From assembly GCA_038891615.1 (NCBI GenBank), contig JAWADY010000003.1, positions 32,001-96,000 of the forward strand: DNA of 64,000 bases. Reading direction: 5' to 3'. This document shows positions 1-64,000 of this stretch, one piece after another. The DNA comes from Candidatus Woesearchaeota archaeon (GTDB taxonomy: Archaea > Nanobdellota > Nanobdellia > Woesearchaeales > ARS49). The position numbers were made by a program, and so were the translations under genes. The notes under the pieces are model-generated. The model was not told where the DNA came from. It saw nothing but the letters and a program-made list of their open reading frames with translations, and searched no databases. Positions within the stretch are counted from its first letter, which is position 1. Each line of letters opens with the position of its first letter.

Positions 1-48
1 GAGTTTTCTATCTTTTCTTGAAAGTATAGAGATTGTAGGTTTTAGCAT
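1..48 (-). CDS. Possible 5' end of a gene running off the window (MLKPTISILSRKDRKL...)
   Basis: ATG at 48-46 with open frame to the window edge; only 16 codons visible. Confidence 0.3.
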   Translation of the reverse strand, partial: MLKPTISILSRKDRKL

Positions 49-104
49 AGCTTAAAACGCTACTGAATTGATGGGAAAAAAGTTTTAGGTCAACAATAGC
101 AATC

Positions 105-112
105 TTTATAAA
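105..112 (+). promoter_or_regulatory. TATA box of the ribosomal protein operon
   Basis: TTTATAAA; with the ~30-nt spacing seen at leaderless genes in this window the TSS falls near 135. Confidence 0.7.
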
Positions 113-132
113 TCCCCTCATTGGTACGAATT

Positions 133-274
133 ATTGGCCTGAAAAGGAGTCTTTTCAGTACAGCGAAGTGAGCCGAGAGGTGAGGAAGTTTTTGGCCACT
201 GCTTCTAAAAGGCTCTTTTAGGCCCAATCAGTAGTTGACCCCAAAAGAGCTTTTTAAAGACTTTTGGGAAACAA
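133..274 (+). promoter_or_regulatory. Structured 5' leader of the rpl3 operon (candidate r-leader/RNA switch)
   Basis: Long hairpin 133-228, hairpin 240-268, and a mutually exclusive 14-bp helix 206-219/243-256. Confidence 0.6.
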
Positions 275-1264
275 ATGCCAACAAAAAGAAGTCCAAGGCG
301 AGGAACACTGCAGTACTGGCACAGGCAGCGAGCAGCCAGACTCACTGCCCGAGTTAGACAATGGGCTAAACTCAAAGAAGCAAAAGCGTTGGGCTTTGCA
401 GCCTACAAGGTTGGCATGAGTCATGTTCTTGCGCTTGATAATAGGCCATCAAGCCCTACAAAAGGCGAAGAAGTTTTCCTTCCAGTTACTGTTCTTGAGT
501 GTCCGCCGCTGAAAGTCTTTGGGGCAGTCTTTTACAAAAAAGATGAGAATGGTTATGGCAGTAGGGTTTTGACTCAAGTGAATGCACCCGGCATTGAGAA
601 AGATAAATACCTTGGAAGGGTGCTGAGGATGCCAAAAACTCAGCGAAGCAAGCTAGAAGATGTTGAGAAGAAGCTTGATGAACTTGTTGATGTGAGGCTT
701 CTTTGTGCAACTCAGCCAAAGTTGATTGGTTTAAAGAAAAAACCAGAAATCATCGAGCTTGGAATTGGGGGAGGAATAAAAGAAAAGCTTGCCTATGCTA
801 AGAGCATTCTGGGTAAAGAAATAAATGCAAAAGATGTCTTTGTTGAAGGTCAGCTGATAGATGTTCATTCGATAACTAAAGGAAAAGGCTATCAAGGTCC
901 AGTAAAGCGTTTTGGTGTTCAAAGACTTTCACACAAGTCTCAAAAGACCATCAGGGGTCCTGGAACTGTTGGCCCTTGGACAGGGAATCGTTCATGGACA
1001 GTGCCACACGCTGGGCAGATGGGCTTTCATCAAAGACTTGAGCGAAACAAGCTGTTGCTAAAACTTGGTTCAAAAGTTGATGAAATAAATCCCGCTGGAG
1101 GCTTCCTTAGGTATGGTTTTGTGAGGAACAATTATCTTTTGGTAATGGGTTCTGTTCCAGGTCCTTGCAAAAGGCTGATAACGCTCACCCAACCAACAAG
1201 GCCTAACACGAAGGCAAAAGGGAGTTTCACAATAACCTATACAAGTCTCGCATCAAAGCAATAG
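275..1264 (+). CDS. rpl3: 50S ribosomal protein L3 (uL3)
   Basis: SPRRGTL N-terminus, YKVGMSH, TKGKGYQGPVKRFG, GQMGFHQR motifs. Confidence 0.98.
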   Translation: MPTKRSPRRGTLQYWHRQRAARLTARVRQWAKLKEAKALGFAAYKVGMSHVLALDNRPSSPTKGEEVFLPVTVLECPPLKVFGAVFYKKDENGYGSRVLTQVNAPGIEKDKYLGRVLRMPKTQRSKLEDVEKKLDELVDVRLLCATQPKLIGLKKKPEIIELGIGGGIKEKLAYAKSILGKEINAKDVFVEGQLIDVHSITKGKGYQGPVKRFGVQRLSHKSQKTIRGPGTVGPWTGNRSWTVPHAGQMGFHQRLERNKLLLKLGSKVDEINPAGGFLRYGFVRNNYLLVMGSVPGPCKRLITLTQPTRPNTKAKGSFTITYTSLASKQ

Positions 1265-1279
1265 AGTATTAAAGACAAA

Positions 1280-2083
1280 ATGGAAATCCCTCTAATGAGC
1301 ATAGAAGGCAAAGAGAAAGGGAAAATAGCCCTTCCCAAACAGTTTGAAGAACCAATAAGGCCAGACCTCATAAAGAGGGCAGTAGAGGCTATCCTTTCAA
1401 ACAATAGGCAGCCTTATGGTGCAGATCCTAGAGCAGGCAAAAAAGCCGCAGCAAAACTCTCGAGACGAAGAAGGCGTTTCAAGAGCTCCTATGGCAGGGG
1501 CATCTCTCGGGTTCCAAGAAAAACACTCATGCGCAGGGGGGAACAATTCTTGTTTGTTGGAGCTTTTGCACCTGGAACGGTTGGTGGGAGACGTGCCCAT
1601 CCGCCAAAAGCAGAAAAGGTCTTTTGCCAAAAAATAAACAAAGTCGAAAGAAGAAAAGCCATACGTAGTGCATTGGCAGCAACAATGTCACGAGAGCATG
1701 TTGCTTCAAGGGGACACAAGGTTTTTGAAAAGTATCCTTTTGCCGTAGTTAATGACCTTGAACAGCTTGCTGAAACTAAAAAGGTTTACGAAAGCCTTAA
1801 AGCACTTGGCTTTGAGGAAGAGTTTGAAAGGACAGCTGTTCATAGGATAAGGGCTGGAAAGGGCAAGGCAAGGGGGCGTAGGTTAAAAAAGTCATGCGGT
1901 TTGCTGATTGTTGTTTCAGGAAAATGCCCTCTTTCACGTGCTGCGAGAAACATTCCAGGTGTTGATGTTATTGAGGCAAGAAATCTAAATGCCCACTTGC
2001 TAGCACCCGGAGGGAAACCTGGCAGGCTTTCTCTTTTCACAGAAGGAGCCATCAAAGCAATTGCAGGAGGTCTATTTAGATGA
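1280..2083 (+). CDS. rpl4: 50S ribosomal protein L4 (uL4, archaeal type)
   Basis: F-EPIRPDLIKRAV, GGRRAHPPK, LAPGGKPGRL motifs; operon position. Confidence 0.98.
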   Translation: MEIPLMSIEGKEKGKIALPKQFEEPIRPDLIKRAVEAILSNNRQPYGADPRAGKKAAAKLSRRRRRFKSSYGRGISRVPRKTLMRRGEQFLFVGAFAPGTVGGRRAHPPKAEKVFCQKINKVERRKAIRSALAATMSREHVASRGHKVFEKYPFAVVNDLEQLAETKKVYESLKALGFEEEFERTAVHRIRAGKGKARGRRLKKSCGLLIVVSGKCPLSRAARNIPGVDVIEARNLNAHLLAPGGKPGRLSLFTEGAIKAIAGGLFR

Positions 2084-2382
2084 GTGAGCAAACTCTTAAC
2101 TCTACAAAAAATCAAGAACAAAGCAAAAAGCCAGAGAGCATAATTAAGCACCCGCTCTCTACTGAAAAGGCCATAAGGTTGATGGAGTCTAACAATGAGC
2201 TGCTTTTTGTGGTAGACAAAAAGGCAACAAAGTTGGATGTTAAAAGGGAGATTGAGAAGCTTTTCAAGGCGAAGGTTATAGCAGTGAACACTTTTGTTGT
2301 TGGCGGTCAGAAGAGGGCATATGTCAAGTTTGCAAAAGAAAGCCCTGCCATAGATGTTGCAACAAGGCTTGGGATGGTTTGA
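2080..2382 (+). CDS. rpl23: 50S ribosomal protein L23 (uL23)
   Basis: IKHPLSTEKA...KRAYVKF...AIDVATRLG. Confidence 0.97.
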   Translation: MSEQTLNSTKNQEQSKKPESIIKHPLSTEKAIRLMESNNELLFVVDKKATKLDVKREIEKLFKAKVIAVNTFVVGGQKRAYVKFAKESPAIDVATRLGMV

Positions 2383-2412
2383 TAAATATGGAGGAACAGC
2401 TCTAATGCGAAT

Positions 2413-3126
2413 ATGGGAAAAAGACTAATTCAGCAAGCAAGGGGTAAAGGGGGTCCGGCATACAGGGCTCTTGGTTTTAGGTATTTGGGTGCGGCAAAGT
2501 TCTTGCCCATCAACAAAGGACCTATGGAAGGATTTGTTAAGGACATACTTCACTGCTCTGGTCACACAGCACCACTTCTAAAAATAAAATGGCAGGATGG
2601 CACAGAAGGTTTTGCGATTGCACCTGAGGGCATTAAAGTTGGGAGCCTGATTAAAGCTGGTCCGGGCGCACCTGTAGAAATAGGAAACATTCTCGCTCTA
2701 CAAGATATTCCTGAAGGTCAGACAATTTTTAATATCGAGGGCGTTCCAGGAGATGGAGGAAAGTACTGCAGAACCTCTGGTGTTGCCGCAAAAATAGTTG
2801 CGAAATATGATAGAAAAGCGCTTGTAGAGTTGCCATCTAAAAAGCAGAGACTATTTGACTTGGCTTGCAGGGCAATGATAGGAATTCCTGCGGGAGGCGG
2901 CAGGGTTGAAAAGCCATTTTTGAAAGCAGGAAACAGACATTTTGCTGCAAGGCGCAGAAACAAACGCTATCCAATGATTTCAGGAGCTGCTCAAAACGCT
3001 GTGGACCACCCATTTGGAAACAAGCGGACTGCAAGAAAGGCAAAGCAGCGCCCTGCCCCACGCTATGCCCCTCCTGGTAGAAAGGTTGGAAAACTTCATC
3101 CAAGACGTACAGGGAGGAAAAAGTAA
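2413..3126 (+). CDS. rpl2: 50S ribosomal protein L2 (uL2)
   Basis: MGKRLIQQARGKG, NAVDHPFG, APPGRKVG, RRTGR. Confidence 0.98.
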   Translation: MGKRLIQQARGKGGPAYRALGFRYLGAAKFLPINKGPMEGFVKDILHCSGHTAPLLKIKWQDGTEGFAIAPEGIKVGSLIKAGPGAPVEIGNILALQDIPEGQTIFNIEGVPGDGGKYCRTSGVAAKIVAKYDRKALVELPSKKQRLFDLACRAMIGIPAGGGRVEKPFLKAGNRHFAARRRNKRYPMISGAAQNAVDHPFGNKRTARKAKQRPAPRYAPPGRKVGKLHPRRTGRKK

Positions 3127-3128
3127 AA

Positions 3129-3509
3129 ATGCCAAGAGAGTTCTTCTACAGAGGAAAAGGTCTAGAGGAGCTCAAAAAGCTTTCTCTTAAAGAATTTGCA
3201 GCACTTCTTCCTGCACGTGAGCGAAGAACTCTTACAAGAGGCTTTACCAGTGCTGCCAAATCCCTCCTCAAGTCCATCGAGGCTGGGGAGAAGAACTTAA
3301 GGACGCATGCAAGAGAGCTAATAATCCTTCCTTCAATGGTTGGGCTGACAATAGGAGTTTACAATGGCAAGGAATTCACTCCGGTAACCATAAGTCCAGA
3401 AATGATTGGTCATAGGCTTGGAGAATTTGCACTAACAAGAAAGAAGGTTGTGCACTCAGCACCAGGTATTGGTGCAACAAGGTCGAGTGCAAGCCTTTCG
3501 GTGAGGTAA
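3129..3509 (+). CDS. rps19: 30S ribosomal protein S19 (uS19)
   Basis: FFYRGK, VYNGKEF, EMIGHRLGEFALTRK, GIGATRSS. Confidence 0.98.
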   Translation: MPREFFYRGKGLEELKKLSLKEFAALLPARERRTLTRGFTSAAKSLLKSIEAGEKNLRTHARELIILPSMVGLTIGVYNGKEFTPVTISPEMIGHRLGEFALTRKKVVHSAPGIGATRSSASLSVR

Positions 3510-3514
3510 GAGTA

Positions 3515-3952
3515 ATGGTAAAGTACTCTGTTGTGGTTGCACAAAATGAAGCTGCTGCAATGGGAAGGGCTTTAGAGATATCAACAAAGCATTCAGCAGA
3601 GGTTTGTGCACTCATAAGAGGAAAACCCCTCGAAATAGCAAAGGGTCTGCTTAGGGAGGTCATTGCCCAAAAAAGAGCGGTGCCTTACAGACGCTCAAGA
3701 CGCGACCTTGCTCACAAAAAAGGAATTGCAGCAGGTAGATATCCAGTCAAAACTTGTGCAAAGATACTAGAACTGCTTGAGCTGGCAGAGGCAAATGCTC
3801 AGTTCAAGGGTTTGCCGATTGCAGACCTTTTTGTCAAACACATTGCAAGCCACCGCGGACCAAAAATCCCTAAAAGTGGAAGGAAGCCAGGAAGGGTTTC
3901 AAAAAGGGCTCACATTGAGGTTGTCCTTGCAGCAAGACAGGAGCAAAAATGA
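3515..3952 (+). CDS. rpl22: 50S ribosomal protein L22 (uL22)
   Basis: ISTKHSAEVC, GRYPVK, AEANAQFKGL, HIEVVL. Confidence 0.97.
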   Translation: MVKYSVVVAQNEAAAMGRALEISTKHSAEVCALIRGKPLEIAKGLLREVIAQKRAVPYRRSRRDLAHKKGIAAGRYPVKTCAKILELLELAEANAQFKGLPIADLFVKHIASHRGPKIPKSGRKPGRVSKRAHIEVVLAARQEQK

Positions 3953-4641
3953 TAGAAAGAAAATTTGTTTCAGAAAGAGTGAAGGAGCACCACATACAAG
4001 AATTTATTTTTGAAACATTGAAGAATGTTGGTCACAGCCATACAAAGCTTGTGCGCACACCATTAGGTGAAAAAATAATCATCTATGCTTCAAAACCTGG
4101 ATTGGTTGTCGGAAAGAAAGGAGAAAACATAAAAAAGTTGACACTGGCCCTTAAGAAAAAGTTTGGGCTTGAAAATCCACAGATAGAACTAAGCGAGGTT
4201 ACAGACCCTGACGTAAATGCACAGATTGTTGCAGAAAGGATCGCTTCTTCTCTTGAACGTTACGGGGTTCAGAAGTTCAAGGCAATTGCACATAAGGCAA
4301 TGGAAATGGCGATGGCAGCTGGTGCGCTCGGAATAGAAATAAAGCTTTCAGGAAAACTCCCAAGCGCACGTGCTAGGTCTTGGAGGTTTTATTCTGGTTA
4401 TATGAAAAAATGTGGCAACGTTGCCATTGAGGCGACTCGCAAGGCTATGACAACTGCAAAACTGAAGTCAGGTGTGATTGGAATCAAGGTTTCCATAATT
4501 CCTCCACAGACTTATCTTCCCGACAGAGCAATTAAGCTAAAAGGTGTCGAGGAGAAAATGTCAGAAGATGTTAAACAAATACCTGCCCACAAAGATGATG
4601 AGGGCGGCAAAGAGAAGGAGGTGGAACAAAAGAATGAGTGA
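3949..4641 (+). CDS. rps3: 30S ribosomal protein S3 (uS3)
   Basis: RTPLG, KH motif PGLVVGKKG, GALGIEIKLSGK. Confidence 0.98.
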   Translation: MIERKFVSERVKEHHIQEFIFETLKNVGHSHTKLVRTPLGEKIIIYASKPGLVVGKKGENIKKLTLALKKKFGLENPQIELSEVTDPDVNAQIVAERIASSLERYGVQKFKAIAHKAMEMAMAAGALGIEIKLSGKLPSARARSWRFYSGYMKKCGNVAIEATRKAMTTAKLKSGVIGIKVSIIPPQTYLPDRAIKLKGVEEKMSEDVKQIPAHKDDEGGKEKEVEQKNE

Positions 4642-4840
4642 AACAAAATTCAGGGAACTAGCAGCTCTGAGCAATGAGGATTTGAGTGCAAAACTTGGTG
4701 AGCTGCGATACGAACTAATAAAGCTGTATGGCGAAGTTTCGACGAGGACTGTTCCTAAATCTCCTGCAAAGATCAGGCAGTCTAAAAGGGCAATTGCAAG
4801 GATAAAAACACTCCTTGCAAGGAGGGCAGCAAAGGAATGA
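4634..4840 (+). CDS. rpl29: 50S ribosomal protein L29 (uL29)
   Basis: ATG 4634; [14 protein letters not shown]; position after S3. Confidence 0.93.
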
Positions 4841-5145
4841 CCGAAGTCTGCCCAAACTGCGGCTTACCCAAGGATCTGTGTGTTTGCGAAGCCATTGCAA
4901 AGGAAACGCAAAAAATTGAAGTTCGCCTTGAAAAGAAAAAGTTTGGCAAAAACTGCACAGTCATCGATGGACTTGATCCAAAGGAGATTGACGTGAAAGA
5001 GCTAGCAAAGAAGCTTAAGGCAAAATTCGCGTGTGGAGGAACGGTTAAGGACAACAAGATTGAACTCCAGGGCGATCATAGGTCAAAGGTAAGAGAAGCA
5101 TTGGTTACTTTCGGGTTTCCACACGAAAGCATTGTTGTAAAATGA
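4837..5145 (+). CDS. sui1: Translation initiation factor SUI1/aIF1
   Basis: [29 protein letters not shown]. Confidence 0.96.
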
Positions 5146-5160
5146 GATGGGCTGATAAAA

Positions 5161-5529
5161 ATGGCAGAAGAGGCATGTAAAGACAGACATTGTAGCCGGC
5201 ATGGTGGACTATCTGTCCGCGGCAGAAGGTTTGTTGGCACTGTAATCTCTGCAAATATGCAAAGAACAGCTACTGTTGAATGGCCAAGAACCAAGTTTAT
5301 CAGAAAATATGAGAGATATGCCCGTGCACGTTCAAGGGTTAAAGCCCATAACCCTGATTGTATTGCAGCGAAGCCAGGCGATGTAGTCAGGATAGGCGAA
5401 TGTAGGAAAATCTCTAAAACAAAGTCCTTTGTCATACTAGAAAAAATTTCATCAGCTTTACCGGTTGAATTGCAGCAAAGGGCTGAAAAGGAGAGCAAAA
5501 AGATTGAGGCTGTTGGTGAAGAAAAATGA
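5161..5529 (+). CDS. rps17: 30S ribosomal protein S17 (uS17)
   Basis: CKDRHC-HG, KYERY, GECRKISKTKSFV. Confidence 0.97.
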   Translation: MAEEACKDRHCSRHGGLSVRGRRFVGTVISANMQRTATVEWPRTKFIRKYERYARARSRVKAHNPDCIAAKPGDVVRIGECRKISKTKSFVILEKISSALPVELQQRAEKESKKIEAVGEEK

Positions 5530-5927
5530 AAGCGCTTAAAGCACGAATTTGCAAAGGCTTGAACCATGGCTCAAGGATTATTTGTTGTGACAATTCTGGA
5601 GCCAAGCTCCTCAAGATAGTGAGCGTGAGAGGAGGAAAGCCTGTAAAAGGAAGAGCTCCAGCGGCAGGAGTTGGTGATTACATCCTCGCTTCTGTAGTCC
5701 AGGGAAAGCCTGATATAAGAAAACAAGTCGTGCCGGCAGTCATCGTTCGTCAACGGAAGGAGTATCGCAGAGCAAACGGCATTCGAATAAGGTTTGAGGA
5801 CAATGCGGCCGTTGTGCTAAAGGACGAGTTCGGCAATCTTCGTGGAACAATGGTAAAGGGCCCTGTTGCAAAGGAGGCTTGTGACAGATGGCCCAACATA
5901 GCAAAACTGGCTCAGATGATAGTCTAG
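5526..5927 (+). CDS. rpl14: 50S ribosomal protein L14 (uL14)
   Basis: CDNSGAK, FEDNAAV, KGPVAKE. Confidence 0.98.
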   Translation: MKALKARICKGLNHGSRIICCDNSGAKLLKIVSVRGGKPVKGRAPAAGVGDYILASVVQGKPDIRKQVVPAVIVRQRKEYRRANGIRIRFEDNAAVVLKDEFGNLRGTMVKGPVAKEACDRWPNIAKLAQMIV

Positions 5928-5935
5928 GTGCAAAA

Positions 5936-6328
5936 ATGGTCTGGTCTAAAGCTTGGACATCAAGCAAAAAACCAAGAAAGCAGAGAGCGTATGTAGCTAT
6001 GGCTCCCCTTCACGTGAAAAGGGCAAGTCTTGGTGCACATCTATCAAAGGAACTTGCAAAAAGATATGGGAGAAGGACTCTTGAGCTTAGGAAGGGAGAC
6101 CAAGTGATGGTTATGCGCGGTGAGTTCAAAAAGAAAATTGGAACCGTTGAGTGGGTTAACCTGAAAAAACCTGCTGTTAGAATTAGTGGTTTGGAGAGAA
6201 TAAGAAAAGATGGGAGTAAAGTAGGGGTTTTATTTCATCCATCAAAGCTTCAGATTATCCAGCTCGAGCTTTCGGATAAGCGCAGGGCTGAAAAGCTAAA
6301 GGTGATGGGAAGTGTCAAGGCATCTTAA
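5936..6328 (+). CDS. rpl24: 50S ribosomal protein L24 (uL24)
   Basis: ATG 5936 after GGTG SD; SKKPRKQR, KGDQVMVMRG, HPSKLQI. Confidence 0.96.
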   Translation: MVWSKAWTSSKKPRKQRAYVAMAPLHVKRASLGAHLSKELAKRYGRRTLELRKGDQVMVMRGEFKKKIGTVEWVNLKKPAVRISGLERIRKDGSKVGVLFHPSKLQIIQLELSDKRRAEKLKVMGSVKAS

Positions 6329-6971
6329 GCGTCAGGCAGCACCAAAAAGCTGGCAATTGCTAAGAAAAGAAAGGAAATGGGTTACCAAACCAGCTCCTGG
6401 AAAGCACCCACTTGCTTTCAGTATCCCACTAGATTTTGCATTAAAAAAGATTGGGCTGGCTAAGACTTCTCGCGAGGTTAAACGAATACTCACGCTATCA
6501 GAGGTGCTTGTGGATGGAAGACGGGTGCGCGAGCCAAAGACTTGTCTTGGTCTAATGGATTTACTTACAATCACTCCACTTAGCAAAAGTTTTTTGGTTG
6601 TGCTAGACAGCAAAGGTTTGTTAAAGGTTGAAGAGTTGCCAGGAATTGAAAACAAAAAAGTATGCAAGATTGTTGGAAAAATAATTACAAAAGGTGGAAA
6701 GATACAGCTGCAGCTTTCCGATGGCAGAGTTGTTTCGCAACCAGCAGGCACAAGCTATTCTGTCGGAGATAGTCTCGTACTTTCGCTTCCTGAGCAGGGA
6801 ATAGTTGACCACTTGCCATTGAAAAAGGGCGCTCAAATCCTTCTTATTGGAGGGAAGCGAATTGGACAGAGGGCTGTTGTAGAAGATGTAAAGGAAAAAA
6901 GTGTCATATTTAAGGATGCTGCTGGGAGAGCTATTGAAGTTCCAAAAAAGGTTGCTTTTGTGCTAAAATGA
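6312..6971 (+). CDS. rps4e: 30S ribosomal protein S4e (eS4)
   Basis: HLKRQAAPKSW, PGKH, VDGRRVR, GLMD; GTG start. Confidence 0.95.
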   Translation: MSRHLKRQAAPKSWQLLRKERKWVTKPAPGKHPLAFSIPLDFALKKIGLAKTSREVKRILTLSEVLVDGRRVREPKTCLGLMDLLTITPLSKSFLVVLDSKGLLKVEELPGIENKKVCKIVGKIITKGGKIQLQLSDGRVVSQPAGTSYSVGDSLVLSLPEQGIVDHLPLKKGAQILLIGGKRIGQRAVVEDVKEKSVIFKDAAGRAIEVPKKVAFVLK

Positions 6972-7480
6972 ATCCGATGAAAAAAATTCGGATAGAGAAA
7001 GTCACGCTCAACATTGGAGCTGGCAAAGACCAGGCAAAGCTTGAAAGAGGGATTGCTTTGCTGAAACACATCACAGGGCGCACCCCAATCAAAACAGTAA
7101 CAAAGAAAAGGATACCTGAATGGGGCCTTCGGCCTGGCCTTCCAATAGGATGCAAACTAACTCTTAGAAAGGCAGCTGCGCACGAGCTGTTGCAAAGGCT
7201 ACTTAGGGCGAAAAAGCTTGAGCTTAATGAAAGTCAGTTTGATGCGGCAGGCAACATCTCTTTTGGCATTGAAGAGTACATAGACATTCCTAATGTCGCT
7301 TATGTTCCAGAGATAGGCATTATGGGTCTTCAGGTGTGTGTGACCCTTGAAAGACCTGGCTACAGGGTTAAGCGGAGAAGGTTGATGCGAGCCGAAATTG
7401 GCAAAAAGCATCTTATTGCGAAACAAGAGGCAATGGAATTCATGAAAAAAGAATTCGGGGTAAAGATAGTTGGGGGTTAA
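6968..7480 (+). CDS. rpl5: 50S ribosomal protein L5 (uL5)
   Basis: [38 protein letters not shown]. Confidence 0.98.
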
Positions 7481-7481
7481 A

Positions 7482-7712
7482 ATGACAAGAAAAGACTACT
7501 CAAAGGCTATTGCACAGCTCAAGGCAAAACCTGCAAAGCTTGCCAAGTATTTAAAACATAATGCCAGAAAAATTCGGCCAACTGGAAGTTTGCTCAAAAG
7601 ATGCAGTAGGTGCGGTAGATTTGGTGGTCATATTTCAAGCTACGGCTTAGGTTTATGCAGATGTTGCTTTAGAGAAATAGCGGCAAGCATTGGTTTTAGA
7701 AAATATCATTAA
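7482..7712 (+). CDS. rps14: 30S ribosomal protein S14 (uS14, Zn type) with N-terminal extension
   Basis: CSRCG...[14 protein letters not shown]...GFRKY. Confidence 0.95.
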
Positions 7713-7721
7713 GGTGAGAAG

Positions 7722-8111
7722 ATGCTCAACGACCCTTTATCAAATGTGCTTTCAACAATACTGAGTTATGAAAAGATTGGCAAGAGGTCTGTGCTTTTAC
7801 GACCTGCTTCAAAAATGGTAAAGGCTGTTTTGGATTTGCTTAATAAGGAAGGGTATGTTGGAAGCTATGAAACGGAATCAACCGCGCGTGGGGGTCTGCT
7901 AAAACTCAATCTTCTTGGTCAAATAAACAAATGCGGAGTCGTCAAGCCACGCTTTTCAGTCAAAAAGAACGGTTTTGAAAAGTTTGAGCGGAGATATTTG
8001 CCTGCAAGAGGAATGGGGATACTTATCGTTTCTACGCAAAAAGGATTGATGAGTCACGAAGAAGCAAAGCGTTTAGGGCTCGGAGGAAAGCTGATAGCTT
8101 ATTGCTATTAA
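7722..8111 (+). CDS. rps8: 30S ribosomal protein S8 (uS8)
   Basis: NDPLSN, INKCGVVKPRF, STQKGLMSH, GGKLIAY. Confidence 0.98.
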   Translation: MLNDPLSNVLSTILSYEKIGKRSVLLRPASKMVKAVLDLLNKEGYVGSYETESTARGGLLKLNLLGQINKCGVVKPRFSVKKNGFEKFERRYLPARGMGILIVSTQKGLMSHEEAKRLGLGGKLIAYCY

Positions 8112-8112
8112 A

Positions 8113-8646
8113 ATGAAAACAACAATTATCGAAAAGATTGCTATTCCAGAAGGAGTGAACATTGAGCTAGTTGGAGGACTACTAAAAGTTAATGGGGCCG
8201 CAGGCAGCTGTTCAAGGAATTTTTCGGACCCAAAAGTAAGGCTTTCACAAGAAGGCAGGGAACTTGTACTCATTGCAGAGCGTGTGACGAAACGGGAGAA
8301 GGCAAAGCTTTACTCCTTTGTTTCACATATTAGAAACATGATAAAAGGCTGTCAGAAAAAATTCAGATATGTGTTGAAAATATGTTCAGGTCATTTTCCG
8401 ATGAATGTTTCTATACAAGGCAGCTCGCTTGTTGTAAAAAATTTTCTAGGCGAAAAGTCTCCAAGAATTGTAAGGTTGAGGCAAGGAGTCGATGTGAGGG
8501 TTGAAGGCGACAAGATTTTTGTGGAATCTCCAGATATTGAACTTGCAGGCCAGACGGCTGCAGATATAGAACTGGCCATAAGGGCGCGTGGTAAAGACCA
8601 GAGGGTTTTTCAAGACGGGATTTACATAGTTGAGAAAGGCGGTTGA
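8113..8646 (+). CDS. rpl6: 50S ribosomal protein L6 (uL6)
   Basis: HFPMNV, NFLGEK, DQRVFQDGIY. Confidence 0.98.
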   Translation: MKTTIIEKIAIPEGVNIELVGGLLKVNGAAGSCSRNFSDPKVRLSQEGRELVLIAERVTKREKAKLYSFVSHIRNMIKGCQKKFRYVLKICSGHFPMNVSIQGSSLVVKNFLGEKSPRIVRLRQGVDVRVEGDKIFVESPDIELAGQTAADIELAIRARGKDQRVFQDGIYIVEKGG

Positions 8647-8647
8647 T

Positions 8648-9250
8648 ATGGTTGAAGCTAAAAGTGAAAAAGACGAAAAGAAAAACAAAGACGGATTGAA
8701 AGGGCTTCTGCAGCTTAGGGCGCAGATAAAATCAAAGAAGCCAGAATTTGTTAGGCAGGATTTTGGCAAAAAATTGCGCTTAGCAAAAACATGGAGAAAA
8801 CCAAAGGGTTTGCATAGTAAACTAAGACATCACATAAAAGGACAAGGGCGAAAACCAGAGCCTGGATGGGGAAGCCCATCCGAGGTTAAGGGGTTGCAAA
8901 ACGACTTAATACCAGTCCTTGTTCATAACATTCAGGAAATTGATAGACTTGAGCCAAAGAGACATGGAGCGGTAATAGCATCATCTGTTGGGATCAAAAA
9001 AAAGATTGAAATTGTAAAGGTAGCCCTTCAGAGAAATATAACGCTGCTCAATCTGAAGGATGCGCCTTCCTGGCTTTCCGCACAAGAGCAGGCAATCCTT
9101 GCGAAAAGGCAACAGAAGTCTTTGCCAAAGCCAAAAGAAGGTTCAGTCGTTGAAAGCAAAGTCTCTCCTGCGTCTAAAGAGCGCTCGGCGGAAGAAAAGG
9201 CGGTAATTGAAAAAGAAGAAAAGGATAAAATCCTAACAAAAAGGATATGA
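8648..9250 (+). CDS. rpl32e: 50S ribosomal protein L32e with N- and C-terminal extensions
   Basis: KKPEFVRQD, WRKPKGLHSKLR, GWGSP. Confidence 0.94.
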   Translation: MVEAKSEKDEKKNKDGLKGLLQLRAQIKSKKPEFVRQDFGKKLRLAKTWRKPKGLHSKLRHHIKGQGRKPEPGWGSPSEVKGLQNDLIPVLVHNIQEIDRLEPKRHGAVIASSVGIKKKIEIVKVALQRNITLLNLKDAPSWLSAQEQAILAKRQQKSLPKPKEGSVVESKVSPASKERSAEEKAVIEKEEKDKILTKRI

Positions 9251-9257
9251 GGTTAAA

Positions 9258-9695
9258 ATGATGCAAAAACGACTCGCGAGCCAACTTCTGAAGTGTTCGC
9301 CAAAAAGAGTTTGGCTTGATCCGGCAAAGATGTCTGAGATCAAGGAGGCAATAACAAAAGCAGATGTTAGAAGGCTTATTTCTATAGGAGCCATTGCTGA
9401 AAAGGCTGCAAAACACACCTCAAGATGGCATGCTAGGGTTATAAAGGCTCAAAAATCAAAGGGACGGCGCAAAGGCAAAGGGAGTAGGCAAGGAAGCCAC
9501 GGAGCCAGAGCTTCTCCAAAAAAAGTTTGGGCAGCAGTGGTTAGGCTTCAGCGGGAGTTCGTAAAAAGACTTCATGCCAAGGCTATAATTCCAACAAAGG
9601 TTTATCATGAGCTTTATGCAAAAATTAAGGGAGGCTTTTTCAGAAGTAAAAGGCACATTGGCTTGTATTTGAAGGAACGAGGGTTGATTAAATGA
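9258..9695 (+). CDS. rpl19e: 50S ribosomal protein L19e
   Basis: QKRLASQLLKC, RVWLDP, KGRRKGKGSRQG, KGGFFRS. Confidence 0.97.
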   Translation: MMQKRLASQLLKCSPKRVWLDPAKMSEIKEAITKADVRRLISIGAIAEKAAKHTSRWHARVIKAQKSKGRRKGKGSRQGSHGARASPKKVWAAVVRLQREFVKRLHAKAIIPTKVYHELYAKIKGGFFRSKRHIGLYLKERGLIK

Positions 9696-10318
9696 GGCAG
9701 AATTATACCGTCAAATTTAGAAGAAAGCTGAGCGGCAAGACAAATTATCACATAAGGCTCAAGCTGCTTAGTTCTGGGTTGCCCAGGCTTGTTATCCGTA
9801 AGTCTCTTCACAACCTTGTTGTCCAGATTGTGCTTTTTGAAGAGAATGGCGATAAGGTTGTTTCTTCAGCACACACGCGCGAACTCATTAAATTGGGCTG
9901 GAAAGCTTCAAGGGACAATTTGCCCGCAGCATATCTTTGCGGACTGCTTGCTGGAAAAAAGGCGCTTGCAAAAAATATTTCAAAATGCATTGCAGACATT
10001 GGAATGCAAGCCTCGACATCCGGCTCGAGGATTTATGCTGCTTTAAAAGGTGCGCTTGATGCAGGCTTAAGTATTCCTGTTGCACCAGATATTCTCCCAT
10101 CATACGAACGTGTTTCAGGGAGAGACATTGAAAGCTGGGCGCTAAAGCTTAAGCAGCAATCAGTGGAAAGATATAAAAGAGTCTTTTCGCAATACCTCAG
10201 AAACGGACTTGAGCCTGAAAGAATTTCAGAACATTTTGAACAGCTCAAGGCGAAGATAATACAAAATGTAGAGCTAAAACAAGTTGGTAAAGAAACAAAC
10301 ATCGCAACAGGGGGCTGA
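9692..10318 (+). CDS. rpl18: 50S ribosomal protein L18 (uL18)
   Basis: GKTNY, PRLVIRKS, NLPAAYLCGLL, KGALDAGL. Confidence 0.97.
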   Translation: MRQNYTVKFRRKLSGKTNYHIRLKLLSSGLPRLVIRKSLHNLVVQIVLFEENGDKVVSSAHTRELIKLGWKASRDNLPAAYLCGLLAGKKALAKNISKCIADIGMQASTSGSRIYAALKGALDAGLSIPVAPDILPSYERVSGRDIESWALKLKQQSVERYKRVFSQYLRNGLEPERISEHFEQLKAKIIQNVELKQVGKETNIATGG

Positions 10319-10325
10319 GCCTAAA

Positions 10326-11234
10326 ATGGCTGAGGACAAAAACGCTAAAGCCGCTACAAAAAAGTCAGCAAGGTTTGCTGAAGAACATGAAAAACAGATA
10401 GTCAAAACTCTTGATGTTCCAAAAGAGGCCGCACCTGCAGTTGTTCCAGTCGAAGGAGCCAAGGAGATAAAACTTGAAGTTGAAAAGGATGTTTTTACAG
10501 AAATACCCAGTGAAGAAGAGCTTGGGAAAAAAGCAAAACCAGCTTTTGATATCCTTGCATGGCAGCCAAGAACGTCAATCGGCAAGATGGTAAAGGAAGG
10601 TAAGATAACTTCGATAGACCACCTGCTTGACAATGGTCTGAGAATTCTTGAGCCTGGGATTGTTGATGCACTTCTTCCTGGACTGGAGGTCGAGCTGCTA
10701 ATGATTGGACAGTCTAAAGGAAAATTTGGCGGTGGACAAAGAAGAATTTTCAAACAAACTCAGCACAAGACTCCTGAAGGAAACAGACCAGCGTTTTCCA
10801 CAATAGCTGTTGTCGGAAATTATAATGGCTATGTTGGCTGTGGTTTTGGAAAAGCAAAGGATACCTTGCCCGCACGTGAAAAGGCAATAAGAAATGCAAA
10901 GCTTAGCATTTTCAAAATCATGAGGGGGTGTGGAAGTTGGGAATGTGGTTGTGGAACTCCGCACTCAATACCATTTATGGTTGAAGGAAAATGTGGTTCT
11001 ATTAGAATGAAGCTGCTACCTGCTCCAAAAGGAACTGGCCTTTGTGTACAGAAGGAATGTGCAAAAATGATAAAACTTGCAGGGATAAAAGACATCCATT
11101 CTGTTGTATTTGGCCAGACAAGATCTGCAATAAATCTTGTCTTTGCATGCGTTGAAGCGCTTAAGGCCTTGACAAAAAGCAAAATAAGGGCTCATGAGCG
11201 TGAAAGGTTGAGCATAGCTGAAGCAGCAGTTTGA
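10326..11234 (+). CDS. rps5: 30S ribosomal protein S5 (uS5) with long charged N-terminal extension
   Basis: WQPRTSIG, RGCGSWECGC, PAPKGTGL. Confidence 0.97.
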   Translation: MAEDKNAKAATKKSARFAEEHEKQIVKTLDVPKEAAPAVVPVEGAKEIKLEVEKDVFTEIPSEEELGKKAKPAFDILAWQPRTSIGKMVKEGKITSIDHLLDNGLRILEPGIVDALLPGLEVELLMIGQSKGKFGGGQRRIFKQTQHKTPEGNRPAFSTIAVVGNYNGYVGCGFGKAKDTLPAREKAIRNAKLSIFKIMRGCGSWECGCGTPHSIPFMVEGKCGSIRMKLLPAPKGTGLCVQKECAKMIKLAGIKDIHSVVFGQTRSAINLVFACVEALKALTKSKIRAHERERLSIAEAAV

Positions 11235-11257
11235 TGCAAAGCAGCCAAAGGTGTTAA

Positions 11258-11671
11258 ATGGCAAAGAGCAATATCTCAGCTGGCATCGGTGGGAATAAGG
11301 AAAAGTCAAAAACGACTGACAAAAAAATAGCAATTATTAGGATAAAGACATCTCCAATGGCTTCTGAAAGGGTAAATCGCACGCTGCATTTGCTTGGTCT
11401 TCACAAAAAATATTTTTGTGTGGTGAGACAAGACAGTCAGGTTTTGAGAGGAATGCTTGCAAAGGTCAGCCCATACGTGACTTGGGGAGAGATTGATGAT
11501 AAAACTCTTAAAATTCTTGAAGGCAAAAAAGGTAGTGGCAGGCGATTTTATCGACTTCATCCTCCAAGAGGTGGTTTTGAGCGAAAAGGAATCAAACTTC
11601 CTTTTAGCCTTGGTGGGGCTTACGGCGAAAGGGGAGATGCAATAAACGCTCTCATTCAGAGAATGTTATGA
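11258..11671 (+). CDS. rpl30: 50S ribosomal protein L30 (uL30)
   Basis: GMLAKV, VTWGE, RLHPPRGG, IN-LIQRM. Confidence 0.95.
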   Translation: MAKSNISAGIGGNKEKSKTTDKKIAIIRIKTSPMASERVNRTLHLLGLHKKYFCVVRQDSQVLRGMLAKVSPYVTWGEIDDKTLKILEGKKGSGRRFYRLHPPRGGFERKGIKLPFSLGGAYGERGDAINALIQRML

Positions 11672-11697
11672 TAGATTTTAGTTAAGGTGTTAAAAGA

Positions 11698-12177
11698 ATG
11701 GTTGTAAAAAAGCGCAAAAAGAACACGAGACTGAAGGGCTCCAGGAGGTGGGGCTGGGGAAGAATGCACCGAGGTTCTGGCCAGCGTGGTGGAGCTGGTA
11801 TGTCAGCAACAGGAAAGAAGGCGCAAGCAAAAAAGCCATCAGTATGGGGCACTGGCTGGCTGGGCAAGTCGGGCTTTAAGCCGAAGGGTCCCATTACAAT
11901 TTATAAACAAATTAACATAAAAGAGCTCGAGGATAGGCTTGAAAGGCTTATCGCGCTGGGAGCCGCTCGAATAGAAGGTGAGAAAATATTTATCGATCTT
12001 TCCAAGGCTGGATATAATAAGCTTCTTAGCACAGGTAAGCCAAGCCACAAGTATGTCATAAGGGTTGAGATGGCTTCTGAAAGCGCAAGGCAGAAAATAA
12101 GCGCGCTTGGTGGAAGTGTTGAGTTGGCCGATGCTAAAAAAGGCCAAAAGGCAGCAGTCGGCTTTGAGAGTAGATAA
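11698..12177 (+). CDS. rpl15: 50S ribosomal protein L15 (uL15)
   Basis: GSRRWGWG, RGSGQRGGAG, GYNKLL, KISALGG. Confidence 0.96.
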   Translation: MVVKKRKKNTRLKGSRRWGWGRMHRGSGQRGGAGMSATGKKAQAKKPSVWGTGWLGKSGFKPKGPITIYKQINIKELEDRLERLIALGAARIEGEKIFIDLSKAGYNKLLSTGKPSHKYVIRVEMASESARQKISALGGSVELADAKKGQKAAVGFESR

Positions 12178-12183
12178 CCCAAA

Positions 12184-13578
12184 ATGGGATTCATCCAAAA
12201 GCTTGCAGGGCTGTTGCCAGAGGTTGCAAGGCCAACCCAGCGAAGGCTGAGTTTTAAAGAAAAGCTAAAATGGACTTTGATAATCCTCGTGCTTTTTTTT
12301 GCGCTCTCACTTGTGCCGCTCTTTGGGCTTGGCGAAAATGCGCTTCAGCAGTTTGAGTTTCTTTCGGTCATTCTTGGAGCAAGCTTTGGTTCGCTACTTA
12401 GTCTTGGGATTGGACCATTGGTTACAGCTTCGATAGTTCTACAGCTTTTGAACGGTTCAGGACTTGTGCGTTTTGATGTTTCCACACACGAAGGGAGAGC
12501 AAACTTTCAGGCAACGCAAAAAGTCCTATCAATTTTTTTCATACTTTTTGAAGCCGCAATATATGTCTTTATGTCAGGTCTTGCGCCATCCGAAAGTCTC
12601 AGAGGTACGGCAACATACCTAGCTTTGCAGCTTATGCTCGTTTTCCAGCTTTTTCTTGGAGGGCTGCTAGTGATGCTAATGGATGAAGTTGTGAGCAAAT
12701 GGGGTTTTGGCTCAGGCATATCTCTTTTCATAGCTGCAGGGGTTTCGCAATCAATATTTATTAGAACTTTTTCCCCGCTTCCTTCTCCAACTAACCCAAG
12801 CATAATGACTGGGGCAATACCCGCGCTTTTCCAAAGCCTCGGCGCTGGAGACCCAAAAACAGCCTTTTTGATGCTCGCCGCTATCGCTGCCACTGTTGCT
12901 GTTTTTGCAATAGCTGTTTTTGCTCAGTCGATGAAAGTTGAAATCCCTTTATCTTTCGGCCGAATAAGGGGCCATGGAATCCGATGGCCATTAAGTTTCC
13001 TTTACACATCAAACATCCCAGTAATACTTGTGGCGGCGTTGCTTGCAAACATACGGCTATGGGCAAGGCTTTTTCAAAATTGGGGTTTTCCCATTCTTGG
13101 GACTTACATTGGAAATGTTCCTGCAACAGGGTTAGTCGCACTGCTTAGCCCTCCAAACATTGTTGAGAAGCTAATAAAGGGCAGCCTCACTTTTGGAGAC
13201 ATTGGTACGACGATTGTTTATCTTTCCTTTTTCATTCTGGGTTGTGTTCTTTTTGGATGGTTCTGGGTTCAGACTGCAGGAATGGATGCGAGAAGCCAGG
13301 CAAAGCAAATGATATCCTCTGGATTGCAGATTCCTGGATTCAGGAGGGATGAACGTGTACTTGAGGCTGTTCTTAACAGATATGTAACACCATTGACAGT
13401 AATGGGTTCGATAGCGGTTGGCTTGCTTGCTGCACTTGCCGATGTCTCAGGCGCACTTACATCTGGAACAGGCCTGCTTCTAACTGTCATGATTGTTTAT
13501 AGGTTGTATGAGGATATAGCTAGGCAGCACATGATGGATATGAACCCTGTGCTTAGGAAGTTTATGGGTGGTGAGTGA
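12184..13578 (+). CDS. secY: Preprotein translocase subunit SecY
   Basis: LGIGPLVTASIVLQLL, SKWGFGSGISLFI, YTSNIPVIL, IPGFRRD, GTGLLLTV. Confidence 0.98.
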   Translation: MGFIQKLAGLLPEVARPTQRRLSFKEKLKWTLIILVLFFALSLVPLFGLGENALQQFEFLSVILGASFGSLLSLGIGPLVTASIVLQLLNGSGLVRFDVSTHEGRANFQATQKVLSIFFILFEAAIYVFMSGLAPSESLRGTATYLALQLMLVFQLFLGGLLVMLMDEVVSKWGFGSGISLFIAAGVSQSIFIRTFSPLPSPTNPSIMTGAIPALFQSLGAGDPKTAFLMLAAIAATVAVFAIAVFAQSMKVEIPLSFGRIRGHGIRWPLSFLYTSNIPVILVAALLANIRLWARLFQNWGFPILGTYIGNVPATGLVALLSPPNIVEKLIKGSLTFGDIGTTIVYLSFFILGCVLFGWFWVQTAGMDARSQAKQMISSGLQIPGFRRDERVLEAVLNRYVTPLTVMGSIAVGLLAALADVSGALTSGTGLLLTVMIVYRLYEDIARQHMMDMNPVLRKFMGGE

Positions 13579-13582
13579 ACAA

Positions 13583-14344
13583 ATGGTTTTGGGCTTTATT
13601 AACAAACTGTTCGATTTTCTTTTTGGGCCCCTGCTAAAGCTTTCACCTCTCTTGACAGTCCTTGTGATATCTTTTGTTATTTCGCTCCTAACCGTGCTTA
13701 TCTACAAGTGGACCACAAACCAACAGCTTATGAAACAACTCAAGGAAGAACTAAAAGCCTTTCAGCAACAAATTAGGCAACTCAAAGATCACCCAGAGGA
13801 AGCACTTGAGGTTCAGAAAAAAATGATGGAAACAAACATGAGATATATGAGACACTCATTCAAGCCAATGCTATTTACTTTCCTGCCAATAATCCTTCTT
13901 TTTGGCTGGATGAATGCCCATCTTGCTTATGAGCCAATCAAGCCTGGTCAGGAATTTTCTGTAGCACTTAATTTTGCAAAAGGAACGCGCGGAAGCCTTA
14001 ATGTCAGCTTGCCTGAAGGACTCACACTCCTAGAAAACAAAACAGTTGAGTTAGAGAGCGATACTACAATCCTTAGAATGAAGGCTGAGAAAGAGGGACG
14101 CTATCTTCTTGAGTTTGATATAGAAGGGAAAAGCTATACAAAAGAGCTTCTGGTATCTACGCAAAGAGTTTATGCAAAACCAATTGAATCCTATAGGACC
14201 CTTCCTCTAAAATCAATCAGAATAGGCAACCCCCCTGCAAAACTCTTGAATCTTGGCTTTGTCAGGCTCGGTTGGCTCTGGACTTATATACTTTTCTCAA
14301 TAACTTTTTCCATCCTTTTGAGAAAAGCTTTAAGGGTTTACTGA
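13583..14344 (+). CDS. DUF106 / EMC3-Get1-TMCO1 (Oxa1 superfamily) membrane protein with an inserted soluble domain
   Basis: TM, coiled coil, FKPMLFTFLPII TM, insert, GWLWTYILFS TM; canonical position after secY. Confidence 0.85.
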   Translation: MVLGFINKLFDFLFGPLLKLSPLLTVLVISFVISLLTVLIYKWTTNQQLMKQLKEELKAFQQQIRQLKDHPEEALEVQKKMMETNMRYMRHSFKPMLFTFLPIILLFGWMNAHLAYEPIKPGQEFSVALNFAKGTRGSLNVSLPEGLTLLENKTVELESDTTILRMKAEKEGRYLLEFDIEGKSYTKELLVSTQRVYAKPIESYRTLPLKSIRIGNPPAKLLNLGFVRLGWLWTYILFSITFSILLRKALRVY

Positions 14345-14363
14345 AAAGCTTCTACTAAACCAC

Positions 14364-15635
14364 TCAGAGCTGTTCTCCACTTATTATGTTTACTCGACTT
14401 TCCTCAGCACTAGTGCTGTTATACCTTGCAATGATGTGTACAATTCCTGTTCTTTCTGCAATTTTTACGAGCTCTTTGTCAACACTGCCGTCAAGCACCA
14501 CCGCATAAACTCCTTTTCCAAGAGAGTTTAAAGTGGTGTTTAGTTCAGTGATTGGAACTTTGCCAAGAATGTTCATGTTGTTGTCGAGGATGAATGCGCC
14601 GTGAGTACCTATAAGGTCATCAAGCATTTGCCTAAATTTTTCCAGCTCTTGTTCACCAAGCTTTGTTTGAGGGATTGTTTCTATGTTTTTTGGCTGCAAA
14701 GGTGCCTTGACTGATTGTGCCAATGTAGGCTTTAATTGTAGCTGGCCCATTATTGGCGCTAACGTTTGCTTCCTTATCGCATTTCGCGTGTCGTTTGCTG
14801 GAAGTGCAAGCTCTAACCTCGCCTGTTCGGCTGTTATTTTTCCACGCAAAGCCTTATGAATTTCCTTTTTCGTGAGTTCCTCAACCTCCTTTCCATCAGG
14901 CGCACGTGCTACATAATCTACGTCTGCAACATTAAGAAGCTCCTTCACTATAAGACTTCCTCCCCTATCGCCATCTACAAACGCCACAAGTTCTTTTTTC
15001 CTGCTTAGCTCTATGATTGTTTTTGGGCAACTTGTGCCATTCATTGCTATTACATTCTTAAAGCCATGCTTCAGAAGGTTTAGAACATCTGCTCTGCCTT
15101 CAACAACAATTATCTCATCAGACTCGTCTATTGCAGAACCAGCAGGGAGCCTGTCAACACCATATTCCTGAATCTCCATCATCCTGACAGAGTGTGCAAC
15201 CTCGTCAGCAATCTCTTGACTGTCTGGAAGGACGTTGTCCATCAGCGTCTTGAGCAGCTCTTTTGCCCTTTCAATAATAAAGTTCCTCTTTGAAACTCTG
15301 ACATCCTCAATATTTTGTATCTTTACTCTGGCATTGCATGGGCCTATTCTTTGGATTACTTCAAGCGATGCAGCAATTATTGAAGTTTCTGCCTTATCAA
15401 GAGAGCTTGGAATGATTATCGTCCCAACAGTTTTGCCAGACCTTGTGTCAACGTTAACTTCGATTCGTCCAATCCTGCCAGAACGTTGGAGCTCTCTCAG
15501 CTCAAGCTCAGGGCCAAGAAGGCCTTCTGTTTGGCCAAAGATAGCGCCTATGACATCTGGTCTATCCACAACGCCATCGATTTCGATTGTTGAGTGTATG
15601 ATGTACTTTGATGAAACAGGGCTGATTTTGCCCAT
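14364..15635 (-). CDS. dnaG: Archaeal DnaG (primase-like, exosome-associated)
   Basis: DVIGAIFGQTEGLLG, TOPRIM VVEGRADV and DGDRGG. Confidence 0.97.
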   Translation of the reverse strand: MGKISPVSSKYIIHSTIEIDGVVDRPDVIGAIFGQTEGLLGPELELRELQRSGRIGRIEVNVDTRSGKTVGTIIIPSSLDKAETSIIAASLEVIQRIGPCNARVKIQNIEDVRVSKRNFIIERAKELLKTLMDNVLPDSQEIADEVAHSVRMMEIQEYGVDRLPAGSAIDESDEIIVVEGRADVLNLLKHGFKNVIAMNGTSCPKTIIELSRKKELVAFVDGDRGGSLIVKELLNVADVDYVARAPDGKEVEELTKKEIHKALRGKITAEQARLELALPANDTRNAIRKQTLAPIMGQLQLKPTLAQSVKAPLQPKNIETIPQTKLGEQELEKFRQMLDDLIGTHGAFILDNNMNILGKVPITELNTTLNSLGKGVYAVVLDGSVDKELVKIAERTGIVHIIARYNSTSAEESRVNIISGEQL

Positions 15636-15860
15636 TGGAATCCCTCCTCATAAGCTTTTATAGGTAGAACGAGCCAGCACTACACCCTAACCTTGTTTAT
15701 CTTATGAGACTTTTCATTTTTCCTGAACTAGGTGAACAAATGAACATCATGCGGCTATTCTACCATTACCCCTTCATATGTTTTGTAGCCCGGCACTAAC
15801 CCCCGGGTTCATTGCTTGGTTTTACCGTATGCTCCCCAAGGTGCTTTCTGTGGCGGGCTT
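15636..15860 (-). promoter_or_regulatory. Long structured 5' leader of dnaG (riboswitch-like)
   Basis: Three-way junction 15860-15786, ~100-nt hairpin 15764-15663, 8-bp anti-RBS complement; TATA at 15889-15882. Confidence 0.55.
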
Positions 15861-15881
15861 CTCCTCCTCAACACATTCAAA

Positions 15882-15889
15882 TATTTAAA
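15882..15889 (-). promoter_or_regulatory. BRE/TATA promoter of dnaG
   Basis: CAAAGA-TTTAAATA on the minus strand. Confidence 0.65.
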
Positions 15890-15943
15890 TCTTTGCCTGT
15901 GCCTTGATTAAGCTTTAAAAAGCAGCCTTCCAATCCTCTTGGA

Positions 15944-16663
15944 ATGCCACGTATTCCACGGGAAAGATGGAAAACGCTTAAATGGGTTTTCGACCTTTTT
16001 ACAGAGCAGGTGCTGTTCAAACTAATCTCTAAGGGAATTTTTGATGGACTTGAGAGCCCGCTTCAAATGGGTAAAGAGGCAAACATCTTCACTGCCCTAA
16101 CCTCTACAGGAGAGCGTGTGATTGTAAAAATCTATAGGCTCACTACTGCTGATTTTAAGAAAATGTATCAGTATCTTGCCACAGACCCAAGATATGCTGG
16201 GCTGCGAAAGAACCGTCGAAAGGTCATTTTTGCTTGGGCCCAGCGTGAATACAGAAATCTCCTCAAAGCGTATGAAGCAGGGGTTCCAGTTCCAAAACCA
16301 AAAGCACAACTCTTTAATGTTCTGGTGATGGCTTTCGTTGGAGATTTAGAACCAGCTCCGATGCTTAAGGACTGCCCGCCAAAATATCCCCGAAAGTTTT
16401 TTAATGAATTAGTGATGTCATTAAAAAAGCTCTATAAGGCAGGTTTGGTGCATGGCGACCTTTCAGCATTCAACATACTAAATCACAATGAAAAGCCTGT
16501 TTTTATAGATATGTCGCAAGCAACAACTCTGATGGACCCAAATGCACGTACATATCTTAAAAGAGACATAGCAAATCTCGCTCGCTTTTTCAAAAAGGTT
16601 GGATTGCGCATTGAAGAAGAGGCTTTAATAAAAAAGATAATGCAGGAAGCGCCTGAGGAGTAA
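15944..16663 (+). CDS. rio1: RIO1 family Ser/Thr kinase
   Basis: GKEANIF, VKIY, VHGDLSAFNIL, IDMSQA; TATA 30 nt upstream of ATG. Confidence 0.95.
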   Translation: MPRIPRERWKTLKWVFDLFTEQVLFKLISKGIFDGLESPLQMGKEANIFTALTSTGERVIVKIYRLTTADFKKMYQYLATDPRYAGLRKNRRKVIFAWAQREYRNLLKAYEAGVPVPKPKAQLFNVLVMAFVGDLEPAPMLKDCPPKYPRKFFNELVMSLKKLYKAGLVHGDLSAFNILNHNEKPVFIDMSQATTLMDPNARTYLKRDIANLARFFKKVGLRIEEEALIKKIMQEAPEE

Positions 16664-16664
16664 A

Positions 16665-17213
16665 ATGACTGAGGAAGTAGAATATCATTATGAACTTAAA
16701 ATAGCGAAAGATAGAATTGCTGTCCTAATTGGAAAAGGAGGAGAAACAAAAAGAAGACTTGAAAAATTGACTGGAACAAAGATAGATGTTAGTTCGCAGG
16801 AAGGCGATGTCATGCTTTCTGGCAAGGATCCGATCGGTCTATATTCAGCAAAAGAGATTGTAACCGCGATTGGAAGGGGATTTAATCCAGATGTTGCTAA
16901 ACAGCTTGTTAAACAGGACTATGGCTTTGAAATAATTAACCTTGGTGAACTTGCAACAACAAAAGACCAGCTGAATAGGCTAAGGGGGAGAGTGATAGGG
17001 GAAGGGGGCAAAGGTCGAAAGACCATTGAAAGGCTAACAGATTCGAACATTGCTGTCTATGGCAAAACAATTGGAATAATAGGTAGGGTTGAGATGCTGC
17101 CGCTCGCGCGCAGAGCAATAGAATCGTTATTAGCTGGTTCGAAGCATGCAACAGTTTATAAATGGTTGGAAAAGAGGGGTAAAGAACTAAAGATAAGAAG
17201 TTATGAGAGGTGA
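16665..17213 (+). CDS. KH-domain RNA-processing protein (Dim2/Pno1/Krr1-like)
   Basis: [31 protein letters not shown]; follows rio1. Confidence 0.93.
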
Positions 17214-17215
17214 GT

Positions 17216-18856
17216 ATGGCAAAAGAAAAGGAAGAAAGTGGCCACCCGGTTGCTCTTGAGCTGGCAAAAAAACAAAGAGAGATTTCAGTAGCCGAATTCT
17301 TCGAGAGAAATAGGCACCTTCTTGGTTTTGATAACAAGAAGAAGGCACTACTTACCGTTGTTAAGGAAGCGGTAGACAATAGCCTCGATGCTTGCGAAGA
17401 AGCTAGGATTCTTCCTGATATTTCTGTTCAACTTATACAAATGTCTGAAGAGCGTTATAGGGTTATCGTTGAGGACAACGGACCTGGGATTGTCAAAACA
17501 CAGATACCTCTTGTGTTTGGGCGGCTGCTGTATGGAAGCAAATTCCATACAATGAGACAACAACGTGGCCAGCAGGGAATTGGCATCTCTGCCGCAGTTC
17601 TATACGGGCAACTAACAACAGGAAGAACCACCAAGATTCTCTCAAAAATCTCTCCAAAACAGCCCGCACATTACTATGAGCTTCAGATAGATACCACAAA
17701 GAATGAGCCTGTTGTTATTAAAGAAGAGGAGTTGGAATGGAAAAAAGAACACGGGACAAGAATAGAAATGGATATAGAAGCAAGCTATCAAAAGGGTGAG
17801 CAATCTGTTGATGCCTATTTAAAGGAAACAGCCATAGTAAATCCCCATGCAACGATTGTTTATACAAACCCCCGGGCAGAGCAATTGGTTTTCCCCAGAG
17901 CAACAGACCAGCTTCCAAGGATGCCCATCGAGATAAAGCCGCATCCTTATGGTGTTGAGACTGGGCTAATGCTAAAGATGCTCAAAAGCACACAATTTAG
18001 GACGCTCCAAGCCTTTCTAACAAATTCCTTCTCTAGGGTCGGGCCGGGAACAGCGAAAGAAATTTGTGCCAATGCAAGCTTACCAACCGATGCAAGGCCA
18101 ACCGAACTATCTCTTCCTGAGGTTGAGAGGTTAATTGATGGTATAAAGAAGACAAAGATAATTGCGCCTCCAACCGATTGCATTGTTCCAATAGGCAGTT
18201 CTTTGCTTGAGAAGGGGCTCCGCAAGGAGGTTTCTGCAGAGTTTTACACATCTGTGACAAGAAGCCCTGAAGTATATAGAGGAATTCCTTTTGTGGTTGA
18301 GTGTGCTTTTGCTTATGGAGGTGGTCAAGCAAGTGATCAGCCTGTCCGTCTTCTCCGTTTTGCAAATAGAGTTCCACTGCTCTATCAGCAGAGCGCGTGT
18401 GCAATATTCAAATCTGTTGTCATGACAAACTGGAAAATATATGGCCTTCAACAAAGCCCTGGAGCCTTGCCGATTGGCCCATTGACTATAGCTGTTCACC
18501 TTGCCTCAGTTTGGCCTCCCTTCACTTCAGAAGCCAAAGAGGCAATAGCACACTATCCTGAGATAATGAAGGAGGTAAAACTTGCTCTTCAGGAGTGTGG
18601 CAGAGAACTTGGGATTTATATAAACAAGAAGCGAAGAGTCGGGCTTGAGCAAGAACGCGTCAATATTTTTGAGCGTTATATTCCTGAAGTCGCGGCGTCT
18701 CTTGCAAAGCTTTCAGGTGAAAAAAAAGAGAAAATAGAAGAGCAAATGAAAAAGATGCTGAAAAAAAACAAGGAGTTCATAGCCGCACACCAGAGCGTTA
18801 CTGTGGTTGAAAAAGAGGATGGCGTTGAAATAAAAGGGTCTTTTGACGAGGATTAA
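17216..18856 (+). CDS. top6B: DNA topoisomerase VI subunit B
   Basis: GHKL motifs [24 protein letters not shown]; FANRVPL. Confidence 0.97.
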
Positions 18857-18858
18857 AT

Positions 18859-19935
18859 ATGTCCGAAGCTGTGAAAAAGCTTACAGGGTTTGGGAAAAAG
18901 CTTGTTGACGAGATAGAGAAAGGACAACAGCCAAAGATAGTTGTACCTGTACGTGCGCTTAGCAACATAAGGTTTAATCAAAAAACAAAAACCCTCGAGC
19001 TTGGAAATAAAACAGCAGAAAGACAATTTTTCAATGTTGGGCATGCAAAGAGATTTATGCAGACTGTCGAAGTTGCAGCAATTTCAAAAGAGCTTCTTGA
19101 GACTGGAAAGCACGCATCATTAAGAGATGTTTTTTATATGGCAAAAAGGACAATTCCTGGAACAAACATAAACATTGTTGATGACCAGGTGGAGTCGGAC
19201 AAGGCAATAGAAGACCTAGAACTTATAACTGAACTTTCACGGGAGCAGCTCAACATAAATGCAAATAAGAACGGCTCGGTTGCGGGTAATGTTGTAATAG
19301 AAGACAAGGGAGACAGGATTGACTGGGCAAAAATGGGTTCAGGAGGATGGTCTATACCATCAAATGTTGAGGAAATAGTTTTCAAAAAAGTTGATGCAAG
19401 GTATGTTCTTTACATGGAAAAGGCAGCGGTTTGGGAGAGACTGCATGAGGACAAGTTCTGGGCAAAACACAACTGCATTATAATCTCATCTCAGGGACAG
19501 ACAACGAGAGGAATCCGTAGGCTTCTCCAGAGACTGAGCCTTGAACATGAACTTCCAATATATGTGCTTACTGATTTTGACAGCTGGGGTCACTACATCT
19601 ATTCTGTTATCAAGTTCGGCTCTATCAACCTTGCGCACATTTCTGAAAAGATGACCATTCCAACTGTTAAATTCTTAGGAATCACCTCAGGAGACATTGA
19701 AAAATATGGCTTAAAAAGGCATTTCATAAAGTTGAACGAACAGGATCTTGCAAGGCTTAAACAGATTTCTGCGTATGAATGGTTTGTCAAAAACAAGCAA
19801 TGGCAGCACGAGTTTGAGATGATGAAGCAGTATGGTGCAAAGGTTGAGATACAAGCCCTTTCTTCAAGGGGTATAAGTTTCATTTCAGAGAAGTATCTTC
19901 CAGAAAAGATAAAAAATCAAGATTGGATTGAGTGA
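18859..19935 (+). CDS. top6A: DNA topoisomerase VI subunit A
   Basis: LRDVFY catalytic-Tyr motif, EK, TOPRIM DFD, EIQAL. Confidence 0.96.
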   Translation: MSEAVKKLTGFGKKLVDEIEKGQQPKIVVPVRALSNIRFNQKTKTLELGNKTAERQFFNVGHAKRFMQTVEVAAISKELLETGKHASLRDVFYMAKRTIPGTNINIVDDQVESDKAIEDLELITELSREQLNINANKNGSVAGNVVIEDKGDRIDWAKMGSGGWSIPSNVEEIVFKKVDARYVLYMEKAAVWERLHEDKFWAKHNCIIISSQGQTTRGIRRLLQRLSLEHELPIYVLTDFDSWGHYIYSVIKFGSINLAHISEKMTIPTVKFLGITSGDIEKYGLKRHFIKLNEQDLARLKQISAYEWFVKNKQWQHEFEMMKQYGAKVEIQALSSRGISFISEKYLPEKIKNQDWIE

Positions 19936-19974
19936 TAAGCTTGGTTCCGAAGGTGAAGGCTTGATTGGATAAAA

Positions 19975-20069
19975 CGGGCCTGCGAGGATTTGAACCCCGG
20001 ATCTTCTGCTCCCTTTCGTCATTCAGACGATAGAAGGCAGCCGCTCTATCCAGACTGAGCTACAGGCCC
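19975..20069 (-). tRNA. tRNA-Arg(TCT) with 20-nt intron at 37/38 (20011-20030)
   Basis: GGGCCTG/CAGGCCC acceptor stem, TTCAAAT T-loop, CT-TCT-A anticodon loop interrupted by a relaxed BHB intron. Confidence 0.9.
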
Positions 20070-20146
20070 TTGAGTCTTGAACATTTTTTTTCGTTTATAA
20101 ATATTGCTGGCAAAATTTTTAAACAATCAAATGGATGTACTTTTGT

Positions 20147-20219
20147 GCGGAGGTAGCCAAGCGGCTAAGGCGGCCGCCTGCAGAGCGGCTTATCAAGGGT
20201 TCGAGTCCCTTCCTCCGCT
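20147..20219 (+). tRNA. tRNA-Cys(GCA)
   Basis: GCGGAGG/CCTCCGC acceptor, GCCGC-CTGCAGA-GCGGC anticodon arm, U73 discriminator. Confidence 0.95.
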
Positions 20220-20367
20220 TTTCTCATTAATCTGTTAGTGGAGATTTGTCAGAATTTAAGCAGTTGTAAAGAAAGTAAGAATCTTTTATCTTGAACTGAC
20301 AGCCCTTAAAAGCTGCTTTGTGAGAATTGCTAAAAACCGCCTTAGACTATCTATGCTTAAAGCCCAT

Positions 20368-20652
20368 TTACCTCTTTTTAGCCCGACCTTTCTTTTCACC
20401 ACCCTTCTTTTGTCTTTTCATGAGCGGTGCCAATCTCTTTGCAATACGCTTGCTTTCTTGTGAGGCAAAGCTTGCAAAGTTTTTTGCTGTTGTTTTTGCT
20501 TCCTTCAGGAGTGCTGATGCGATTTTTCTCGCCATACGCTTGTCAACCCGCTGTCCTCTCACAAACCTTTTGAGCTCTGACTCGAGCCTGCGTTTTCCGA
20601 CTGTTGCTGCTCTCATAAGCAGCGAGAATGCCCTTCTCACCCTTCTTGCCAT
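20368..20652 (-). CDS. Small, highly basic helical protein, phasin/granule-associated-like
   Basis: Strong SD GAGGTGAT; amphipathic helices; directly downstream of an ABC1 kinase, a known phasin-ABC1 pairing. Confidence 0.6.
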   Translation of the reverse strand: MARRVRRAFSLLMRAATVGKRRLESELKRFVRGQRVDKRMARKIASALLKEAKTTAKNFASFASQESKRIAKRLAPLMKRQKKGGEKKGRAKKR

Positions 20653-20675
20653 TTATATCACCTCAGCTTTTAATT

Positions 20676-22337
20676 TCAACTGCCATGTGGGTCGTATTTT
20701 GGATGCCCTTCCTTTAGCATTGAAAAAATCATGAGAGCTGTGAAAAGAAGCGCGCCAGAAAAACCTGCAATTGCAAAAATAGAAACCCCGCGGTACATTG
20801 GGCCTATATTGACTAAAAGTGCAGAGCTTAGAACCAGTGAAGATATCACAAGTGCATATGAAATCCTATTTGAACTTTTAGCGATGTCCAGCCCGACATG
20901 TTTTACATCAGGATGGCTCATCTCTATTTCAATCGTTCCACGTTTTATCTTTTGAACAAGTGTGTTCAGTCCTTTTGAAAATTCTTCAATAAAATCATCT
21001 ACTTCTGTTGCCCGCTTAAAAAGATATCTGCTTGATAACTTTTCCTTAACCCTGCTTTTCAGCAACGCATCGAGGTAAGGCCTTGTCTCCTTGACAAAAT
21101 CAAATTCTGGATAAAGCTGAAGGGCAGTCCCTTCTGCAGTCATTAGCGCTTTGGCAAAGAGTATTAGTTCTGTTGGAGGTTTTATTTTGTTTCTAATGGC
21201 GCTGTCCATGAGCTCTCTTAGCATATGCGTGAATCTTACTTGCCTCAAGGCTGTACCATGCCATTCAGAAATCACTTCACGAACCTCTTGCTTGAGCTCA
21301 TCAATGCGAGTTTCCTTGCTCGGACTCCCAACTTTTGTCAGGATATCAACAATTTTTCCAGCATCCCTCTCAAGCAGCGCAAACCAAAGCTGTGTGCTAT
21401 ACCTCTTTAGTTCTGGGTCAAGGCTTCCAACTATTCCAAAGTCAACTATTGCAATCCTTCCTTTTGGCAGCACAAGAATGTTTCCAGGATGAAGGTCTGC
21501 ATGAAATATGTCTGAATCAAAAACTTGCTTGATGAGTCCAGACACAAGCATTTTTGCAATTCTTTTCTTTTCAGCAGGAGATCCCTCAAACCTACTTAAA
21601 GGCTTACCTTCCAACAACTCAAGGGTTATGACACGCTTTGTGGTTCTTTCCCAAAAGACCTTTGGGATTATTATTTCTTTTGTGCGCTCAAATGCTGTGT
21701 AAAAGCGCTCAACATTTCTTCCTTCGATTATAAAATTTAATTCTCTTTTTGTATAGCGCTCAAACTCCTTGACTATTTCCTGTGGATTTAATGGCGCGAA
21801 TCGTGGGCTCTTTGCCATTCTTGCTGCAATATGATGCATCAATTCGATATCTGCTTCAAAAACTTTCTCAACATCAGGTCTCTGGACCTTCACAACAACG
21901 GCCTTTCCATCAGGAAGGATGGCGCGGTGAACCTGCGCAATTGATGCTGAACCAATTGGCTCGTGCTCAAACTTTTTGAAAAGTTGCTCAATTGGCTTAC
22001 CAAGTTCTGCTTGTATAATTCCTCGAACCTTTTCGAATGAAAAAGGTGTTACTCTATCTTGAAGCTTTGCGAGTTCTTCGCAATATGTCCTTGGAATGAG
22101 GTCTGGCCTTAGCGAAAGAAACTGGCCAAGTTTTACGAACGCGCCTCCGAGCTGCTCAAGGACCCTTCGAAACCTTTCGGGCCCTTTCGCACTTTCTGGA
22201 ATCTCGAACCAAAGAAAACGCTTTGTTATTGGAAGATGCAGTTTAAGCTCAAGTTCCTGGACAATCCAGCCAAGACCCTCTTTTGCAAGAGCATTAGCAA
22301 GCTGTGCAATCCTCTTAACATCTTGGGCTAATCCCAT
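20676..22337 (-). CDS. ABC1/UbiB (AarF) family atypical kinase
   Basis: FVKLGQFLS, SASIAQVHRA, VKVQRP, FHADLHPGN, DFG; two C-terminal TMs. Confidence 0.95.
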   Translation of the reverse strand: MGLAQDVKRIAQLANALAKEGLGWIVQELELKLHLPITKRFLWFEIPESAKGPERFRRVLEQLGGAFVKLGQFLSLRPDLIPRTYCEELAKLQDRVTPFSFEKVRGIIQAELGKPIEQLFKKFEHEPIGSASIAQVHRAILPDGKAVVVKVQRPDVEKVFEADIELMHHIAARMAKSPRFAPLNPQEIVKEFERYTKRELNFIIEGRNVERFYTAFERTKEIIIPKVFWERTTKRVITLELLEGKPLSRFEGSPAEKKRIAKMLVSGLIKQVFDSDIFHADLHPGNILVLPKGRIAIVDFGIVGSLDPELKRYSTQLWFALLERDAGKIVDILTKVGSPSKETRIDELKQEVREVISEWHGTALRQVRFTHMLRELMDSAIRNKIKPPTELILFAKALMTAEGTALQLYPEFDFVKETRPYLDALLKSRVKEKLSSRYLFKRATEVDDFIEEFSKGLNTLVQKIKRGTIEIEMSHPDVKHVGLDIAKSSNRISYALVISSLVLSSALLVNIGPMYRGVSIFAIAGFSGALLFTALMIFSMLKEGHPKYDPHGS

Positions 22338-22524
22338 TGCTAAAACCCCTTTTCTTTATTGGAGTGTTCTTGTGAATAAAAATCTTGCCAAGCCTTTAAC
22401 AAGTTTTATCAAACCTATTTTTGCATTATATAAAGTTTTTTCATATAATAAAGAAAAAGTGGTTCAAAAGCCCAACCCAAAGCAACGCAAAGTTTTTTAA
22501 ATTCTTTGCTTGAAAATTTGTTTG

Positions 22525-24705
22525 ATGTACGAACTGATAATCAGCGAAAAACCTGCAGCCGCAGAGAAGATTGCACTTGCGCTCGCAGACAAAAATGTCA
22601 AGAAGGAAAGCCGAAACGGCGTGCCTTATTTCATTTTGACACGCAAAGGACGAAAGATTGTTGTGGGTTGTGCTGCCGGGCATCTATTCGCGCTTGCTGA
22701 AAAGGTAAAAAGCAAGAGCTTGAGCTACCCTGTTTTTGACATAGAATGGTTACCTGTATTTCTTGTTGACAAATCTGCGAGGTTTACAAAGGCATATTAT
22801 GACGCGCTTAGGGCGCTTGCAAAAGGAGCAGAGATTTTCACAGTTGCAACAGACTATGACGTTGAAGGGGAGGTTATTGGATTGAATATCATAAGATATA
22901 TCTGCAACAGAAATGACGCTCGTAGGATGAAATTTTCTACGCTAACAAAGCCCGACCTTGTTGCTGCCTATGAAAGAGTGGAACCGCATCTTAACTGGGG
23001 AGATGCTGAGGCTGGTGAAACGAGGCATTTTCTTGATTATTACTATGGTATAAACATCTCGCGGGCGCTCATGTCTGCAATAAAATCTGCAGGAATGTTC
23101 AAGATACTTAGCACAGGCAGGGTTCAGGGTCCTGCACTTAAGATAGTTGTAGACAGAGAAAGAGAAATTGCAGCCTTCAAGCCAAAGCCTTACTGGGAGA
23201 TAGAGCTCGTCTGTTCTGTTGGTAAGTCAAGCATTTTTTCTGCTTGGCACATCAAAGACCCATTCTGGGAAGAGGCTGTTGCCCAAGAGGTCATGAAAAA
23301 GATAAAAGGCGCAAAAGAGGGGGTTGTCGTCGCTGTTGAAAAAAAGGACTTTGAGCACAAGCCTCCAACTCCTCTTGACCTAACAACACTTCAGACCGAG
23401 GCTCATAGGTGTTTTGGTATAAGCCCAAAATCAACGCTTGATATTGCCCAAGAGCTTTACATTGGGGGTTATATTTCCTATCCTAGAACTTCTTCGCAAA
23501 AGCTGCCTCAATCTATTGGCTATGAAAGAATAATTCGCGAACTCAGCAAGCAAAAAAACTATGCCGCAGCTGCTTCTGAGCTTCTAAAGTCCAAGAAGCT
23601 TTCACCTTGTGAAGGAATAAAAACAGACCCTGCTCACCCTGCAATCTATCCAACGGGGATAGCTCCAAAAGGGCTTGAGCCAAGGCATCAAAAAATTTAT
23701 GATTTGATTGTGAAGCGCTTTTTGGCAACTTTTGGAAAGCCTGCAAAGCGCCAAACCATTCTTCTTAAGCTTGATGTGAAGGGCGAACAATTTGTCGCAC
23801 GTGGAACAAGGACTGTCGATGAAGGCTGGTATCCACTTTATGCTCCTTACATAAAGCTGGAGGAAACAGACCTTCCTGCTTTTAATATAGGGGATTCGGT
23901 GAAAATAAAAAAGACTACACTACATGCAAAGCAAACAGCCCCTCCAAAAAGATACAATCCAAGCTCGCTTGTGCGTGAGCTTGAACGCAGGGGGCTTGGA
24001 ACAAAGGCTACGCGTTCTGAAATTGTTGAAACACTTTATAAAAGAAACTATATCAAAGGTGAGCAAATCAGGGCAACAGAGCTTGGAATGCACGCAATAG
24101 AAATTCTGGAGCGTTATTGCCCAAAAATAATCGACGAACAAATGACAAGACATTTTGAGCAGGATATGGATTCAATAAGCCGTGGAATAAAGAAAAAAGA
24201 GGAAGTCCTTGAGGAGGCAAGGACTTTCCTTGTTGGACTTCTGGAGGAATTCAGATCAAAAGAAAGGAAGATTGGAGAAGGTTTACTGGAGCATTTTATG
24301 GAAACGGAAGCTGGGCTGTTAAATGTTGGTATGTGCCCAGTTTGTAAGAAGGGAAGTCTTACAATTAGAAAGGGCAAATATGGTCGATTCATTGCCTGTG
24401 ATCGTTATCCTGACTGCAGAACAACTTTCAAGCTCCCGCCAACAGGAATGGTCGAGGTCTCAAAAGAGGTTTGTGGTGTTTGCGGTTATCCAATGATAAA
24501 GATTATAAAAAAAGGGAAAAAACCTGCTGAACTTTGCATAAACCTTGACTGCCCATCCAAGGCTGCTGTGGGAAAGTTCGCTGAAGGACATAGCTGTCCT
24601 TCATGCAAAGTTGGGAAGCTTGTCATAAGAAAATCAATTTATGGGAGTTTTATTGCTTGTACAAACTATCCAAAATGCAGATATGTCCAAAGGGGGCAAA
24701 AATGA
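22525..24705 (+). CDS. topA: DNA topoisomerase I (type IA) with C-terminal Zn ribbons
   Basis: ISEKP, ATDYDVEGE, STGRVQ, ISYPRT, GLGTKATR, repeated CxxC. Confidence 0.96.
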   Translation: MYELIISEKPAAAEKIALALADKNVKKESRNGVPYFILTRKGRKIVVGCAAGHLFALAEKVKSKSLSYPVFDIEWLPVFLVDKSARFTKAYYDALRALAKGAEIFTVATDYDVEGEVIGLNIIRYICNRNDARRMKFSTLTKPDLVAAYERVEPHLNWGDAEAGETRHFLDYYYGINISRALMSAIKSAGMFKILSTGRVQGPALKIVVDREREIAAFKPKPYWEIELVCSVGKSSIFSAWHIKDPFWEEAVAQEVMKKIKGAKEGVVVAVEKKDFEHKPPTPLDLTTLQTEAHRCFGISPKSTLDIAQELYIGGYISYPRTSSQKLPQSIGYERIIRELSKQKNYAAAASELLKSKKLSPCEGIKTDPAHPAIYPTGIAPKGLEPRHQKIYDLIVKRFLATFGKPAKRQTILLKLDVKGEQFVARGTRTVDEGWYPLYAPYIKLEETDLPAFNIGDSVKIKKTTLHAKQTAPPKRYNPSSLVRELERRGLGTKATRSEIVETLYKRNYIKGEQIRATELGMHAIEILERYCPKIIDEQMTRHFEQDMDSISRGIKKKEEVLEEARTFLVGLLEEFRSKERKIGEGLLEHFMETEAGLLNVGMCPVCKKGSLTIRKGKYGRFIACDRYPDCRTTFKLPPTGMVEVSKEVCGVCGYPMIKIIKKGKKPAELCINLDCPSKAAVGKFAEGHSCPSCKVGKLVIRKSIYGSFIACTNYPKCRYVQRGQK

Positions 24706-26528
24706 GGCCGCTTGTGCTCCTGCTTTTCTTTTTATTGCAATTTATCATACTCACAAATCCAGCTCATGCGCTTTTGAAACAAGCCAGCATACCTGTTCTT
24801 GCACTGACTGAAAAAGATGGAAAGACCGTTGGTACGGTGGCAGAGCTACATCTTGAAGTGCGTGATGGCAGTGAGCGGGTTTTTCTCGAGACAATACCTT
24901 TAACAAAAATTTCAACCCAGATATCTATGCGCTTTGCACAGCAAGTGGTTTGCAGGGAGCTGGATTTGGACTGTTCTCGTTACGATTTTATTTTTACTCT
25001 TAAAGGCCCCTCAGGAATTGTTGGAGGACCAAGCGCAGGAGCTGCTGGGGCGGTGCTTATTGCCGCGACGCTGAAGGACATGAAACTTGATAACCGCACT
25101 GCAATAACAGGTACAATAAATTCTGGTGGAATAATAGGCCCAGTCGGGGGGCTGAGTGAGAAGATATTTGCAGCCTCAAAAGCAGGACTTAGCCGCGTGC
25201 TTATTCCAAAGGGCGAGGGCTTGTCAAAGGATGAAAATGAAACAAAAGACCTTTTTGAACTTGGCCGGAAGTTGAATGTTTCTGTCATTGAAGTCGCAAC
25301 ACTAGCAGAAGCACTATCTTATTTTACAGGGCTTAAGCCAGAGAGACCAGCAGAGCAGCTTGTCATTCATCCAGCTTATCTGGAGCTTATGTCTCAAATA
25401 GCCTTTGAAACCTGCGAAAGAGCAGAAGAGCTTTCCGACATTGCAAAGAGGCTTGCAACTTCAAACAAAACTGCTTTGTTAGACTCTTCAATCAATTTTA
25501 CAACGCAGGCAAAAGAGCTCTTGAAAGAAAAAGCTTACTACAGCGCCGCTTCCTACTGCTTCAGGGCAAACACAAATTACAAAACAATAATTCTAGGGGA
25601 GCTTGGACTGGCTCAGTTTTTCCAAAGAATGCGCGAAGCCCGTTCTGAAATTGAAAAGCTTGGGGGCGAGCTTAAAGAAAGGAATGTAACAACACTTGTT
25701 GGTCTTCAGGCTTTCTTCCTTGCCAAGGAAAGGCTTGTGGAAGCGTTTGAGAGTCTTGACGAGATTGAAAAAAGACTATCAAATGGTACTCCAGAACCTT
25801 CTGAGCTTGCATCACTGCTGGCATATATCGAAGAGCGGATATATTCTGCCATCACTTGGTCAAGGTTTTTTCAGCTTGAGGATAGAAAAGTGATTGAAGT
25901 TGAGCCACAAAGCATTGCCAAATCTTGCCAATCAAAGATGGCTGAAGCCGAAGAGCGTGAAGCGTATGCCAGTTCTCTTTTTGTTCTTCCACTCTCTACT
26001 GTGCACAAGGATATCGAAAAGGCAGCAAATTATGCTGCCAACGGAGAGTATGAGCTTTGCATCTTCGCTGCCAGCAAGGCAAAGGCAGGTGCGGACATGC
26101 TCATCAGCACATCAGGTATCTCGCTTGAGCGTGCACAAGAGTTCATCGAGCAAAAACTTGAGATGGTTAGAGGAATGCTTGTAAAGGCTCAAAGGCGTGG
26201 CTTTATTCCAATAATCAGTTATAGCTATTATGATTATGCTCAAACTCTCAAGAGCGTTGATATTGGAACCGCGCTTCTTTTCGCAGAGCTTGCGCAGGAA
26301 CTATCAGTTCTTGACAGCTATTTTGAGAAAAGGGCAGCAGTACCAGAACCAATACAATACCCGCCTATTTTGCCACCGTCGTCCATGCCGAAGCTTGAAG
26401 AACGTGCTAAAGGATTCTTTCTTGGGTTTGCACTTGGATTAGTTCTTGCAGGCTTTGTATGGCTTTTGAACAAGCACTTGGCTGCAAAAGGCTTCAGGAA
26501 AAAGAAGAAACGAACTTTACATCATTAA
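24702..26528 (+). CDS. Exported, membrane-anchored Lon-like (S16) Ser-Lys protease without ATPase (COG1750-like)
   Basis: Signal peptide, GPSAG, TGTI...GPVGGLSEK, helical region, C-terminal TM plus basic tail. Confidence 0.85.
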   Translation: MRPLVLLLFFLLQFIILTNPAHALLKQASIPVLALTEKDGKTVGTVAELHLEVRDGSERVFLETIPLTKISTQISMRFAQQVVCRELDLDCSRYDFIFTLKGPSGIVGGPSAGAAGAVLIAATLKDMKLDNRTAITGTINSGGIIGPVGGLSEKIFAASKAGLSRVLIPKGEGLSKDENETKDLFELGRKLNVSVIEVATLAEALSYFTGLKPERPAEQLVIHPAYLELMSQIAFETCERAEELSDIAKRLATSNKTALLDSSINFTTQAKELLKEKAYYSAASYCFRANTNYKTIILGELGLAQFFQRMREARSEIEKLGGELKERNVTTLVGLQAFFLAKERLVEAFESLDEIEKRLSNGTPEPSELASLLAYIEERIYSAITWSRFFQLEDRKVIEVEPQSIAKSCQSKMAEAEEREAYASSLFVLPLSTVHKDIEKAANYAANGEYELCIFAASKAKAGADMLISTSGISLERAQEFIEQKLEMVRGMLVKAQRRGFIPIISYSYYDYAQTLKSVDIGTALLFAELAQELSVLDSYFEKRAAVPEPIQYPPILPPSSMPKLEERAKGFFLGFALGLVLAGFVWLLNKHLAAKGFRKKKKRTLHH

Positions 26529-26598
26529 AAACCCGAGCAGACCCGGTTTGGGCCGAGCCTGCGCGGGAAAAAGAGGTGATCTTAAAATTTCAATTGTT
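26527..26598 (-). ncRNA. Candidate ~70-nt small RNA with anti-SD sequence and GC-rich 3' hairpin
   Basis: BRE/TATA CGAAAGATTTATATA upstream, no ORF, GATCACCTC, hairpin 26567-26532, T5 tail. Confidence 0.45.
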
Positions 26599-26644
26599 AC
26601 TACTAGTATATAACAATTAATATATAAATCTTTCGGTTATATTT

Positions 26645-26658
26645 CTACTATTCAGTAG
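26645..26658. promoter_or_regulatory. Palindromic operator CTACT-N4-AGTAG
   Basis: Perfect arms; 16 nt upstream of minus-strand TATA; related sites at 37708-37721 and 34843-34856. Confidence 0.45.
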
Positions 26659-26729
26659 TTATATTTTCTTGAAAAGCTTTCAAAATACCTGTACAAAGGC
26701 TTATTAATCCTTTCATCCGCTTTTTTTAA

Positions 26730-27164
26730 ATGGAAAAATGGTTTGTTTTTTTGCTACTTTTATTTTTGGTGAGCTGCGCTCCTGCAAAGCAACCTGCTAT
26801 AGTGACAAAGGTAATAGACGGCGATACTGTGACAATTCAAGGGGGTCAAAATGTCAGGCTTCTTGGCATTAATGCTCCTGAAAAAGGAGAGAGGGGATAT
26901 TCCGAGGCTCGAGACTTCTTAATCATGCATCTTTTAATGAAAGAAGTTGTCCTTGAACGGGACAAAGATAATAGGGACAAATATGGCAGGTTGTTGCGAT
27001 ATGTTTGGTATAACGGCTTGCTTGTAAACAAAGAAATTGTCAGGCAAGGGCTTGCTGTTGCTCAGATTTATCCGCCAAACACAAAATATGCCAGCGCGAT
27101 TGTAGCAGCAGAAGAAGAAGCAATGTTGCAAAAAAGAGGACTTTGGAAAGCAGAATCAGACTGA
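26730..27164 (+). CDS. Thermonuclease (SNase) family lipoprotein
   Basis: Lipobox LVSC, VIDGDT, RLLGINAPE, DKYGRLLRY, RGLW. Confidence 0.94.
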   Translation: MEKWFVFLLLLFLVSCAPAKQPAIVTKVIDGDTVTIQGGQNVRLLGINAPEKGERGYSEARDFLIMHLLMKEVVLERDKDNRDKYGRLLRYVWYNGLLVNKEIVRQGLAVAQIYPPNTKYASAIVAAEEEAMLQKRGLWKAESD

Positions 27165-27179
27165 TTTGCCTCAAACAGT

Positions 27180-27443
27180 TTATTGCTGGTTCTGAGCTTC
27201 ACAAGGACCTTTTGACCAGCCAACCCCTGCACATTCTGCAAAACAACTGTTGCTATATGTTTTTCCATCAGAACCGCAAACAGGGTCGTAGAGCGCAATG
27301 CAAATGCAGCCATCTCCAACCCCTGCTCTTTGGCCGCCAGCTATTTTTCCTTTGCCTTCTCCAAAAGGCTGTTGACCACAGCCTGCAATAAACGCTCCCA
27401 AAAGAGTGAGACCAATCAAAACAAAAAGCATCCTTTGACTCAT
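27180..27443 (-). CDS. Kazal-type serine protease inhibitor domain lipoprotein
   Basis: Lipobox IAGC; CICIALYDPVCGSDGKTYSNSCFAEC...GPC. Confidence 0.9.
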   Translation of the reverse strand: MSQRMLFVLIGLTLLGAFIAGCGQQPFGEGKGKIAGGQRAGVGDGCICIALYDPVCGSDGKTYSNSCFAECAGVGWSKGPCEAQNQQ

Positions 27444-27886
27444 TTTATCAGATTGTGCCTCTTTAGAATTTCTTTAAACTTAGCAAAATCTTCTGACTCT
27501 TTGAATCCCTTAAGTTCCTCAGGAGGTAGTTTTTTGACAACACTAAAGCATATCCTTGCCAGCTCTTTAATGTCCTGGTTTGGCGGCTCGCTGATGATTT
27601 CTGGCTCTTTTCTCTTTAAGCCAAGCCTTTCTAAAAGCTTTTCAAAAAACCCCTTCTTTTCTGACTCATATTCTTTTGCAAGACTTTCTGCAGCTTCTGC
27701 AGTTGCTGCTGCCTTTGAGGCCTGGGTAAGTCTTTCTTCCTTTGCTACAGTTTCTACTGGCATTTTGGATGTGATGCGAGAAGGGGCTGGTGCAAAAAGC
27801 TCTTTAAAATTAAACCCTCTTCTTTTCCTCGCAGCAAGATAAGCCTCGAGTTCTTCTTCGAGTTCAGCCCTCCTGTCCTTTGCCAT
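27440..27886 (-). CDS. Hypothetical charged helical protein
   Basis: ORF with ATGA overlap to the Kazal gene; start could be 27919. Confidence 0.7.
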   Translation of the reverse strand: MAKDRRAELEEELEAYLAARKRRGFNFKELFAPAPSRITSKMPVETVAKEERLTQASKAAATAEAAESLAKEYESEKKGFFEKLLERLGLKRKEPEIISEPPNQDIKELARICFSVVKKLPPEELKGFKESEDFAKFKEILKRHNLIK

Positions 27887-27987
27887 TTCAAAAGCCACGA
27901 AAAAAGGATTTAAAAACATTGCTATGGCTAGACCACTTTGAGTGCTTTCTGACGAAGGTTTATATACCCTGTTCTATAAGAAGCTGT

Positions 27988-28425
27988 ATGCCAAAAGAGG
28001 TAAGTGCAGGCGCGGTTGTCTTTAAACTTGAAAGGGGAAGGCCGCTTTATTTGCTTCTACATTACAAATACAAGACAGAGTACTGGGATTTTTCAAAAGG
28101 AAATGTTGAAGCTGGTGAAGCGCCCGAGCAGACAGCCTTGCGGGAGGTTAAAGAAGAAACAGGCCTTTCTATAGAACTAATTGAGGGCTTTAAGGAAAAG
28201 ATATCTTGGTTTTACAGACGGAAAGGGGAGAAAATTTTCAAGGAAGTGACTTATTTTCTTGGCAAAGCAAAAGACCTGAAAGTAAAAATTTCTGAAGAGG
28301 CGATAGGTTATGTCTGGCTTCCGTTCGAGGAGGCTGTTGAAAGGTTAACCTTTAAAAATTCAAAGGAGATTTTGTACAAGGCTAACGCTTGGTTGGAAAA
28401 TGCCCTTACAAAAAAGCTGATTTGA
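27988..28425 (+). CDS. NUDIX hydrolase (Ap4A hydrolase-like)
   Basis: SAGAVV, Nudix box KGNVEAGEAPEQTALREVKEETG; TATA 29 nt upstream. Confidence 0.92.
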   Translation: MPKEVSAGAVVFKLERGRPLYLLLHYKYKTEYWDFSKGNVEAGEAPEQTALREVKEETGLSIELIEGFKEKISWFYRRKGEKIFKEVTYFLGKAKDLKVKISEEAIGYVWLPFEEAVERLTFKNSKEILYKANAWLENALTKKLI

Positions 28426-28435
28426 AAGGTGCTTT

Positions 28436-30157
28436 ATGGAGAATCGTGAGATTGCTGAAATTCTTTTTGAACTTGCAGACTTGATGGAGCTGGTTGGAAT
28501 AAAATGGAAACCAATCGCTTTTAGAAAGGCAGGTCGCGCTCTGGAAACAATGACAACGCCTGTTGCTGATATCTACCAAAAGGGCGGGATAAAGGCGCTT
28601 GAGGAGTTGCCTGGTGTGGGAGCAGGAATTGCTGCACGCATTGAAGAGCTGCTAAAGACAGGCAAGCTGCGCGAGTATGAGAGACTAAAGAAAAAAATTC
28701 CACATGGCGTTGAAGAAATTACACATATAATGGGAGTTGGTCCAAAAAAGGCGGCAAGGCTTTACAAAGAACTTGGAATTGCTTCAATCGAACAGCTTGA
28801 GACCGCTGCAAAGACAGGAAAGATAAGAGAGTTGGCAGGATTTGGTGAGCGCTCTGAACAGGACATACTGAGAGGAATTGAGATGCTAAAGCGTGGCAAG
28901 GAAAGGCATCTACTTGGAACAGTGCTTCCAATTGCAAGGGCTCTTGAATCTAGGCTCAAGGAACTGCCATACGTTAAGGTAGCACAGGCTGCTGGTTCTG
29001 TACGAAGGCGCAAGGAGACTGTTGCGGACATTGACATACTTGTCATTTCAAAAAAGGCAGGGGCAGTTATGGACTTTTTCACAAGCATGCCAGATGTTGA
29101 ACAGGTTCTTGCAAAAGGGCCTACAAAATCTACTGTCATCCTTAAAAATGGCATACAAGCAGATGTTAGGGTGCTCGAAGAGTCCTCTTTTGGGGCAGCT
29201 TTACAGTACTTTACCGGGAGCGTTGAGCACAACGTCAGGTTGCGGCAGATTGCGATAAAAAAGGGTTACAAACTAAATGAATATGGCCTGTTTAAACGTT
29301 CTGGGGAATATGTTGCTGGAAGAACAGAAGCAGAGGTTTACAAAGCATTAGGACTTCCATACATCGAGCCAGAGCTTCGTGAGAATACAGGTGAGATAGA
29401 AGCAGCTGCCAAGCACAAACTCCCAAAGCTAATTGGTTATGGCGATATTCGCGGAGATCTTCATGTTCATACAAACTGGAGTGATGGTATGCAAAGCATT
29501 GAAGAGATGGTTAATGCTGCTCGCGCCCTTGGCTATGATTATGTTATAATCTCAGACCATTCAAAAAGTCAGAGAATTGCGCATGGCATGGAAGAAAAAA
29601 GATTGCTCAAACAGCTTTCTGAGATAGATAAAATAGCAAGAAAAATGCCTGACAACTTTAGGATATTCAAAGGGTTGGAATGTGACATACTTCCAGATGG
29701 AAGTCTTGATTTTGGAAATAACATTCTAAAGCAGCTTGACATAGTCATTGGTTCTGTACATTCGAGGTTCAAAAGTCCTGCCAAGGAGATGACCAGACGG
29801 ATAGTCAAGGCTTTAGAAAATCCTTATCTTACTATTCTTGGGCATCCAACAGGTCGCCTGATAAATGTCAGAGAGCCCTATGCCGTTGAATTTGAGAAAA
29901 TATGTCAGGCTGCTGTTGAGAATGGAAAATGGCTTGAGATAAACTCTTATCCTGAGAGGCTTGATTTAAAGGACAGCCATATAAGGATTGCAAAATCCTT
30001 TGGTGCAAAGTTTGTCATTTCCACTGATTCCCACCACTCCGAACACCTAAAATACATAGAATATGGCATTGCGCAGGCAAGACGAGGCTGGCTTGAAAAA
30101 GGAGATGTGCTTAATGCTCTGCCCCTCTCAAAAGTGGAAAAGCTTATTAAACGATAA
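28436..30157 (+). CDS. polX: DNA polymerase X with PHP domain
   Basis: GSVRR, DIDIL, YFTGS, DLHVHTNWSDG, DHS, STDSH. Confidence 0.96.
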   Translation: MENREIAEILFELADLMELVGIKWKPIAFRKAGRALETMTTPVADIYQKGGIKALEELPGVGAGIAARIEELLKTGKLREYERLKKKIPHGVEEITHIMGVGPKKAARLYKELGIASIEQLETAAKTGKIRELAGFGERSEQDILRGIEMLKRGKERHLLGTVLPIARALESRLKELPYVKVAQAAGSVRRRKETVADIDILVISKKAGAVMDFFTSMPDVEQVLAKGPTKSTVILKNGIQADVRVLEESSFGAALQYFTGSVEHNVRLRQIAIKKGYKLNEYGLFKRSGEYVAGRTEAEVYKALGLPYIEPELRENTGEIEAAAKHKLPKLIGYGDIRGDLHVHTNWSDGMQSIEEMVNAARALGYDYVIISDHSKSQRIAHGMEEKRLLKQLSEIDKIARKMPDNFRIFKGLECDILPDGSLDFGNNILKQLDIVIGSVHSRFKSPAKEMTRRIVKALENPYLTILGHPTGRLINVREPYAVEFEKICQAAVENGKWLEINSYPERLDLKDSHIRIAKSFGAKFVISTDSHHSEHLKYIEYGIAQARRGWLEKGDVLNALPLSKVEKLIKR

Positions 30158-30184
30158 ATCGCAAAGATTTGCTGGAGCGCCAAA

Positions 30185-30460
30185 ATGCCATTAAAAGAAG
30201 AGCTAAGGGAGGTTGTGCCACGAGACATTCTAATAACGCCTGAGTATAACGTCTTTCAAAAAGAAATTGAACAAAAGAAGCTGAAAAGCTTTGAAGAGGT
30301 GAAGGCTTATGTTGAGCAAGAGCTCACCAAAACAGCAGAGCGCATCAAGGTTTTGCAAAAAGGCCAGCGGGAAGGCACAATGACAAGAGCGCTTAGGCGG
30401 CTTACCTCAAGGCTTGATTTTCTAAATCTTGTAAAGAAAAAGATACTCATCTATCTTTAA
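30185..30460 (+). CDS. Hypothetical protein
   Basis: 91-aa ATG ORF co-oriented after polX, helical composition. Confidence 0.65.
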   Translation: MPLKEELREVVPRDILITPEYNVFQKEIEQKKLKSFEEVKAYVEQELTKTAERIKVLQKGQREGTMTRALRRLTSRLDFLNLVKKKILIYL

Positions 30461-30581
30461 GCTGCTAATTATTCTTTTCAGTGGCTGCTTTTTTAGCAAA
30501 GTTAAAAGTTACGTTGACCAAAAATATATTAACCATATGTGTTAACAAGCTTTAAATAGAGAGTTCCTTGCTCAAAGGAAA

Positions 30582-30654
30582 GGGGACGTCGTCTAACCTG
30601 GTAGGGCATCCGGCTCCAGACCGGAAGATTGGGGTTCAAATCCTCACGTCCCCA
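30582..30654 (+). tRNA. tRNA-Trp(CCA), intronless
   Basis: GGGGACG/CGTCCCC acceptor, TCCGG-CTCCAGA-CCGGA anticodon arm, TTCAAAT. Confidence 0.94.
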
Positions 30655-30666
30655 TAAGTGCTCAAA

Positions 30667-31797
30667 ATGCAAAGACTCCAGCTTTATAAGGGGATTGCGA
30701 TTTTTGTTGGTACTGTTATTGGGGCTGGAGTTCTGGGCATTCCTTGGGCAGTGGGAAAGTCTGGCTTTCTTGCAGGGCTTTTGCACATTCTCGCGCTTGG
30801 TCTTGCCATGATGTTTGTCAATCTTTGTGTTGGAGAGCTGACACTTCGCACACAAGGCGATCACCAACTAGCAGGTTATGCAGGGCTCTATCTTGGAAAA
30901 TGGGGCAAGCGACTTATGATGCTTTCCCTCATGATTGGCATTTATGGAGCATTAATTGCTTACACAGTTGGAATAGGTCAGAGCGCAGCACAGATATTTG
31001 GTCTTGAGCCATGGCTTTGGAGTGCACTTTTTTACATTCTTGGAATAATTCTTGTGAGCCTTGACATCAAAAGGATTGGGCTACCAGAAATGTTCCTCTC
31101 TCTTACAAAATTAGGACTTCTTATAACAATTTTCATAGTAATTTCAGCAAGCGGATTAATTCAATCTGAGAACTTGACCAAATTTGTCACACCAGAGTTT
31201 TTGGCTCCTTATGGTGTTGTGCTTTTTGCGTATCTTGGGATGTCTGCTGTGCCTGAGGTAAGAGAGGTCATGCTTGGCAGTTGGCAGCTGATGAAAAATG
31301 CAATAATCATTGGTTCCCTCATTCCAATCATTCTTTATGCACTGTTTACCTTTGCGGTTGTTGGCTCATTAGGTTCAAATATTTCAGAAGTTGCCACAAT
31401 AAGCATTGGCAGCATTCTTGGAAGAGCAGGAATAATGCTAATAAATGCTTTTGCGATCTTTGCTATGTTCTCTGCATTTGTCCCTGTTAGCATTGCGCTT
31501 AGGCATGCCTATTCTCATGACTTTGGGCTGAGAAAACCTCTTGCACTTCTTTTGGTATTTAGTGCACCTGTCCTTCTCATTCTTGCTGGTGTGCACTCTT
31601 TTGCCAGAACACTAGAAGTGGCTGGAGCACTTGCTGGAGGAATTGGTGGAACACTAATAATTCTCATGTGGTTGAAGGCAAAGACTGTTGGTGAAAGAAA
31701 GCCAGAATACTCACTTGAATTACCAATTTTTTTTGCCTATCTGCTTATTGCAATGTTTATTCTTGGTGCAGGGTACGTCATTTACAGCATTGTCTAA
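30667..31797 (+). CDS. Aromatic amino-acid (Trp/Tyr, HAAAP/Mtr-TyrP-like) permease
   Basis: GTVIGAGVLGIP TM1 motif, PYGVVLFAY, ~11 TMs; alternative GTG start 30658. Confidence 0.85.
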   Translation: MQRLQLYKGIAIFVGTVIGAGVLGIPWAVGKSGFLAGLLHILALGLAMMFVNLCVGELTLRTQGDHQLAGYAGLYLGKWGKRLMMLSLMIGIYGALIAYTVGIGQSAAQIFGLEPWLWSALFYILGIILVSLDIKRIGLPEMFLSLTKLGLLITIFIVISASGLIQSENLTKFVTPEFLAPYGVVLFAYLGMSAVPEVREVMLGSWQLMKNAIIIGSLIPIILYALFTFAVVGSLGSNISEVATISIGSILGRAGIMLINAFAIFAMFSAFVPVSIALRHAYSHDFGLRKPLALLLVFSAPVLLILAGVHSFARTLEVAGALAGGIGGTLIILMWLKAKTVGERKPEYSLELPIFFAYLLIAMFILGAGYVIYSIV

Positions 31798-31801
31798 TTG
31801 C

Positions 31802-33529
31802 CTAGCGCTTTTTAATTCTGAGCCTTATTCTTTGCTCGGCTTGGAAAAGTCTTCGTAGAATGAGGACTATCACGACAAGGAGAAATGCCACAACTCCACC
31901 TGCAATGTATTCAAACCACCCTTTGAAGAAAAGTTCTACAGGCCTTGGCACAAGTTCTGGCTTTGGAAGGACAGTCAGCCTAACGGCATTGCTCCTTATT
32001 GCGCCTCCCTTGCCATCTTCAGCAACAAATATAACATCTTCTGCACCATGCCAATTTGCTTCTGGTATTAGATTTGCAATACCATCAGTTATCTCAATAG
32101 AGATGTGTTGAAGGGGTGTATGGCTAAATGTTAGTTGGTCTCCGTCAGGGTCTTTAAAGTACTTGGTAAGATTGATTACTGTAATGCTGTCTTCTGGCCA
32201 TGTCTGTGGCGGAATTCCTATGCTCGTTGTTGGCACAGTAGCATAACTCAGGAGAATAATAATAACAGAAATAATAATCCCAAATGCAACTTGGCCAGGC
32301 TTTCTTATCCATGGCTTTAGCCTTTTTTTCGAAAGGCGACGGAGGTTTTTTTGACGCAAGAAGGCAAGATATTTTGCTATTCTAAAAATGGTCCATGCAG
32401 CTGCGGCTACTAGCACCAAAATTGCAGCATATTTGAGATTGTTTTTTGCAAACCTACCTATCTTTGCTAGAAAAACAGCAAGCTCCACTCTCTTTGCTGC
32501 CTTTTTTGGTTTAAGAATTAAAGTAACTACTTTTGTGTTTGCTTTTTTTGTGCTTTCTGGTATTGCGCTTATGTTTAGATTGTGCCTACCTTCTTTTATA
32601 TCCGGAGGGAATTCAATCTCGAGTGTAAAGTTGCTCTTTTCGCCAGCTTTTAACTCGAGGCTTTCAGGCGAGAGCGCTATGCTTAGACCTTCTATAGCTT
32701 CGCTTGTTCTGCTCTCGAGCAGGTATTCTGTCTCTTCGTCTGCTTTGTTCTCAAGAACAAATGTTACAGTTCTTGGTTGATCGAGCTCTAACAGGCTCGG
32801 TCCTTCTATAGCCGCAAGCCCTTTTTTATTTATTTTCAGAAGCAGCTCAATCTCACCGATAAGGCTACTTTTGCTTGTTTCTATAAAAAATGCTATGCTG
32901 AAGTTTCCATAAGTTGAGCATGAGTTCGGCTCTGCAAAAACCTTGACAAGGGCCTTCTCACCAGGCTTTAATGACGTGCTGTTTGTGCTTGTCCAAACCT
33001 TAAGCTGCTTTGGTGATTTTACAAGAAAGGAATAATTTTCATCAACTGTTCCTGAATTCTTTACTTCCAGTGCAAACTCAGACCTTGAACATGGCGTGCT
33101 TTCTTCTGACCATTTTAAAGGAATTATTTCAAGATTCGACTGCTTTTCAATAACTAACTCTTGCTCGAGGTACTTTTTAATCTCAGCAGTTAAGATTTCA
33201 GTAAGTAATGGATAACTCCCTGTTTTGGCATTGCAGGGAATTGTCATCGTTACATTTATGACTTTTGTCGAGCCAGGCAATAAAAATGGCTCAGGAGCGC
33301 TCAACCAGCCAGCCGCGTCTCCGAAAAAGGCGAAACGATAAGAAGTAGCGCTATCCCCGCTGTTTGTTATTGTTATTGCATAGTTTCCCTGTTCGCATTG
33401 TCTTGCTGAGATTGTCGAGGGTGAGGTTGCGGTAAAGTCCTCACCAGAAACAATTAAGGAATGCAGAATCGTAAGTATGATGATGTTCAAAAAAATTTTT
33501 GACACTCTCTTTTTATTCATTTCTTTCAC
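31802..33529 (-). CDS. Cell-surface protein: tandem Ig-like domains, TM hairpin, cadherin-like domain, C-terminal TM
   Basis: Signal peptide; three NxG/NxA beta-sandwich repeats; DPDGDQLTF motif. Confidence 0.75.
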   Translation of the reverse strand: MKEMNKKRVSKIFLNIIILTILHSLIVSGEDFTATSPSTISARQCEQGNYAITITNSGDSATSYRFAFFGDAAGWLSAPEPFLLPGSTKVINVTMTIPCNAKTGSYPLLTEILTAEIKKYLEQELVIEKQSNLEIIPLKWSEESTPCSRSEFALEVKNSGTVDENYSFLVKSPKQLKVWTSTNSTSLKPGEKALVKVFAEPNSCSTYGNFSIAFFIETSKSSLIGEIELLLKINKKGLAAIEGPSLLELDQPRTVTFVLENKADEETEYLLESRTSEAIEGLSIALSPESLELKAGEKSNFTLEIEFPPDIKEGRHNLNISAIPESTKKANTKVVTLILKPKKAAKRVELAVFLAKIGRFAKNNLKYAAILVLVAAAAWTIFRIAKYLAFLRQKNLRRLSKKRLKPWIRKPGQVAFGIIISVIIILLSYATVPTTSIGIPPQTWPEDSITVINLTKYFKDPDGDQLTFSHTPLQHISIEITDGIANLIPEANWHGAEDVIFVAEDGKGGAIRSNAVRLTVLPKPELVPRPVELFFKGWFEYIAGGVVAFLLVVIVLILRRLFQAEQRIRLRIKKR

Positions 33530-33554
33530 TATTTTTCAAATGGCACTTTGGCCA

Positions 33555-34790
33555 CTAATAATAAACTTCGCTCCTTGCCCCTTTTCTAAGGGTGCTCACA
33601 ATCAGCAATATGATCATTAGCGCAGCAAGCACAATAACTGCAATTTCGAGAATAGCGCGCAGGTCTGTCTTTGGTGCTGGCGTTATCTCCAGCTGAACCT
33701 GTGACTGCCCTACTTGCTTACTTTCAGAGTTAAGCAGCTCAATTTGGACTTTTTTTAGACCACTTGCTTTTTTGCTGGTTGCTATTGTCAGCGTGAATGT
33801 ACCACTTGCGCCAGGTTCCAAAATAAGCGTGGGAGCCGGGCTCAGGGTAGCCTCGCCCCATCCATCTACACCCCCAACAACAAGGCTAAATGAACTTGCG
33901 CTCTTACCATTGTTTGTAAGCTTTATCTGAAAGCTCGCAACACTTCCAGCAACAACAGATGCCTGAGATTGGTCAAGAACAATTTGAGGCCTTGAATCGC
34001 TGGAGCTCTTGTAGTCTTTGTTTTCAAGAATCTTTATTGGAATTACTTCTTTAACAATGCCCCTTTTTCTGTCAAAGCTTGCCTGTGCAACAAAGTCATA
34101 TACCCCTTCCTTTGTTGAAGGAGGAATTCTTAAGTAAAGCTCTTCTGTGCTCTCTTCGCTTCCAGCTTTTAGCTCTTCAAGATAAGTGCTGTCACTCAAG
34201 CCGAGTTCAGGAATAGCAACTGTTATCTTTATGTTTTCCTCAGTCTTTGCGCCTGTATTTTCAAGTCGTACTGTTGCAAGCAATGAACGCCCTGCAAAAA
34301 GATTGCCATCCGGCCTTAAAATAATGTCAGAAATTCTCAAGCCGTGCCTTGGTGCATCTATTTTGAGATTGTAGCTCTCAATAAGCGCATCACCATTTCT
34401 ATCTGAAAGGACTATGCGAAGCTTGTAGCTGTCAACATCAACATCAGAAGGAAGCTTTAGCTTAAGCTTTTTGCTGTAGCTTGTGTTTGCTTCAAGGTCA
34501 AAAGGCCCAACCCTGTCATGAATTGGTTCGATATCTCCATATTCATATCCTGAAATAAAAGCCTCTAGCTCTGCATTTTTTATGTTGGAGCCCGCCTCAA
34601 TGGTTACCTTTAGGGCGAACTCGTTGCCACGTTCCAAAGAAAGTCTTGTTTGTTCGTTTGGAACAAGCTCTGTACCATCGATTTCAACATTAGAAAATGA
34701 AGCATCAAGCGCAAAGGTGGATGAGGCAAAAATTATTGCAAAAAGTGCCGCCATCAGCCCAAGCGAGAGTCCTTTCGCGAACTTCATCAT
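33555..34790 (-). CDS. S-layer-like/CARDB domain surface protein with C-terminal anchor
   Basis: Signal peptide, LENTG...IPELG CARDB-like repeat, TM then YY end. Confidence 0.75.
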   Translation of the reverse strand: MMKFAKGLSLGLMAALFAIIFASSTFALDASFSNVEIDGTELVPNEQTRLSLERGNEFALKVTIEAGSNIKNAELEAFISGYEYGDIEPIHDRVGPFDLEANTSYSKKLKLKLPSDVDVDSYKLRIVLSDRNGDALIESYNLKIDAPRHGLRISDIILRPDGNLFAGRSLLATVRLENTGAKTEENIKITVAIPELGLSDSTYLEELKAGSEESTEELYLRIPPSTKEGVYDFVAQASFDRKRGIVKEVIPIKILENKDYKSSSDSRPQIVLDQSQASVVAGSVASFQIKLTNNGKSASSFSLVVGGVDGWGEATLSPAPTLILEPGASGTFTLTIATSKKASGLKKVQIELLNSESKQVGQSQVQLEITPAPKTDLRAILEIAVIVLAALMIILLIVSTLRKGARSEVYY

Positions 34791-34842
34791 CAACACCCCG
34801 TTGTTAGGTAATTTCAAGCATATATAAATCTTTCTACTTTTA

Positions 34843-36855
34843 CTACTCTGAAGTAACTTCTATCTCTCTGTGGATTGTGCGCCTTACTTCATTGCTGTAG
34901 ATATTCAGCCTTAGCCAATAGTTTTTCTCTTTAAGCGCATTAGGAAGCTCAAGATAGACTGTTTTGCTCATCCTCTCACCTTGGCCGAGGTCAAAAGGAC
35001 CAATGCTTTTGCGTATCCCAAGCTCTGGAATTGAAACTATCACCTTTACATCATCAAGGCCTTTATTGCCGCTGTTAGAGAGCGCAATGCCAACCTCAAG
35101 AATATCTCCTGCAAGAATGTTACTTTCAGGAACTCTCACTGCAGAAATGTGTATTCCAAACTCAGCCTCCTCAGCACCAATAGGTTTTTCAGCAACTCCT
35201 GGCTTTTGAAGCCTAACTGTTATGAAAATGCTCTGATCTACGATGGTGGCTACTCCACTAACCTCTAAATATCCTTCTTTGTTTATCTTATATGCGTAAC
35301 TAGCTGGAGCAAAGTTATTGAAAACAGCTATCCCTGCAGAATCTGTCTGCTTGCTCTGGCCATCAAATACAACAAGTGCATTTGGTAGTGGATTGCCTGT
35401 TGAATTATCAAGCACTAGGAATGTTGCAGAGAAGACTCCTGAACTTGTGCGCGGAGTAAGTGAAAGGAAAACAAAAACATCAGAAGAGCTGACTTTAACA
35501 GTTCCAGAAAGTGGTTCATAACCAGGATGGCTTATTGTGTAGCTGTAATCCCCAGCCTGGACATTGGCAAATTGTGCAAAACCCTTATCGTCTGTTATCC
35601 TGGTCTGTGGAGTGCCTCCTGAAATGCTTATCGTTGCACCTGGCACAGGCAGTCCAGTAAGTGCATCAATAAGATAAAAGTTTATTGTAGACCTTTCCTC
35701 TGCTGAAGCAAAAACCTGCAGCGTAGCTCTTTCTCCAAGGTTTTGCTTTGCCACGCAGTTAGGAGAGTTGGCAATTCCTTCAACAAGGATTGAATAAATG
35801 CCTTCTCCACCACTTGGTGTCCAGCTGAAGGAATACTCCTTAGGCTGAATGGCATCTGGGTTTTCTCCAACTTCAAGCTCGCCATTTGTAACTGAACCTG
35901 AAGGAGCTGTAACAGTGTATTTTATCTTTGTAGGAACCGGGCTTAGACTTCCGTCACTAGCAAGGTTTGATATTTTTGAGAACAGAACAGTTGCTGGCTC
36001 TCCGAGCCTTGGCTTGAATGGAACGGTTCTTAGATTGTTGATAAGTGTATAACATTGGTTTGTCGGCTCGTTCTCAAGTACTGTAAACTGTTTTGAGCTT
36101 GTCATTACTGTGCTGCTTTCACATTGATCGTCTGTAACTTCTGAGCTAACCGAGGCGGAGTAGTTTCCGTCCTTCCCAGGAGTCCAGCTGAAACTAACAT
36201 CCTCTGCTTCATCCATGAAAAGCAAAATCTTTTTCTTTTCTGTTTTCACAACCGCGCCTGTGTCGAGATTAACGATTTGTAGTGTTACTTCGGTCTCTGC
36301 AGAATAATGTTCATCCTTAAATGCTTCTGGTACAAACCCAACTCCGTTGTCTGCTTGCTCAAATGGAGACCTTGTTGTTGCGGCCAACGAGGCTGAGGTG
36401 CTTACAACAAGAGGAATGTTTGCCTTGGCATCATTCGTTATTCGCAGGTTTTCAAGAGTTGCCTTGCAACTTTTGACTTTGTTAAATGTGATGTCAAAGC
36501 TTGTGGTAAAAAGCCTTTCATCTCCTCCTGAGTTCCACGTCGCAACAAATTCTTGGGGGACGTATCCTTTGCTGAAATAATAAACAGCATAGCCGTATTG
36601 AGTTGCAAGGCTGCTAGGATATCTAATTGTTAACCTTCCGTTTGTTGTCGACTTTCCATCAGGAAAGCTTCCTGAAAAGGCAGCAACATTATTACAACCA
36701 GCGTCAAGACAATCAAATGCTTCTACCTGCACGTTTGGTACATTAAAATTGTAAACAACATCAACAAGTGCACTTGCGCTGTTGGAAAAGATTATTGCAG
36801 CAAAAAGGCTTACCAGAATAAAAAGCATGCTCACAAAACCTTTTTTTTCAGCCAT
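34843..36855 (-). CDS. Secreted multi-domain surface protein (Ig-like, two carboxypeptidase-regulatory/PEGA-like repeats, CARDB)
   Basis: Signal peptide; DxxTGxPxPxA...TDxxGxAxF...YxIxxxGY repeats; LSNSG...IPELG. Confidence 0.75.
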   Translation of the reverse strand: MAEKKGFVSMLFILVSLFAAIIFSNSASALVDVVYNFNVPNVQVEAFDCLDAGCNNVAAFSGSFPDGKSTTNGRLTIRYPSSLATQYGYAVYYFSKGYVPQEFVATWNSGGDERLFTTSFDITFNKVKSCKATLENLRITNDAKANIPLVVSTSASLAATTRSPFEQADNGVGFVPEAFKDEHYSAETEVTLQIVNLDTGAVVKTEKKKILLFMDEAEDVSFSWTPGKDGNYSASVSSEVTDDQCESSTVMTSSKQFTVLENEPTNQCYTLINNLRTVPFKPRLGEPATVLFSKISNLASDGSLSPVPTKIKYTVTAPSGSVTNGELEVGENPDAIQPKEYSFSWTPSGGEGIYSILVEGIANSPNCVAKQNLGERATLQVFASAEERSTINFYLIDALTGLPVPGATISISGGTPQTRITDDKGFAQFANVQAGDYSYTISHPGYEPLSGTVKVSSSDVFVFLSLTPRTSSGVFSATFLVLDNSTGNPLPNALVVFDGQSKQTDSAGIAVFNNFAPASYAYKINKEGYLEVSGVATIVDQSIFITVRLQKPGVAEKPIGAEEAEFGIHISAVRVPESNILAGDILEVGIALSNSGNKGLDDVKVIVSIPELGIRKSIGPFDLGQGERMSKTVYLELPNALKEKNYWLRLNIYSNEVRRTIHREIEVTSE

Positions 36856-36901
36856 TTAGAGCCACCTTCATATTCTTTCTCTTGGTAAATCCGACTAGCT
36901 T

Positions 36902-37633
36902 CTAAAATGCTCCTCCCCCAACTTGGCCTCCTGATATTCCTCCTCCGCTTGAAGAAGCGCCAGCTCCGCCACCGCCATGACTTGCAGAAGCAATACCAAT
37001 AACCACCAAACCAGTCCCAATCGTTGAAGCAATGCAGCCTTCTGTACTTCTGTTTTCAGTTAGGCAGTTATAAATGACATTCACTCCTGGGGTTATATTC
37101 AGCAGAAACTTTCCAAAATTAAACCCCTTTTTATTTTGACTAACATTTCGGTTGTTTTGTTTTGTGGCCTCAACAGCAACATACCTTAATCTACAATCCT
37201 GCTCTCCACTTGAGCGTCTAAAGCATACCTCTTGCTTTATCGTCTTTTCCGCCTTTTGCTGACCTGTTTCCTTTTCAGTCTGCTTGGCTGCGTATGCAAG
37301 CTGGTCGTTGTTGGGGTGGTTGTATGAAACGCTGGGTTGGTCCTGTTCGGCTGTTTTTTTCTGAGCGTTTGCAATCAAGCCATCTATCTTTTGGTCGAGC
37401 GCACTGTATTGGTTTTGTAGCGATCTGTAAACGCTTTCCAGAGCCTCAAGCTTTTGTTCGAGGTTTTTTATATTTCTCAAGGCGTTTGCGTTGCTATAAA
37501 ATTGGTTTGGTTTGTTTTTTGATTCAAAATATAACTGGCTAAGTTTGTCTGTTCCGAGGTACGCTGCGGCACTCCCTAAAGCAAGCAGAAACCAATTTTT
37601 TAATCCAATCTTGTTATTAAAGTAATCTGCCAT
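36902..37633 (-). CDS. Hypothetical membrane-associated protein (coiled coil, two Cx9C loops, Gly-rich tail)
   Basis: ORF with own promoter and SD; N-terminal hydrophobic stretch and C-terminal hydrophobic/Gly-rich segment. Confidence 0.7.
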   Translation of the reverse strand: MADYFNNKIGLKNWFLLALGSAAAYLGTDKLSQLYFESKNKPNQFYSNANALRNIKNLEQKLEALESVYRSLQNQYSALDQKIDGLIANAQKKTAEQDQPSVSYNHPNNDQLAYAAKQTEKETGQQKAEKTIKQEVCFRRSSGEQDCRLRYVAVEATKQNNRNVSQNKKGFNFGKFLLNITPGVNVIYNCLTENRSTEGCIASTIGTGLVVIGIASASHGGGGAGASSSGGGISGGQVGGGAF

Positions 37634-37727
37634 TTTACCACCCCAAAAACAAAATAAATTTGTGTGTAGTATTTGCTTCCTACTATATAAAACTATCGTT
37701 TTAGTTGCTATTACAGAGTAGCAATAT

Positions 37728-38810
37728 TTAGATTAAAGCTTTTAAGCCCAAAATTGCTATTCGTGGCTCTCTAAGCAGAACTTTTAGAAGGAGTTTTGCT
37801 GGAAATTCTCTTGGATATTTGCTCAGGACCTCTTTAACAGCAATGTGCGAGACATAGTTAAGTAAGGAATCATAATCTCTATCGCTAAAACGGTTTAGAA
37901 GGGCTCTTATTCTTGCATGCAGCCATAACTGAAAACGAAGAGGGCTAAGAAGTCTCTCATAGTTCTTTTGCTCATTTATTGCTTTTGCAGCAGCCTCTGC
38001 AGAAATGATTCCAGTTATTATCCCACCACCTGTTGTTGCCTTTGTCAGACCAGCTGCATCTCCAACAAGAAACACGCCCTTGGATGGCTCGCATACTTTT
38101 CTTTTGTGATAAAAAGGGATAAGGCCTCCTTCGATATGAGTTATCCGCTTTGGCTTTTGCTGTCTCAGAAAGTTATTAAATCTTTTATGTAGTTGCTGCT
38201 TACTGGCTAGTCCTATCTTGGCGCTATTTTCATTCAATGGAACAACCCAACAAAAAAAGTCACTAGCAACACTTCCAAAATATGCAGAAAACCTTTTTGG
38301 CTCAAACTCTCCTTCTACCACTGCTTGTGCGCCAAAATAAAAATGTTTTTGCCCTTCAAGGCCAAAAACACGCGCCACTTTGCTAAGTGGGCCATCCGCA
38401 CCAACTACAATATCAAAAGGTTCAACAACCCTTTTGTTGCCATTAACAAAAACAAGCTGCCCATCTTTTTTACCTAAAAAATGATGGCCGAGCTTGACCT
38501 GCGCACCTGCATCAAGTGCACGTTCTACAAGCCAGCTGTCAAAAGCGGCTCTGTCAAGAACCCATTCTTGCAAAGGTATCAAAGTTTTTGTTCGTGGACC
38601 AACCAGTAAGCACTCCTTTATTTCGTTTAGAATAAATTCCTTTATTTTAGGAACATGCTCCCAAAGCAGCCTTGTTACAAGCCCTGTGCAATGAACTGGC
38701 TTTCCCACAGTTCTGTGTTCTTCGTAAATTGTCACCTCGTGCCCTGTTTTTGCAAGAAGTCTTGCAACAGTTGCCCCGCTTGGGCCTGCACCAATAACAG
38801 CAATGCGCAT
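37728..38810 (-). CDS. Geranylgeranyl reductase family flavoprotein
   Basis: IGAGPSG, PVHCTG, LDRAAFD, GADG, WVVP, GDAAG...TGGGI. Confidence 0.9.
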   Translation of the reverse strand: MRIAVIGAGPSGATVARLLAKTGHEVTIYEEHRTVGKPVHCTGLVTRLLWEHVPKIKEFILNEIKECLLVGPRTKTLIPLQEWVLDRAAFDSWLVERALDAGAQVKLGHHFLGKKDGQLVFVNGNKRVVEPFDIVVGADGPLSKVARVFGLEGQKHFYFGAQAVVEGEFEPKRFSAYFGSVASDFFCWVVPLNENSAKIGLASKQQLHKRFNNFLRQQKPKRITHIEGGLIPFYHKRKVCEPSKGVFLVGDAAGLTKATTGGGIITGIISAEAAAKAINEQKNYERLLSPLRFQLWLHARIRALLNRFSDRDYDSLLNYVSHIAVKEVLSKYPREFPAKLLLKVLLREPRIAILGLKALI

Positions 38811-38904
38811 ACTCTTTGTTCAAAGCTTCTTAAATATAAATTATTCTAAATTCAACCAAAAAAGGTTCACTACATTTATAAATTTCCATTGCAAAACCCT
38901 TTTC

Positions 38905-39585
38905 ATGGGTAGAAAAATTTTCATAATAATTCCTGCATTCAACGAAGAAAAGATTATAAGAAAGGTTCTTACAGATTTAAAGTCCCATGGCTACAAAAAT
39001 TTAATTGTTATTAATGATGGAAGCACTGACAGAACTGCTGAGATTGCAAAGGAGGCAGGGGCAATTGTTTTGGAGCATGTGGTAAACCGTGGACAAGGGG
39101 CCGCTCTAAGAACAGGGATTGATTTCGCGCTAGCGCATGGGGCTGATATTATAGTAACCTTTGATGCTGATGGGCAACACGATCCTTCTGACATTCCATC
39201 CCTCATTGCTCCTATTGCGAGTGGAAAAGCAGATATCTCTCTTGGTTCAAGGTTCCTTGGCAAGAAGTCAAATGTTTCATTTGCAAAAAAGCTCGTGTTG
39301 AAAGCAGGCGCTGTTTTTTTAATGGCTATGTATGGCGTAAGATTGACTGATAGTCACAATGGTTTGCGCGCAATGTCTGCAAGAGCTGCTAAAGCACTTG
39401 AGCTATGTTCTGACAAAATGGAACATGCTTCAGAGATAATCGAAAAAATTGCCACAAAAAAACTTCGTTATGTCGAAGTTCCAGTAACTATAAAGTACAC
39501 CTCTTATGCGCTAGCAGATGGCCAAAGCCCTCTTGCAGCCATTAAGATAGCATTTAGGATGCTTGTCAACAAACTACTAAGGTGA
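38905..39585 (+). CDS. GT2 glycosyltransferase (DPM1-like)
   Basis: IPAFNE, DGSTD, NRGQGAA, DADGQH, GSRF. Confidence 0.92.
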   Translation: MGRKIFIIIPAFNEEKIIRKVLTDLKSHGYKNLIVINDGSTDRTAEIAKEAGAIVLEHVVNRGQGAALRTGIDFALAHGADIIVTFDADGQHDPSDIPSLIAPIASGKADISLGSRFLGKKSNVSFAKKLVLKAGAVFLMAMYGVRLTDSHNGLRAMSARAAKALELCSDKMEHASEIIEKIATKKLRYVEVPVTIKYTSYALADGQSPLAAIKIAFRMLVNKLLR

Positions 39586-39592
39586 CTAAGCA

Positions 39593-39940
39593 ATGGAAAT
39601 AGTACCAATTCAGATTGTCATCATTCTGTTTGCTCTATTCGCTTTCAGTAGGGCTGTGCTAAGGCTAAAGGATAAAGCTATTACAGTCGGCGAATTTATT
39701 TTTTGGAGCGCACTGTGGGGTTTTGTTATCATCCTAGCCGCGCATCCGGCTGTTGGCTCCATTTTTTCTGAAACTTTTGGTGTGCGAAGAACTGTCGATT
39801 TCGTAATCTATGTTAGCCTACTTCTTTTATTTTATCTGATTTTTAGGATATATGTCAAGACCGAAAGACTTGAGCAAGCCATAACAAAGCTGACAAGGGT
39901 GCTTGCATTAGAAAAAGCTGAACAAAAAAGGTTAAAATGA
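39593..39940 (+). CDS. DUF2304-like small membrane protein
   Basis: Three TMs plus IT-L-R-LAL tail; typical partner of DPM1-like GT2. Confidence 0.8.
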   Translation: MEIVPIQIVIILFALFAFSRAVLRLKDKAITVGEFIFWSALWGFVIILAAHPAVGSIFSETFGVRRTVDFVIYVSLLLLFYLIFRIYVKTERLEQAITKLTRVLALEKAEQKRLK

Positions 39941-41091
39941 AAATCCTTCTTGTTAGCGAGTATTTCCCAAAGTCCGAAGATTGTGAAGTGCGGGGAGGCG
40001 CAGAAGCGCGTTGCTTTTTCATAGCAAAAGAACTGGCCAAGAGGCACAGCGTGACTGTTCTAACCTCTTGGGAAAACGGAACTCCACGCGAGAGCTCCTT
40101 TGCAGGAATTCGCGTACTTAGGTGCGGCAAGCAACGCAGTTATTCCCAAACAGGTTCTTTTCTTGCACGCATAAGCTTTGCCCTTGAAGCAATAAGGATT
40201 GGCAAAAAGATGAAAGCAGAAATTGTTGACGCTCAGAATTTTATAAGCTATCTTCCAGCCTATTCAATTGCAAGGTCGATCGGAGCAAAGGCTGTTGCAA
40301 CCTACCATGATGTCTGGGTTGGCAGATGGATAAGTAATGTTGGTCTTGTTGATGGAGTGTTGGGCGAGTTTTGGGAAAGACTGACCCTTTCAAAGCATTG
40401 GGACCATTTCATTGCAAACAGCAACTTCACAAAAACGAATCTCATCCGCGCAGGTATTCCCCCAAGCAAGATTTCGGTTGTTCATAATGGTGTAGACCTC
40501 TCACTTCATAGCAAAGTTAGAACGAGAAAGTCACCCAGCCCAACAATATCCTGTGTTGCCAGACTTGTGTCTTACAAAAGGATAGATGACTTGATTAAGG
40601 CGATTGCGCTTTTGAAAAAGGACTTTCCCAACCTAAGATGTGAAATAGTTGGCGCTGGTCCAGAAGAAGCAAAGTTAAAAAAATTAGTAAGTCAGCTTGG
40701 ACTTGAAAGCAGCATTGATTTTCTTGGCACACTACCAAGCTACAAAGAAGTGCTTTCTGTCATAAAACGCTCACACATTCTCTGCCTTCCATCTGTTGTG
40801 GAAGGCTTCGGAATTGTGATTGTTGATGCAATAGCTTGTGGAGTACCCTATGTTGCAGCAGCCATACCACCAATACTCGAAGTTACAGAAAATGGCAAGG
40901 CTGGGCTTCTTTTCAACCCAGCTGATCATAAGGACTTAGCACGAAAAATGAAGTCTCTGCTACTTAATAAAACGCTTTATGCAAGAAAAGTTGCTGAATC
41001 TGCCGCTCTTGCAAAGAAATACGATTGGAAAACGCTTGCAAGAGAGGTTAAATCTGTCTACGCAACAATCTTAGAAAGAAAACATTTTTAA
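39937..41091 (+). CDS. GT4 glycosyltransferase
   Basis: GGAE, HNGVD, RLVSYKR, EGFGIVIVDA. Confidence 0.92.
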   Translation: MKILLVSEYFPKSEDCEVRGGAEARCFFIAKELAKRHSVTVLTSWENGTPRESSFAGIRVLRCGKQRSYSQTGSFLARISFALEAIRIGKKMKAEIVDAQNFISYLPAYSIARSIGAKAVATYHDVWVGRWISNVGLVDGVLGEFWERLTLSKHWDHFIANSNFTKTNLIRAGIPPSKISVVHNGVDLSLHSKVRTRKSPSPTISCVARLVSYKRIDDLIKAIALLKKDFPNLRCEIVGAGPEEAKLKKLVSQLGLESSIDFLGTLPSYKEVLSVIKRSHILCLPSVVEGFGIVIVDAIACGVPYVAAAIPPILEVTENGKAGLLFNPADHKDLARKMKSLLLNKTLYARKVAESAALAKKYDWKTLAREVKSVYATILERKHF

Positions 41092-41127
41092 GCGTTGAGC
41101 AGCTTTTAGCGCTGGGGGTTCCTATCG

Positions 41128-44031
41128 ATGGGTTTAGACGACTCAAAAAACGAAGGAGATGAACTTGAACTAGACCTTAGAAATATTTTTTCTTTTTTCA
41201 AAAGCAAGCGGTCTGAGCCTAAAGAAAGCACTGTTGAAGAACATAAAAATCCTCCAACAACTCAATCTGGCTCTCATGATTCAGAAGAGTTTTCCCTAAA
41301 TCTTAGTGCAGCAGCACTTTTTTTGAAAAGGCATTACCTCTGGCTGCTTCTTCTTGTGCCAATATTTCTGAGCATCTACTTTAGAATGACTCCTGCAAGC
41401 TTGCCAATAACAGAGGAATGGGCCAAAAATAATGTTCACAATTTCATAAAGCAGGACCTCTTGAACTTTGTCAACCAAAACTATCCAAACCTTCCAATAA
41501 CTAACAAGAACAGATTGATTGAAGAAGAGTTTTCAAAGGCAATTAAGCAAGATTTTTACCAGGTTAAGACAGGGCAATATCAAGGGCAAAGCTTTAGAAT
41601 AGCTGATCAGATAAAACAAAATGCCGAATTACTAAAGGAATTCTGGCAGTATGAGAGCAATGGAAAGAAATTTGTATACATGCCAGACATAGACCCTTAC
41701 ACTTATTTGCGATACGCCAGAAATCTGCTTGAGAAAGGTCATGTTGGTGATGAGATAAGGAATGGTTTGGATTGGGACAATCACATGATTGCCCCTCTTG
41801 GTGCCGGTGTTGATAAAACAGGCCATCCTTATGTTCTCCTTGCACTTTACAAGATAATTAAAATTTTTAAACCATCTGCAGACTTGATGAATGCAGCAAC
41901 ATATTTCCCAATCATATTCTCAACAATCTCGGTAATTCCTGCATTTTTCATTGGCAGAAAACTTGCAGGAAATGTTGGAGGTCTTTTTGCTTCTACAATG
42001 CTCGCGATACATCCAGCATTTCTAAACAGGACAACATGGGGTCATTCAGATACTGATGCATATGTTATTTTCTTTGCCTTATTTATTAGCTGGCTTTTTC
42101 TGGAAGCACTCGAAGTCAAAAAGCTGTCCAAAAAATTGGCCCTTTCTACAGGCGCGGGTGTATTAACAGGCCTATTTACTTATTTTTGGGGAGGGTGGTG
42201 GCATATTTTAGATTTTATGCTAGCCACCGCAGGTATTTATTTCTTTTATTTACTTTTCATAAACTTAAAAGCAAACAACATCAAAAACATAGAATCTTAT
42301 AAAATCCTGTTAATTGTTATAACATTTATTTTAGCAGCAATTTTTATAGGTTCAATTTTCATTGGATTTAAAGGAGTACTTTCCGCGCCGCTCGGGCCTT
42401 TTAGGTTTATGCGAATAAAAGAAGCTACAAAGTTATCTCTCTGGCCAAATGTTTATACCACAGTTGCAGAACTCAACGAAGCCTCTTTTTCTCAGATTGT
42501 CAATGTAATTGGAGGAAAATTTCTTTTTGTACTTATTCTGGCAGGAATTGCACTTGCAGCTCTAAAACGAGATGGACAAGGCAAACTTGATCCTAAATAT
42601 CTCATTCTTTTGCTTATATGGTTTGTTGCAACAATCTATGCAAGTACAAAAGGAATAAGATTTACAATGTTAATCGTGCCTCCCCTTTCGATAGCTTTTG
42701 GAACATTTATAGGCAAAGCTTTTGAATATGCAAACGGCTTTTGTGAAAGGAGCTTACACCTTAGTAAAAAAGTAGTTGCACCAGTGCTTTTGCTTTTGTT
42801 CGCTATTGCACTCTTTAGTCCTGCAAAGGCATGGTACCAAAGCACCATAAATGACATTCCAATAGTGAACGATGCGTGGTGGAACACTCTAACAAAAATA
42901 AGGCAAGAATCCCAGCCAAATGCGATAATAAACTCTTGGTGGGACTTTGGTCACCATTTCAAATACATTGCAGATAGAGCTGTAACATTTGATGGCGCAA
43001 GCCAGAACAAGCCCATGGCTCATTGGATTGGGAAGGTGTTGTTGACCGGGAATGAAGAAGAAGCAATTGGAATTCTTAGGATGCTTGATTGTGGCAGCAA
43101 CAGCGCATTCAAAGAGCTTGACAAAAAGATAAATGATGCTTCAAAAACAGTTAAGCTTCTCTACGAGCTTGTTGTGCTTGATAAAAGCGGTGCTGAAAAA
43201 CTGCTTAAAGAAAATGGGCTCTTAAAAGATGAAATTCAAAATGTTTTAAGATACACCCATTGTGAGCCACCCGAAGACTACTTTATAACTTCAGACGATA
43301 TGATAAGCAAAGCTGGTGTTTGGGCTCATTTTGGAAGCTGGAATTTTGATCGCGCTGATTTATGGCTGTCACGCAATGAGCCAAAAGAAAAATTTGTGCA
43401 AAAGGCGGTAAAAGACAACAATTACTCACAAGAAGAAGCCTTGAGATTGTACACCGAGCTTCAAGGAATAAAAACAGAACGTGAGGGTAATAGTTGGATC
43501 GCGCCATGGCCAAACTATGCTTCTGGTCTAGCAAGCTGCAGTCAAAAAAAGAACATCGTTGAGTGTAACAATGGAATAACCATTAACCTTGAAAACTATA
43601 GCGCAACAATCCCAACAAATAATGGCATAATCCAGCCATCATCAGTTGTTTATGTTGAAGGTCCTGATGTTGTTGAAAAAAAGTTTAATACAAGTAATGA
43701 CCTTTCACTGTCATTAATTCCTGTTGAGGGCGGTTATCAAGTAATTCTGATGCAGAAGGAGCTTGGGCTATCGATGTTCAACAGGCTGTACTTCTTCAGA
43801 GGTCATGGATTAAGGCATTTCAAGCTCTTTGACGCGCAGAGACAGTTAAGCGGTGGATGGATTTATACTTGGAAGGTTGATTGGGATGGTGGTGACAAGA
43901 ACGAAGTTTATGTTTCTGAAAAGCAGAACAAAACTACTGAAGTTATAAAAGTTGAAGATGAACAAGAATCAACCAATAAAAGCTCAACAAATGGAGCTGA
44001 AAATGTAACATCCACTGTATTGGTCGAATAA
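41128..44031 (+). CDS. aglB: Oligosaccharyltransferase AglB (STT3)
   Basis: DPY, DTD, TVAE, WWDFGH, DG motifs; multi-TM N-terminal half. Confidence 0.94.
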   Translation: MGLDDSKNEGDELELDLRNIFSFFKSKRSEPKESTVEEHKNPPTTQSGSHDSEEFSLNLSAAALFLKRHYLWLLLLVPIFLSIYFRMTPASLPITEEWAKNNVHNFIKQDLLNFVNQNYPNLPITNKNRLIEEEFSKAIKQDFYQVKTGQYQGQSFRIADQIKQNAELLKEFWQYESNGKKFVYMPDIDPYTYLRYARNLLEKGHVGDEIRNGLDWDNHMIAPLGAGVDKTGHPYVLLALYKIIKIFKPSADLMNAATYFPIIFSTISVIPAFFIGRKLAGNVGGLFASTMLAIHPAFLNRTTWGHSDTDAYVIFFALFISWLFLEALEVKKLSKKLALSTGAGVLTGLFTYFWGGWWHILDFMLATAGIYFFYLLFINLKANNIKNIESYKILLIVITFILAAIFIGSIFIGFKGVLSAPLGPFRFMRIKEATKLSLWPNVYTTVAELNEASFSQIVNVIGGKFLFVLILAGIALAALKRDGQGKLDPKYLILLLIWFVATIYASTKGIRFTMLIVPPLSIAFGTFIGKAFEYANGFCERSLHLSKKVVAPVLLLLFAIALFSPAKAWYQSTINDIPIVNDAWWNTLTKIRQESQPNAIINSWWDFGHHFKYIADRAVTFDGASQNKPMAHWIGKVLLTGNEEEAIGILRMLDCGSNSAFKELDKKINDASKTVKLLYELVVLDKSGAEKLLKENGLLKDEIQNVLRYTHCEPPEDYFITSDDMISKAGVWAHFGSWNFDRADLWLSRNEPKEKFVQKAVKDNNYSQEEALRLYTELQGIKTEREGNSWIAPWPNYASGLASCSQKKNIVECNNGITINLENYSATIPTNNGIIQPSSVVYVEGPDVVEKKFNTSNDLSLSLIPVEGGYQVILMQKELGLSMFNRLYFFRGHGLRHFKLFDAQRQLSGGWIYTWKVDWDGGDKNEVYVSEKQNKTTEVIKVEDEQESTNKSSTNGAENVTSTVLVE

Positions 44032-44062
44032 AATACATGTATGAAAAGAATTTGTTTGTAAA

Positions 44063-45001
44063 ATGGTCAAGCCAAGGATTTCGATTGTAATGCCTGCACA
44101 CAACGAAAGAGCCAACATTCCCCTACTCTATGCTGAGTTAAAGTCGGTCCTCGATAAAATTGGCAAACCGTGGGAAATTATCTTAGTTGATGATGGAAGC
44201 AATGACGGAACCTTTTTTGAGGCAAAAGCTATAAATTTAAAAGACAAAAGGTTTAGGGTTGTTCGCTTCAGGAAAAATTTCGGCCAAACAGCTGCTCTTG
44301 ATGCAGGGTTTAAAGCTGCAAAAGGAGAAATAATTATCTCATTAGACGCTGATCTTCAAGACGATCCTTCAGAGATACCAAAATTCCTACAAAAACTTGA
44401 TGAAGGTTGGGATGTTGTTTGTGGATGGAGATTCAAAAGGCACGACAGCATATCAAAGCGCCTTTTCTCAAGGCTTGCAAATCTTTTGCGAAGAATCTTT
44501 CTTGGTCCTGGAGTTCACGATGCTGGTTGTACTTTTAGGGCATACAGATCTGAAGCCTTAAAGAATTTAGCCCTTTTTGGAGAAATGCATCGCTATTTAC
44601 CTTATTTATTGATGTGGAAGGGGTTTAAAGTTACAGAAATAAAAATTAACCACAGACCTCGAAGGTTTGGAAAGACAAAGTATGGTTTAACAAGGCTTCC
44701 TAAGGGAATAATTGACATGTTCATTATGAAATTTTGGATGAATTACAGTGCAAGACCAGGGCATCTTTTCGGAGGGCTTGGTTTTTTTCTTGGCTTGATT
44801 GGTCTACTAATTGGTGGCTGGCTCGTCACAGAGAAGGCGCTTTTTGGCTCACAGCTTGCAAATAGACCGCTGCTTCTTCTTTCTGTTCTTCTTGTTGTGC
44901 TTGGGGCTCAGTTCTTCTTATTTGGAGTTCTGGCAGACATATTGGTAAAAATTTATTATAAAAACTTGACACCTTATGAAATTGAGAAGGTGCTCAAATA
45001 A
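44063..45001 (+). CDS. GT2 polyprenol-phosphate glycosyltransferase (ArnC/GtrB-like)
   Basis: DDGSND, NFGQTAA, DADLQD, GEMHRY; two C-terminal TMs. Confidence 0.92.
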   Translation: MVKPRISIVMPAHNERANIPLLYAELKSVLDKIGKPWEIILVDDGSNDGTFFEAKAINLKDKRFRVVRFRKNFGQTAALDAGFKAAKGEIIISLDADLQDDPSEIPKFLQKLDEGWDVVCGWRFKRHDSISKRLFSRLANLLRRIFLGPGVHDAGCTFRAYRSEALKNLALFGEMHRYLPYLLMWKGFKVTEIKINHRPRRFGKTKYGLTRLPKGIIDMFIMKFWMNYSARPGHLFGGLGFFLGLIGLLIGGWLVTEKALFGSQLANRPLLLLSVLLVVLGAQFFLFGVLADILVKIYYKNLTPYEIEKVLK

Positions 45002-45086
45002 GTGAGTCAAAAAATTTTTCTCTCCAACAGCCCTTTTCTATTTGAAAAGGATTGTGATTGTTTTTGGTACGAAAAGGCATTTTTCG

Positions 45087-45872
45087 CTACTTTTTGATTG
45101 CTTTTACCATCACTCCTCCTTTTTTTGTAAAAGGACATAGCGCATCAAGCTGCATAATTGAATATATCGCAAAGAACGAAAGTTGTGCCAAAAAACTTGA
45201 GTCATACATCTCTTCTCTTGCTTTGCTAATCCTTTTGGCACCCAGAATTGCATAAAATACCTCATTTACAAGCCTGGAAAAGAAGCCATAGTATTCTATG
45301 TGCTTTGTCACTTCAAAACCATTTCTTTCAAGCAGAGCCTTTAGTTCTGGATAGCTGTAGCCAGCGCTCTTGTGGCCGATTGCCTTGAGATGTTCACTAA
45401 AGCTTATTCCAGTCAAAGACTTTGTAAGATAGTAAGGAGTTGGAACAGAGACTATAAATATTCCTCTTCTTTTAAGCACCCTTCTGATTTCACTAATTAC
45501 CTTTTGGCTGTCATCCACGTGTTCGAGGACATCAAGACAGATAACTTGTGAAAATGATGAATCCTTGAAGGGTATTTTCTCTGCGTTAGCAAGAACAAAT
45601 TTTATGTTTAATCCACACGCTTGGGCTGCTTTTTTTGCATATTCTAAACTTCTTTTGTTTGTGTCAAGCCCAACAACCTCAATTCCAAGTTTTGCTAGTT
45701 CTCTGCAAAATGCACCCTCGCCACAGCCAACGTCAAGCGTTTTGCTTTTCTTTTCAACCAATTTAAAGAAATGTTTTGCCCTCAGTCGACCGCTTGGATG
45801 CGGCAGCCCAACTATTTTAAACAAAAAATCTTTTAGCTTGTTCTTTTGTGGAAAATAACCAAATGCCACCAT
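45087..45872 (-). CDS. Class I SAM-dependent methyltransferase
   Basis: LDVGCGEG, DVLEHV, RVLK...SVPT. Confidence 0.9.
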   Translation of the reverse strand: MVAFGYFPQKNKLKDFLFKIVGLPHPSGRLRAKHFFKLVEKKSKTLDVGCGEGAFCRELAKLGIEVVGLDTNKRSLEYAKKAAQACGLNIKFVLANAEKIPFKDSSFSQVICLDVLEHVDDSQKVISEIRRVLKRRGIFIVSVPTPYYLTKSLTGISFSEHLKAIGHKSAGYSYPELKALLERNGFEVTKHIEYYGFFSRLVNEVFYAILGAKRISKAREEMYDSSFLAQLSFFAIYSIMQLDALCPFTKKGGVMVKAIKK

Positions 45873-47540
45873 TTATTCAAAATTTATATACCAAATGATT
45901 ACTTTTCCTCGCGTTAGTTCATATTCCTTTCTGTTAGGTTGCCTGTTTTTGAGCATATCATTCAGCAGACTTTCGTTAAAGCTTCCTCCTTTCTTCATTA
46001 GGAAATAAAGAGGAACATTTCCTTGTTGAGTTTGCTGAAATGCTAGTTGCGCCAAACCATAGCTCTCTTTTATCTTATCCCACAACTCGCTTTTTTGCAT
46101 TATTGAAAATCCCCACTGATAAATAAACAACCATCTTGCTCCATTTGCTTCTTTATCCGCAAGCTCTTGTGCATCTTTTGGCAGCTTGAATCCTTTTCTG
46201 TCAGCATACCACATCAAACCGTAACCTTGACCGCTTGAGTGCATTATTTTGTCACCAGGCTTTGAATGCTCGTTTATGTAACTTCCTGCAACGTCAAGAC
46301 CAAGAAACTGAGTATCAAACAAACGGTTCTTCGCAGTCACTTCGCCTTCAACAATTCCAAACCCAAAATAAAGTAGTCCTGCAAGCGCAATAATTCCAAC
46401 TGCTTTGAGGAACTTTATTTTGAAAAGGCTTGTTATGCTCGATGTTATCCCTATAATTGCCATAGACTCGAGAAGCACAAAAACTGGTGAAGCTGGAAAT
46501 TGATGATATGCGTGCCCTTCGAGGTATTTTGCGCTTATTATAAGCCAAGGGATTATGCTCAATACAAAACCAAAAAGGAATTTGTTTCCATCACTTTTGT
46601 TTTTCAGATAAAAAAATATGAGAAAGAGCAAACCCATTCCTGCGAGCAAAACTCCGAACATTGTGTAGTTGTCGCGCAAATAGGCTATTATTGGCTTCCA
46701 CCATTCTGAATTAAGCAAAAGCGATGGTTTCATTCCTTCTGGAACAATAGGTACACCTAGAGCCTTTCCTAAGGCTTTGTTGTAAATGAGCCACGCAGGA
46801 ATAAGTAAGAGCACGAGTCCTCCAACTAAGAACTGTTTCCAATACTGCTTTTCAACAAACCTTTTGTAAGGAAACATGACAAGCATTGGGAAAATAATTG
46901 TAAAGTGGTCGTATCTAGATACGAATCCAATTGTAAAAGTGCTTGTTGTAAGCAACATGTTTTTCATGTTTGGATTTTCTTTCCAACAAAGGAAAAAATA
47001 TCCTGATACAAGCATAAAGAACATCGCGTAAGGCTCCAACTGCACTTGCCTTCCAAAGAAAACGAACAAAGGCAAAGTGGCTGTAATAAAAGCAGCAACG
47101 AGAGCAAAATCCTCGCGTTTGAAAAGCCTTCTAACAAGCACATACATTACGACAATTGTTGCCACACTGAAAAGTACACTAGAGAGCCTTGCAACCCTAA
47201 GGCTTTGTCCAAAAATTTTGAATAGGCCTGCCACTACAATTGAAGTTAGCGGGAATGAATCTGGATGTTCGCCATATTTTCCTTCAGTTCCTTGGTAATA
47301 ATCGTATTCCGGGACAAAAATGCCGTGCTTGAAGAACCCATCTCTTGCAAAATTCCTGGCTTCGGTCAGATAATGTGTTTCCTTCCAGTTATGATAGCCG
47401 ATGACAGGATAATCAATGTGATAGCTTCTAAGGTAAAAGCCAAATATGATTATTAAACAGAGAAGAATCAAGTTCCACCGCCTCTTTAGAAAATTGGACG
47501 CAACACTATATTGTGGTTCAATTGCACGCCCTTCTTCCAT
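45873..47540 (-). CDS. GT-C fold (ArnT/PMT-like) membrane glycosyltransferase
   Basis: Multi-TM, E-x-x-Y...ARNF, ARLSSVLFS; ATG 47540 lies 30 nt from the TATA. Confidence 0.82.
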   Translation of the reverse strand: MEEGRAIEPQYSVASNFLKRRWNLILLCLIIIFGFYLRSYHIDYPVIGYHNWKETHYLTEARNFARDGFFKHGIFVPEYDYYQGTEGKYGEHPDSFPLTSIVVAGLFKIFGQSLRVARLSSVLFSVATIVVMYVLVRRLFKREDFALVAAFITATLPLFVFFGRQVQLEPYAMFFMLVSGYFFLCWKENPNMKNMLLTTSTFTIGFVSRYDHFTIIFPMLVMFPYKRFVEKQYWKQFLVGGLVLLLIPAWLIYNKALGKALGVPIVPEGMKPSLLLNSEWWKPIIAYLRDNYTMFGVLLAGMGLLFLIFFYLKNKSDGNKFLFGFVLSIIPWLIISAKYLEGHAYHQFPASPVFVLLESMAIIGITSSITSLFKIKFLKAVGIIALAGLLYFGFGIVEGEVTAKNRLFDTQFLGLDVAGSYINEHSKPGDKIMHSSGQGYGLMWYADRKGFKLPKDAQELADKEANGARWLFIYQWGFSIMQKSELWDKIKESYGLAQLAFQQTQQGNVPLYFLMKKGGSFNESLLNDMLKNRQPNRKEYELTRGKVIIWYINFE

Positions 47541-47562
47541 GCAAAAGACTTGAAGCATCATA

Positions 47563-47570
47563 TTTATAAA
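47563..47570. promoter_or_regulatory. Palindromic TATA box shared by divergent genes
   Basis: TTTATAAA at -30 from ATG 47540 (minus) and -31 from ATG 47594 (plus). Confidence 0.55.
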
Positions 47571-47593
47571 CTTTCTTAGGGTTACAAAAATGA

Positions 47594-48316
47594 ATGGCTA
47601 AAAAAAAGAACATTTGGCTTTCGGTTATAATTCCTGCTTATAACGAAGAAAAAAGAATTGGCAATACACTAAAGAGGATTAGTAGTTTCTTAGATAAAAA
47701 GAAGTTTAGCTATGAAATATTGGTTGTTAATGATGGTAGCAGTGACAAGACACTAGATGTTGCTTGCAGGTTCAAAAATGTCAAGGTAATAAGTTACGAT
47801 AAGAATAGAGGTAAAGGCTATGCTGTAAGAAAAGGAATGCTGGCTGCAAGGGGCGACTTGCTTTTGTTCTCAGATGCAGACCTCTCTACGCCAATAGAAG
47901 AGCTTGACAGATTTTTGAGGTTTATTGATGCTTATGACATCGTGATCGCTTCGAGGGCTTTGAAAGGTGCTAATATAAAACTGCGCCAACCATTTTATAG
48001 GGAATTTATTGGCAAGCTGTTTAATGCTCTTGTTCAGTTGCTTGTCTTACGTGGAATCAAAGATACGCAATGCGGATTCAAGCTTTTCACAAGGTCTGCC
48101 GCAAAGAAAATATTCTCAAAGCAATGCATTAATGGATTTGGTTTTGATGTCGAGGTGTTGTATCTTGCAAGGAAATATAACCTCAAGATAAAGGAACTTC
48201 CTGTAACCTGGGTAAACTCTGCTGATAGCAAAGTAAGGCTTGTTCGTGATGCGATTAGGATGTTGCGCGATATGCTACAAATAAAACTCAACGATATGTG
48301 GGGGAAATACAATTAA
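47594..48316 (+). CDS. Dolichyl-phosphate hexose synthase-like GT2 (ALG5-like)
   Basis: NRGKGYAVRKG, DADLSTP, DTQCGFKLF, FDVE. Confidence 0.92.
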   Translation: MAKKKNIWLSVIIPAYNEEKRIGNTLKRISSFLDKKKFSYEILVVNDGSSDKTLDVACRFKNVKVISYDKNRGKGYAVRKGMLAARGDLLLFSDADLSTPIEELDRFLRFIDAYDIVIASRALKGANIKLRQPFYREFIGKLFNALVQLLVLRGIKDTQCGFKLFTRSAAKKIFSKQCINGFGFDVEVLYLARKYNLKIKELPVTWVNSADSKVRLVRDAIRMLRDMLQIKLNDMWGKYN

Positions 48317-48317
48317 A

Positions 48318-49949
48318 ATGAAGCTAAAGATTGAATGGTTTGTTTTTGCTTTTTTTATTCTTGCAGTTGTTTTTTATCTAGGCCTTGATAAGCTGCCATT
48401 GAGCCACCCAGGTAACATAAAAGCGGCAGATCCATTCTACCATACACTTATGGTCGATGTTATTCTTGAAACAAAACAATGGAAATACTATCCTTACTAT
48501 ATCTCGTATGGGCAGGAACGCGCAATTAATCAGCAACCACCACTACTTTACATGTTGTCAGCGGCAATTTCATCAGTAACCAACTTACCGAGCTGGACAG
48601 TCATTTATTTTTTTGTTTGCCTTGCAGCTGCGATTTGTGTTGTTTTGGTCTATTTGATAACAAAAGAGATTTTCTCTAACTCGAGCATTGCATTGATTGC
48701 ATCAGCATTTGCACTCTTGCCGTTACCAATCAGGGTTTGGCTTTATGGGATTTATATTGGCTTTTGGATTCAGGTCGTCGCATTTGTTTTTGTTCTTGCT
48801 TTTTTCTGGCTTTTCATAAAGTGGCTAAAGGAAAACAAAAATTGGCAACTTTTTGGAATGTCAATAAGTACGGCAGCAGTCATGCTAAGCCATCCACAGG
48901 ACCTTCTTCTTTTAGCGCTTCCTTCTCTTTTTATCATATATAGAATATTCAAGCTGCATGGATTTAAAGAAAAAGTTACAAATGTGCTAAGCTTTGTCAT
49001 TCCTTCTGGACTCACTTTTTCTATACTTTTGCCTTGGTTCCTTTATGTCTGGAGCAGTGGTGGCGGTGGCTATAAGCCCGGATTTTATGGAATCCGTGAC
49101 ATGTTTCCAAAAAGCTATCTGGGTGGTTTAACGACCCCACACATATCCTTTCTTCCTGTGGGAGTACTAGTGCTTTTTGTAATAGGAGGGTTGCTTTTGC
49201 TGTTAAACTTCAAAAAGCAAAAGCTTTGGATAGGCTTAACTGCACACTACTTTTTTATGACATACTTTTTGCCTTATTTCCTTTACAGTCCGTATTATCT
49301 TGGACGTGCGAGAGCACTTGCAATATTTTTTGTATTTCCAACTGTTGCTTATGCAATTTATTATGGCATTGCGATGCTGTCAAACAAGTTAAGAATAAGC
49401 AGCTTGCTCATCACGATTCCTGTCTGCATTTTAGTCATTGCCCTTGGTTTCCTTCAATACGGCGAGTTAACAGAAGCCTTGAGATATGAACACATAACAA
49501 AAGAGAAATGGGGTGCTTATAAATGGATTCAGCAGAACACTCCAAAAAACGCAACGATTTTTGTATTAGAAGGGGGATACCAGGCAAACGCAGTGATGAT
49601 GAAAAGGAAAGCAGCAATTGTCGAGCTCGAAGAGTTTGTTTCTAAGATGCAAGAATATATAAATAATAACACCTTTCCTTTAACTTATAAGTTTTCCTGG
49701 GCAGCAGATACGCTTTGGGATTTTCCTGCGATGGCGGTTTCTCCTTTTAAGTTTGTAAAATGGGAAAAGGAGACGATACGCAAAGGAGGGTTTGCAAACA
49801 TTTTAGATTTTGACTACATTTTTCTTCATGGCTGGAACATAGATATCGAGCAGTTAAATAAAAAAATTATAGAAAAATTAAGCGAGCACAATTATACGCA
49901 GGTTTATAATAAAGGAGGGATAATTATACTAGGTAAACATGGCGCTTAA
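48318..49949 (+). CDS. Multi-TM membrane protein, probable GT-C glycosyltransferase
   Basis: DPFYH...QPPL, ~12 TMs, WIQQNTP C-terminal domain. Confidence 0.7.
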   Translation: MKLKIEWFVFAFFILAVVFYLGLDKLPLSHPGNIKAADPFYHTLMVDVILETKQWKYYPYYISYGQERAINQQPPLLYMLSAAISSVTNLPSWTVIYFFVCLAAAICVVLVYLITKEIFSNSSIALIASAFALLPLPIRVWLYGIYIGFWIQVVAFVFVLAFFWLFIKWLKENKNWQLFGMSISTAAVMLSHPQDLLLLALPSLFIIYRIFKLHGFKEKVTNVLSFVIPSGLTFSILLPWFLYVWSSGGGGYKPGFYGIRDMFPKSYLGGLTTPHISFLPVGVLVLFVIGGLLLLLNFKKQKLWIGLTAHYFFMTYFLPYFLYSPYYLGRARALAIFFVFPTVAYAIYYGIAMLSNKLRISSLLITIPVCILVIALGFLQYGELTEALRYEHITKEKWGAYKWIQQNTPKNATIFVLEGGYQANAVMMKRKAAIVELEEFVSKMQEYINNNTFPLTYKFSWAADTLWDFPAMAVSPFKFVKWEKETIRKGGFANILDFDYIFLHGWNIDIEQLNKKIIEKLSEHNYTQVYNKGGIIILGKHGA

Positions 49950-50292
49950 GCTTTCTGGACTAACGGAACAAATAAGGCTAGTTTTAGCAGAAATAGTTTT
50001 AATTTTTATTGCAGGGCTTGTTTACATGAATTTCTTTGCTGCGGTTAAGTTGGCTTTTGCATTTACATTTCTGTTTTCTCTTCCAATGGCATTGTTGATT
50101 ACGCTACTTAAAGGTCTTAATTTTATTGAAAAATTTGTTTTAGCAAATCTTTTTGGAGCTGCTATTTTAGGAATAATCTATTTTCTTTTTGATGTTATTT
50201 TTAATATTCCACTCACTACATTTGTTTTTATAGGCACATCTGTTGTCTTCATTGCAGCATCAATACTTCTTTATGCAATAAAAAAGTCATAA
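49939..50292 (+). CDS. Small 4-TM hypothetical protein
   Basis: Hydrophobic ORF overlapping the upstream gene. Confidence 0.65.
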   Translation: MALKLSGLTEQIRLVLAEIVLIFIAGLVYMNFFAAVKLAFAFTFLFSLPMALLITLLKGLNFIEKFVLANLFGAAILGIIYFLFDVIFNIPLTTFVFIGTSVVFIAASILLYAIKKS

Positions 50293-50331
50293 TTCACAAC
50301 CTTTATAAAAATTCCATTGCCAGCTTGTTGA

Positions 50332-51612
50332 ATGCAAAAATTGAAAGTATTGCTTGTGGCAGAGCACTTCTGGCCTACGGTTGTTGGGGGTGGTGAGATA
50401 AGCTCTTTTTTGCTAGCTAAAGGATTAACCAAAAAGGGAATTGATGTTAGCGTGCTAACTTCGCGTTCAAACGAAGAGAAAAAAATAGAAGTTATTGGTA
50501 ATGTAAAAATTTACAGGGTTGTTAAAAGTGGAAACACAAACACCCTTGCTGGAAACCTCACAAGATTATCTTTCAAAGCCGAACTTGATAAGGCTCTCGA
50601 ACACCATCTTTCAAGAAACGAAATTGATATCGTTCACGCTATGAGTGCAATGTGCATCCCCTCTGTCGCAAAATTGCAAAGCGTCACAAAAATTTGTCAT
50701 GTAAACAGTCCGGTTGCGTTCTGTCCGAAAGGAAATCTAATAAGATACAGTAAAGAATGCCAATTAAAATGTACTCCATCTTATTTTCTGCCATGCCTCA
50801 TGACTTCTGAAGAAATTGGTAGGATGAAAAACATGGTGTGGATCAGATTCAATCCAATAGTTTGGAAAATAATTTGGGATAGATGGAAAGCAATACGTAA
50901 TGCGCTACCAAAATTTGATCATTATACTCCAATCTCAACTTTCATGCGCGATTGGCTACTTTGTTATGGCATAAGCAGTGAAAAAATAACAGTGCTACCA
51001 AACATCGTTGAAATAGAAAGATTCTCAAATTTAAAGCAAATGAAAAACAAAGTCCCAAAGATACTCTATATAGGAGCCTATCTCAGATCAAAAGGGGTGC
51101 ATGTGCTCCTTCAGGCTTTGAAAAATATCCAACTTCATTATGAGGCAAGTTTTTATGGAAGTGGAAACTTGAAAGAATGGATGCAGAATTTTGTTGAAGA
51201 GAATAAAATGCCAGTGAGAATAAATAATGAATGTGATTATTCAGATTTGCCACGGGTTTATTCAGAACACGACATTGTTGTCTTTCCGTCACTTGTGCCT
51301 GAAGGTCTTGGAAGAGTCGCACTTGAGGCTGCAGCCGCTGGAAAGGCTATTGTTGCTTCAAGGGTTGGCGGGATTGTTGATGTTGTTGAAAATGGTAAAA
51401 CAGGACTGCTTGTTGAAGCAGGAAATGTTGAAGAGTTAAGTCGAGCAATTAACCTTTTACTCTCAAACAAATCGCTTTGCGCAAAATTTGGAAAGGCTGG
51501 ACTTGCAAAGGCAAAGCGTGAATATTCAGAAAAAGCAGTTGTTGGCAAAGCAATTAAAATTTATAAAAAGGTTAAAAATGAAAGTCTTAATGCTAGGAAT
51601 ATACGACTTTGA
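50332..51612 (+). CDS. GT4 glycosyltransferase
   Basis: GGGE, CPKG insert, PEGLGRVALEA. Confidence 0.92.
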   Translation: MQKLKVLLVAEHFWPTVVGGGEISSFLLAKGLTKKGIDVSVLTSRSNEEKKIEVIGNVKIYRVVKSGNTNTLAGNLTRLSFKAELDKALEHHLSRNEIDIVHAMSAMCIPSVAKLQSVTKICHVNSPVAFCPKGNLIRYSKECQLKCTPSYFLPCLMTSEEIGRMKNMVWIRFNPIVWKIIWDRWKAIRNALPKFDHYTPISTFMRDWLLCYGISSEKITVLPNIVEIERFSNLKQMKNKVPKILYIGAYLRSKGVHVLLQALKNIQLHYEASFYGSGNLKEWMQNFVEENKMPVRINNECDYSDLPRVYSEHDIVVFPSLVPEGLGRVALEAAAAGKAIVASRVGGIVDVVENGKTGLLVEAGNVEELSRAINLLLSNKSLCAKFGKAGLAKAKREYSEKAVVGKAIKIYKKVKNESLNARNIRL

Positions 51613-52630
51613 AAAATACCCAAGAGGTAGAGTGCTCTATAAAGGGCTAAAGAAAAATGGTATCTTAGTGGACCTTTTTCTTCCAAAAGGTCCTGGTTTA
51701 TTAAAATATGCAAAAATAGCAAGGCGAATTTTAAGCATTGACTATGATTACCTACTTGTTACTGGAAAAATCTCCTTGATGATTGCTGTTCTCCTCAAGC
51801 CAATTCACAGAAAACCTATTATTTTTGATGCCTTTATTTCTGATTACGACACACTGGTTATTGATAGAAAACTTGTTAGAAAAGGTTCGATAAAAGCACA
51901 ATTTCTCTGGTGGGGAGACAAATTGAGTTGCACACTTGCTGACCTAGTAATACTAGACACGCAGGAACACATTGATTATTTTGTCAGCGAGTTTGGTCTG
52001 CCAAAGGAAAAATTCAAAGCCATTTTGATTGGTGCAGATGATGACATCTTTGTACCAATGAAAAGAATGCAAAAAAGCAAAAAGTTTGTTGTTCTTTTCC
52101 ATGGAACATTCATTCCACTTCAAGGAATCGAGCACATAATAAAAGCTGCAAAACTTCTTGAAAAAGATGAGGATATCCTTTTTGAGCTTGTCGGTGATGG
52201 ACAAACCTTCTCAGCAGCAAGAGCATTGGCAAATGAATTAAAGGTAAAAAATGTTGTTTTTAGAGGAATGATGCAAATCCAAGAAATCCCAAAAAGAATT
52301 TCAAATGCAGATGTTTGTTTAGGAATTTTTGGAACAACTCCAAAAGCATATAGGGTCATTCCGAATAAGTTTTACGAAGCAATCGCGATGGGAAAGCCAG
52401 TTATAACTGCAGACACGCCAGCAATTCGTAGGATTTTTAAGAATGGTGAAAACTGTCTGCTGTGTGAGGCTGGAAGTGCACATTCCCTTGCCAAAGCAGT
52501 GGTTTTGCTTAAAAAAAATCCTTTATTAAGAAAAAAGATTGCAAACGCAGCCATAGCAAAATTTAAAAAAGAATGTAGTCCAAAAGTCATTGGACAAAAC
52601 TTAATAAATTGTATTAAGGAGATGATTTAA
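51578..52630 (+). CDS. GT4 glycosyltransferase
   Basis: HGTFIPLQG, LGIFG, PNKFYEAIAMGKP. Confidence 0.9.
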   Translation: MKVLMLGIYDFEKYPRGRVLYKGLKKNGILVDLFLPKGPGLLKYAKIARRILSIDYDYLLVTGKISLMIAVLLKPIHRKPIIFDAFISDYDTLVIDRKLVRKGSIKAQFLWWGDKLSCTLADLVILDTQEHIDYFVSEFGLPKEKFKAILIGADDDIFVPMKRMQKSKKFVVLFHGTFIPLQGIEHIIKAAKLLEKDEDILFELVGDGQTFSAARALANELKVKNVVFRGMMQIQEIPKRISNADVCLGIFGTTPKAYRVIPNKFYEAIAMGKPVITADTPAIRRIFKNGENCLLCEAGSAHSLAKAVVLLKKNPLLRKKIANAAIAKFKKECSPKVIGQNLINCIKEMI

Positions 52631-53746
52631 ATTAGATATAAAGTTTTAGTTATAGGCGGGGCAGGATTTATAGGCTCTTTTCTTGTCGACGAATTAATAA
52701 AGCAAGGCCATGATGTGACGATTTTTGATAACCTCGAACCACAAGTTCATAATGGAAAAATTCCATCCTATTTAAATAAAGAAGCAAAGTTTATTCAAGG
52801 TGATGTAAAAGATTATGAGGCGTTAAAAAAAGCTGTGACGGATATGGATGTAATTTTTCACCAGGCAGCTTCTGTTGGTGTAGGCCAGAGCATGTATCAA
52901 ATAAAAAAATATGTTGAAAACAATTCGCTTGGTACTGCAAACCTTCTTGACATTTTGGTAAATGCAAAGCATTCTGTAAAAAAACTTTTAGTTGCGTCAT
53001 CAATGTCAATTTATGGGGAGGGGAGCTATTTGTGTGAAAATTGCGGAAATGTGAATCCAACTCTGAGGACTTCAGAACAACTTGCAAACAAAGATTGGGA
53101 ATTGCATTGCCCAAGATGTTCATCAATCTTAAAAGCAATTCCAACAACTGAAAGAAAACCTTTGGAGTGTAATAGCATTTATGCTATAACAAAAAGGGAC
53201 CAAGAAGAAATGGTTTTAAACATTGGAAAAGCTTACGGGATACCAACTGTTGCATTGAGATACTTTAATGTTTTTGGACCAAGACAAAGCTTGAGCAATC
53301 CGTATACTGGTGTTATGGCAATATTCTTAAGCAGAATAAAAAATGATAGACCTCCATTAATTTTTGAGGATGGAAAACAAAGTAGAGATTTTGTGTCGGT
53401 GCATGACATTGTTCAAGCAAATATTCTTGCAATGAAACAAAGGGCAGCTGATTTTAATGTTTTTAATGTTGGGACTGGGAATCCTGTAACAATTAAGGAT
53501 GTCGCTGAAAAGCTAATTGCCCTTTGTGGCAAAAAATTAGTTCCAGAAATAACCCAGTTATTTAGGAAAGGAGATATTAGGCACTGTTTTGCCGATATTA
53601 CCAAAATAAAAGAAAAACTTGGGTTTGAGCCAAAGACAAATTTAGAAAATGGGCTGGTTGAGCTCGTCCAATGGTCGGCAGATGTTGAAGCAGAAGACAA
53701 AGTTGGTCAAGCAACGGCAGAATTAAAGACAAAAGGGCTTATTTGA
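52631..53746 (+). CDS. NAD-dependent nucleotide-sugar epimerase/dehydratase, apparently ATT-initiated
   Basis: GGAGFIGS lies upstream of the first GTG (52715); YAITK, RYFNVFG. Confidence 0.85.
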   Translation: MRYKVLVIGGAGFIGSFLVDELIKQGHDVTIFDNLEPQVHNGKIPSYLNKEAKFIQGDVKDYEALKKAVTDMDVIFHQAASVGVGQSMYQIKKYVENNSLGTANLLDILVNAKHSVKKLLVASSMSIYGEGSYLCENCGNVNPTLRTSEQLANKDWELHCPRCSSILKAIPTTERKPLECNSIYAITKRDQEEMVLNIGKAYGIPTVALRYFNVFGPRQSLSNPYTGVMAIFLSRIKNDRPPLIFEDGKQSRDFVSVHDIVQANILAMKQRAADFNVFNVGTGNPVTIKDVAEKLIALCGKKLVPEITQLFRKGDIRHCFADITKIKEKLGFEPKTNLENGLVELVQWSADVEAEDKVGQATAELKTKGLI

Positions 53747-53882
53747 ACAAATTGCAAGAGGGCTGCATTTGAGATTCTTAAAACAGATTATCTTTAAGAA
53801 GAACAAACGATTAAAATCATGATGCGAAGTCTTGAGCTTTTTAATTCACAAACTTTAAAAATAAAATGATGATGTTTTTTTT

Positions 53883-54857
53883 ATGAAGGTTTTAATCGTC
53901 GATAACAATGGGTGTTCTTTTCCAGATATTGGTTACCAAATTAAGCACACATTGGAAAAAGCAAGCCATGAAACAAGAACATTTAACTATCGCTTTTTAA
54001 AATTAAACAAATTTTTTTTAACAAATAGATTGTTAAACACTTTACTTATTAAATTTGCTCGTATTTGGCGTCCAGATCTGCTTTTGGTGATTAAAGGTGA
54101 GTCCCTTATTCCTGGAACGATATCAAAAATATCCGGCGAATCAATCACAACAGCAGCTTGGAATCCTGATGAGCCTTTTGGAGCTGTTCTCCCATTTAAT
54201 AGAATTCGTAATCTCACTGAATATGATTACTATTTCATTTATGATGAAAGATATGCTAAGCAGTTAAAAGAAATTAATCCAAATTCTTATTATCTTCCTT
54301 TCGGGCCAGATGTTGATGTTCATAGGGAGCAGATTCCTCTTTGGATGAGGAGCTATAAATATGATATTTCTTTTGTAGGGACAGCTTATTCAAACAGGCA
54401 ATATTTGCTTGAACAAATATCAAAAAAGCATTCTAGCCTTGCGATTTATGGTCATGGTTGGTCGCAAGCAAGCAAACAGCTCAAAAAATTTGTAAACAAA
54501 AAAGTTCCAATGGGGCCTGCTCTTGCTTATGTTTTTAACGAGTCAAAGATAAACCTGAATATTTATGGTCCTTCACAAAAGTTTGTAGTCCCAAATCCAA
54601 GAACTTTCGAGATTCCTGCTAGCAGAAATTTTCAGCTAGCAACTTACCATAAATCCATAACACGCCATTTTAAACCCGGCAAAGAGATTGTTTTATATCG
54701 AAATGAAGATGAACTTTTTGAACTCATTGATTGGTATCTTGACAATGATGAAGAAAGAGAAAAAGTTGCCCAGGCAGGCTATGATAGGGTTTTGAAAGAG
54801 CACACAATGAGGCATCGCTTACAAAGGATGTTTAAAATAATGAACATGAAATTGTGA
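53883..54857 (+). CDS. CgeB-like glycosyltransferase
   Basis: SFVGT, SKINLN, NPRTFEI, HT-HR. Confidence 0.85.
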   Translation: MKVLIVDNNGCSFPDIGYQIKHTLEKASHETRTFNYRFLKLNKFFLTNRLLNTLLIKFARIWRPDLLLVIKGESLIPGTISKISGESITTAAWNPDEPFGAVLPFNRIRNLTEYDYYFIYDERYAKQLKEINPNSYYLPFGPDVDVHREQIPLWMRSYKYDISFVGTAYSNRQYLLEQISKKHSSLAIYGHGWSQASKQLKKFVNKKVPMGPALAYVFNESKINLNIYGPSQKFVVPNPRTFEIPASRNFQLATYHKSITRHFKPGKEIVLYRNEDELFELIDWYLDNDEEREKVAQAGYDRVLKEHTMRHRLQRMFKIMNMKL

Positions 54858-54859
54858 AC

Positions 54860-55951
54860 ATGCGAATTGCCATTTTGGTGGACTCGCTCCTTCAGAAAGG
54901 TGGAGTGGAAAGAGTGCTTTTACAGCAGCTTATGGCTTTTAAAGGTCATACTGTTGATATAATTGCTGGTAGATATGATTCTCAGTCAACATTTAAAGAA
55001 TTTCAATCTGCGAATATTTTTTCTTTAATAAAAAACAAAGAGCCAGGTCCAATGGCTAGGTTGCAATTAGAGCTTGCATTTCAAAAACTTCGTTTAAAGG
55101 GATACGATCTGTATATCCTTCATGGAGGTTCATCACTGAGAGCTGCAAGAGCCCATCGACCAAATATTTGGTATTGTCATGCGCCTATGCGTTGGGTTTA
55201 CGACCTCTTTGGTGAAGAACTTTCAAAAAGAAAAGGTATAAACAAAATATTTTATTCTCTTGCCTGCAAATGGCTTCGCACAAGGGATTTACAATCAATC
55301 AAAAATATAGACATAATCATTTCTAACTCCAAATTCACGGCTGCGCGAGTCAAGCAGTACTTTCAAAGAGATTCTTTTGTTATTTATCCAGCTGTCGACA
55401 TCGAAAAGTTTAGGTGGCGAAAAAACAAAGGCTATTATCTTTCAACAGCGAGACTTGATCCCATAAAAAGGGTTCATTTAGCTGTCCAAGCTTTTCAACG
55501 TATGCCAGAGAAGAGGCTCATAGTCATGAGTCATGGCAGAGAAGAGGAAAGAATCAAAAAAATGTGTTTGGGCTATCCGAACATAACTTTTTTAGGTGAG
55601 CAGGACGAGACAGAAATGAGAAAATTACTCAGTCAGTCAATTGCTACGCTTTATCTTTCCCACAAAGAAGATTTTGGGATAACACCAGTCGAAAGCTTGG
55701 CTGCCGGTAAGCCGTGTATAGTCTCGAATGAAGGAGGCCTTACCGAAACAATAATTGATAAAAAAACTGGTTTGTTGATTGAGCCTACTCAAATAGAAAA
55801 TATTATTCGAGCTGTTAATTGGCTAACTCCTGAACGTGCTGAATGCATGCGTGCACTTTGTCAAAGACGCGCAAAATTATTTTCTCTAAAAACTTTTATC
55901 AAAAAAATGAAAGCAGTGGTTTCTAGACTCACAAACGTCGAAGAAATTTGA
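54860..55951 (+). CDS. GT4 glycosyltransferase
   Basis: GGVERV, YCHAPMR, EDFGITPVESLAAGKP. Confidence 0.92.
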   Translation: MRIAILVDSLLQKGGVERVLLQQLMAFKGHTVDIIAGRYDSQSTFKEFQSANIFSLIKNKEPGPMARLQLELAFQKLRLKGYDLYILHGGSSLRAARAHRPNIWYCHAPMRWVYDLFGEELSKRKGINKIFYSLACKWLRTRDLQSIKNIDIIISNSKFTAARVKQYFQRDSFVIYPAVDIEKFRWRKNKGYYLSTARLDPIKRVHLAVQAFQRMPEKRLIVMSHGREEERIKKMCLGYPNITFLGEQDETEMRKLLSQSIATLYLSHKEDFGITPVESLAAGKPCIVSNEGGLTETIIDKKTGLLIEPTQIENIIRAVNWLTPERAECMRALCQRRAKLFSLKTFIKKMKAVVSRLTNVEEI

Positions 55952-56023
55952 AAGGTATAACACAAATAAATATAAATTTAAATGACTTCATGAAATCCAA
56001 GCAAATGCCTCCTCTAAAAGGAC

Positions 56024-57235
56024 TTAAATGGATTTGTTTCTCTCAAGTAAGTTGATGTGTATTTGGCTGTCTTTTTCATTTTCGTATATTTTTTCAATAA
56101 AATATAACAGTTTTTTTGCATAGATTGAGTAATCAAGCGTTCTTGCTCTTGCAAATGCTTTTTCTGCCATTTGCTTTCTAATAGAAGGATTTTTCAGCAG
56201 ATATTCAATGCATTCCCTTAACTCTTTTGTGTCGCCCCTTCTAAATATCAGTCCTTCTTTGCCATGCCTGATATACTCTTCTATGCCTTCGATGTCGCTT
56301 GTTACTATTGGGGTGCCTGCGGCCATGGCTTCGAGTAGAGCATTTGGGAATCCTTCGTGAAGGGAGCAGGAGACGAATATGTCTGCTGTCTTATAGTAAT
56401 CTTTCATCCTGCTCCAAGGGACTCGGCCAACTGAAATTATTCTTTCTTTACACCATTCTGGGACATTCCATTCAAATTTATCTCCAACATGAATCAGCTT
56501 AAGCTCCTTAAATTTTGCAAAAAGCTCTGGTAAAATTTGTTCAAGGTAAATAACTCCTTTTCTGATTCTTTCTTTGTTACCTGCAGAAACAAATAATAAT
56601 TTTATTCCTTTGATTGGTAATTTTTTGTTTTGTTGCAACTCATTAAACTTAACGCCAGAACATGGCACAAAGAAAGGAGCAAGAATCTTACCATAATTAG
56701 CAAATATCAGTTTTTGTGTTTTTCGCGAAGGGAAAAGAAATGCTGCAGCGTTTTTCACACATAGTGCTTCTAGTCGTGCCTGGATTATTGCGTAGTGAAT
56801 TTTTCGCGCAAATCGTGAGACTAATGAAGAATAGTTTTTTGCAATTTTCATATTTCGTAAAAAAACTTGCGCAGGCTGATTTATTCGCAAAACATATCTT
56901 TGCTTCAATACGCCCAACGCTCCAAGAGCATTTGCAATGATTATGTCTCCCGCAAGAGCAGGATTTTTTTTGAAGTATCTGCTTACATGCCAGCCGAGAA
57001 TTATATAGCTTAGGTTCTGGCCTATAAAAGGAATTTTTGGAGCAAAACAATCAAAACGATATATTTCTGCATAATGCTTTTTTTCAAATGAAGGCACTTT
57101 TTTAGAAGTTCTTCCACATAGAATTATAACCTTGTATCCTTTTTTTGATGCATATTTTGCAAACTCTTCAAAGAAGCCAGCGTATGAACCGCTATTTTCA
57201 TTAAATACCTTGCATATTAAATATATTTTTTTCAT
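56024..57235 (-). CDS. GT4 glycosyltransferase
   Basis: RKG, EGFPNALLEAMAAGTP. Confidence 0.9.
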   Translation of the reverse strand: MKKIYLICKVFNENSGSYAGFFEEFAKYASKKGYKVIILCGRTSKKVPSFEKKHYAEIYRFDCFAPKIPFIGQNLSYIILGWHVSRYFKKNPALAGDIIIANALGALGVLKQRYVLRINQPAQVFLRNMKIAKNYSSLVSRFARKIHYAIIQARLEALCVKNAAAFLFPSRKTQKLIFANYGKILAPFFVPCSGVKFNELQQNKKLPIKGIKLLFVSAGNKERIRKGVIYLEQILPELFAKFKELKLIHVGDKFEWNVPEWCKERIISVGRVPWSRMKDYYKTADIFVSCSLHEGFPNALLEAMAAGTPIVTSDIEGIEEYIRHGKEGLIFRRGDTKELRECIEYLLKNPSIRKQMAEKAFARARTLDYSIYAKKLLYFIEKIYENEKDSQIHINLLERNKSI

Positions 57236-57242
57236 AGTTAAC

Positions 57243-57878
57243 TTATATTTTATCTTTTTCCGCAAGAGCCCAAATCTTGTCACCCGCAGGATTATAGCAC
57301 CATTTTTTTAATTTGAAGCCATTCTCAGAGAATATCTTTTCTAAGCTTTTTATTGTGTAATACCACTGGTAGACTGGAGCGCCGTTTAATCTTCGCCAAA
57401 GGTTTTTAATCAAAAATATTGAGAGCCATTTTGGCGATTGCCAATCAAGCCTAGGTACAAAACACAGTATCTTTCCTTTAGGTTTTAAAACCCTTCGCGC
57501 TTCGTGCAAGATTTTGTTTTGTTCATCTAGTGTAAAATGCTCAAGGGTTCCAATGTCGAGCCATGCATCAAAATATTCTGGAGGATATTTTGTATCCCTT
57601 ATGTCTCTTTTTTCAATAGTCATTCTAAGTTCTTTTTTAGCTTTCTTTATCATTTTCTCATCTGTATCAAACCCTCTTACTTTTGTGTAGCCGCTATCTT
57701 TCAGAACTTTTAAAATCCTGCCGAAGCTTGCTCCTGCTTCAACAATTTTTGCATTTTTTGGAATAAACTTTTTGATAAATGGTAGCAATGCAGTCTTTGC
57801 GTCTTCAATCCATTCTGTTGTTGATTTTTGGCTAAAGTGATCTGCCCAGGAGTGCATTTTATATTGCTTGAGCATCAT
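57243..57878 (-). CDS. Class I SAM-dependent methyltransferase
   Basis: VEAGASFG, GTLEHF, RVLKPKG. Confidence 0.85.
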   Translation of the reverse strand: MMLKQYKMHSWADHFSQKSTTEWIEDAKTALLPFIKKFIPKNAKIVEAGASFGRILKVLKDSGYTKVRGFDTDEKMIKKAKKELRMTIEKRDIRDTKYPPEYFDAWLDIGTLEHFTLDEQNKILHEARRVLKPKGKILCFVPRLDWQSPKWLSIFLIKNLWRRLNGAPVYQWYYTIKSLEKIFSENGFKLKKWCYNPAGDKIWALAEKDKI

Positions 57879-57879
57879 T

Positions 57880-59358
57880 TTAAATAGCAGACTTTATGAT
57901 GTTTTTAATCTCTTTTAAACTTGTTGTTTTTAGTGTTATGAGAAACAAAAGGTAAATGAGTGAAGCTACTACTATTGTGATTGGTATTTCAATAAGTACA
58001 TTGATAATAAGTAATTTTTTTAGCACAAATAATGTACCTACAAATGCTGCACTTGCAACAATAACTTTGGCATAATCAAAAAGTGGAATTTTATTTTCAA
58101 CAAACCTGTTTAGTATTGTCGTTGAAAGTGCCGCGTTGATAAGTCCTGTTGTTAGTGCAGTGATGGATGCTCCAACTATGCCAAGAAGAGGAATAAGCAG
58201 TAGGTTCAGCAAAACACTAAGAGCCGCAATTGAAAGACTTATTGCAGTCTGGATTTTTGGCTTGTTTATTGCTAGCAAAAGTCTTCCATTTATTAAAGCA
58301 ATGCTCCCAAATATTGTACCAACAGACAGTAGGCGCACAGGAATTGCTGCAGGCAAATACTTTTCGCCAAAGAAGAGATTGATTATTACTTCTGGGAATG
58401 CAAATAGTGAAAGCGCAAGAGGCGACAAGATGATAAAAGTCCATTTTTGAAGTTTTGTTATGCTTTCTCTGAGCCTTTTGTCAGCAAGTGCATAGAGTTC
58501 AGAAGCCATAGGCAGAATAACTGGCGAGACGGCTTTTCCTATATATCCAATTAGGTTTGCTATTGGTATAGCAACATTGTAATAGCCCACGTCCGATAAT
58601 GGCCTAAAGTATGTTAATATGATTGTGTCAGCATATCCTAGAATAGCACTTCCCATAAGTCCGACAATCACTGTCAAACCAAAATATAGCAGTTTTTTAA
58701 ATAAGTGCCAGTCAAATGATGCTGGAATGACAAAGAATTTTGGAAATGTTTTAAGAAGAAAAATCATAAAGACAACTGGCACGAGTGCGAAGGAGATCAA
58801 ATTGGCATAGGCTGGAGCCATGGTCTTTAAACCAAGTCTAAAAAATAAATAGGTTGTAACAAAAATAGCTGCATTTCCGAATAAGTCAATAAGTGCTGAC
58901 AAAACAGGCTTCTTAAAGCTAACAAACAGAGCCGCAAAAAATGTCTCAAAAGTTGAAAGAAGAAATGAAATTGCAAGAACAATGATAATTCCTGCTGCGG
59001 CTTCGTTTTTGAAATAATTCTTGCCTAACCAGTTAGATAAGATAATTGCTACAGTTGTGAAAAGGCTAAGAATTAATGCTTGCACAAGAAAGAGATATAC
59101 AAGCGAATTTTTTGCACTTTTAAAGTCGCCTTTTGTTCTGAATTCAGCAACATATCTTGAAACTGAAACATTTAATCCAAGTGCTTTGAAGCCCATGAAA
59201 AAGCTGAGAAATGAGAAGACTGCAAAAAAAAGCCCATACTCTGATGGACTCAGATTTCTTGCTAGCAAGATTCTGAATAGATAACCGACAAATGCGGACG
59301 CAATAAGGATGATAAAAACTAACCAAGTTCCCCGCACAAAATATCTCGTGTAATTCAT
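57880..59358 (-). CDS. Wzx/MOP-family oligosaccharide flippase
   Basis: LARNLSPSEYG, DTIIL, VGYYNVA, GIVGASI; ~14 TMs. Confidence 0.92.
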   Translation of the reverse strand: MNYTRYFVRGTWLVFIILIASAFVGYLFRILLARNLSPSEYGLFFAVFSFLSFFMGFKALGLNVSVSRYVAEFRTKGDFKSAKNSLVYLFLVQALILSLFTTVAIILSNWLGKNYFKNEAAAGIIIVLAISFLLSTFETFFAALFVSFKKPVLSALIDLFGNAAIFVTTYLFFRLGLKTMAPAYANLISFALVPVVFMIFLLKTFPKFFVIPASFDWHLFKKLLYFGLTVIVGLMGSAILGYADTIILTYFRPLSDVGYYNVAIPIANLIGYIGKAVSPVILPMASELYALADKRLRESITKLQKWTFIILSPLALSLFAFPEVIINLFFGEKYLPAAIPVRLLSVGTIFGSIALINGRLLLAINKPKIQTAISLSIAALSVLLNLLLIPLLGIVGASITALTTGLINAALSTTILNRFVENKIPLFDYAKVIVASAAFVGTLFVLKKLLIINVLIEIPITIVVASLIYLLFLITLKTTSLKEIKNIIKSAI

Positions 59359-59556
59359 GCCGACCCTATACAGAAGAGCCCATTATAAAGCTTGTGAACT
59401 CTATAACTAATGTAACTATAGCAGTCTTTCTCAAGCCATTAAAGCTCATCTAATTTTCCACATTGTAGCTGTCTTCAGCAATTTCTTAGGCCGTTGCTCT
59501 TAGCCTTATAACAATAATTAATATCAGCTAACATAACTTTTTAGTTCTCATGCAGT

Positions 59557-60185
59557 TCATAATTTTCGCATAATTGCTATGATGGATTCTCCGAATAGAA
59601 AATGGAAAATTTTATTAATCTTATCACTTAGATATGTCCTTAACAGAGGAATCCAAGCGCCTTCTGTTGTTAGTTCTTCGATATTAAATCCATACCATTT
59701 TGAAAGCAATTTTATTTCGTTTAATGTAACTTGATTTATGTGCTCTTCAGGTGCACCAGCCTTTGCAGACAATGGAAATCTCCTAAATTTCCCATAGAGC
59801 AAGAAATATATGCGCTCATATAGCGATTGTAGATTTGGTGTACTCAAGAAAAAAATCCTCCTTTTTTCAACATTTTATGCACATCTCTAAAAAGTTTGTG
59901 AGGATTTTCAATGTGCTCTATGATTTCTGTGCAAATAACAACATCAAACTTGTTTCTAAAGCGTGGAACATCTTTGTTTATGTCAAATTCGATAAACTTT
60001 ATTCTTTTTTCAACAATGCGCGGCTTTACAACATCCATTGCGCAAACATTAAAGCCGTACTTTAGCGCTATTTTTGTGTGGCGAAAAGTGGGTCCACAAC
60101 CTAAATCCAAAAGTAAACCTCCCCCAATTCTTTTACAAAAATTCTCAACATGTTCCATAATTTTTAAATCGGTATGTGAGGTCAT
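59557..60185 (-). pseudogene. SAM-dependent methyltransferase split by a frameshift at a T7 run (59849-59855)
   Basis: LDLGCG...EIIEHIENP...LKKGG in one frame, LSTPN...H in the next; one extra T restores the gene. Confidence 0.8.
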
Positions 60186-60272
60186 GCGAACCTACCCCTC
60201 ATCTGTCAAGACTGCTGTTTTTTGCTTCGAAAGCAAAAGAAGATTTAAATAGTTTGTGATTTACACGGGCTT

Positions 60273-60557
60273 ATGCCAAAAGAAGGCAAGAACTTTGAGA
60301 AAGAAAGTTTTGGTTTTGCGGCATACGCAATTTTGTTATCATTGCTTTTAATCCTTATGCTCCTTCACCTTTTTAGGCTTTATCCAATCGTTGTTGACAA
60401 GTTTACTTTTTATATCATAAGCCTTGTTTTTGTTCTCTTGCTGTTGCCAATTGTTCGCTACATAAAGTTTTTTGGTCTTGTTGAGGTTAGGAAGGAGATT
60501 GAAGAATTGAGGCGCCAGCTTTTGACTGTAAAAGCGCTTGCATCAAGGGCAAGATAA
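60273..60557 (+). CDS. Hypothetical 2-TM membrane protein
   Basis: TATA 29 nt upstream of ATG; two hydrophobic segments and a coiled tail. Confidence 0.7.
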   Translation: MPKEGKNFEKESFGFAAYAILLSLLLILMLLHLFRLYPIVVDKFTFYIISLVFVLLLLPIVRYIKFFGLVEVRKEIEELRRQLLTVKALASRAR

Positions 60558-60564
60558 ATCTTTT

Positions 60565-61521
60565 TTATTGACTTTTTGCGCGTTTAGCAAGATACCACTC
60601 AACAAACCTTGTCATTCCTTCTTCAATTGTTGTTCTTGGCTCCCAGCCAAGAATTGCCTTTGCTTTTGAGATATCAGCATGCGTGATTGGAACATCTGCT
60701 CGTTGTTCTGGAAGTTTTTGTATGATTGCTTTTTTTCCAACAAGTTTTTCAATAAGCGAAACAAATTGGTTTAACTCCACAGGTTTGTTATTGCCAAGAT
60801 TAATTATTTCGAAGGCAAAGCGCTTCTCGGTCGCTGCGAGGATTCCTGAAATAATATCGTCAATAAAAGTATAATCGCGCTTTGATGTCCCGTCACCATA
60901 AATCTCTATTGTTGCTTCCTTTAAAATCTTTTCAGTAAACTTATACGGCGCCATGTCTGGCCGTCCACGTGGGCCATAAACAGTGAAGAGCCTTAAGCAG
61001 GCAATTGAGAGGCCATAAAGATTGTGGTATGTTCTACACATTAACTCCGCAGAGAGCTTTGTTGCGGCATACGGTGATGCTGGTTCATTCAATGGCTCCT
61101 TTTCTGAAAATGGAAGATGACTATTTTTGCCATAGACGGACGAAGAAGAGGCAAAAATAAACCTTTTCACACCGAATTTCCTTGAGCATTCAAGTAGATT
61201 TGTTGTTCCGCCAACATTCACTTCGGCATATAGCTTTGGATTCTCAATCGAGGCACGAACTCCGGCTCTAGCAGCAAGGTGTATAACTAGTTCAAAATTA
61301 TGAGTAGCAAATATTTGGTCAAGGGGAGCTCTTATATCGGCTTTGTAAAATGTGAAAGTCTTTTTCTTTTTTAGTTCTAATATGTTTTCGCATTTGAAAG
61401 CTGGGTTATAGTAATCATTTAGGTCATCGATGCAAACAACATCATCCCCTCTTGCTAGTAACTTCTCGCAAAGATGACTTCCAATGAAGCCAGCTCCACC
61501 AGTAACTAGAACGCGGCTCAC
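60565..61521 (-). CDS. UDP-glucuronate 4-epimerase-like SDR
   Basis: TGGAGFIG, LAARAGVR, YAATK, GRPDMA; GTG start overlapping upstream stop. Confidence 0.88.
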   Translation of the reverse strand: MSRVLVTGGAGFIGSHLCEKLLARGDDVVCIDDLNDYYNPAFKCENILELKKKKTFTFYKADIRAPLDQIFATHNFELVIHLAARAGVRASIENPKLYAEVNVGGTTNLLECSRKFGVKRFIFASSSSVYGKNSHLPFSEKEPLNEPASPYAATKLSAELMCRTYHNLYGLSIACLRLFTVYGPRGRPDMAPYKFTEKILKEATIEIYGDGTSKRDYTFIDDIISGILAATEKRFAFEIINLGNNKPVELNQFVSLIEKLVGKKAIIQKLPEQRADVPITHADISKAKAILGWEPRTTIEEGMTRFVEWYLAKRAKSQ

Positions 61522-62477
61522 TTCGCTTTCCCTTTCAACCAATCAATCGTTTTTTTCAGTCCTTCTTCAAGAGTTGTTTTTGGCTTGTAACAAAAGGCCT
61601 TTTCTGCCTTTGAGATATCTGCTTTAGACCTTCTAATCTCTCCCTGCCTTGGTTGTTCTCTTATTACTTTAAAATCCTTTCCAACAAGCTTTCCGACCAG
61701 TTTCGCAAGTTCATTAATGGTTGTTTCTTTGCCGCTACCAATGTTGAAGAGCTCAAATGGTGGTGTCTTTTTTTGAAGAACTGCACTAGCCCATCTTGCG
61801 GCCAAAATTGTTGTTCCGATGATATCGTCTATATACACAAAATCGCGGGATTGTTCACCATCGCCGTATATTATTATTTCGCCCCTAAGCGCGCCTTCTA
61901 TAAACCTTGGCACGACGGCATAACCAGCTGTGTTTTGTCCATACCCAAAGACATTGAAATAGCGGAGGCAAAGGACAGGTAGCCCATATTCTTTGGCATA
62001 AGAAAAGGCTTGCATTTCATTAGTGGCTTTTGTTATAGCATATGGCGTAAAAGGAAAGATTTTGTGATGCTCGCACTGTAGTGGCGCGCTGCTTTGACCA
62101 TAAACAGCTGCCGAGGATGCAATGACAACCGCTTTTACCTCATTTTTTTTGGCTGCCTCAAGAACAGAAGCTGTGCCAATGATATTAGTTCTGTAGTACT
62201 CATTCCAGTCTTTCCATGAATCGAGTGCAGACTGTTTTGCGGCGTAATGCAAAATGTAATCTGCACCTTTAAACGCGTCAACGAGTTTGTCGGTATTTGT
62301 TATGTCTATTTCTTTGAAATCAATCTTTTGTGAAGAGAGCAACTGCTCGAGATTCTCTTTGGAACCATGAGCACTTAAATTATCTATTACAACTACGCTA
62401 TCTTCACTTTTAGCCAGCCTTTGTGAGAGTGCGCTTCCAATAAAACCGGCTCCTCCTGTTACAACAAACCTTGCCAT
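61518..62477 (-). CDS. NAD-dependent epimerase (GalE-like)
   Basis: TGGAGFIG, SSAAVYG, YAITK, GDGEQSRDF. Confidence 0.9.
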   Translation of the reverse strand: MARFVVTGGAGFIGSALSQRLAKSEDSVVVIDNLSAHGSKENLEQLLSSQKIDFKEIDITNTDKLVDAFKGADYILHYAAKQSALDSWKDWNEYYRTNIIGTASVLEAAKKNEVKAVVIASSAAVYGQSSAPLQCEHHKIFPFTPYAITKATNEMQAFSYAKEYGLPVLCLRYFNVFGYGQNTAGYAVVPRFIEGALRGEIIIYGDGEQSRDFVYIDDIIGTTILAARWASAVLQKKTPPFELFNIGSGKETTINELAKLVGKLVGKDFKVIREQPRQGEIRRSKADISKAEKAFCYKPKTTLEEGLKKTIDWLKGKAK

Positions 62478-63778
62478 TATTTTACTGAGACAGCTCTTCC
62501 AATTGAAAAGTATTTTATACCAAGCTGGTGCATTCTTTGAGGGTCATATATGTTCCTGCCGTCAAATATGATTGGTTGCTTTAGTTGTTTTTTTATCCTT
62601 TCTATCCTCAAATGCTTGAATTCATCCCATTCCGTTAGAATGAGCAGCGCATCTGCGTTTTCAGCAGCAGCATAAGGATTGGTGCAGTATGTGATATTTT
62701 TGAGAATCTTTTTTGCATTTTCCATTGCCTTTGGGTCATAAGCAGCTATTCCTGCACCAAGCTCCTGCAACTTGGATATTATATCGATTGATGGTGCGAA
62801 GCGCATATCATCTGTGTTTGGTTTGAAGGCTAAGCCAAGCACACCCAATCTCTTGCCTTTCACTCCCCCAAGCTCTTTTTCTATCTTTTCAACAAAATAC
62901 TTGCGCTGACTGACATTTATTTCAGATACTGCCTTCAGCAGAGATGGCGTGATGCCGTGGCGTTCAAATGTGTGAATAAATGCATCTAAATCTTTTGGAA
63001 AACAAAAACCACCATATCCTATTCCTGCTTTCAGAAAATCGTAACCTATTCTTTTATCAGCTCCAATGCCTTTCATAACAACTTCGATGTCAGCCCCTGC
63101 TGCTTCGCAAAGCCGCGAAACCAGGTTTGCATATGAAATTTTCATTGCCAAAAACGCATTAGAGGCATGTTTGATGAGTTCTGCGCTACGCATATCTGTA
63201 TGAATGATTGGAGCATTAAAAGGCTTGTAAAGCTCTGTAAGAATGGCATCCGCCTTTTGGCTGTCAGTACCAATAACAATTCTATCAGGATTCATTGCGT
63301 CTTTGAGCGCAGAACCCTCCCTCAAGAACTCAGGATTTACTGCAATGTCGAAGTCAGCCTTTTCTAAATATTTTTGCATGAGCTCCTTCATCCAGTCTGC
63401 TGTCATAACTGGTACTGTGCTTTTTTCAACAATAACCTTATAGCCTTTCATTGATTTTGATATCTCTTTTGCAACATGTTCAATTGATGTAAGGTCTGGG
63501 CTGCCATCTTTTTTTGGCGGAGTGCCGACGCAAATAAAAACAACTTCAGAATCCTTTATTCCACTTGCAATATCAGTCGTAAACCTCAACCTTCCTTCTG
63601 ATTTATGGGCAAGAACAAGCTCTTCTAGGCCAGGCTCGTATATCGGAATTTTTTCATTCTTTAGCAGCTCAATCTTTTTTTTATCATTATCAATACAGAC
63701 GACTTGGTTTCCTTTTTCTGCAAACACAGCGCCTGTTACAAGCCCAACATATCCAGAACCAATTATGGAAAGTCTCAT
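62477..63778 (-). CDS. ugd: UDP-glucose 6-dehydrogenase
   Basis: GSGYVGL, KSTVP, NPEFLREG, GYGGFCFPKD, DGRN. Confidence 0.95.
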   Translation of the reverse strand: MRLSIIGSGYVGLVTGAVFAEKGNQVVCIDNDKKKIELLKNEKIPIYEPGLEELVLAHKSEGRLRFTTDIASGIKDSEVVFICVGTPPKKDGSPDLTSIEHVAKEISKSMKGYKVIVEKSTVPVMTADWMKELMQKYLEKADFDIAVNPEFLREGSALKDAMNPDRIVIGTDSQKADAILTELYKPFNAPIIHTDMRSAELIKHASNAFLAMKISYANLVSRLCEAAGADIEVVMKGIGADKRIGYDFLKAGIGYGGFCFPKDLDAFIHTFERHGITPSLLKAVSEINVSQRKYFVEKIEKELGGVKGKRLGVLGLAFKPNTDDMRFAPSIDIISKLQELGAGIAAYDPKAMENAKKILKNITYCTNPYAAAENADALLILTEWDEFKHLRIERIKKQLKQPIIFDGRNIYDPQRMHQLGIKYFSIGRAVSVK

Positions 63779-63878
63779 GAAGGCTGTTAAAGGTAATCTC
63801 TTTATAAAAATTTTGCTACTTCAGAATAGCATCTTGTTATAGAAAAATTTATAAGGAAAAGCGGATGAAAAATTAATA

Positions 63879-63987
63879 GGACGGCCATAGGGGCTGGGTT
63901 CTACCCGTTCCCATTCGAACACGGCAGTCAAACCAGCCTCCGTAGCTGAGTGTACTGCGTTACGCGGGAAATCAGCTAAGCTGTCCA
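63879..63987 (+). rRNA. rrf: 5S rRNA
   Basis: GGACGGC/GCTGTCC terminal helix, CCCGTTCCCATTCGAACACGGCAGTCAA, GTACTG, GGGAA; own TATA at 63848. Confidence 0.9.
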
Positions 63988-64000
63988 CTTTTACATCTTT

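Follow-up and report, generated by a model that had tools for sequence, protein, structure and literature searches.

Very few archaeal r-protein leaders are known, one of them being the Methanococcus L1 mRNA site, which lies in an r-protein mRNA as well and differs in ligand and structure from the element analysed here. In Escherichia coli, the S10 leader precedes the cluster homologous to the rpl3 operon, likewise as a long structured 5′ UTR, and is bound by uL4; one encoded protein controls the whole operon, rRNA competes for this protein, and a NusA-dependent Rho-independent terminator acts alongside translational control (PMC10931766, in the sections drawn on here). For archaea, Eckert and Weinberg (2020) presented four r-leader candidates among 20 new motifs; in the parts of PMC7247131 drawn on here, none of the four belongs to DPANN lineages, and for the rpl3 operon only an Archaeoglobi motif, rated borderline by the authors, is given. 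This Archaeoglobi L4 candidate likewise precedes rplC, rplD, rplW, rplB and further genes and was also proposed as a feedback site on position and covariation alone, the same text states. The archaeal S15 and eL15 candidates described there are likewise irregular stem-loops with conserved internal loops, with other ligands and structures, and some archaeal r-leaders imitate the rRNA site of their ligand. As criteria for an r-leader, Eckert and Weinberg name a consistent location upstream of r-protein genes together with covariation (PMC7247131, same sections). In our literature search, r-leaders were not connected to DPANN, Woesearchaeota or Nanoarchaeota by any paper.

Here, we analysed a window of 64,000 nt, by which we mean the whole stretch of DNA under study, at G000:C3:32001-96000 of an archaeal genome of 661 kb (97.9% complete), for which the nearest public rpl3 loci carry the titles Candidatus Woesearchaeota or Nanoarchaeota. 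The r-protein cluster in the window starts with rpl3 (uL3; 275-1264, + strand, ATG at 275; Pfam Ribosomal_L3, E 9.7e-64), and Pfam assignment, which covered the first nine cluster genes, gave the order L3, L4, L23, L2, S19, L22, S3, SUI1 and S17 from this ATG. From rpl3 to position 14344, approximately 24-25 co-directional ORFs were counted, with Pfam identity given for the first nine genes only. The SUI1 (aIF1-type) initiation factor gene (4837-5145, + strand; Pfam) lies inside the r-protein cluster, behind S3 and an ORF at 4544-4840 and ahead of S17.

On the 5′ side, the neighbouring gene for the DNA primase large subunit ends about 307 nt before the rpl3 ATG. Read from the sequence, an archaeal promoter occupies positions 100-112 (+ strand) and consists of a BRE-like AATC and the TATA box TTTATAAA (105-112); the rpl3 upstream regions of relatives carry a matching (A/G)CTTTATAAA box ahead of the motif described below. 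The archaeal TATA-to-start spacing is of a usual, known length, on the basis of which we predict the transcription start at G136 (+ strand), give or take a few nucleotides; the start near 135 put forward by the first-pass annotation is likewise a prediction from the TATA box only. With a start near G136, the helix P1 of the hairpin described below would form the very 5′ end of the mRNA, and the hairpin is presumably transcribed as 5′ UTR of rpl3. The spacing between the TATA box and the conserved GCCUG within P1 amounts to 32 nt in the window and, among 73 leaders, to 39 nt in the median (range 13-126 nt). Several relatives (L018, L021, L026, L027, L028, L033, L034) contain an extra hairpin between TATA box and motif, and their TATA-to-motif distance is approximately 70-126 nt versus 27-39 nt.

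Downstream of the promoter, a conserved leader motif spans positions 128-232 (+ strand), as found with the covariance model R2, in the minimum free energy (MFE) fold and by covariation. It forms an irregular hairpin, P1-P2-P3, which contains two of the four segments named in the first-pass annotation, A and B. P1 is built from the 5′ strand GGCCUGAA (136-143, + strand), which holds GCCUG, and its partner 217-224, while the P2 5′ strand GGAGUCUUUU (146-155, + strand) pairs with 207-216. Above P2, the conserved CAGUACA (156-162, + strand, with CAGUAC invariant in the alignment columns) is located opposite the conserved UUCU at 203-206, and the apical, lineage-variable part P3 (162-203, + strand) is present in both of the predicted states discussed below. 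The 3′ strand of the motif, equivalent to segment B (203-224, + strand), accordingly consists of UUCU, the P2 strand 207-216 and the P1 strand 217-224 in the MFE fold. In summary of the architecture common to the leaders, P1 (GCC/GGC) is followed by an internal loop with UGA(A/G)AAG, by P2, by the segment with CAGUAC opposite UUCU and by an apical P3, which varies in length and sequence among relatives. The MFE fold of 133-290 comprises the A:B hairpin plus a smaller C:D hairpin and has a free energy of -52.6 kcal/mol, compared to a shuffle mean of -38.7 kcal/mol (z -3.31; 0 of 200 shuffles fold as well). Its A:B pairs are 136-143/217-224, 146-155/207-216 and 157-158/205-206, continued upwards by 162-164/201-203, 167-170/197-200 and 172-179/189-196, so that the long A:B hairpin proposed earlier is recovered as the MFE fold. 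A BLAST-type search and a model search both found the leader as a single copy in the genome, R2 yielding one credible match (E 4.9e-5, after a shortened calibration as for all model E-values here) and a next match at E 3.7.

To judge conservation, we picked 30 rpl3 loci of relatives by L3 similarity alone (44-59% L3 identity). Nearly all of them show a typical leader pattern, AGCCUGA(A/G)AAG...CAGUACA...UUCU...AAGGCU, after the CTTTATAAA box. Counted by the shorter pattern GCCUG..CAGUA after this box, the motif occurs in 27 of the 30 loci, and R2 disclosed a variant motif in two more (L031 and L035), which brings the total to 29 of 29 assessable loci, the unassessable one (L032) having an upstream sequence of only 68 nt; R2 alone recovers 23 of the 30. 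All 71 distinct aligned leaders have GCCUG and CAGUAC without any change. The variant leaders found by R2 or R3 (L031, L035, L066, L072, L074) have CAGUAC replaced, e.g. by CAACAA, UAAUGU or CAGGAC, and may define which nucleotides are truly required.

The helices are conserved as structures. Leaders folded independently as single sequences adopt the architecture described above, and P1 is contained in the MFE of 68 out of 73 full leaders treated in this way. In an alignment of 57 sequences, 99.6% of the P1 cells are paired, all ten P2 pairs vary on both sides with 95.6% of cells paired, and the whole structure reaches 89.3% paired cells with changes on both sides in 19 of 22 pairs; these pair counts come from alignments fitted to the model structure and hence lean towards it, and an alignment of 15 sequences agrees (88.8% of cells paired). 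None of 500 shuffles matches the observed covariation score, and shifting the partner strand by one column lowers pairing to 54-58% over the 15- and 57-sequence alignments and to 56-58% in the latter. Wobble cells of the types G-U and U-G (104) exceed A-C and C-A cells (23), which fits an RNA read from the + strand. The MAFFT alignments A1 and A2 left the 3′ strand unaligned, with RNAalifold on A2 giving P1 only, and the first model, R1, was therefore seeded from three similar sequences (A3); R2 was rebuilt from 15 sequences and R3 followed. Antisense hairpin matches that arose with R1 were removed by source choice and E-value. Four genomes (G009, G024, G144, G155) are flagged as unpublished and no claim depends on these alone: G009 (L010) contributes one row to several alignments and counts, while G144 and G155 are two of the 64 R2-positive genomes reported below. 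Taken over all aligned leaders, only A and B of the four segments are conserved. The covariation across rpl3 leaders that the first-pass annotation had asked for is thus strong for A:B, but does not extend to C, D or the B:C helix, which are not conserved, and its more general proposal of a structured rpl3-operon leader holds, as A:B covaries and is always found between the CTTTATAAA box and rpl3 in relatives.

Within the order, R2 gave one match each in 64 of 151 sampled genomes when run with the stricter filters of Infernal, and all of 30 further loci taken from these matches have rpl3 downstream, approximately 30-250 nt away and in the same orientation. When 151 genomes were sampled across the class, five matches were obtained, all in genomes of the same order, and R3 was positive in 51 of 151 genomes of a phylum-labelled sample. 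In these R2 and R3 samples, no credible match was obtained in genomes of other orders; the sole match outside the order (G174; R3, E 0.002) was judged false, being remote from rpl3 and devoid of CAGUAC. Among 80 public rpl3 loci, 21 possess the motif, in every case upstream of rpl3 on the + strand, and it is missing from all 42 loci that bear Methanobacteri-, Methanothermococcus, Euryarchaeota, Bathyarchae- or Hermodarchaeota in their titles, a set counted by hand. No Rfam family matches the leader, neither the r-leader models suggested for comparison at the outset nor any other: Rfam 15 returned only chance-level matches to unrelated families for positions 1-1000 of the window at E values up to 10, nothing for the loci of ten relatives at E up to 1, and solely a 5S rRNA and three tRNAs for the whole window at gathering score. 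Hence, the hairpin is, as far as sequence comparison can tell, a conserved leader RNA without earlier description that is common to many Woesearchaeota-type archaea.

How does this leader compare with the known systems? It lies upstream of r-protein genes and on their strand at 29 of 29, 30 of 30 and 21 of 21 loci in the three sets above, and its structure is conserved with covariation, which makes it an r-leader candidate in the sense of Eckert and Weinberg. From the Archaeoglobi L4 candidate, as presented in the sections of PMC7247131 drawn on here, it differs in lineage and in that its covariation is strong while the former was borderline. To the S10 leader, the Woesearchaeota leader shows no likeness in sequence or structure, as judged by the lack of an Rfam match, and it has no hairpin-plus-U-run before the ATG and an archaeal promoter. 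It resembles riboswitch or attenuator architectures, as there is a conserved sensor-like hairpin followed by a lineage-specific downstream part and two exclusive folds were found here, yet its rod shape and r-protein context point to a protein ligand instead. In comparison with those archaeal r-leaders that imitate the rRNA site of their ligand, the Woesearchaeota motif shares only a word of 9-10 nt with 23S rRNA. This word, AGCCUGAAA, is met again in domain I of the 23S, in a conserved strand that is mostly unpaired and close to which UGAAAAG-like words are located; the coincidence could be due to chance. A search of the genome with R2 revealed no rRNA look-alike, all other matches having E values of at least 3.7 and lying outside the 23S gene.

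Taken together, we regard positions 136-224 as the local copy of a conserved cis-acting leader of the rpl3 operon in Woesearchaeota-type DPANN archaea and consider it probable, with a considerable margin of doubt, that it serves as a feedback site for an r-protein. A protein-binding leader best accommodates the rod shape, the loop nucleotides that never vary, the fixed position and the occurrence as a single copy. We thus infer that one of the r-proteins encoded downstream binds the hairpin and that an excess of free protein would reduce operon expression by autogenous feedback. If the bacterial S10 leader is taken as a guide, uL4 would be the favoured ligand, while uL3 is favoured as the product of the first gene; of the rules for ligand assignment given in the sections of PMC7247131 drawn on here, the 'prior' rule points to uL4 and the 'closest gene' rule to uL3. 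A kink-turn is defined by a 3-nt bulge followed by tandem sheared G-A pairs beside a Watson-Crick stem. Inspection of 57 sequences led us to reject a kink-turn/L7Ae site, as most leaders have AA after UGA on the 5′ side and AA before GGC on the 3′ side instead of GA/GA, and a loop-E reading of the internal loops was likewise rejected on inspection of the alignment. The step at which repression occurs probably depends on the lineage, since neither length nor sequence of the spacer before the ATG is constant: the motif-to-ATG distance ranges from about 10 to 190 nt, and no conserved second element was found between motif and ATG in the leaders compared. In this genome, stabilisation of the long hairpin by the protein would leave segment C available for D, and a weak Shine-Dalgarno(SD)-like GGGA, 6 nt before the ATG, would then be covered. 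A conserved expression platform, terminator or leader peptide was not found in the leaders. In 56 leaders, the predicted accessibility of the ribosome-binding site (RBS; -14 to +3) did not depend on the state of the hairpin (median difference -0.02), so a simple conserved translational occlusion is not visible. In two leaders (L014 and L024), approximately 190 nt of further structured sequence separate motif and ATG.

The first-pass annotation went further and described a switch of four segments, in which A:B plus C:D alternates with B:C. All complementarities it listed are indeed present in the window, at the coordinates given there. Segment C (235-256, + strand) is complementary to B (206-227); the C:D hairpin (240-268, + strand; 240-247 with 261-268), an exact 8-bp inverted repeat that also appears in the MFE fold, ends 6 nt before the ATG at 275 as claimed; and the B:C helix 206-219/243-256 comprises 14 contiguous pairs, one of them G-U, the complementarity extending over a 22-nt repeat (206-227/235-256) that is 82% complementary. 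The expected near-isoenergetic folds were obtained in silico for 133-295 (-52.6 kcal/mol unconstrained versus -51.7 kcal/mol with B:C forced), a difference of 0.9 kcal/mol, with B:C accounting for a share of approximately 0.09 of the ensemble. The additional pairing of 148-154 with 256-262 exists as well, but shares nucleotide 256 with the 14-bp B:C helix and cannot coexist with it; a state combining it with a 13-bp B:C helix has -46.5 kcal/mol. Following this scheme, a protein-stabilised A:B hairpin would let C:D hide the ribosome-binding region, while without protein B:C would free D. The D arm does cover G266-G268 of the weak SD-like GGGA (266-269), which may act as SD; GGAGG-like SDs precede several genes inside the operon, and the 16S rRNA ends in GGAUCACCUCCU at its 3′ side. 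The energetics speak for such a switch, too. The duplex of B with the downstream part has -18.6 kcal/mol compared to -11.0 ± 2.4 kcal/mol for shuffles of that part, only 5 of 1000 dinucleotide shuffles being as low, and opening the long hairpin in favour of the alternative costs 1.0 kcal/mol in the native sequence, but 7.2 kcal/mol on average once the downstream part is shuffled (z -3.7). The comparison with relatives argues against it. In the closest ones from a metagenome scan (L157 and L158, with L3 identity of 63% at best), the A strand, P2 and a portion of P3 are recognisable, but the sequence at the place of C and D is unrelated and the B:C complementarity is missing. C is found in this genome only. 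When B was tested against everything downstream in 61 leaders (30 dinucleotide shuffles each), the window gave z -3.7, but the median was +0.37 and only two of the 61 fell below -1.64, which is chance level, and one such case in 61 is unsurprising. Moreover, no more than 12 of 73 leaders have the two states within 2 kcal/mol of each other, mean unpaired probability of -14 to +3 in the window shifts only from 0.40 to 0.54 between the states, and the C:D hairpin is not followed by a U-run, which speaks against a terminator-like attenuator. C also resembles A at 17 of 22 positions, a score equalled by 39 of 500 shuffles. This likeness would be enough alone for pairing with B and gives a hint, and only a hint, that C is a decayed duplication of A. 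In L157 and L158, we considered an anti-SD pairing of GACUCU of B with AGAGUC at -16 to -11, which was discarded as not significant (z -1.4 and -1.3) and as opposite in logic to that of the window. The four-segment switch is not supported as the mechanism of the element: it is at most a feature of this genome and, given the 61 leaders, indistinguishable from chance. That the attenuator-like alternation works, at least in this genome, appears unlikely to us. As this case shows, a two-state fold can look convincing in a single genome without being what is conserved in an element.

A different alternation is suggested by what happens to segment A when B:C is forced, namely that it folds on itself into a local hairpin, H1, which was absent from the first-pass annotation. 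H1 (139-158, + strand) is an exact 8-bp inverted repeat, CUGAAAAG / CUUUUCAG (139-146 with 151-158, loop GAGU), and it shares the strand CUUUUC with P2, so that H1 and P2 are mutually exclusive. In a conserved bistable leader, H1 would form first during transcription and compete with P1/P2, and a ligand would pick the form. This is in line with 92.9% paired H1 cells in 71 leaders, with a loop length that varies from 3 to 8 nt as in RNA hairpins, and with five of the eight pairs changing on both sides (23 cells versus 6.9 ± 2.7 in shuffles, none of 500 reaching 23), but three of the eight never vary, G-U plus U-G cells outnumber A-C plus C-A cells only by 29 to 15, and the signal derives partly from A runs facing U runs. 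Furthermore, H1 is usually far less stable than the long hairpin, as forcing it costs 4.7 kcal/mol in the median and no more than 2 kcal/mol relative to the MFE in just 12 of 73 leaders, and it shrinks to 3 bp in L019, L020, L023, L025 and L078 although P2 is retained there. We hold a conserved bistable leader to be conceivable, but rather improbable. The hairpin might alternatively be a structural 5′ end without any feedback, shielding the long mRNA from 5′-end-dependent decay or marking a processing site. A start near G136 would indeed place it at the very 5′ terminus, and neither its rod shape nor the variable distance to the ATG requires coupling to the RBS; simple stabilisers, however, need no invariant loops, whereas all 71 aligned leaders agree in GCCUG and CAGUAC, and in many relatives the TATA box lies 39 to more than 70 nt upstream, so that the motif is not 5′-terminal there, which renders a purely structural role quite unlikely. 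At the DNA level, the highly conserved half-sites of a perfect 8-bp palindrome, CTGAAAAG-N-CTTTTCAG, which lies just after the TATA box at about +4 to +23 of the predicted start, could be bound by a dimeric transcription factor. We give hardly any credence to such an operator, since its spacer would vary from 3 to 8 nt, its distance to the TATA box would be anything between 13 and 126 nt, the palindrome strand covaries with the distal 3′ strand, and the wobble pairs show strand asymmetry. That rpl3 is preceded by an independent small RNA gene or by a protein-independent terminator appears very improbable, too: a U-run of at least five within 15 nt after P1 is present in 16 of 68 leaders, but missing in the window and in the other 52, and there is no room for a second promoter before rpl3, because TTTTTAAA at 251-258, although TATA-like, leaves too short a distance to the ATG at 275 to function for this gene. 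In AT-rich relatives (L033, L024, L048, L051, L053, L056, L059, L061 and others), the P1 3′ strand enters a U-run of 5-12 nt that faces an A-rich 5′ flank; this arrangement is terminator-like and might be an archaeal termination signal.

Some further RNA genes of the window deserve mention. At 19975-20069 (- strand), ARAGORN calls a 95-nt tRNA-Pyl(CUA), and Rfam confirms a tRNA (53 bits), with a poor anticodon stem as drawn; the gene possibly encodes an intron-bearing tRNA, perhaps Arg(UCU) with an intron of approximately 20 nt after position 37, and not an amber suppressor. A 5S rRNA gene is located at the far end of the window (63877-63989, + strand; Rfam, 70.2 bits). As the 23S gene resides on a different contig (G000:C1:6832-9771, minus strand), the genome has unlinked rRNA genes.

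We thus favour a protein-binding leader as the function of the hairpin. The motif fronts the largest r-protein cluster of uncultured organisms whose genomes are tiny and in which few other regulatory elements can be read from sequence. With its short length (approximately 85 nt), clearly invariant nucleotides and covarying helices, it is suited to binding tests with recombinant proteins, and it can be used to mark where the operon begins on its 5′ side in metagenome-assembled Woesearchaeota genomes. The balance between r-protein and rRNA synthesis in archaea could be studied on this example as well. We think it doubtful that H1 and P1/P2 are truly bistable, with an r-protein selecting the state and lineage-specific segments, such as C and D in this genome, reading it out. 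If this were true, however, no feedback switch would have been described earlier for the main r-protein operon of DPANN archaea, and the leader would control approximately 25 genes in a genome of 0.66 Mb.

What the first reader, a model, noticed from the sequence alone, without database searches (positions are those of the whole stretch)
26527..26640. Orphan promoter driving a ~70-nt RNA that carries an anti-Shine-Dalgarno sequence
Seen (minus strand): textbook BRE-TATA CGAAAGATTTATATA (TATA from 26628, TSS ~26598) with no ORF downstream. The transcript reads ...UUUUAAGAUCACCUCUUUUU, then a GC-rich hairpin CCCG-C-GCAGGCUCGG-CCCAAA-CCGGGUCUGC-U-CGGG, then U5. Two G-U pairs work only on the minus strand. 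GAUCACCUC equals the archaeal 16S 3' anti-SD core and is single-stranded here. An imperfect palindrome (AATTGTTA...TAACAATT, 26592-26618) overlaps the TSS. Inference: a regulated sRNA that could mask GAGGUGAU-type SDs (one lies before the phasin-like gene at ~20657-20664) and so favour leaderless over SD-led mRNAs, a possible global translational switch.
Basis: partly seen in the sequence, partly recalled or inferred. Interest (0 to 1): 0.75.

Follow-up and report, generated by a model that had tools for sequence, protein, structure and literature searches.

The report
Conserved small regulatory RNA gene, Woesearchaeota
The flagged promoter and hairpin are a real, previously uncatalogued small RNA gene kept in most genomes of a large order of tiny uncultured archaea, and its unchanging front end matches the ribosome-docking region of a small DNA-replication-linked protein's message, so it most likely controls that protein's translation.

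Summary
On the minus strand, 26527-26658, lie a BRE/TATA promoter, an unpaired AUCACCUCUUUUU that shares GAUCACCUC with this genome's own 16S 3' tail, a GC hairpin and a U5 tail.

It is not chance. A covariance model of the unit finds one strong copy in this genome. It also hits 71 of 77 genomes of the family, 136 of 151 sampled genomes of the order, and 37 of 132 genomes from other orders of the class. Relatives are labelled Woesearchaeota or Nanoarchaeia.

The stem covaries (9 of 13 pairs) and its G-U pairs fit this strand only. No Rfam family matches, and four literature searches found no description.

A specific target fits better than a global translational switch. A conserved 24-45 aa acidic protein with a PIP-box-like motif has a 5' UTR carrying the complement of the RNA: 13-14 nt here, the only perfect site in this genome, and up to 20 nt (GCGCGGGAAAAAGAGGUGAU) in relatives. 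That longer match explains why the hairpin's 5' arm is invariant.

Expression and regulation are untested, because no RNA reads were available. This scan had flagged analogous, unrelated anti-SD RNA candidates on other DNA.

Verdict: a new family of a known kind, an RBS-masking sRNA. Interest is fairly high.

The parts
26645..26658 (-). Upstream palindrome CTACTGAATAGTAG, 8 nt 5' of the BRE; candidate regulator-binding or upstream promoter element
   Evidence: Sequence. It is one of only 3 places in the genome with this kind of palindrome. Equivalent (T)ACTACT-N4-AGTAGT(A)-like palindromes sit at the same place in relatives of the family and in other orders of the class.
26621..26636 (-). BRE/TATA promoter CCGAAAG-A-TTTATATA
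   Evidence: Sequence. The same CGAAAGnTTTAWATA lies upstream of the unit in nearly all family loci printed and in the class-level loci.
26596..26604 (-). AGTAGTAAC, conserved start-site region; predicted TSS about 26597-26601
   Evidence: It lies 24-32 nt after the first T of the TATA and is conserved in family loci. It occurs only twice in this genome, both times at the same distance from a TATA box. No 5'-end data exist.
26568..26580 (-). Seed AUCACCUCUUUUU (anti-SD-like 8-mer plus U5); G at 26581 extends the 16S identity to GAUCACCUC
   Evidence: Identical in all 28 aligned units, though these were picked with a motif regex. It is the best-conserved part of a 401-nt query in a search that did not use the motif. 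Exact in 19 of 20 class-level units, with one mismatch in the other. Predicted unpaired probability here is 0.79.
26532..26567 (-). GC hairpin CCCG-C-GCAGGCUCGG / CCCAAA / CCGGGUCUGC-U-CGGG. The 5' arm CCCGCGCAGG is near-invariant in the family and also complementary to the target UTR in relatives.
   Evidence: 96.1% of cells paired against 82.4% in shuffles; 9 of 13 pairs changed on both sides; 0 of 500 shuffles reach the observed values; slid controls score 0.16 or less against 0.537.
26527..26531 (-). U5 tail, the likely 3' end; it overlaps the TAA stop of the convergent Lon-like gene by 2 nt
   Evidence: terminator-like site on the minus strand. A U3-U8 tail follows the hairpin in all 31 units.
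26527..26600 (-). Predicted sRNA transcript, about 70-74 nt
   Evidence: Inferred from the promoter geometry and the U-tail. The covariance model scores 63.7 bits (E 7.9e-14) at G000:C3:58528-58580, which is window 26528-26580.
24603..26528 (+). Flanking gene: membrane protein with a Lon (S16) C-terminal proteolytic domain, convergent with the sRNA
   Evidence: Pfam Lon_C, E 5.6e-12. The gene lies beside the unit in 23 of 25 related loci: convergent in 22, co-directional in 1.
26730..27164 (+). Flanking gene: staphylococcal-nuclease-like protein, transcribed away from the sRNA promoter region
   Evidence: Pfam SNase, E 4.8e-21.

Best explanation
This is the gene for a roughly 70-nt trans-acting regulatory RNA, an uncatalogued family found across Woesearchaeales and some sister orders.

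Anatomy. A strong, probably regulated BRE/TATA promoter makes an RNA with three parts. The unstructured 5' part ends in the invariant seed AUCACCUCUUUUU. A covarying GC hairpin follows. A U-tail ends and stabilises the RNA.

Proposed action (inferred). The seed, extended into the 5' arm of the hairpin (CCCGCGC), pairs with the Shine-Dalgarno region AAAAAGAGGUGAU of particular mRNAs. The foremost candidate is the 5' UTR of a conserved 24-45 aa acidic protein with a PIP-box-like motif. That pairing would out-compete the 8-nt 16S:SD pairing and control, most likely repress, translation.

The U5 next to a hairpin is also a plausible binding site for the genome's Sm-like protein.

Shown: conservation, structure, strand, promoter conservation and complementarity. 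Inferred: expression, pairing in vivo, the direction of regulation, and the function of the target protein.
For: 1. Distribution.
- There is one strong model hit in the own genome, 63.7 bits; the next is 22.5 bits and is in fact the complement of the target site.
- The model hits 71 of 77 family genomes, 51 of 51 high-quality ones and 27 of 29 genera, with 1-3 units usually at one locus.
- It hits 136 of 151 genomes of the order sample, 107 of 116 high-quality.
- In the class sample it hits 55 of 151: 17 of 18 own-order genomes and 37 of 132 from other orders.
- A DNA search that did not use the motif placed the best-conserved segment on query 209-246, the seed plus 5' arm, in 26 of 40 other genomes.

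2. RNA structure and strand.
- 9 of 13 stem pairs change on both sides. 96.1% of cells are paired against 82.4% in shuffles, with 0 of 500 shuffles as high.
- Many G-U pairs would be A-C on the other strand.
- By my count, about 23 of 31 loops are UNCG or GNRA tetraloops in this orientation only.

3. Own promoter.
- The BRE/TATA, an upstream palindrome and AGTAGTAAC are conserved.
- In other orders the seed starts about 24 nt after the TATA, so it sits at the RNA's 5' end.

4. Accessibility. In 45 predicted transcripts the short forms keep the seed unpaired, P 0.8-1.0 and 0.79 here. Tandem forms leave the second seed free.

5. Target.
- The exact complement AAAAAGAGGTGAT occurs in 73 of 77 family genomes, against 4 hits in total for the reversed control.
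- Of 47 non-sRNA sites examined, 37 lie 0-15 nt before an ORF of 24 aa or more, and 26 of those ORFs are 82 aa or shorter.
- In this genome the only perfect site outside the sRNA gene is the SD of the 45-aa protein at G000:C3:107688-107848.
- Homologues of that protein were found by protein profile. In 24 of 30 family loci the strongest predicted duplex in the whole ~3-kb locus falls in their 5' UTR, at -21 to -39 kcal/mol. The own-genome background has mean -8.9 and a 0.1-percentile of -23.7.
- 22 of 30 UTRs also carry GCGCGG(G)/GCGGG directly 5' of the A-run. The match is a perfect 20-mer in G077 and 19 nt in G056.
- In 29 loci from other families of the order, the site with 2 or fewer mismatches is in the UTR of 10 (1 or fewer in 6, exact in 2). 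The background is 11, 0 and 0 such sites in 167 kb.

6. An LSM protein is encoded (81.4 bits).

7. Archaeal sRNAs that mask ribosome-binding sites are established (sRNA154 and sRNA41 of M. mazei; passages read in PMC5867862).
Against: - No transcript evidence. No RNA run holding the stretch was listed, and the one metatranscriptome laid covered nothing.
- The model contains the seed, so counts of seed invariance among its hits are partly circular.
- The five family seeds of the protein profile were themselves picked from 13-mer sites. The independent support comes from the members found by homology.
- A strong A-rich SD is expected anyway before small, highly expressed genes, and the 13-mer also precedes many unrelated small genes.
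- In this genome the target UTR lacks the GCGCGGG extension. Its duplex (-23.8) only just reaches the top 0.1 percent of windows (cut -23.7) and lies below the top 25 (25th at -25.8). The two FtsZ coding regions score far better (-38.0 and -35.3), although that match is not conserved.
- Pairing with the CCCGCGC arm requires the base of a stable hairpin to open.
- The internal U5 is itself an archaeal termination signal and could truncate the RNA.
- 6 of 30 family loci and 19 of 29 order-level loci show no good site.
Confidence: 0.6

Rival explanations
1. Global anti-SD competitor. The RNA mimics the 16S 3' tail and titrates GAGGUGAU-type Shine-Dalgarno sequences in general, shifting translation towards leaderless or weak-SD mRNAs.
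For: GAUCACCUC is identical to the own 16S tail. GAGGTGAT is a working SD here: 9 of 23 occurrences precede ORFs of 50 aa or more. The promoter resembles those of signal-peptide genes in relatives, which hints at high expression. The 13-mer complement precedes many different small genes.
Against: Invariance extends beyond the anti-SD to U5 and the hairpin arm, and the 16S tail continues CCU where the sRNA has UUUUU. Exact 13-mer sites are rare: by my count, about 50-55 non-sRNA sites in 77 genomes, under 1 per genome. They concentrate on one gene family that has an extra 7-nt match. An 8-nt competitor would have to be about as abundant as ribosomes.
Confidence: 0.12
2. Protein decoy or scaffold. 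The RNA imitates the 3' end of (pre-)16S rRNA, or simply offers a U-rich site beside a hairpin. It would sequester or deliver a protein such as the Sm-like protein or a 16S 3'-end processing or initiation factor, without pairing to mRNAs.
For: There is a 9-nt identity with the 16S tail, and in the own rRNA operon the tail is likewise followed by a U-rich spacer. The layout is U5 flanked by structure, and an LSM gene is present. Many long forms pair an internal GGGGUG(G) with the seed, mimicking an SD:anti-SD helix.
Against: This does not explain the conserved 20-nt complementarity with one mRNA's 5' UTR, nor why the complement of the seed is that gene's SD. No protein-binding data exist. Which 16S-tail-binding factors might be involved is named from general knowledge only.
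Confidence: 0.1
3. DNA-level element. The 20-bp motif shared, in opposite orientation, by the sRNA locus and the small-protein promoter region is a binding site for one transcription factor, and the complementarity is a by-product.
For: In the small-protein gene the motif starts about 35 nt after the TATA, close to the start site, a typical operator position. Both loci have well-conserved promoters.
Against: In the sRNA gene the motif lies at very different distances from the predicted start, 8-89 nt in the 45 transcripts. It is followed by a stem that covaries with G-U pairs and by a U-tail, which are RNA-level features. In many genomes the second copy of the complement is the functional SD 3-7 nt before the ATG.
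Confidence: 0.05
4. The hairpin is merely a transcription terminator, insulator or 3'-end structure serving the convergent Lon-like protease gene. The promoter-like sequence would then belong to the nuclease gene's intergenic region.
For: The hairpin abuts the protease stop codon, and the protease gene is the neighbour in 23 of 25 related loci.
Against: On the protease strand the hairpin is followed by A5, not U. The fold is weaker on that strand. G-U pairs and tetraloops fit only the other strand. The promoter, start region and seed are conserved as one unit far beyond the family, and in G059 the unit is co-directional with the protease gene.
Confidence: 0.03

Closest known systems
Methanosarcina mazei sRNA154 and sRNA41 (archaeal intergenic sRNAs that mask ribosome-binding sites)
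   Same: Both are intergenic, promoter-driven archaeal sRNAs whose exposed sequence is complementary to ribosome-binding sites of target mRNAs and is proposed to block translation initiation. My source is passages of the review PMC5867862; the primary papers were not read.
   Different: There is no sequence or structure relation, and Rfam found nothing. Here the seed sits in a 5' single strand, not a loop, and continues into the terminator arm. It is near-identical over an order-level radiation. Units are often tandem. The host is a DPANN archaeon with a 0.66-Mb genome. No experiments exist.
Bacterial Hfq-type sRNA architecture and C/U-rich anti-SD sRNAs (RoxS/RsaE of Firmicutes; CcsR 'cuckoo' RNAs of Alphaproteobacteria)
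   Same: The layout is seed, then U-rich stretch, then GC terminator hairpin, then poly-U tail. A pyrimidine-rich seed is complementary to SD sequences, and sibling or tandem copies occur. This comparison comes from general knowledge and from the wording of earlier scan notes e1-5607255 and e1-5484097; the papers were not read here.
   Different: This is an archaeal promoter and host, with no homology. The seed copies the 16S tail itself (AUCACCUC) rather than a CCCC/CCUCC motif. A chaperone, if any, would be an Sm-like archaeal protein, which is untested.
3' tail of 16S rRNA (anti-Shine-Dalgarno sequence)
   Same: The 9 nt GAUCACCUC are identical to the own 16S 3' end, so both can pair with GAGGUGAUC-type SDs.
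   Different: This is a separate 70-nt transcript. It diverges after CACCUC: UUUUU here, CCU in the 16S. That gives 13-20 nt matches to A-rich extended SD regions which the ribosome cannot make.

Membership tests
Any Rfam 15 RNA family | Covariance-model score at or above the family's gathering threshold | tested here: not met
   The whole window at gathering thresholds gives only a 5S rRNA and 3 tRNAs elsewhere. A permissive scan of 26300-26900 gives at best CyaR at 18.3 bits against a gathering score of 47, E 1.4.
Trans-acting RBS-masking sRNA (the kind, not a sequence family) | Independent transcription unit: own promoter and terminator, no conserved ORF | tested here: met
   The BRE/TATA, start-site motif, hairpin and U-tail are conserved. 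By my hand reading of the sequences printed, frames across the unit differ between genomes; no tool was run for this. This is computational only.
Trans-acting RBS-masking sRNA (the kind, not a sequence family) | Conserved, accessible seed complementary to the RBS of a conserved target | tested here: met
   The seed is invariant and predicted unpaired. Its complement is the SD or 5' UTR of the small PIP-like protein gene: 24 of 30 family loci and 10 of 29 order-level loci.
Trans-acting RBS-masking sRNA (the kind, not a sequence family) | The RNA is expressed and changes target translation | not testable with these tools
   No RNA run holding the stretch was listed, and the one laid covered nothing.
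Intrinsic terminator or 3' structure of the Lon-like gene | Hairpin followed by a U-tract on the gene's own strand | tested here: not met
   On the plus strand the hairpin is followed by AAAAAGAGG. The terminator-like call is on the minus strand only. Orientation relative to the protease gene is not fixed.
C/D-box or H/ACA guide sRNA | C (RUGAUGA) and D (CUGA) boxes with a K-turn, or an ACA box 3' of a pocketed hairpin | tested here: not met
   No snoRNA-type family was hit, even at E up to 10. By inspection the transcript has no such boxes. The box consensus sequences are recalled, not taken from a call.
PIP-box PCNA-binding peptide (for the proposed target protein) | Motif of the type QxxLxxF(F/Y/L), here (N/S)xxLxxF(F/L/I), and binding to PCNA | tested here: inconclusive
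   The motif is visible in the alignments; the consensus is recalled. Complex prediction with the own PCNA gave weak support: score 0.50, best of 3 controls 0.00, partner pLDDT at least 45, at least 54% contact agreement. Such passes at 0.60 or under were reached by 7 of 80 solved complexes and by both passing mismatches, and may reflect likeness to solved PIP-PCNA complexes. There was no Pfam or NCBIfam family; 2 of 6 members matched DNA_pol_alpha_N weakly, E 0.005.

The most novel reading that the evidence does not exclude
Woesearchaeales and related DPANN archaea carry an ancient, near-universal riboregulator that copies the ribosome's own anti-SD tail. Through 13-20-nt pairing it gates translation of a PCNA-binding mini-protein encoded beside DNA-repair and dNTP genes. 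That would couple the state of the translation apparatus, or a signal sensed at the sRNA's palindromic promoter, to DNA replication in organisms with minimal genomes. ORF-less transcripts carrying two seed-complementary sites, seen in one genus, would act as sponges. Together these would form a complete sRNA, sponge and target circuit in archaea.
Probability: 0.15. Interest if true: 0.85.

Novelty: new member of a known kind. Interest (0 to 1): 0.72.

Why it matters
Very few archaeal sRNAs have a known target, and I know of none described for DPANN archaea. Four full-text searches found nothing and Rfam has no model.

This family is conserved across an order with more than 130 sampled families. 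It is single-locus even in 0.5-0.9-Mb genomes, which argues for an important function. It comes with a concrete, testable mRNA partner and a 20-nt pairing register.

It would give a covariance model for annotating these genomes. It would offer a first handle on post-transcriptional control in uncultured ultra-small archaea. It also points to an uncharacterised acidic mini-protein that sits next to NucS or dUTPase genes and may act on PCNA.

Tried and rejected
- Expression. The search for public RNA runs listed no RNA holder of the stretch. The single metatranscriptome offered (X1, contigs) laid nothing on 26400-26760. This is uninformative.
- Rfam. Nothing at gathering or permissive thresholds.
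- Repeat or mobile element. The own genome has a single copy.
- Small ORF on either strand. By my hand reading of the sequences, frames across the unit are not conserved between genomes. In tandem units the spacing leaves no room for a gene. No tool was run for this.
- FtsZ as a target. Both own FtsZ genes give the strongest non-self duplexes (-38.0 and -35.3). In the other 71 of 76 family genomes with a match, the same codons read AGMGGG or other residues with free third positions. I rejected this as a conserved target.
- G289 'target' site. A 19-nt complement turned out on inspection to be a second sRNA-like unit on the opposite strand, right after a TrmB-like gene. It therefore cannot count as sRNA-target covariation.
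- G272 site. CUGGGAAAAGAGGUGAU matches that genome's own arm CCCAGGG. It is a single case and the strand is only inferred.
- AGTAGTAAC as a TrmB regulon mark. Extra promoters with the motif in relatives precede signal-peptide genes, not TrmB homologues.
- Protein families for the target. No Pfam or NCBIfam family and no protein-atlas hit.
- PCNA complex. Only weak support.
- Earlier scan notes. A look-up by sequence found nothing. A look-up by words found analogous but unrelated candidates.
- Enlarging the small-protein alignment. The order-level test therefore used the small 6-row profile A2, which probably misses distant homologues.
- Supplementary files of papers were not consulted.
Full report
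**What is in the window**

The finding lies in the 200-bp spacer between two plus-strand genes. One encodes a membrane protein with a Lon (S16) proteolytic domain (24603-26528). The other encodes a staphylococcal-nuclease homologue (26730-27164).

Read on the minus strand, the spacer holds these elements in order:
- a palindrome CTACTGAATAGTAG (26658-26645);
- BRE/TATA CCGAAAG-A-TTTATATA (26636-26621);
- AGTAGTAAC (26604-26596), at the distance where an archaeal start site is expected;
- an A/U-rich stretch;
- AUCACCUCUUUUU (26580-26568);
- a GC hairpin (26567-26532);
- U5 (26531-26527), whose last two bases overlap the protease stop codon.

The minus-strand RNA folds at -26.3 kcal/mol (z -3.73; 0 of 200 shuffles as good). 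The plus strand folds at -21.3 (z -1.61).

The 9-mer by itself is not significant in one genome. It occurs twice, in the 16S gene and here, and base composition predicts a few by my estimate.

**It is a conserved gene**

The genome is 661 kb in 5 contigs. Relatives that carry the element are labelled Woesearchaeota, Nanoarchaeia or Nanobdellota by their depositors.

A plain DNA search with 401 nt of the spacer against 40 relatives found the best-conserved segment over the seed plus the 5' arm of the hairpin, in 26 of the 40 genomes. Often 22-25 nt were 100% identical across genera.

I collected 31 units from the fetched loci and aligned 28 of them (A1).
- The 13-mer was identical in all 28, but these units were picked with a motif regex.
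- The stem interior varies freely yet stays paired. RNAalifold predicts 12 pairs, 9 of them with compensatory changes.
- On the 13-pair structure, 96.1% of cells pair against 82.4% in shuffles. There are 49 double-change cells against 12.2, and the covariation score is 0.537 against 0.235. None of 500 shuffles reaches any of these values, and slid controls score 0.16 or less.
- Frequent G-U pairs assign the RNA to the window's minus strand. So do the loops: by my count, about 23 of 31 are UNCG or GNRA.

A covariance model (R1) gave the following results.
- Own genome: one strong hit, 63.7 bits.
- Family: 71 of 77 genomes, 51 of 51 high-quality ones, 27 of 29 genera.
- Order sample, spread over more than 130 families: 136 of 151 genomes.
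- Class sample: 55 of 151, made up of 17 of 18 own-order genomes and 37 of 132 from other orders. Some families were all positive (f151 17 of 17, f139 4 of 4) and some all negative (f138 0 of 9, f145 0 of 7, f147 0 of 7).

Because the model includes the seed, its hits cannot by themselves prove that the seed is invariant. Even so, 19 of 20 fetched class-level units have it exactly and one has a single change. Their hairpin arm is different there (CCCCAGG...).

These counts include unpublished genomes: G009, G024, G041, G086-G088, G091, G187, G196 and G207. A1 contains four of their units (G009a/b, G024a/b). The UTR set contains four of their loci (L144, L147, L152, L156). The order-level set contains one (L281).

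**Independent transcription unit**

Family loci share three promoter features: CGAAAGnTTTAWATA, an upstream (T)ACTACT-N4-AGTAGT(A)-like palindrome, and ACTAT..AGTAGTAAC at the predicted start. The class-level loci keep the palindrome and the BRE/TATA, and there the seed begins about 24 nt after the TATA, at the RNA's 5' end.

The Lon-like gene is the neighbour in 23 of 25 related loci. The unit is convergent with it in 22 and co-directional in one (G059). On the protease strand the hairpin is followed by A5. The hairpin is therefore not that gene's terminator.

Units are single or tandem. Many long forms have a 5' hairpin containing GGGGUG(G). In tandem forms this often pairs with the first seed and leaves the second free. 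Short forms, including this window's, leave the seed unpaired, with a predicted unpaired probability of 0.79 here.

No conserved reading frame crosses the unit, by my hand reading. Rfam has nothing. Four literature searches found no description.

**What it pairs with**

The exact complement AAAAAGAGGTGAT occurs in 73 of 77 family genomes. The reversed control gives 4 hits in total. Apart from the sRNA genes themselves, I examined 47 sites.
- 37 lie 0-15 nt before an ORF of 24 aa or more, so they are working Shine-Dalgarno regions.
- 26 of those ORFs are 82 aa or shorter.

In this genome the only perfect site is the SD of a 45-aa acidic protein at G000:C3:107688-107848, outside the window.

The same protein family recurred at such sites in four other genera. 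Its motif is ..[IV]S[YF]......N(K/R)xL(G/D)xF(F/L/I).. followed by an acidic tail. A 6-row profile (A2) then found homologues independently of their UTRs: 55 of 77 family genomes at E of 1 or less, 25 of them below 1e-3.

Their 5' UTRs are striking.
- 22 of 30 begin, about 35 nt after their own TATA, with GCGCGG(G)-A-rich-GAGGUG(AU). This is the reverse complement of the sRNA's AUCACCUCUUUUUCCCGCGC.
- The match is a perfect 20-mer in G077 and 19 nt in G056.
- In 24 of 30 loci the strongest predicted duplex with the sRNA core in the whole ~3-kb locus, both strands, falls in this UTR, at -21 to -39 kcal/mol.
- A scan of the whole own genome gives mean -8.9, sd 3.7 and a 0.1-percentile of -23.7.

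This explains an otherwise odd feature. The hairpin's 5' arm is nearly invariant while its 3' arm changes.

Many UTRs have two sites, one 5'-proximal and one at the true SD. Genera with two sites (g2, g10, g5, g21) mostly have tandem sRNA units. One-site genera (g17, g6, g1) have one unit, and g19 is an exception. This is a tendency read, not a test.

In 29 loci from other families of the order, the seed complement lies in the UTR zone as follows.

| Mismatches allowed | UTR zones with a site (of 29) | Background sites in the remaining 167 kb |
|---|---|---|
| 2 or fewer | 10 | 11 |
| 1 or fewer | 6 | 0 |
| exact | 2 | 0 |

The site usually lies 3-5 nt before the start codon.

Several caveats apply. 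The five non-own rows of A2 were chosen from 13-mer sites. Strong A-rich SDs are expected on small abundant genes. The 22 UTRs are related by descent, so the 7-nt extension is closer to one evolutionary observation than to 22. In this genome the UTR lacks that extension: it has 14 nt perfect plus GGG after a 2-nt bulge, giving -23.8 kcal/mol.

**The target protein**

No Pfam or NCBIfam family and no atlas hit were found. Its LxxF(F/L) motif followed by acidic residues looks like a PIP box; that consensus is recalled.

Its gene context is DNA metabolism. It sits directly upstream of NucS in this genome. In G117 it lies between dUTPase and a radical-SAM gene. By eye, a dUTPase-type ..GFGSTG C-terminus is encoded just upstream in many order-level loci.

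A complex prediction with the own PCNA gave only weak support. The score was 0.50 and the best of 3 controls 0.00. Partner pLDDT was at least 45 and contact agreement at least 54%. Passes this low were reached by 7 of 80 solved complexes and by both mismatched pairs that passed. The result may also reflect memory of solved PIP-PCNA complexes.

**Mechanism proposed**

Shown:
- a conserved, structured, strand-specific unit with its own promoter;
- an accessible invariant seed;
- conserved complementarity to the SD or 5' UTR of one mini-protein family, and to some other small genes.

Inferred:
- The RNA is made and ends at the U-tail.
- It pairs over 13-20 nt with these SD regions, more than the 8 nt available to the 16S tail.
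- It thereby blocks, or in two-site UTRs perhaps re-folds, the ribosome-binding site.
- The U5 beside a hairpin may bind the Sm-like protein encoded in the genome.

Archaeal precedents for RBS masking exist: sRNA154 and sRNA41 of M. mazei (passages of PMC5867862).

The invariant part exceeds an anti-SD, and perfect sites are rare: by my count, about 50-55 non-sRNA sites in 77 genomes, under 1 per genome.

**Weak points**

- No transcript data could be obtained.
- The internal U5 could terminate archaeal transcription early.
- Pairing with the arm needs the stem base to open.
- In this genome the two FtsZ coding regions give much stronger predicted duplexes. That match is lineage-specific.

**Verdict**

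This is a real, widely conserved and uncatalogued sRNA family. It is a new member of the known kind of RBS-masking sRNA, with a concrete candidate target. This scan had earlier noted analogous but unrelated anti-SD RNA candidates in other genomes.

Noticed in passing
Own genome outside the window: G000:C1:110963-111000 and G000:C3:125912-125949 (minus strand): Both FtsZ paralogues read AGEGGGTG in the tubulin signature. Of the other 76 family genomes, 71 had a match to the motif pattern, and their codons mostly read M there, with Q or L in one genus. The own coding DNA (..GCGCGGGAGAAGGAGGUGG..) is the strongest non-self complement of the sRNA core in the genome, at -38.0 and -35.3 kcal/mol against a background mean of -8.9. 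It is unexplained whether this is coincidence or lineage-specific targeting.
   Followed up: partly
L073, L078, L098 (G049, G054, G052; genus g16): A TATA-preceded, ORF-less stretch carries two seed-complementary sites (AAAGAGGUG-CGCG-AAAAAGAGGUGAU) followed by a CCCC(UUCG/GCAA)GGGG hairpin. It lies convergent with, and reads into the antisense of, the small PIP-like protein gene. It is a possible sponge or antisense RNA for the sRNA.
   Followed up: partly
L271 (G289:C1:207886-207905) and own G000:C2:26524-27356: In G289 a second sRNA-like unit (GUCACCUCUUUUUU plus a long hairpin) directly follows the stop codon of what reads, by eye, like the C-terminal domain of a TrmB-family regulator. In the own genome a gene confirmed as TrmB by Pfam has AGTAGTAAC at the same distance from its TATA box as the sRNA gene. 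That is the only other occurrence of the 9-mer in the genome. This may link the sRNA to a TrmB-type regulator.
   Followed up: partly
L166, L171 (G011), L173 (G009): The same promoter architecture (upstream GTTACT-like element, CGAAAGnTTTAAATA, AGTAGTAAC at the start site) precedes genes for signal-peptide proteins. This suggests it marks strong promoters rather than a dedicated sRNA operator.
   Followed up: partly
L063 (G007), L108 (G005), L201 (G272): A second family of roughly 40-aa very acidic proteins ending ..FM(Q/L)G(Y/A)L also uses the exact 13-mer as its SD. In G272 one lies convergent with an ORF-less seed-complementary transcript whose extension matches that genome's own hairpin arm.
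   Followed up: no
L141:1657-2394 (own genome); L280:1043-2264 (G117): The small PIP-like protein gene lies directly upstream of endonuclease NucS in the own genome. In G117 it lies between dUTPase and a radical-SAM/4Fe-4S (NrdG-like) gene. Both are DNA repair or dNTP contexts.
   Followed up: yes
L132-L139 (genus g2), 5' UTR of the small-protein gene: The roughly 110-nt UTR is itself structured. It holds the 5' site GCGCGGG..GGUGAU, a covarying hairpin with UUCG/GCAA loops, an internal AUCAC(G)CUC that could pair with either SD-like site, and then the true SD. This could be a cis switch on which the sRNA acts.
   Followed up: no
L225, L229: Two contigs filed under bacterial names (a Patescibacteria bin and a Binatia bin) carry complete sRNA units, one with the archaeal promoter, so they are probably mis-binned Woesearchaeota DNA. 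Six other bacterial hits to the 20-mer lie in unrelated contexts without the hairpin. Three of them share a similar flanking sequence that looked to me like a conserved gene.
   Followed up: partly
window 19975-20069 (-), 20147-20219 (+), 30582-30654 (+), 63877-63989 (+): The window holds three tRNA genes, one spanning 95 nt against the 71-position model and so probably intron-containing, and a lone 5S rRNA gene. The 16S gene is on another contig.
   Followed up: no
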